Shown here in pieces: positions 1 to 25,662 of a stretch of DNA of 25,662 nt. A program made the translations under genes and the position numbers. Location: contig JBAMMA010000013.1 of NCBI GenBank assembly GCA_039794005.1, forward strand, positions 1 to 25,662, read 5' to 3'. Numbering within the stretch: the first letter of the stretch is position 1; every line of letters begins with the position of its first letter. Source of the DNA: Thermoplasmata archaeon (lineage in GTDB: Archaea; Thermoplasmatota; Thermoplasmata; Thermoplasmatales; ARK-15). The notes beneath the pieces were generated by a model. That model was not told the origin of the DNA. It ran no database searches and worked only from the letters and a program-made list of their open reading frames with translations.

Positions 1-173
1 CAATTTGACTTAAAAAATTATCATATGAAATAATGTCTTTTACTAATTCGTAAAGAGTATCCACATTCATTTTACACATATTATAAATCAAATGAATATT
101 AAAATTTTGAAAAACAAAATCTTAATTTAATAAATATTGTTCCTTAACTATATTTATTAAGTTAAAATCATAT

Positions 174-1637
174 TTAAACTATGGGTATTAACCTTAGATT
201 TGGATATTTACCATCATCTATTTCAAGACCAAACAAATTTGTACTTGGCCTGATTCCATAAATGGTCAATGTTCCAAAATTGTTTTTAACATTAAATACA
301 TAGTCGCTCATCTGCAAAATTTCATCCGCCATTTTGAATGGATATCTTACCAGCAAAATCAATGGAACAGAATATATTTTGATCATTCTGATAATGTCCA
401 TTATAATTTCGTTAGATTTATTGGTTCCAAAAATCAATTCCAACGTATCAACATTTATGATAATAACAATTTTATTCATCGAATTTTCCTGAATGATATT
501 TTTTAAAGTTATTTTTAAATCATAGGGATTGTGGGACAATGGAACTATTGATTTTTCTCTTTCCCTTGCATCCTTGTCGAAGAGGTAAGAATTATTCAAT
601 ATTATTGAATCGTCAAAATATTTTTTTAAAGTATTAAAGTAAAAGTCCCTTGATACTATTGGAGATGGAATGTAAATCAGTTTTCTATTGTTCAGGGAAT
701 TTAAAATTATTGGTATTATTATGAAAAAGTAATCTCCATAGGAGATATTTTCGCAAAAGTAAAATGTAAGGGTCTTTCCTTTTTCGAGACCATTCCCTAA
801 AGCTTCGTTAATTTCATTCCATGGCAACTTAAAATTCTCATTATCTTCAAGTACCGGTTTAAATGATCCCTCTTCGTAATTTTCCTGTATATTTGGCTTC
901 AAGATATTAAATCTGCCTTCATTTAAAGAAAATAAATACAATGAATTATCTATATGGGTGTTTCTTAATTTATTTATTCTTAATTTTCTAATTCTTCTTG
1001 TTTCTTCAATATCATATGAAAATTCTAATATTACATCACATAATGCATCTAAAGAAGATTCCTCGGTTTTCTCTACGGAAAATATAAAAATATCATTAGT
1101 CTTTTTGAATATATCCTCCTGTAATGAAATTACGAGGGATTCTTCATCGATATTGTATTTAGATGCTAAACCTTCTATGGAATCTATGATAACAATATAT
1201 TTTTTATTTGTATCCTCCTCCAACTTTTTATAGATATAATCAATTTCAGGTACAGCTTTCATCTTAAAATATTTGTTATAAAATATTCTGGTTATCATTT
1301 TTTCTTCAACAGTGTTTGAAATAACTTCCTTGGCGTTTTGCCTTAAATTTTCTTTATTCTTTTCCTTTAAATTATCTTCGTATAAAATTTTCAGTAAAGC
1401 CTGACTGGAAATAACTAATGAAATCTTCTTTTCTAAACTTTTCAACCAAGGAAATTGATTATAAAGTACATCAACATTAACCCTCGTGCTAAAATAGATT
1501 ATTTCATATGAATCTTTTAGATAATCGGACAACGTCAATAAAAATGTGGTTTTACCTGAACCCGGCATTCCCTTTACCATCATAGTAAAGCCAACATTCA
1601 TTGAGATTATTCTGTTCAATTCATTTAAATATTTCAT
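174..1637 (-). CDS. GvpD-like / RAD55-KaiC superfamily P-loop ATPase, paralog 1 (active-looking N-terminal RecA-fold domain plus degenerate C-terminal repeat)
   Basis: 487 aa ORF. Walker A GMPGSGKTT, YFSTRV motif as in halophile GvpD (YVSTRV), Walker B IVIIDS, KLR arginine-finger motif. The second domain starts with PWNEINEALGNG but lacks Walker A. G-rich RBS upstream. Confidence 0.8.
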   Translation of the reverse strand: MKYLNELNRIISMNVGFTMMVKGMPGSGKTTFLLTLSDYLKDSYEIIYFSTRVNVDVLYNQFPWLKSLEKKISLVISSQALLKILYEDNLKEKNKENLRQNAKEVISNTVEEKMITRIFYNKYFKMKAVPEIDYIYKKLEEDTNKKYIVIIDSIEGLASKYNIDEESLVISLQEDIFKKTNDIFIFSVEKTEESSLDALCDVILEFSYDIEETRRIRKLRINKLRNTHIDNSLYLFSLNEGRFNILKPNIQENYEEGSFKPVLEDNENFKLPWNEINEALGNGLEKGKTLTFYFCENISYGDYFFIIIPIILNSLNNRKLIYIPSPIVSRDFYFNTLKKYFDDSIILNNSYLFDKDAREREKSIVPLSHNPYDLKITLKNIIQENSMNKIVIIINVDTLELIFGTNKSNEIIMDIIRMIKIYSVPLILLVRYPFKMADEILQMSDYVFNVKNNFGTLTIYGIRPSTNLFGLEIDDGKYPNLRLIPIV

Positions 1638-2071
1638 AATATACCCCCCAAATTTTTATTTTTTATTTGGTAATAATATTTTTATAATTTTTATTACCGT
1701 AATAATTTATTTAAATTTTACTAATTTTTTAATTGTTAAAAATGAGAGAATATATAAATAATTTAACCATTAAAATCATATATTAATTTATTAAAATTTA
1801 TTAATTAACTATATTGACAATATTAAATAAGAATATTAACTGATGAAAAGATTATTTATTAGTCAAATTAAATAATATAGTTTATTAAAAATAGATAATT
1901 TTGCCCTTGAATGATAAAAATTATCATAAATATTGAGATCAAACAAAAATGGATCATATTAAATTTACAAATTTATATTATAAAATTTTTCAAATTTATT
2001 TAAATGGATATGAATTAAATTTTTAATTAATTTTTATCATGATAAAAATTGGATTTTATGAATTAAAATTC

Positions 2072-2103
2072 TAATGTTGTATAACATAGGTTATACAACA
2101 TTA
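2072..2103. repeat. Perfect inverted repeat; candidate XerA dif / tyrosine-recombinase site
   Basis: TAATGTTGTATAA-CATAGG-TTATACAACATTA. Core 11-6-11 (2074-2101) with inner TATAA-N6-TTATA as in dif sites. The repeat is seen directly; the function is inferred. Confidence 0.6.
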
Positions 2104-2113
2104 TAGTTTTTTG

Positions 2114-3290
2114 GTCAACTATTCCTCGCTAAAGCTTCGGAGCTTGTTGCATGTTTCCCCTAAACTGTGGATGGAATTCATCAAACCGCAACGATCGTCG
2201 GCTGAAAACAGCCTGAAGTACTCGGATGTACCGAATACCCCGACATTCCTTGATGCGTTCAGATTTGCATTAAATTCAAATCCACAATTTCTGTATCTGA
2301 ATGCTGAACTATGCCTGTTATTTTTATCTATATATTCAGACCTTGAACATTTCGGCGATGTGTGTTCGGGATTTACATATACCACAATCTTACCTGAATC
2401 CTCTGCTTTGTATTTTATGAATATTTCCAGTTCTGCCGGTGACCGTGAACCAAGCATCTTCCTGTATTTCTGCCCTGCCCATTTTGCATTCACTTGTGCG
2501 GGATTCAGTGTTTCAAGTGCAATCATATCATATGGATGTGAAACCATTCTCCTGAAAATAATATGATCAACATCACACACGAACCGTCTCTCCCGCCTGG
2601 ATATATTTCGCAATTTTCTTTTGGCAGAGCGGGTGCCTAAGTGCTGTAATCTCCTCTTTAAATATTGATATCTTCCTTTCACTTCCCTAAGATGTTTGCT
2701 GTTGAAAAATATATTGTTCGACAGCACAGCAATGTTCTTTATTCCTCTGTCTATTCCTAATACTTTAACATCCTCTTTTTAATCACCTCCCTATCAGGAA
2801 TCTTTACCTGAACCATTATGAATATTCTTTTACCCTTTCCATATATTATTAATTGAAAATTTGTATATCTGCCCTGTATCTCTCGATTAAGGGGAATGCG
2901 CCACCTGGATATAACAGCCTGTCCGTAACGTGGTATTGGATATCCCATGTGAGTCAGGATAGAATTTGAAAATAATTAATATTTTATTGTTATAGCTTTT
3001 TCATTTATTTTATTCTTAATTTTTATTGACTTCAATTCTTCAGATGACTGATCCTAACCGTCAGAACAAGTACTTATTATTGTGTGAGAATCCTTTCCCT
3101 AACAATTTTGTATCTCCATTTATTGATAGCATTTTTATTGAATGTTCTATTCTCAAAACCATAGAACAGACCCATCAGTGTTTTTTCTTTGAATAGCTTA
3201 CGGTTTCAATGAATGAACTATCATTAAGAAGCTTTAGTCAAATGATTCTGAACAATATATATTAATATAAAAATTTATTAATAAATTTTT
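2114..3290 (-). mobile_element. Remnant IS200/IS605 (IS1341-like, tnpB-only) element
   Basis: tnpB pseudogene followed by a right-end-like imperfect hairpin on the minus strand (AAGCTCCGAAGCTTTAGCGAGGAATAGTTGAC) ending at about 2114. GC is higher than the flanks. The left end is not defined and no tnpA is seen. Confidence 0.65.
2119..3255 (-). pseudogene. tnpB: Degraded TnpB (IS200/IS605 family RNA-guided nuclease)
   Basis: The N-terminus reads MFRII*LKL... and GFENRTFNKNAINK with stops and frameshifts. RuvC-I VLGIDRG is in frame just upstream of the 2119-2727 ORF. RuvC-II IALE is present, as is VNPEHTSPKCS. The Zn ribbon is eroded (CSRS...YRNC) and RuvC-III reads NANLNASRN (D to N). Confidence 0.88.
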
Positions 3291-3889
3291 CAGGTGAGAA
3301 AGGTATGTGTATCTCAACCTCAAGGTCTATGTTTTACTGCTTCCCTTATACTCCTAACTTTTCTATAATAGAAAAGTCATTTAAGAGATGAAATATATCC
3401 GTTTTAGATGCATTAAGTAAACTAAGTAATGTATATAGAATTGAATTGATGGAGAATTGTACACAACTTTAAATGTGAAACATTGATAAAAATAAGTTTT
3501 TCCAGGAAAAAATAGAGGACATAGTATATAAAAATACCTAAAGAGGTAGATAATTAAATTAAAAATTTTTAAAATAAAATATTAATTATTTTCAAATGTT
3601 AAAAAAATAGATGAATAATAAAAATTTTCTCTGTAATACAAACATATGCAATTCCAATTTTTAAATTCTTTTTAAAGGATTATTCCCATAAAAAAGTTAA
3701 TTTAATTAATTTTGTTAATAAATAATATTAATTAAATTAATGATAAGTTTATTTTAATATATTATAATTTATTTTAAATTTGATACTACAATAATTATAA
3801 AATATATTTAAATTTACCTTAAATATTTCAGGAATTTACATTAAAAATCATCGAAAAATTTATTTGATTTGTAATTAATTTTTGAAATA

Positions 3890-4525
3890 ATGGAAATACT
3901 TCATGTTAGTGAATTTGATAGGATGGAAATTCTGGATATATCAAAAAATAGTTTTGAATGGGGTGATTATATTGGTGACGTATTTGATGACTGGATTAAA
4001 AATGGAATTTTTTTGAAAGCGGTCAAAGATGGAATAATTGTGGGTTTTCTGCACATAAGAGAATATGATAAATTTATCTGGCTTGAGGGGTTACGTGTGA
4101 GGGAAAATTACAGGAGGATGGGGATAGGAAGATTGCTTACAACTAAGGCCCTTGAAATGTTTCCTGGAAAAATATCCAGGATGATGATTATGGAAACCAA
4201 TATTCCATCGCTAAGATTGGCTGAAAAATTAAAATTTAAAGTCATAGATAGAATTTATTATAAAGTTGGAGAAAAACTCAATTTTGGTGATATTGTTAAA
4301 AATTATAATCTTAAAATTTCTAATGAAAAATTAAAAGAAAATTATGTTGATGAATGGGTATATTTTGAAAAAGAATATTACACCGGGAATATATATAAAA
4401 ATGAGGAAGGATTAAAGATCCTAAAAACATCTCCACCATTTATTCTAAATGGTGAAGTAGACTTTGAAAGTATTGGGAAATTGAAAGGCGATGAATGTTT
4501 TCTTGTGCTGGAAAGAAAAAATTGA
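3890..4525 (+). CDS. GNAT family N-acetyltransferase
   Basis: 211 aa. Acetyl-CoA motif A WLEGLRVRENYRRMGIG and motif B N-x-x-S-x-x-L-x-x-K-L-x-F. Confidence 0.88.
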   Translation: MEILHVSEFDRMEILDISKNSFEWGDYIGDVFDDWIKNGIFLKAVKDGIIVGFLHIREYDKFIWLEGLRVRENYRRMGIGRLLTTKALEMFPGKISRMMIMETNIPSLRLAEKLKFKVIDRIYYKVGEKLNFGDIVKNYNLKISNEKLKENYVDEWVYFEKEYYTGNIYKNEEGLKILKTSPPFILNGEVDFESIGKLKGDECFLVLERKN

Positions 4526-5058
4526 TTGTCTTTATCATGCAAATAAATATTCAGAGTAAAATTTCTAAATTTTAATTTTTTTGGAAAGAGTATAAAATCT
4601 TTTTAAAATGGAAATGGTTTATGGTTCATATCCCCATGGAATTTTATTTTAACAATTTCAGTTTCTGATCCCCAGATTTTGATTTTCTTTTCAGCTTCAA
4701 TTGCCCTATAAATGAATATTGCTTTCCCTTGTACCGTTTTTATTTTATAATTCATCAAAAATTTTCATTCAAAATTTATGGATGTCATTATAGGTATGAG
4801 AAAAACTTAAAAAAAGTGTTTCAAACTGAATTCTGGGAAGATAAATTCCATTCATGGGGTATGCAAAATTGCGTCATTATAAAATTAAATTGTTTATCCA
4901 CTTTAGAAAATAGCCTAGATGTTTAATCAATAACATAATAAATATATTTAAACTATTAAATTCAACACAAATGAATTAAATTTTTATTTTATTTAGATAA
5001 TAATTAATTTATATTGGAGATGAAAACATATTTTAATGGAATCTTTAATTAATTTAAT

Positions 5059-5733
5059 ATGAAACTATGCCTAGGATCGGATATTCACGGTAATGTAAAA
5101 TCTCTAAGATACTTTATTATGAAATCCAAATCCGTTGATTGTAATTTAATTTTATTGGCGGGGGATCTTTCATCCTGGAAAGATCAGACTTCCATATTTA
5201 ATGTTTTGAAAGAACTTAATTCCTCTGGGATAATAACGGTTGGAGTCCTCGGAAACAGTGATTATGAAAATGATCTTGAATTGATAAAGGATTATGAAAA
5301 CATTTCAATATTACATGGAAATTCAATAACAATTGATGATATAACAATAATTGGTGTCTCAGGGATTCCAAATAATCAAGAACACGGTTCATATTTTTCA
5401 TTACCGGATTCCAAAATTCTGAAATTCTTGACTGATGCACTGAATAATTCAAACAGAAGTAAATATCTAGTATCTATTACACACGTACCACCCATAAACA
5501 TTCTTGATTTAACAAAGAATAACGAACACATTGGTTCTAAGGCTGTAAGATTGTTCATTGAGAAATATCACCCCGATCTGCATTTATGTGGTCATGTTCA
5601 TGAAAGTGAAGGGATTGAGAAATTTGATAATACATTTATTGTGAATCCTGGAATAATGGAATATAAGAAGCAAATATACTATGCTGAAATGGAAGAAGGT
5701 GAAGAAAAAAATATTTTTATAAGGAAATTTTAG
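5059..5733 (+). CDS. Calcineurin-like metallophosphoesterase (Icc-related)
   Basis: 224 aa. Motifs SDIHG, AGDL, GNSD, THVPP, CGHVHE, VNPG. Confidence 0.9.
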   Translation: MKLCLGSDIHGNVKSLRYFIMKSKSVDCNLILLAGDLSSWKDQTSIFNVLKELNSSGIITVGVLGNSDYENDLELIKDYENISILHGNSITIDDITIIGVSGIPNNQEHGSYFSLPDSKILKFLTDALNNSNRSKYLVSITHVPPINILDLTKNNEHIGSKAVRLFIEKYHPDLHLCGHVHESEGIEKFDNTFIVNPGIMEYKKQIYYAEMEEGEEKNIFIRKF

Positions 5734-6286
5734 AGCATATTTTCATAAAAACTTTTTCAAATTCCTGGTAAATTTTTTCATTAAATAAAACGATATTAAC
5801 TTCATCGATTAAATTTCCTTCTCTGTTCAAAAATTCAAATATTGTATTTATGGAGATTTCAGCTGCTTTATCCATTGGAAATCCATAAGCACCGGTACTG
5901 ATGGCTGGAAATGATATGGATTTTATATTATATTTAATTGCCAGCTTAAGGCTATTTTCATAGCTTTTTCTTAATAGTTCATATTCATTGTGATACCCAT
6001 CTATCCATATAGGTCCAACAGTATGTATTACATATCTAGCTTTTAAATTACCACCCGAAGTAATTACGGCTTCACCTGTTGGTAAACCATTCGGATATTG
6101 TTCTTCTCGTATTTTTAAACATTCATAATCCAATTTTGAACCAGCTTTTCTATGTATTGCCCCATCAACACCGCCACCGCCTAATAAAGTGCTATTGGCG
6201 GCATTAACAATTGCATCAACATTTTCTTCCGTTATATCGCCAATTTTTATTTTAAATAACGTATTGTTAATTCGACATTCTTTCAT
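5717..6286 (-). CDS. Macro domain protein, O-acetyl-ADP-ribose deacetylase / ADP-ribosylhydrolase (YmdB/MacroD-like)
   Basis: 189 aa. Motifs GDIT, IVNAANSTLLGGGGVDGAIH, VIHTVGP, FPAISTGAYGFP. Confidence 0.93.
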   Translation of the reverse strand: MKECRINNTLFKIKIGDITEENVDAIVNAANSTLLGGGGVDGAIHRKAGSKLDYECLKIREEQYPNGLPTGEAVITSGGNLKARYVIHTVGPIWIDGYHNEYELLRKSYENSLKLAIKYNIKSISFPAISTGAYGFPMDKAAEISINTIFEFLNREGNLIDEVNIVLFNEKIYQEFEKVFMKICSKISL

Positions 6287-6398
6287 AATTGATAAAATTG
6301 AACAGAAACTAAAAAATTTTTTATATTTAACAAAAATTAAATATTATTATTACCTTTAGAAATAATAATAAAAATTGGTAATCGGAGGGAGGGTAAAA

Positions 6399-7871
6399 AT
6401 GAAAAATTTTGTTGAATTGTTTAAAGTTATAAAACAGAATATTCCCTTTACAATGATGGTAAAAGGAATGCCCGGTTCTGGAAAAACAACCTTTTTATTA
6501 ACATTATCGGATAATTTAAAAGATTCATATGAAGTAATTTATTTTAGTACCAGAGTCAATGTTGATATACTTTATAGCCAATTTCCTTGGCTAAAAAATT
6601 TAGAAAAGAAAATATCTTTAGTAATATCAAGTCAGAGCCTTTTAAAAACTTTGTATGAAAAAAATTTAAAAAATGATGGAAGAGAAAAGATAAAGGAAAA
6701 TGCGAAAGAAGTTATTTCAAATACAGATGAAAATAAAATAATAACCAAAATATATTATAATAAATTCTTTAATATGAAGTCTGTTCCTGAAATAGATTAT
6801 ATCTATAAAAAGCTAGGTGAAGAAAGGGATAAAAAACATCTTGTTATAATTGACTCAATTGAAGGTCTGGCATCTAAATATAATATCGATGAATCATCAA
6901 TTATATTATCCCTTCAAGAGGATATTTTCAAAAAGACTAATGATATCTTAATTTTTTCCGTTGAAACGACGTCAGAAACTGTATTAGATGCGCTTTCTGA
7001 TATAATTTTCGAATTTACCTATGAGATAAAAGATTCAAGAAGGATAAGAAAATTGAAAATTAATAAATTAAGAAACGATTATATCAAAAATTCATCTTAT
7101 CTATTTTCATTAACAAATGGAATATTCAATATATTAAATCCAGAATTAACAATGAATTATGAGGATGGAAAATTTTATCCTCTTCCTGAAAATGATAAAA
7201 ACTTTAAGTTGCCTTGGAATGAAATAAACATAATTATAGGCAATGGTATTCAAGGTGGAAGATCATTGACACTTTATTATGGAGAAAACATTTCATATAG
7301 AGACTATTTATTCATTATTATTCCTATAATTTTAAATGCAATGTATAACAGAAAGTTAATATATATTCCTTCACCCGTTTCATCTAAAGAATACTATTAT
7401 CAGACATTTAAAAAATATATAGATGATGAAATAATTAAAAATAATTCAATCTTTTTCGATAAAGATTTAAGGGAAAGAGAGTCCTTTTCAGTTCCTTTTT
7501 CATTGAATCCAGATGATAATAAATTAACCCTAAAAAATCTAATAGAGGATTTCAAGGGAAAAAATGAAAAAACTGTACTCATTATAAATTCAGATTTATT
7601 TGAAATTTTATTTGGCGTAAAAAAAGCAGCAGAAATAGTATTGGACATATTAAGAATGATCAAAAGTTTCGATATACCATTAATAAACATAATCAGGTAT
7701 CCATATAAAATAACCGATGAAATATCTGAAATGAGTGATTATATATTCAAGATAGAGAACATTGATGGAAATTTATTAATTTACGGTATTAGACCCAATT
7801 CAAATTATTTTGGTTTTGATATTGACGAGGAAAGAAAATATCCCAATATTAAATTAATACCCATATTATAA
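6399..7871 (+). CDS. GvpD-like / RAD55-KaiC superfamily P-loop ATPase, paralog 2
   Basis: Collinear with paralog 1 along its full length and has the same motifs. ATG at 6399 follows a GGAGGGAGG RBS and aligns with the paralog 1 start, so it is preferred over TTG 6375. Confidence 0.8.
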   Translation: MKNFVELFKVIKQNIPFTMMVKGMPGSGKTTFLLTLSDNLKDSYEVIYFSTRVNVDILYSQFPWLKNLEKKISLVISSQSLLKTLYEKNLKNDGREKIKENAKEVISNTDENKIITKIYYNKFFNMKSVPEIDYIYKKLGEERDKKHLVIIDSIEGLASKYNIDESSIILSLQEDIFKKTNDILIFSVETTSETVLDALSDIIFEFTYEIKDSRRIRKLKINKLRNDYIKNSSYLFSLTNGIFNILNPELTMNYEDGKFYPLPENDKNFKLPWNEINIIIGNGIQGGRSLTLYYGENISYRDYLFIIIPIILNAMYNRKLIYIPSPVSSKEYYYQTFKKYIDDEIIKNNSIFFDKDLRERESFSVPFSLNPDDNKLTLKNLIEDFKGKNEKTVLIINSDLFEILFGVKKAAEIVLDILRMIKSFDIPLINIIRYPYKITDEISEMSDYIFKIENIDGNLLIYGIRPNSNYFGFDIDEERKYPNIKLIPIL

Positions 7872-8337
7872 GTAATTCTATTAATATCGTTAATTAATTG
7901 ATTTAAATCAATTACACTATTCATTTATTAAAATATAAATTTCCATAAGAAATATTAATGATACAATTAGTTAAAAGTAATATTTAATAAAATTAAATAT
8001 GTTAATTTATATCATTTATTAAATTATGTATATATTAATTTTAATAAAAAATATTAACTTAATAGAAACATTGACTTATATTTTTATAATATTAAATAAA
8101 TTTTGTCCGATAAAAATCGAAAATAAAATATTTTGAGATATTTATTAAATGATTTTAAATTCAGGTTATTTACAAAAGATTATTTTTAAGATAAAATAAA
8201 TAAGAATTTTTAAATCTATTGTACATGATAAAATTTGTTGATCATACAATTTCATTATAATAATTTTTAATAATTTTAAATCATCATCCAATGTTCAAGA
8301 ATATTTAAATATTATAAAACAATAAAAAAATTTTGAG

Positions 8338-9414
8338 ATGAAAATTATAGTAAACTATTACGGATTAAAATTGTTTTTAATTTCGGCAATAATTTTTACA
8401 TATTTATTAATTTTTAAATTAAATTTATTAAATCTTTTAAATTTAAAATATTTCTTCCTTTTTACAATAATTATTTCATTGATCTCATTTCTTTTTCTGG
8501 AAGACTTGGATTTTTCTGGATATTTTTTATCATTTTTCTGGTCCATGTTTACAGTATATTTTATTAACAATACATTTAAACTGAATTTTTCTTTTGTTAA
8601 TCTTAATATTTTTTATTTTAATGTATCTATTTTATTGGATATTTTAATGATTATATTTTTTTCATTCATATTTTCTTCAATTTTTTTCATTTTTAGATTT
8701 TTATTTGGAAGATTTTTCTTTAAGAATAAGATTAATTCCTCAATATACTCTAAAAATAGAAAGAATTTTTCATACCAGAATATTTATGGTAGCTTTTTCA
8801 TTGTGTCCTTGTTATTATTGGATACATATTATTTAAAGAATAACAACTATATAATTTTAAATCCATATATTTTTATATTTTTCTTTTTATTTTCTTATAT
8901 ACTATCATTTTTTAGTATAAAAATTAACGAATATTCTGCCATCAACTTATCTTTGCTACCCCTGATAATATTTTCAGTACTGCCATATTTATTAATAAAA
9001 ATTTATAATTTTTATGTCTTTTTAATTCTAATAACCTTATTATTCCTGATTTCATACATATTTTTTTATTTTGAATTAAAAATTGAAATAGATCCAATTT
9101 CAAAAATGCCTACGGGAAATGTTATTGATTCTTATCCCAGGATTTTAACCATTTTTATAATTTCTTTTTCTTGGTTATTATTATCTTATTTATTAAAATA
9201 TATAATTTCAATATACTCCTTTCTTTTCATTCAGTTTCCATTGTTATTGGGGTCATTAATAAATGATTATAGAAAGGGTAAAATTGCCATGATATATAAA
9301 AATGAAGAGGATGAAATAGGTATAGTTGGAGGTGTTGGACTTTCAGATGGATTATGGATAAATATATATTTAATATTAATAGTATACATGATATATTTTA
9401 TAATTTTTAAATAA
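8338..9414 (+). CDS. Polytopic membrane protein; C-terminus resembles DUF1614
   Basis: 358 open codons in very AT-rich DNA with many hydrophobic segments. C-terminal IVGGVGLSDGLWI resembles the DUF1614 motif SIGGAGTFDGIF. Confidence 0.6.
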   Translation: MKIIVNYYGLKLFLISAIIFTYLLIFKLNLLNLLNLKYFFLFTIIISLISFLFLEDLDFSGYFLSFFWSMFTVYFINNTFKLNFSFVNLNIFYFNVSILLDILMIIFFSFIFSSIFFIFRFLFGRFFFKNKINSSIYSKNRKNFSYQNIYGSFFIVSLLLLDTYYLKNNNYIILNPYIFIFFFLFSYILSFFSIKINEYSAINLSLLPLIIFSVLPYLLIKIYNFYVFLILITLLFLISYIFFYFELKIEIDPISKMPTGNVIDSYPRILTIFIISFSWLLLSYLLKYIISIYSFLFIQFPLLLGSLINDYRKGKIAMIYKNEEDEIGIVGGVGLSDGLWINIYLILIVYMIYFIIFK

Positions 9415-9466
9415 TTTTATAATCAGAAAGAAAAGTTTATTATATATTCTAAAATATCATGATTTA

Positions 9467-9853
9467 GTGAAAGAGGATTCTGATATTATAAGGAGGGACA
9501 CACTATACAGATTACTTAGATCCATATTATCCCCAGAAGAAATGGATGATAAAGATATCAGGGAATTGACTGAATACATACTGAAAATCTTCGGGTTTGA
9601 TGATTTTGTGGTAGATAACATGCTAACACCTGTAGACAGAGATATCTTTTATTATTTAGAATCAAAGGGAATTTTCAAGATGGAGGAGGAGGAAGTTACA
9701 TTATACAAGGGAAAACCTTGGAGAATTCATTATTGGGTTTTTAAAAAGGATTTGTTTAAAAAAAATAATTTTGAGAAAGAGAAGAAGAACGATGAGGACC
9801 TAAAGAAAATGTATGATAAGATATTTCGCGATATGGAAAAAAATGAATCTTGA
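9467..9853 (+). CDS. DUF6015-like protein (Thermoplasmata-type conserved hypothetical)
   Basis: 128 aa with GTG start. Pattern FGF-x4-DN-x-L-x-P-x-DRD-x-FY-x-LE ... WRIHYW recognised from this family. Confidence 0.7.
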   Translation: MKEDSDIIRRDTLYRLLRSILSPEEMDDKDIRELTEYILKIFGFDDFVVDNMLTPVDRDIFYYLESKGIFKMEEEEVTLYKGKPWRIHYWVFKKDLFKKNNFEKEKKNDEDLKKMYDKIFRDMEKNES

Positions 9854-9897
9854 ATTCAGCAAAAATTAAATATGTAATTTTGAATAGATTTCTAGGT

Positions 9898-10752
9898 ATG
9901 AACTCGATTAACGTTAACGAACTTGTTTCTAAAATATTAATACCAACAAATAAGAATCCGCTCGTAAATAAGGCAGTAGATTATATAACACAGTTATTTC
10001 CCAATGCTGAATATTATATTATTGGCGTAGTAGATCTTTCAGCTGAATCAACCTTGTTATATTCATCATATTCAGCAGAATATTTAGACGTTTTAGAAAA
10101 ACTTGAAGAAGAGGCTGTAAACGAACTCGAAGATCTATTAAAAAAGAAGAGCGCAAATATAAAGGAAAAATTGATTAAAAGAGGATCCCCTGTTAAGGTA
10201 ATACTTGAATATTCAAAATTAAAAAATATAAATTTAATATTATTATTAACATCTACAAAAATTGGTGCCGAGCAGGTTACCCTCGGTAGAACTGCCAAGA
10301 AGGTTATAATTAAAAGTAAAATACCTACTCTTTTAATAACGCCACAGTCAAACAATAGGATACCAATCAAGACTATAATTAATCCCTCAAGCGGAAGTAA
10401 ATATTCATTCAGAGCAAGTATATTATCCATAAATTTTGCAAAGATGTTTAATGCATCTGTTAAAACAATCCTATTTTCCAAAAATGTGAATGAAAAGGTG
10501 ATAAACAGTTTGAAAGATTATGCTAAATCAATAAACGTCAATTACGAAATAGAAAATGTTCACCTGGAAAAAGAAAAGCTCGTTGAAAGATTATTAAAAG
10601 AAACCGAAATAAATGATATAATGATAGCATCAAGGGGAAGAAAGAGCATATCATATAAATTCAGGTATTTTTCACCTGAACTGGCCCTCGGATCATTGGA
10701 AAGAGAGATAATATCAATGTCAAAATGTCCTATTATATTAATAAATGAATGA
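9898..10752 (+). CDS. Universal stress protein (tandem USP domains)
   Basis: KILIPT, GSPVKVIL, LGRTAKKVI...PTLLI, second domain IMIASRGR...LGS...CPIILI. ATG 9898 after AGGT is preferred over TTG 9850. Confidence 0.85.
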   Translation: MNSINVNELVSKILIPTNKNPLVNKAVDYITQLFPNAEYYIIGVVDLSAESTLLYSSYSAEYLDVLEKLEEEAVNELEDLLKKKSANIKEKLIKRGSPVKVILEYSKLKNINLILLLTSTKIGAEQVTLGRTAKKVIIKSKIPTLLITPQSNNRIPIKTIINPSSGSKYSFRASILSINFAKMFNASVKTILFSKNVNEKVINSLKDYAKSINVNYEIENVHLEKEKLVERLLKETEINDIMIASRGRKSISYKFRYFSPELALGSLEREIISMSKCPIILINE

Positions 10753-10792
10753 AAGTTTTTATAATTTATTTTATTTCTAATAATGAAAATAA

Positions 10793-11857
10793 ATGAAAAT
10801 TGCATATGCAGTATGTTCACTTGGCCTGGGTCATGCATCTAGATCTGTTCCAATAATTAAAAAATTGATTGAAGAAGGTCATGAGATCACAATATTAGCA
10901 CATGGTAGAGCGAAAATATTTTTAGAGAAGATATTTGATAACTTTGATAACATAGATATTATAGATTTACCGGACTATCCTATTGAATATTCAAAAAGCA
11001 GAGCATTTTTTTTCCCAAAAATTGTACTCAGCATACCATCAATAATTACTTCATTTGCGGATGAACATCAGATATTTTTTCATATCCATCAGAAAAAGAA
11101 TTTTAATTTGATTATATCAGACAACAGGTATGGCATTTACAATAGAAATGTTCCATCATTTATAATAACACATCAATTAAGAATAATGAATCCTTACAGG
11201 ATAAGGATATTGGAATCTGCAACAATGATTTACAATTCATTTATTTCAAGATATTTTAAAAAATTAATTGTTCCGGACTTTGAATACGATTCTTTGAGTG
11301 GTGATTTATCACACAATTTGAAATACATAGATATTTCAAAGATATCATATATTGGTCCATTATCATCTTATAAAAAGAAAGAATTTAATAAAGATCTAGA
11401 TATTTTAATATCCATTTCAGGTCCAGAACCACAAAGAACAATATTTGAAAGATTAATTTTAAAAAATTTAGAAAAAATAAAGAATAAAAAATATAAAATA
11501 ATACTGGGAAGGCCGGATTTAAAAAATGTTAATGAAAATATTTTGAATTTTGCCTCTTCAGATGAAATGGAAATACTTTTTAACAGAGCTAAAATAATAG
11601 TTTCTAGATCTGGATATTCTACAATAATGGATTTATACCATACGGGAGGAAAACCATTCTTTGTACCTACACCTGCCCAGCCGGAACAGGAATATCTGGC
11701 ACTTTACCTGAATAAAAAGGGAATTTCAGGTTATAAGAATCAGGAAGATTTTGATTTTGATGACCTTTTAAATTACAATTACAGAGGATTTGAAGGGGGA
11801 TATGATACTTCAATATCCGTGAAAAAATTCATCGAAGAGGTGATAACGGATGGATAA
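10793..11857 (+). CDS. GT-B glycosyltransferase (MJ1255/GT28-like)
   Basis: 354 aa. N-terminal GLGHASR, IISD, THQ; C-terminal SRSGYSTIMD and PTPAQPEQ. Confidence 0.85.
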   Translation: MKIAYAVCSLGLGHASRSVPIIKKLIEEGHEITILAHGRAKIFLEKIFDNFDNIDIIDLPDYPIEYSKSRAFFFPKIVLSIPSIITSFADEHQIFFHIHQKKNFNLIISDNRYGIYNRNVPSFIITHQLRIMNPYRIRILESATMIYNSFISRYFKKLIVPDFEYDSLSGDLSHNLKYIDISKISYIGPLSSYKKKEFNKDLDILISISGPEPQRTIFERLILKNLEKIKNKKYKIILGRPDLKNVNENILNFASSDEMEILFNRAKIIVSRSGYSTIMDLYHTGGKPFFVPTPAQPEQEYLALYLNKKGISGYKNQEDFDFDDLLNYNYRGFEGGYDTSISVKKFIEEVITDG

Positions 11858-12881
11858 ATCACTGAACCTTAAATTTCTCATCATATCGGTGGTTGCAAGT
11901 TTAGTAATAATATCCGTAATATTTTCCCATAACTTTAACAAACAAACTGTATATGCATTTTTTCACTTGGATTATTTTTGGCTTTTGATTGCGATTTTAG
12001 TCCACATATTATACTGGATACTATGGACTCTAAGGATTAAAGTTTTATCTAAAGCTTTAAGTTATAAGATAACATTGAAACAATCTTTTAACGTTGTTTT
12101 AACAAATGTATTGGCTGCTTCCATAACTCCTTCGAATACAGGAGGGGAACCGGTGAGAATTAAGGTGTTAAATGATTATGGTGTAAAACCGGGGGACGCG
12201 ACAGCTATAGTTTTAATGGAAAGATTGACCGATGGCATATTTCTGTCCTCATTGTTTCCTATTTTAATCATGTATTTTGGTTTTTCAATTGGCGGTCTTG
12301 TCGGTTACATGTTATTCATAACGTTTGCGCTGATGTTTTCAGGCATAATGTTATTCATACTTTTATTTTATAAAAAAAGGGATCTATCAAAATTCACGAA
12401 TTTATTATATAAATTAATCAAGATTTTTATAAAGGACAATAATAAAAGAGAGAGATATATCAAAAAAATTGAAAAGGAGATTGACAATTTTCAAAACTCC
12501 CTGGAAAAATATTTTAAAAAGAAAAAAATCTACATTTTCATCACATTAACCATATCTGGGCTTATGTGGATATCAGACTTTTTTGTTTTTAGCCTTGTTT
12601 TATTATCCTTGCACACAAACCCGATTTGGATATATTCAATATTTGCCCAGATTATATTAGTTTTTATAACGCTATTACCGATATCTCCTGGAGGAAGCGG
12701 AGTTGTTGAATTTTCAGCAGCTTTACTTTATTCACCATATGTGCCATCAGGAATATTGCCTATGGCAATATTAAGTTGGAGATTTGTGATATTTTATTTA
12801 AATATAATTGTTGGGTCAGTCATAACATTCTCATATATAGCAAAAGGTGGTAAGAAAAATGAAAATAAAAATATGCCCTGA
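11850..12881 (+). CDS. Lysylphosphatidylglycerol synthase TM / UPF0104 flippase-like membrane protein
   Basis: 343 aa multi-TM. Motifs ITPSNTGGEPVR, ERLTD, PISPGGSGVVE, WR. Overlaps the upstream GT by 8 bp. Confidence 0.88.
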   Translation: MDKSLNLKFLIISVVASLVIISVIFSHNFNKQTVYAFFHLDYFWLLIAILVHILYWILWTLRIKVLSKALSYKITLKQSFNVVLTNVLAASITPSNTGGEPVRIKVLNDYGVKPGDATAIVLMERLTDGIFLSSLFPILIMYFGFSIGGLVGYMLFITFALMFSGIMLFILLFYKKRDLSKFTNLLYKLIKIFIKDNNKRERYIKKIEKEIDNFQNSLEKYFKKKKIYIFITLTISGLMWISDFFVFSLVLLSLHTNPIWIYSIFAQIILVFITLLPISPGGSGVVEFSAALLYSPYVPSGILPMAILSWRFVIFYLNIIVGSVITFSYIAKGGKKNENKNMP

Positions 12882-13041
12882 ATGCGGAAGTACAAGGATA
12901 TATTATCTAAACGGGATGATAACTGGAGAAATTTACAGGTGTGAAGATTGTGGCTATATAGGATCCCTAATACTGGAAATAGATGAAAGGGATTATGAAA
13001 AATTTTTAAAAGAGATCAGGAATAATAACCAGCATTCATAG
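12859..13041 (+). CDS. Small CxxC...CxxC zinc-ribbon protein (CPxCG type)
   Basis: CPECGS...YRCEDCGYIG. ATG 12859 after AGGTGG, overlapping the end of the upstream gene. Confidence 0.75.
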   Translation: MKIKICPECGSTRIYYLNGMITGEIYRCEDCGYIGSLILEIDERDYEKFLKEIRNNNQHS

Positions 13042-13534
13042 CCTTAATATCCTCTTCCAAGAACTTTTTAGATACATTGTATTTCAATGCTTCCAGTAAT
13101 GATTCTAAAGGCAAATGCTTGGTAATAGCAGCATATTTTCCCAGCAATACCATGTTCGCAATTTTTGGTGAAGATATTTTAGCTGCGATTTCAGATGCAT
13201 TTATATTATAAACGTTTTTCAGATCTTCAGGCACTTTTGTAACCAATGTTGAATCAATAATAACATATTCGGCCCTTTTAACCATTTCAATGTACTTGTC
13301 AAATGTTTTTTGATACATGATTATTAAAACATTGGGCTCATTTGCGTTTAAATCATAAATTTCATTGTCGTCAACAATAATGTCTGCACTTGTTATTCCA
13401 GATCTTACAGCTGCAGTATATGATCTTGTCATAACAACATTTTTATTTAAGACATTGGAAAATGCCGTGGATAAAATAACACCTGACAGAACAACACCCT
13501 GCCCGGCCCAACCACCAATCTTTATCTGTATCAT
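13016..13534 (-). CDS. korC: 2-oxoacid:ferredoxin oxidoreductase gamma subunit
   Basis: GWAGQGVV, SYTAAVRSG, ANMVLLG; last gene of the operon. Confidence 0.88.
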   Translation of the reverse strand: MIQIKIGGWAGQGVVLSGVILSTAFSNVLNKNVVMTRSYTAAVRSGITSADIIVDDNEIYDLNANEPNVLIIMYQKTFDKYIEMVKRAEYVIIDSTLVTKVPEDLKNVYNINASEIAAKISSPKIANMVLLGKYAAITKHLPLESLLEALKYNVSKKFLEEDIKAMNAGYYS

Positions 13535-14325
13535 TCTTTCACCCTTTGAATTAATTTTTCAAGTTCATCTGTTAATTCGGGTTTTTCAATGTCAACAAAT
13601 TCGCCTATCTTGAATGGTCCTTCAGCATTTTCCTTAAAATTGTCCCTGAAATAGTGTAACATCTCTATGTGATCCATGTTTAATATTCTGCCACCGTATG
13701 TTGGACATTGGGATATTACTTCAATGAATGAAAAACCTTTCTTGTTTATGGCCTTTTTTATTGATTCTATTAATTTGTTTAAATGCCATGTTGTCCATCT
13801 TGCAACATAGGATGCCCCAGCAGCTGCAACAACTTCAGAAACGTTCAAACTGATTGATGGATTCCCGTATGGGGTTGTTGCTGTCTTAGCATCATGCGGG
13901 GTTGTCGGAGCAACCTGACCGCCGGTCATTGCATATACGGCATTGTTTACCATTATTACGGTCAACCCTATGTTTGTTCTTGCTGCGTGTAATAAATGGT
14001 TACCTCCAATTCCCACCGCATCTCCATCGCCAGTAACAACTATGACCTTTAATTTAGGATTTGCTACCTTTACACCTGTTGCAAATGCAATTGGTCTTCC
14101 ATGCGTTGTGTGCAGGGAATCTATTCTTAGATATGGAGATGGTATCCAGGCTGAACATCCAATACCGCTCACGGTTACTATTTCCTCCCTGGGAATTTTT
14201 AACTGTTCTATGGCCCTTATTAATGCACCCAGGATTTGACCGTCACCGCATCCTGGGCAAAATGCAGTTGGTAACCTTCTTAGATATTTATCCCTAATGA
14301 ATTCTGTTGTTATTATCCCTGGCAT
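13531..14325 (-). CDS. korB: 2-oxoacid:ferredoxin oxidoreductase beta subunit (TPP-binding)
   Basis: FCPGCG, SGIGCS, HGR, GDGD...NN TPP motif, MTGGQVAPTT, SQCPT. Confidence 0.93.
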   Translation of the reverse strand: MPGIITTEFIRDKYLRRLPTAFCPGCGDGQILGALIRAIEQLKIPREEIVTVSGIGCSAWIPSPYLRIDSLHTTHGRPIAFATGVKVANPKLKVIVVTGDGDAVGIGGNHLLHAARTNIGLTVIMVNNAVYAMTGGQVAPTTPHDAKTATTPYGNPSISLNVSEVVAAAGASYVARWTTWHLNKLIESIKKAINKKGFSFIEVISQCPTYGGRILNMDHIEMLHYFRDNFKENAEGPFKIGEFVDIEKPELTDELEKLIQRVKE

Positions 14326-15443
14326 TAGAGATTCACCTCTATCGCGGAAATTACCTCCTTTGAGGAATGAACCCTTCCATTTACCTTTGGTATGTGAACA
14401 ACACGCTTTTGAAATATTTTTTCAATCTCCATCTTATAACCTCTTAGACTCATTTCAACGAGGAATACCTTCTTAATATTTTCTGATATCTCATATAACC
14501 TCTTTTCAGGAGCGGGCCATAACACCTTAGGCCTGAAGAATCCAATTTTTATCCCCTTTTCTCTCAATTTCATATATGCACCTTTTGCAGGTCTTGAAGA
14601 TGCTCCATAAGATATTATCAAATATTCAGCATCATCAACATTATATTCTTCCCATTCTTCAATATCATATCTATTTTTCTCAATCTTATTTACCAATCTT
14701 CTTACCAATTGATCTTGAACCTCCGGCTCACCGGTATCCCTTGTTCCATCCGGCTTATGCGTTGAACCGGTTACTATCAATTCAAGTCCATCCCCAAACC
14801 TTCCCATTGGAGGTACCAAATCCTCTCCCCACCTTGTTGTTTCCTCAAAACTCATTGCTCTTTTTCTATTAACTATTTCTACTTTTTCGGGAACTACGAG
14901 CCTTTCCATCATATGGCCCACCTCAGCATCCGAAAGCAAAATGACAGGTACCCTGTATTTTTCCGCCAAATTGAAAGACTTTATTGTAAAATCAAACATT
15001 TCCTGCACAGAATTTGGAGAGAGAACAATATTCTCATAATCACCATGGGAACCAAACCTGGATTGCATGACATCACCCTGTGCAGGCCTTGTCGCCTGTC
15101 CTATTGCAGGACCTGCCCTCTGAACATCTATAATAACTATTGGTGTTTCTGTCATTGCCGCATATCCTATATTTTCCTGCATAAGTGAAAATCCAGGTCC
15201 TGATGTTGCTGTCATGGACTTAATTCCTGCCCATGATGCTCCAATAATTGCAGAAATGGATGCAATTTCATCTTCCATCTGTAAAAATTTCCCGCCATAT
15301 TTGGGAAGAAGTTCTGACATTGTCTGTGTTATTTCACTTGCAGGTGTTATTGGATAACCTGCAAAAAATCGACATCCGGCAACTATTGCACCATAAGCGG
15401 CAGCAACGTCACCTTCAACAAAATATTTTCCGGGTTTAATCAT
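14325..15443 (-). CDS. korA: 2-oxoacid:ferredoxin oxidoreductase alpha subunit
   Basis: FFAGYPITPASE, QMEDEIAS, TATSGPGFSLMQE, QRAGP. The exact 2-oxoacid substrate is not determinable from sequence. Confidence 0.93.
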   Translation of the reverse strand: MIKPGKYFVEGDVAAAYGAIVAGCRFFAGYPITPASEITQTMSELLPKYGGKFLQMEDEIASISAIIGASWAGIKSMTATSGPGFSLMQENIGYAAMTETPIVIIDVQRAGPAIGQATRPAQGDVMQSRFGSHGDYENIVLSPNSVQEMFDFTIKSFNLAEKYRVPVILLSDAEVGHMMERLVVPEKVEIVNRKRAMSFEETTRWGEDLVPPMGRFGDGLELIVTGSTHKPDGTRDTGEPEVQDQLVRRLVNKIEKNRYDIEEWEEYNVDDAEYLIISYGASSRPAKGAYMKLREKGIKIGFFRPKVLWPAPEKRLYEISENIKKVFLVEMSLRGYKMEIEKIFQKRVVHIPKVNGRVHSSKEVISAIEVNL

Positions 15444-15655
15444 GCGTGCACCTCCACTGCAAAATCTGGACAGTACAATTCACAAAGCCTACACACTATG
15501 CAATTATCAAGATTTTTTATCATTGGATAATATAAACCATATTCATTTACTTCATCAGATTTGCCCAACACATCCTTTGGGCAAACGTCAATGCATATAC
15601 CACATCCTTTACAGAGATCTTTATTTATAACAATATCTTTAACTGTGAATGGCAT
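15440..15655 (-). CDS. korD: 2[4Fe-4S] ferredoxin-like delta subunit
   Basis: CKGCGICIDVCP and CIVCRLCELYCPD; 4-bp overlap with alpha. Confidence 0.9.
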   Translation of the reverse strand: MPFTVKDIVINKDLCKGCGICIDVCPKDVLGKSDEVNEYGLYYPMIKNLDNCIVCRLCELYCPDFAVEVHA

Positions 15656-15737
15656 GTATGATGAAAAGATAGTAATTATAAAAATGTTTCATAATATCAA
15701 TGAAATATTTATATAAATTAAATATTTATATTTTATA
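15656..15737. promoter_or_regulatory. Divergent archaeal promoter region (kor operon / ABC operon), probably leaderless transcripts
   Basis: TATA-like TTTATATAAA at 15708-15717 lies about 25 bp before ATG 15738. A minus-strand TTTTATAA near 15676-15684 lies about 25 bp before korD. No obvious RBS for either gene. The AT-rich background weakens this. Confidence 0.4.
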
Positions 15738-16685
15738 ATGCAATTAAATGTAGAATATCCAGTTAGAACAGAAAATTTATCGAAGATGTACGTTAAAGAT
15801 AAATATGCCTTAAATAATATAAATATAAAAGTAAAAAAGGGAAAAATTACAGGATTCTTGGGTCCCAACGGTGCTGGTAAAACAACAACAATAAAATTAT
15901 TGCTGGGTCTTCTTAAACCGACAAGTGGCAGTTCATACATATTTGAAGAATTGGTTAAGACCGAAAAGGCATGGATTAAAAATTACGTGGGATATTTGCC
16001 AGAATTTCCAAAATTTCCAGGATATTTAACTCCAAAGGAACTATTAAATATATACGGCAATCTATTAGGGATGGATAAAAGGGAATTATATTCAAGAATA
16101 GATGAATTGTTAAATATGGTTGAACTTGAAGATGTTAAAAATAAAAAGATGAAAACGTTCAGCAAGGGTATGCTTCAGAGGATAGGAATTGCATCAGCCC
16201 TTTTAAACTCTCCTCCTTTATATATATTGGATGAACCGACAAGCGGACTTGACATATATGGCCAACAATTGATAAAAAATATCATAAAGGATTTAAATGC
16301 CAGGGGAGATACAATTTTCATGTCTTCACATTTATTAAAGGAAGTACAGGAGATTTGCTCAGATGTAATAATTCTGAATAAAGGAAAAGTAATTTGGAGC
16401 GGTTCCATTGAGGAATTGACACATTCAGATTTAAATATTAATGTAAGCATCAGTGTGAATAATATGGATGATGCAATTAAATTACTCAAAAAACAGGAAT
16501 TTATAAAGAATGTTGAAAAAAATGGAAACTATATAAATTTATATGTAGAGAATAAAGAATTGGTTCCCGATATTGCCAATATTTTGGTAAAAAATGATTT
16601 TAAAATATATGAGATAAAGATTGAGTCATTGAACATTGAAGACGCTGTTTTAAATATTTTAAGGGATGATAACAATGAAAATTAA
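15738..16685 (+). CDS. ABC transporter ATP-binding protein (ABC-2/BcrA-like)
   Basis: GPNGAGKTT, signature FSKGMLQR, YILDEPTSGLD, SSH switch. Confidence 0.93.
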   Translation: MQLNVEYPVRTENLSKMYVKDKYALNNINIKVKKGKITGFLGPNGAGKTTTIKLLLGLLKPTSGSSYIFEELVKTEKAWIKNYVGYLPEFPKFPGYLTPKELLNIYGNLLGMDKRELYSRIDELLNMVELEDVKNKKMKTFSKGMLQRIGIASALLNSPPLYILDEPTSGLDIYGQQLIKNIIKDLNARGDTIFMSSHLLKEVQEICSDVIILNKGKVIWSGSIEELTHSDLNINVSISVNNMDDAIKLLKKQEFIKNVEKNGNYINLYVENKELVPDIANILVKNDFKIYEIKIESLNIEDAVLNILRDDNNEN

Positions 16686-17502
16686 TTATTTATTTATTAA
16701 AAAATTGAAGGCCATATTATTGTATGATTTTTATAAGAATTTAAGATCATTGAGGATTTTAATTTCATTTATTTTGGTTTTTGCTATTGGGTTAATTTTG
16801 GTCTATCTATATGGAGACTTATTCAGAAAAAATTCATATGTATTGGAATTGAGCGTTTTATATCTGGGGAATACAGATATAATACCTCTACTTCTTGGAT
16901 CATTATTAACAATGGATGCGATATCCATTGAATTTGAAAAAGGTACTTTTATTACGCTATTATCAAAACCCATAACCAAGAGATTCTACTACTTTGGAAA
17001 ATTATTCTCTTCAATTTTATACCTATTAGTGGAAATATTGATATTTATTTTGACCGTATTCTTGATTTCAACAACCATGTTCGGAAATCAATCTGATGTT
17101 GAAATATCCATGATAATGCTTCTGGGATCAATATTTGTAATTTCCTTTTTTGCAATATTTACATTTTCGATGAGCTCAATGATAAAAAATTCAATTGCAA
17201 GCTTTTTCATTACATTTGGATTATGGTTAGCGTTGGATATAGGAATTGGTTTATATTCATATTTTAAGGGTTTTTCAACATGGATGTTTCTTGTTCCCTT
17301 GTTCGGTGAATCGGTAATACCCGATGCTATTAAACAGGCATATCTGTATCCAAATTCCATTTTTAAATATTACACATATAATTCTGGAATGACAAATATA
17401 CAGTTTTTGACTCTGATTATCGGTGTAAACATGATATACATTATCTTATTATTACTGGCGGGATATTTTGTATTTTTAAGATCGGATATAAAAGAGCAAT
17501 AA
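16666..17502 (+). CDS. ABC-2 type transporter permease
   Basis: About 6 TM segments. ISIEFEKGTFITLLSKPITK...YFGK motif. Coupled to the ATPase gene; the start may be ATG 16675. Confidence 0.88.
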   Translation: MITMKINYLFIKKLKAILLYDFYKNLRSLRILISFILVFAIGLILVYLYGDLFRKNSYVLELSVLYLGNTDIIPLLLGSLLTMDAISIEFEKGTFITLLSKPITKRFYYFGKLFSSILYLLVEILIFILTVFLISTTMFGNQSDVEISMIMLLGSIFVISFFAIFTFSMSSMIKNSIASFFITFGLWLALDIGIGLYSYFKGFSTWMFLVPLFGESVIPDAIKQAYLYPNSIFKYYTYNSGMTNIQFLTLIIGVNMIYIILLLLAGYFVFLRSDIKEQ

Positions 17503-17517
17503 AATATTTAAAAAAAT

Positions 17518-18741
17518 TTAAAAATCTAATGTATATTCTATATTTTCCTGTTTCATAAATTCCTCGATGGCCATTAAATTTTCTTGACCGACCACCTGTA
17601 TTGTCAATGTTATATATACAGACCCGGCATTGACTTTCTGTGATATTCTGTCTGTTTCTATATCAATTACATTTATCTGCTTTTGTGATAGGAATTCTAA
17701 AATTCTCTTCAATTGTCCGGGTTTATCCAGTATTTTCACCTTTATCTTGAACAATAGCTTTTCCGTCATAAGTCCCTTAAATATGATCTGTGATAGGAGA
17801 GTGTAATCCACATTTCCTCCGGATATTATAGAAACAACCTTTTTACCTTTTAAATTAACCTTTCCGGATAAAAGTGCGGCGAGCGACGCAGCGCCCGCCG
17901 GTTCAGCCACCATCTTGTTCCTTGTTAATAGCATGTACATCGCATATGCAATCTCATCATCGGTTACTGTCACCACATCATCAACATATATCCTTGTCAT
18001 TTCAAATGTAAGTGGTCCTGGAATTTTTACCGCAATGCCATCTGCAATGGTATCGGCAGTTTTAAGAGGTACAATCTCCCCTTTTTCCAGGGATTGTTTC
18101 ATTGATGGTGCTCCTTCGGCTTCAACGCCGATTATTTTTATTTTACTGTTGAGGGACTTTAGGGCAAATGAAATACCGGATATAAGACCTCCACCACCTA
18201 TTGGAACTATTACTGCTTCAACATCCTTTAATGATTCAAATATTTCCAATCCTATCGTTGCTTGACCGGCTATGATATAAGGATCGTTAAATGCATGTAT
18301 GTAAGACATCTTATGTTTTTCAGCATACTCTACTGCCTTTTTATATGCATCATCATATGAGTCTCCATATAGCTGTACCTCTGCACCATAATATTTTGTC
18401 GCAATAACCTTTATCGGCTGCGTAAATATTGGCATAAATATTACGGCCCTTGTATTCAATGTTTTAGCGGCATATGCTACGCCCTGAGAATGATTTCCAG
18501 CGCTTGCAGCAACAACTCCATTTTTCCTTTCCTCCGGAGAGAGATGGTATATTTTATTGTAAGCACCCCTGATCTTAAATGATCCGGTGGTCTGTAAATT
18601 TTCCAATTTCAGGTATACATCTGAACCTGTGATTTCAGAAAATATCCTTGAATGTTCAAGAGGAGTATTTTTAACAACATTTCTCAGAATTTTTTCCGCT
18701 TCCATTACATCGGTCATACTTATCATATATTGTTCTGTCAT
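17518..18741 (-). CDS. ilvA: Threonine ammonia-lyase (dehydratase) with C-terminal ACT domain
   Basis: KLENLQTTGSFKIRGA (PLP lysine), SAGNH, PIGGGGL, EPAGA, SGGN; ACT-like DKPGQL. Confidence 0.92.
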   Translation of the reverse strand: MTEQYMISMTDVMEAEKILRNVVKNTPLEHSRIFSEITGSDVYLKLENLQTTGSFKIRGAYNKIYHLSPEERKNGVVAASAGNHSQGVAYAAKTLNTRAVIFMPIFTQPIKVIATKYYGAEVQLYGDSYDDAYKKAVEYAEKHKMSYIHAFNDPYIIAGQATIGLEIFESLKDVEAVIVPIGGGGLISGISFALKSLNSKIKIIGVEAEGAPSMKQSLEKGEIVPLKTADTIADGIAVKIPGPLTFEMTRIYVDDVVTVTDDEIAYAMYMLLTRNKMVAEPAGAASLAALLSGKVNLKGKKVVSIISGGNVDYTLLSQIIFKGLMTEKLLFKIKVKILDKPGQLKRILEFLSQKQINVIDIETDRISQKVNAGSVYITLTIQVVGQENLMAIEEFMKQENIEYTLDF

Positions 18742-18745
18742 TATA

Positions 18746-19033
18746 TCACCCCAACATTTCCAAAAATTCTCTTCCCTTAATCCCAGCCATAATCCCTATT
18801 TCCTTAGCTTTATTTGATAAAATTACAACAGGTTTTTCAAGCATATCCTCAAATGTTGATACCCCGGTAACAATGCCAGCAACGTCACCCATTTTGTTGG
18901 CCGTCTCAATATTCAAATATCCACACATGAGATATCCTTTTTCCCTCTTGATAACAAGAAGATATGCATTTCCCAGATTCCACCTAAATCCCAGAGCAAT
19001 TCCATTGTTCAGTTTAATTTGTTCAATTTCCAT
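18746..19033 (-). CDS. YunC / DUF1805 family protein
   Basis: KGYLMCGYLNIETANKMGD, GV-x-TFEDML. Lies 4 bp upstream of ilvA. Confidence 0.8.
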   Translation of the reverse strand: MEIEQIKLNNGIALGFRWNLGNAYLLVIKREKGYLMCGYLNIETANKMGDVAGIVTGVSTFEDMLEKPVVILSNKAKEIGIMAGIKGREFLEMLG

Positions 19034-19156
19034 CCATTATGAAAAATTCAGCCATATAATTAAATTTTTTTGAAATTAAAAACAATTTATATTATTGTGG
19101 AATTTTTATCCAATCCTTGGAAATTGATTAAATAATAATTTGTAATATCAAGTTGA

Positions 19157-20077
19157 ATGTTGATCAGGGTGCCTTCAAAATTGATTTTATTCGGTGAACA
19201 TGCCGTTGTTTACGGAGAACCGGCAATCTCCATGGCAATCGATTTTTATTTTTACATTGAATTTAAGAAATCTGATAAATATCTCATTGACAACAAAATT
19301 CCTGATCCAAAGTTTCATTCATATATTCTAAAGGCACTGGAATTAACTCAGTACAATGAGGGTTTTGAAATAAATATAAGATCTCATAAATTTCATAGTT
19401 CAGGATTGGGATCATCCGCAGCTGTCACAGTAGGAACGGTTGCATCAGTATTAAAATTAAAGAATGAATTTCAGAAGGAAAAGATTGCAAAAATATCATT
19501 TAATGTTGAATATGAAGTTCAGGGAAGGGCAAGTCCTATAGATACATCCACTGAGACTTCTGGAGGAATAATATACATAGGAAATAATTATGGGCAGAAA
19601 TTGTGGGATATAGAAAAAAATGGAATCACCTGGGAAATAAGGAGATTAAAAGACATAAATTTGGAATTTATTGTTGCAAATTCGGGGATCAGAAGTTCAA
19701 CATCAAATTTGGTTGCAAAGGTCGCAAGGTTTGTAAAAAATAATAAATTTGGAATGGAAATAATTAAGGAGATAGGAAAATTAACCGAAGATAGTATAAA
19801 ATACATAGAAAGCATTGATTATGAAAAAATAGGAGAATTGATGAATAAAAACAACAAGCTTCTTACAATTTTGGGTGTTGGAAATAGAGTTACTTCTTAC
19901 ATAATAGATAGAGTCTCACCATACTCATATGGGGCGAAAATTACAGGGGCGGGCGGAGGAGGGTCTGTGATTATTTTACCTAAAAATAAGGAAAAGGTCA
20001 TTGATATATTGAACAGCATTAACATACCAAATGTAGTTGTTAATACAGATCTGGATGGTGTTAAATTATCTGACTAG
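19157..20077 (+). CDS. mvk: Mevalonate kinase (GHMP family)
   Basis: [41 protein letters not shown]. Confidence 0.9.
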
Positions 20078-22466
20078 ATATTTTCAAAATTGTTTTTACA
20101 GCATCATTTTCATCAACATTCATTAACTTTATTCCCTGAGAATTTCTTCCTTGTATGGGTATTTCATTAACTTTAAATGCAATTGTCATTCCATTCTTTG
20201 TCTGCAGCATTATTAAATCGTTTAAATCAACAACCATTACTGATACAAGATCTCCTGTCTTATCGTTGACCTTCTGTCCCTTTATTCCAACGCTGCCTCT
20301 ATGAGTCTTTCTAAATTCGTTCATCCTCGTTAATTTGCCTTTTCCTTTCTCCGTTACCGTTAATAGAAGGGAATTTTCGGTTCCATTGGTCATTGAGATT
20401 ACTTCATCTCCATTTCTAATCTTAATTCCAACTACTCCATATGCATTCCTTCCCATTGGCCTGATCTCTCCCGAATCAAATCTCACAACCATTCCCTTCT
20501 TTGTTGAAATTATTATTTCGTCATTATCATCTATCAACTTAACATCCTTTAAAATGTCGTTATTCAATTTTATGGCAATGATACCCTTTGATATAACATT
20601 TTTAAATTCTTCTACTGGTGTTTTTTTGACTATACCATTTTTTGTTAAAAATAAAACATATCCCCTTGAATTTTCATTGTATGGGATCATGTATACGATC
20701 TTTTCATCTTCATATAAATTGATGAAATTATTTATCGATTTTCCTATGGCTTTTCTGGACATTATTGGCAATTTATAAACATCCATTGAATATACCCTTC
20801 CGGTGTTCGTGAAGAGTAATAATTTATCCCTATTATTCGCTATGATTATTTGTAGAGGAATGTCCTCTCCGTATTCTGTTATTACTCCTTTACCGCCCTT
20901 TGATTGTGTCTTATATTCATTGATTGGAACCCTTTTTATGTATCCCCTTTCCGTAAGCGTGATTATAACATCCTCTGGAGGGATTAAATCCTTTTCTTCT
21001 CTCCTTATTACATTTTCTTTTACTATTTCAGTTCTTCTTTCATCCCCGTATCTCTTCTCTATTTCTAATAGTTCATCTATTACAAGATTGTATATCTTTT
21101 CATCCGATGATAAAATATCCTTTATTTTTCTTATTTCATCAACAATATTGTTTTCCTCCCTTATAATATCATCCCTCTCCATGGATGTCAATCTCTGGAG
21201 CCTCATTTCCAAAATTGCCTTTGCCTGAATTTCGCTTAAATTAAAACTCTTTTGAAGATTTAATGATGCTTCATTCGGATTTGAGGATTCTTTGATTATT
21301 TTAATTACTTCATCTATATTTTCAATGGCCTTTATTAATCCAGATAAAATGTGCTCCCTTTCCTCATCCTTTTTTAATTTGTATTCCAATCTCTTTTTGG
21401 TTATGTTAAACCTGTGCTTTGCGTATTCAGATATTAAATCCTTTAGGTTAAAAATCTTTGGTACATTATCCAGTACTGCAAGTAATATTATTCCATATGT
21501 AACCTCGAGCTGAGAATGTTCAAATAACTGATTTAAAACGATTTCCGGATTTGCATCCCTTTTTAATTTGAATATAACCCTTATCCCATCTTTATTGCTT
21601 TCATCTTTAATGTTAACAATTCCAGTTATTTTTTCTTCTTTGATGAGTTCTGAAATTTTCTGCAATAGTTCCGATTTATTAACTTCATAGGGTATTTCAG
21701 TGAATACAATGGACTTGCTGTTTTTATCTTCCTCTATTTTATATTTACCCCTTACCTTTATTGTACCCTTTCCCGTCCTGTAAGCATCCAGAAGTCCACC
21801 GTAATTTAAAATAACACCACCAGTGGGAAAATCAGGACCTTTTATTATATTGATCAAATCATCAACGGAACAATTATTATTTTTTATATAATAAATAATG
21901 GCATCTATAACGTCCCTTATGTTATGGGGAGGTATGTTTGTGGCCATACCTACAGCAATTCCTGAACTTCCATTTATCAATAAATTTGGAATGCCAGATG
22001 GCAAGTATACAGGTTCCTCCAATGTTCCATCGAAATTCTGCATCATTGGAACCGTTTCCATGTCTATATCCCTTAACATTTCCTCAGCAATTTTATTTAA
22101 TCTTGCTTCGGTATACCTCATCGCGGCTGGAGCATCTCCATCTATACTTCCAAAATTACCCTGACCCTCTATCAATGGATATCTATATGTAAAAGGTTGG
22201 GCCATTCTCACCAATGCCTCGTATATTGGGGATTCTCCATGTGGATGATATTTACCCATTACTTCTCCAACAATTCTTGCGCATTTCTTAAAGGGTTTAT
22301 CGTGATAAAGGTTCATTTCATGCATTGAATATAAAATCCTTCTCTGAACGGGCTTCAATCCATCTCTTACATCGGGTAAAGATCTTCCAATAATTACACT
22401 CATCGCATAATCCATGTATGATGATTTCATCACTTCCTCAATGGGCTTAACTTTTATTTCTTCCAT
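20061..22466 (-). CDS. gyrA: DNA gyrase subunit A
   Basis: [28 protein letters not shown] (catalytic Tyr), GyrA-box-like QSKGGKG, beta-pinwheel repeats. Confidence 0.97.
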
Positions 22467-22475
22467 AAAAACACC

Positions 22476-24419
22476 TCAAATATCCAGGTTCATGACTTCT
22501 CTCGCATGCTTTATTATGAATTCCCTTCTTGGTTCAACGGATTCGCCCATCAACAATGAAAACAATCTATCTGCTTCTGCAGCTGTTTCAATGTCTATTT
22601 TTATCAATTTCCTGGTTTCTGGGTTCATTGTTGTTTCCCAGAGTTGTTGTGGATTCATTTCTCCCAGTCCCTTAAACCTTTGAACTATTGGATTCCCTAA
22701 CTTCTTGAGCAATTCATCCTTTTCTTCATCTGAATATACATAATAAATGTCATTACCCTTCTGTATTCTATAGAGTGGAGGTTGCGCTATATAGATATGG
22801 CCATATTCAATTAATTTTTTCATATATCTATAAAAGAATGTTAAAAGTAGTGTCCTTATATGCGCTCCATCCACATCCGCATCGGTCATTATGATTATTT
22901 TGCCATACCTTAATTTTGAATAATCGAAATCATCCTTGACCCCGGTACCAATGGCGGAGATCAGTGCCTTTATTTCTTCACTTTTGAATGCCTTTTCGAG
23001 ATTGGCCTTTTCAACATTCAAGATTTTACCTCTCAGGGGTAAAATGGCCTGGAATTCCCTGTTCCTTGCCTGTTTTGCACTTCCTCCGGCACTATCACCC
23101 TCAACGATGAATAATTCTGTTCTGTTTCTATCCTCCAGGGAACAATCGGCAAGTTTTCCTGGGAGGAATAGATTGTCCATCCAGCTTTTCCTTCTTATAA
23201 ATTCTCTTGCTTTTTTCGCAGCTTCTCTTGCCTCGGCGTTCAATAAAACCCTTGCAACTATGGCCCTTGCAGTATTAGGATGTTCTTCAAGATATGTGGA
23301 AATGTTTTTTAAAGACAATGAATAAACAATCCCCTTTACTTCATTATTCCCCAATTTGGATTTTGTTTGGCCTTCAAACTGTGGCTCTGGATGCTTTAAT
23401 AAAATTACACATGTTAACCCCTCCCTGATGTCCTCTCCCGTAATCGTTATATCTTTTAATAAACCGTTCTTTTTTCCATAATCATTAATGGCCTTAGTAA
23501 GTGCTGTCTTAAATCCAACAACGTGTGTACCACCATCCTCCGTATATATATCATTTACATAGGATAATAGTGTTTCATGCTGCTGATCGGAATATTGAAA
23601 TGCAACTTCCAATATTATATTATCCTCTGAATCCTTGAAATATACCACATCGTTATGAAGGGGATTGTTACCCTCATTTAAAAATTTAATAAATTCAATT
23701 AATCCACCATCATATTTAAATTCCTCAACAGTATTATTTTGTAAATCCTTCAATACTATTCTAAGTCCGCCATTTAAAAATGCGAGATTTCTTAATTTAC
23801 CCCTTATTATTTCATAATCAAATTTAGCATTTTTGAAAATTTCTGGATCGGGCTTAAATCTTACAAATGTACCGCTAGGTGATTGTATCTCCATGATTGA
23901 GCCATCATCCAAGATTATAGGATAATTATTGATTTCACCTAAATCCTTTATATCATATAATTTTTTACCCCTTGAATAATCCTGTAAATACAATCTGTTA
24001 TTCCTTTTCACGGCTATCCTGAACTTTTCTGAAAGAAAATTGACCACATGTATACCAACACCGTGTAAACCTCCTGATACCTTGTATACCTTTTTTTCAA
24101 ATTTGGCACCCGAATGTAATTCGGTTAAAACGATTTCCAACGCGGGTTTACCGTATTCAGGATGTACCTCCACGGGAATTCCTCTTCCATCGTCCTCCAC
24201 ACTGACACTTCCATCAGGGTACATCGTGACAAATATATTTTTACAGAATCCTGCCAGGGATTCATCTATACTATTATTTACAACCTCCATCAAAAGTTGA
24301 TATAAACCTCTCTCATCCGTAGATCCAATATACATTCCCGGGCGTTTTCTTACAGCTTCTACGTCATTCAGAACCCTTATATCCTCTGCCCTATAGTCAT
24401 TACTTTTATCTTCTTCCAT
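22476..24419 (-). CDS. gyrB: DNA gyrase subunit B
   Basis: VRKRPGMYIG, DDGRGIP, SGGLHGVG, EGDSAGG, PLRGKILN, MTDADVDG, QRFKGLGEM. Confidence 0.97.
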   Translation of the reverse strand: MEEDKSNDYRAEDIRVLNDVEAVRKRPGMYIGSTDERGLYQLLMEVVNNSIDESLAGFCKNIFVTMYPDGSVSVEDDGRGIPVEVHPEYGKPALEIVLTELHSGAKFEKKVYKVSGGLHGVGIHVVNFLSEKFRIAVKRNNRLYLQDYSRGKKLYDIKDLGEINNYPIILDDGSIMEIQSPSGTFVRFKPDPEIFKNAKFDYEIIRGKLRNLAFLNGGLRIVLKDLQNNTVEEFKYDGGLIEFIKFLNEGNNPLHNDVVYFKDSEDNIILEVAFQYSDQQHETLLSYVNDIYTEDGGTHVVGFKTALTKAINDYGKKNGLLKDITITGEDIREGLTCVILLKHPEPQFEGQTKSKLGNNEVKGIVYSLSLKNISTYLEEHPNTARAIVARVLLNAEAREAAKKAREFIRRKSWMDNLFLPGKLADCSLEDRNRTELFIVEGDSAGGSAKQARNREFQAILPLRGKILNVEKANLEKAFKSEEIKALISAIGTGVKDDFDYSKLRYGKIIIMTDADVDGAHIRTLLLTFFYRYMKKLIEYGHIYIAQPPLYRIQKGNDIYYVYSDEEKDELLKKLGNPIVQRFKGLGEMNPQQLWETTMNPETRKLIKIDIETAAEADRLFSLLMGESVEPRREFIIKHAREVMNLDI

Positions 24420-24453
24420 TAATATCTCCCTAGATAGTATAAATTATTAATAT

Positions 24454-25062
24454 TTATTTTTTTATGATTGTAAATATTCTTTCCTCCTGCTTTTCAGAAA
24501 ATCTCAATTTTTTATTTATTTTATTTTTATAAATAATGATCATATTATTAAATAATGCTTCTATTTCTTCAATATCGAAATAATGCGTGATTATGCCATT
24601 ATCTCTCAAAAATGTATCCCTTTCAATTTCCTCTCCATTTCCATATCTAAAATCACCCTTTGAAATGACATTTAAAAAAATATAACCATCTTTTTTTAAT
24701 GTTCTATCAATTTCATTGACTAAAAATTTTAAATCGTATTTTAAAAAGTGCTCAAGGAGATTAAATATTATTATTGCGTCAAATAAATTATCTTTAAAGG
24801 GAATATATCTGGCATCAGCACATATTCTTTCATAATATAGTTTGTTCTTCTTTAAAGCATTCAGAGAGAAGTCCATCAATATAATTTTATAATTTTTATA
24901 TAAATAATAAAATGAATATTTACCCGTACCGGACCCTAGGTCCAGAACCAGATGATCTTTCTTAATATAATTTTCAAAATATGGGATTTCACCGTATCCT
25001 CTCCAACCACCCTTTCCCCTGTAAAATTTTTCCCAGGATTTTCTCTGATTGGGAATATTCAT
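24454..25062 (-). CDS. Class I SAM-dependent methyltransferase
   Basis: VLDLGSGTG motif I, MDFS, ADARYIPF...FDAI, LKKDG. Confidence 0.87.
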   Translation of the reverse strand: MNIPNQRKSWEKFYRGKGGWRGYGEIPYFENYIKKDHLVLDLGSGTGKYSFYYLYKNYKIILMDFSLNALKKNKLYYERICADARYIPFKDNLFDAIIIFNLLEHFLKYDLKFLVNEIDRTLKKDGYIFLNVISKGDFRYGNGEEIERDTFLRDNGIITHYFDIEEIEALFNNMIIIYKNKINKKLRFSEKQEERIFTIIKK

Positions 25063-25155
25063 TGTATCTAAATATATATTTTAATAAATAAAACTATCTC
25101 ACATTTCAGTGAATTAAAAAAATTTAATATATTCTTTTACGATTGTACATGAGAT

Positions 25156-25533
25156 ATGTTTTCGAAAAAGAAAACCGATGAGGAAATTGATTTGTTAAAA
25201 GATTCGATAAATAAACTTTCAAAGGATGTTCAGGATTTAAAGGTAAAACAGGATGAAATTTCAAAGATATTAACGGAATTGGAAAATAAGATAGCATTTC
25301 TGAATGTATTATCTGCAAAGATCAACACAACTTATTATCACATTACTTATGATATGGACGACAAATTAAAAAATTTTTTAAGCGAAATCAAGGAAAATTT
25401 GGAAAGCATATTAAATCAGATGGATGAAAAATTGAATGCACTTGCTGAAAAGAAGCAGGAAGTTCAGGAACCTGCTCCCTCTGCACCTGTGTCTGGAAGG
25501 AGGAAAAAACAGCAGCAGCAACAGCAACAATAA
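25156..25533 (+). CDS. Hypothetical coiled-coil protein with Pro/Ala linker and RRKK-polyQ C-terminus
   Basis: 125 aa with heptad-like L/I spacing; ends EPAPSAPVSGRRKKQQQQQQQ. Confidence 0.7.
   Translation: MFSKKKTDEEIDLLKDSINKLSKDVQDLKVKQDEISKILTELENKIAFLNVLSAKINTTYYHITYDMDDKLKNFLSEIKENLESILNQMDEKLNALAEKKQEVQEPAPSAPVSGRRKKQQQQQQQ
25510..25530 (+). repeat. CAG/CAA trinucleotide run (7 Gln codons)
   Basis: CAGCAGCAGCAACAGCAACAA immediately before the TAA stop. Confidence 0.9.
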
Positions 25534-25534
25534 A

Positions 25535-25619
25535 GCGGAGGTTGCCGAGCCAGGTTAAAGGCGGCAGACTCAAGATCTGCTTCCGTAGGGATACGCCGGT
25601 TCAAATCCGGCCCTCCGCA
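25535..25619 (+). tRNA. tRNA-Leu (anticodon CAA)
   Basis: Acceptor stem GCGGAGG/CCTCCGC plus discriminator A. Anticodon arm GCAGA-CTCAAGA-TCTGC, long variable arm, T arm GCCGG-TTCAAAT-CCGGC. No intron and no encoded CCA. Confidence 0.97.
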
Positions 25620-25662
25620 TTCCCTATTTTTAAAAATGAAGATTTATTTTTTTAATTTTGGA

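Follow-up and report, generated by a model that had tools for sequence, protein, structure and literature searches.

A dif site is a known kind of chromosomal element, and the closest studied counterparts of the site considered here are the XerA/dif systems of the Thermococcales and of Thermoplasma acidophilum. In archaea, a dif site is made up of a pair of 11-nt inverted repeats on either side of a 6-nt spacer, occurs in a single copy, and is cleaved at the ends of the spacer (PMC8371274). TAA-N6-8-TTA is given as the most conserved feature of the reported archaeal sites (PMC11840125). The sites of the Thermococcales have the form TATAA-N6-TTATA (Cortez et al., 2010, PMC2958812, supplementary figures S3 and S6), and for that of Thermococcus kodakarensis, the surrounding intergenic region measures 1.9 kb (Yamaura et al., 2025, PMC11840125). 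In T. acidophilum, two sites to which XerA binds, named dif1 and dif2, have been described, one of which, dif2, is functional (PMC8371274; PMC11840125, citing Jo et al., 2017).

The DNA analysed here, hereafter the window, is a stretch of 25,662 nt. It corresponds to one whole 25.7-kb contig of the assembly of an uncultured, AT-rich hot-spring archaeon of the Thermoplasmata (assembly G000; 1.10 Mb, 20 contigs, 87% complete). A sequence-only reading had proposed that a palindrome near its left end is a chromosomal dif site or another site of a tyrosine recombinase. When this site is set against the published archaeal ones, TATAA-N6-TTATA is found as in the Thermococcales, and 12 of the 22 arm positions agree by eye with the Thermococcales consensus. 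Likeness to the XerA/dif systems of Pyrococcus abyssi and T. kodakarensis extends to the length of 28 bp, the 11-6-11 layout and the near-symmetric arms. It also includes the single copy, the long intergenic region away from xerA, the AT-rich and partly symmetric flanks, and the presence of one XerA. Our site differs from those of the Thermococcales in two respects. The outer six arm positions are ATGNNG here, and a conserved C and a conserved G at the ends of the central region lead to a 12-4-12 symmetry. The T. acidophilum system belongs to the same class as our archaeon, and Thermoplasmatales and Thermoplasmataceae indeed appear in the titles of site-bearing contigs. The genomes with two sites reported below have a parallel in dif1 and dif2.

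A second comparison is offered by the Xer-exploiting mobile elements of bacteria (IMEX) and by the dif modules of Acinetobacter plasmids (PMC5357621). As in those elements, variable DNA is joined here exactly at a Xer-type site without a private integrase. In IMEX, the inserted DNA lies between the chromosomal site and a second one, which is often degenerate. Here, by contrast, neither a second flanking site nor a circular form nor genes of such an element were seen, and the variable DNA is a surface-glycan gene cluster. Our literature search found no paper on Xer-exploiting elements in archaea.

Layout and conservation of the site

The coordinates of the features discussed in this work are collected in Table 1. 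Perfect 11-bp arms extendable to 13 bp had been claimed for the palindrome and are present. Indeed, all 11 positions are complementary between the two arms, and TA at both outer ends brings the arms to 13 nt. The claim of an asymmetric 6-bp spacer holds in part: C2085 pairs with G2090, giving a 14-4-14 palindrome, and asymmetry is confined to the middle four bases, ATAG. The arms contain G/C pairs, as had been noted, unlike most long palindromes of the assembly, and the AT-rich intergenic setting is also as described. As single-stranded DNA, the palindrome 2072-2103 is predicted to fold with -12.2 kcal/mol (z -6.4).

Table 1. Location of the site, its neighbours and related genes (window positions, unless a contig of assembly G000 is named)
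Feature	Location	Strand	Remarks
28-bp dif-type core	2074-2101		arms 2074-2084 and 2091-2101, central region 2085-2090; from sequence reading
Perfect palindrome including outer TA/TA	2072-2103		14-nt arms, 4-nt centre
Imperfect outer symmetry	2065-2110		A-rich left, T-rich right; 21-nt arms (2065-2085 and 2090-2110), 90% complementarity
AT-rich ORF-free spacer	1638-2073		436 nt, 12.8% G+C; between ATPase gene and site
KaiC/GvpD-like P-loop ATPase gene	174-1637	-	487 aa; Pfam
KaiC/GvpD-like ATPase paralogue	6375-7871	+	65% identical
Decayed tnpB-only IS200/IS605-family element	2108-3381	-	Pfam Cas12f1-like TNB, OrfB_IS605
tnpB C-terminal ORF	2119-2727	-	stop codon 16 nt beyond site
gyrB-gyrA operon	20061-24419	-	~18 kb from site
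XerA gene, intact	G000 C1:34384-35217		278 aa; other contig than site
Further tnpB-element copy	G000 C14:1-122

Assembly G000 contains 11 distinct perfect inverted repeats with arms of at least 11 nt and a spacer of 4-8 nt. Two of these have arms of at least 13 nt, and a single one, the palindrome at 2072-2103, has arms of at least 14 nt and is thus the longest-armed perfect palindrome of the assembly. In 20 first-order Markov simulations, 6.7 repeats with arms of at least 11 nt and 0.5 with arms of at least 13 nt were expected per genome. The site is also the sole exact match to GTATAA-N6-TTATAC in the assembly. At genome scale, the palindrome by itself is not clearly beyond chance, and its significance therefore comes from its conservation in other genomes.

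The 28-mer had been expected to be single-copy, and it occurs at one place in this 87% complete assembly when up to three mismatches are allowed. One place was likewise found with the family pattern (20 fixed positions, up to four mismatches). A better dif site elsewhere in the assembly was looked for and no better candidate was found. One rival palindrome, at G000 C20:43664-43692, was rejected because 0 of 40 relatives carry it. This is a perfect 12-5-12 palindrome with G/C-rich outer arms, and probably a local operator or a chance occurrence.

As an exact 28-mer with up to three mismatches, the site was found in 8 of 100 other relatives, and the control gave none. We then freed the variable positions, which yields the family pattern ATGNNGTATAA-N6-TTATACNNCAT, used with up to one mismatch and with the reversed pattern as a control. 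This pattern matches 51 of the 169 genomes of the order, as compared with 1 of 169 for the control, so that conservation in relatives is borne out. At this stringency, about a third of the order matches, including 28 of its 74 high-quality genomes. Matches are distributed over families f1 (7/15), f3 (9/26) and f7 (34/103), with none in f5 (0/21). Matching genomes nearly always have one place each, which is intergenic and lies beside varying genes. The two matches of G011 represent one locus at two contig ends.

Five genomes have two different places (up to one mismatch). In G093, G063, G099, G129 and G109, the central regions differ between the copies, and recombination between the copies would consequently be blocked. 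Two of them carry both sites on one contig, 110-122 kb apart (G093:C1:653560 and 775727; G063:C5:126781 and 237420). In G096, one place lies inside the ORF of a Na/H exchanger and looks like a chance match. Among the 11 single-contig genomes of the order (up to two mismatches), seven have one site, one has two and three have none.

In the class as a whole, 64 of the 388 genomes with a completeness of 90% or more match with up to two mismatches, vs. about 21 genomes for the control. Outside the order, clean palindromic sites are seen in families f14 (3/3), f15 (9/73) and f31 (2/2) of the class. An exact scan of 185,579 species, with one genome each, returned 16 stretches, 13 of which are titled Thermoplasmata, Thermoplasmatota, Thermoplasmatales, Thermoplasmataceae or “Methanobacteriota archaeon”. 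Another is an “Aenigmatarchaeota” contig whose site and flanks are identical to those of a Thermoplasmata contig. The other two are in bacterial bins, and one of these is located inside ORFs at 70% G+C. The AT-rich core is retained in contigs of 67-69% G+C.

The site was not found everywhere. Family f5, which has XerA, gave no convincing site: at up to two mismatches, 12 genomes yielded one chance-like match, and in 5 genomes the 10-base core was no commoner than the reversed control. G001, a genome of the same genus as ours (82% complete), yielded neither the site nor any DNA match to that part of the window which comprises the ATPase gene and the site. G111, which belongs to family f7, has at C4:34017 (L028/L177) a 31-mer identical to the window site in wholly unrelated flanks. 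No ORF of at least 100 aa is present within 3 kb of this locus, and other members of the genus of G111 carry f7-type arms. Transfer, mis-binning or convergence are possible explanations.

Conservation at the positions fixed by the pattern is circular, and these positions were left out of the count. The positions left free are informative across 31 related loci. Complementarity between the arms is maintained at 8-11 of the 11 positions. At arm positions 4-5, a change in one arm is matched by a change in the other, for example TT with AA, CC with GG, and AC with GT. The first C and the last G of the central region are kept in 29 of the 31 loci, and its middle four bases vary freely. Such co-varying arms around a free centre are what the binding of one protein to both arms predicts. 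In the flanks, the relatives show a weak preference for AAATA on the left and TATTT on the right (0.5-0.8 bits).

XerA and the position of the site on the chromosome

The XerA protein of G000 matches the PDB entry 5hxy, “Tyrosine recombinase XerA” (E 2e-76), which we take to be the T. acidophilum protein, as well as 4a8e (E 1.5e-50). XerA orthologues are present in 160 of the 169 genomes of the order and in 73 of the 74 high-quality ones. A search for xerA beside the site, made in the complete genomes and in five genomes of other families, did not find it there. The integrase domain (Pfam PF00589) is absent from the 91 site-flank proteins scanned, so that the gene of the enzyme that acts there must lie elsewhere.

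The sequence-only reading had suggested that the site could mark a region close to the replication terminus. Position was studied in three complete relatives (G024, G036 and G151), from each of which 40 stretches of 20 kb were sampled. In G024, the raw GC skew as well as the principal component of the 4-mer skews mostly tracks gene orientation, and an orientation-corrected GC3 skew was used instead. In G024, the cumulative GC3 skew is a clean V with a minimum at 890-910 kb, and the site is located at 914,056 of 1,826,943, 180 degrees away from a Cdc6 paralogue at base 1. In G036, the site (896,599) is 80-140 kb from a skew maximum, and the two cdc6 genes lie 28 and 46 degrees from the site. 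For G151, the position of the site agrees with neither turning point of the skew. Thus, with skews that are weak, G024 is consistent with the suggestion, and G036 and G151 do not show that polarity. The two-arc fits are weak, accounting for 25-32% of the variance, and were equalled by 14, 2 and 8 of 200 permutations. The skew profile of G094, available for the first half only, has no clear switch and was left out of the analysis. Measured from the weaker Cdc6 paralogue, the angle of the site is 180 degrees in G024, 46 degrees in G036 and 115 degrees in G151, and about 154 degrees in G048 and 145 degrees in G094.

The two flanks of the site

An exact scan of metagenome contigs gave 62 stretches with the site and no match to the exact 31-mer of the window. 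A contig end lies no more than 100 nt from the site in 33 of the 62, where 4.5 would be expected, and the end distances cluster at values expected for an assembly graph that branches at the edge of the site. One site type, represented by 36 loci, has one constant flank, and its families Rt1 and Rt2 reach the ATPase gene after 190-250 nt. The opposite flank of the same 36 loci falls into nine families, with genes for sulfatase-family proteins, FkbM methyltransferases, a hexapeptide transferase, a glycosyltransferase and a dTDP-sugar epimerase. Hence, in related hot-spring populations the ATPase side is constant and the other side carries differing surface-glycan gene sets from the first base beyond the site. 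L233 and L234, for example, share 99.7% identity along 3 kb of the ATPase side, and on the other side they are unrelated from the site edge onwards. The same break at the site edge is observed for L244/L242 and for L240/L250. Chimeric assembly at the shared 28-mer is possible in these breakpoint contigs, and the Rt1 and Rt2 lineages have left-flank types in common over just 41-53 nt. The variable flank always meets a contig end within about 3 kb.

If arms travelled with their flanks, pairs of loci should show it. The corresponding test, dominated by one site group, was not supportive: 32 pairs were for, 80 against, 100 had both arms identical and 16 had neither. No second site was found within 3 kb of any locus, and no second site or half-site above chance in the 25.7-kb window. 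Contigs of three hot-springs metagenome runs contain parts of the stretch. A 585-nt contig of X1, a run that resembles the source of the window, is identical to 1800-2384 and thus continues across the site into the adjoining insertion element. The run contigs, which cannot show rare variants, contain no alternative joint at the site. In G010 (L005/L180), as compared with the metagenome contigs L229, L232, L233 and L234, the whole 28-bp site, with both arms and the centre, is inverted beside a homologous ATPase-side flank, where identity is 90% or more across up to 60 nt. This inversion is not accounted for by simple recombination at the site.

These breaks raise the question of whether the site serves as an attachment site or junction for mobile or exchangeable gene islands, acted upon in trans by XerA or another recombinase, so that dimer resolution is not its use or not its sole use. 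Flank replacement exactly at the site in near-identical genomes and the clustering of contig ends are in line with such a junction, as are the identical 31-mer of G111, a member of another family, and the five genomes with two places. Moreover, the site lies in or beside a low-GC island in all three sampled complete genomes: at 800-1050 kb in G024 (0.30-0.34 vs. 0.37), at 897-917 kb in G036 (0.31 vs. 0.40) and at 1764-1882 kb in G151 (0.41-0.43 vs. 0.46). Transposase, toxin-antitoxin and defence genes are also frequent in the flanks. However, the flank proteins scanned include no integrase, and no second site was found either within 3 kb of the loci or, with up to four mismatches, in the rest of G000. 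In addition, 7 of the 11 single-contig genomes have exactly one site, and housekeeping genes are syntenic with it at the genus level. Island exchange is also compatible with a dif site rather than exclusive of it, as the bacterial Xer-exploiting elements illustrate. As a replacement for the dif reading, a junction of this kind therefore appears unlikely.

The genes next to the site bear on another explanation, according to which it is a transcription-factor operator or some other single-copy protein-binding or structural site, such as a domain boundary or a centromere-like site, at which no recombination occurs. In the ORF-free gap around it, long AT-rich intergenic DNA provides a setting suited to an operator. 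The gap has a median of about 950 nt in 20 closed-gap loci and reaches at least 700 nt in 15 of them; background gaps in G024 have a median of 95 nt, and 2.7% are of at least 700 nt. Its symmetry and its place upstream of one and the same ATPase gene, in four genomes from part of family f1 (G000, G012, G010 and G015) and in many metagenome contigs, could be read in the same way. However, the site-to-ATPase distance ranges from about 80 to 437 nt, and the adjoining genes differ across the order. GTP cyclohydrolase II is found at 7 of 8 loci of genus g6 and a short-chain dehydrogenase at 5 of 8, a radical-SAM-like protein adjoins the site in G002, G008 and G007, and a chloride channel, SAICAR synthase, aldehyde dehydrogenase and transposases occur elsewhere. 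None of the gene families is a constant neighbour. Genes for transposases, AbiEii and HEPN often adjoin the site, and the locus is syntenic within genera, with flanks that are unrelated between genera. This argues for a stable chromosomal locus and not for the operator of one gene. Central bases that vary freely while the arms co-vary, and homology that breaks at the site edges, are not expected of an operator either. Finally, recurrence of the motif in front of many genes was looked for, and there is one copy per genome. We consider an operator or other non-recombining site very improbable.

In the window, the two divergent ATPase genes bracket the site together with about 4.7 kb of small genes. 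In several relatives, as in many metagenome contigs, the site adjoins an ATPase homologue that matches the GvpD basic region. The other genes of the window are ordinary and include, besides gyrB-gyrA, those for a GNAT acetyltransferase, a phosphoesterase, a macro-domain protein, a 2-oxoacid:ferredoxin oxidoreductase, an ABC transporter, and threonine-dehydratase-like and GHMP-kinase proteins.

On the other side of the site, the mobile debris reported in the sequence-only reading is there, in the form of a decayed tnpB element ending about 10 nt away. Several in-frame stops interrupt tnpB in its upstream part. Judged by eye, the gene has a replacement of the last catalytic aspartate and lacks some of the zinc-finger cysteines. 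A DNA search of G001 gave 51 matching pieces, all within 2108-3398 of the window and with a modal right end near 2114. Their shared extent indicates a multicopy insertion element of about 1.26 kb with its right end about 10 nt from the site. Many of these pieces are located at contig ends, which together with their number indicates that the element is or was very active in the genus. A second copy in our own assembly, at G000 C1:1-600, is 80% identical and has no palindrome. The notion that the palindrome belongs to the tnpB element, as a right-end hairpin, a part of the guide RNA or a terminator, draws on its place just past the stop codon, on the 3' side of the gene, and on the T-run that follows it on the + strand, but it is refuted by the C1 copy, by the 51 G001 pieces, none of which includes the site, and by the dozens of genomes that carry the site without an adjoining tnpB, and an Rfam scan of 1600-3600 gave no match at E up to 1 either.

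Proposed function and meaning for the Thermoplasmata

Taken as a whole, the sequence comparisons indicate that 2074-2101 is most likely the chromosomal dif site of this archaeon. The proposal of a dif or tyrosine-recombinase site gains support from the single copy, the conservation relative to the control, the TAA-N6-TTA core and the co-varying arms. It is further strengthened by the near-universal presence of XerA in the order, by the lack of a private integrase nearby and by the synteny breaks at the edges of the site. The unusually long ORF-free gaps that hold the site, comparable to the setting of the T. kodakarensis dif, point the same way.

In a model following the known systems, two XerA monomers would bind the two 11-bp arms, and two sites on a chromosome dimer would then synapse. 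XerA would cleave at the borders of the 6-bp central region. Strand exchange via a Holliday junction would finally give two monomeric chromosomes, dimer resolution being the presumed role of the site.

The dif site may, in addition, be the fixed edge of a strain-variable island, with XerA swapping or integrating whole islands at it, as an archaeal counterpart of the Xer-exploiting elements. We put this forward tentatively, as a possibility that is on balance doubtful.

For a large part of the Thermoplasmata, the present results provide a testable dif consensus of about ATGNNGTATAAC, four free bases and GTTATACNNCAT, which covers many uncultured lineages from hot springs and acid habitats. The site is a landmark for the ordering of contigs and, once origins are mapped, for replication termini. 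The population data suggest that strain-specific surface-glycan clusters are joined to the core chromosome at this site. If XerA does the joining, Xer-mediated gene mobility would be extended to archaea, and the breaks of metagenome assemblies at the site would be explained.
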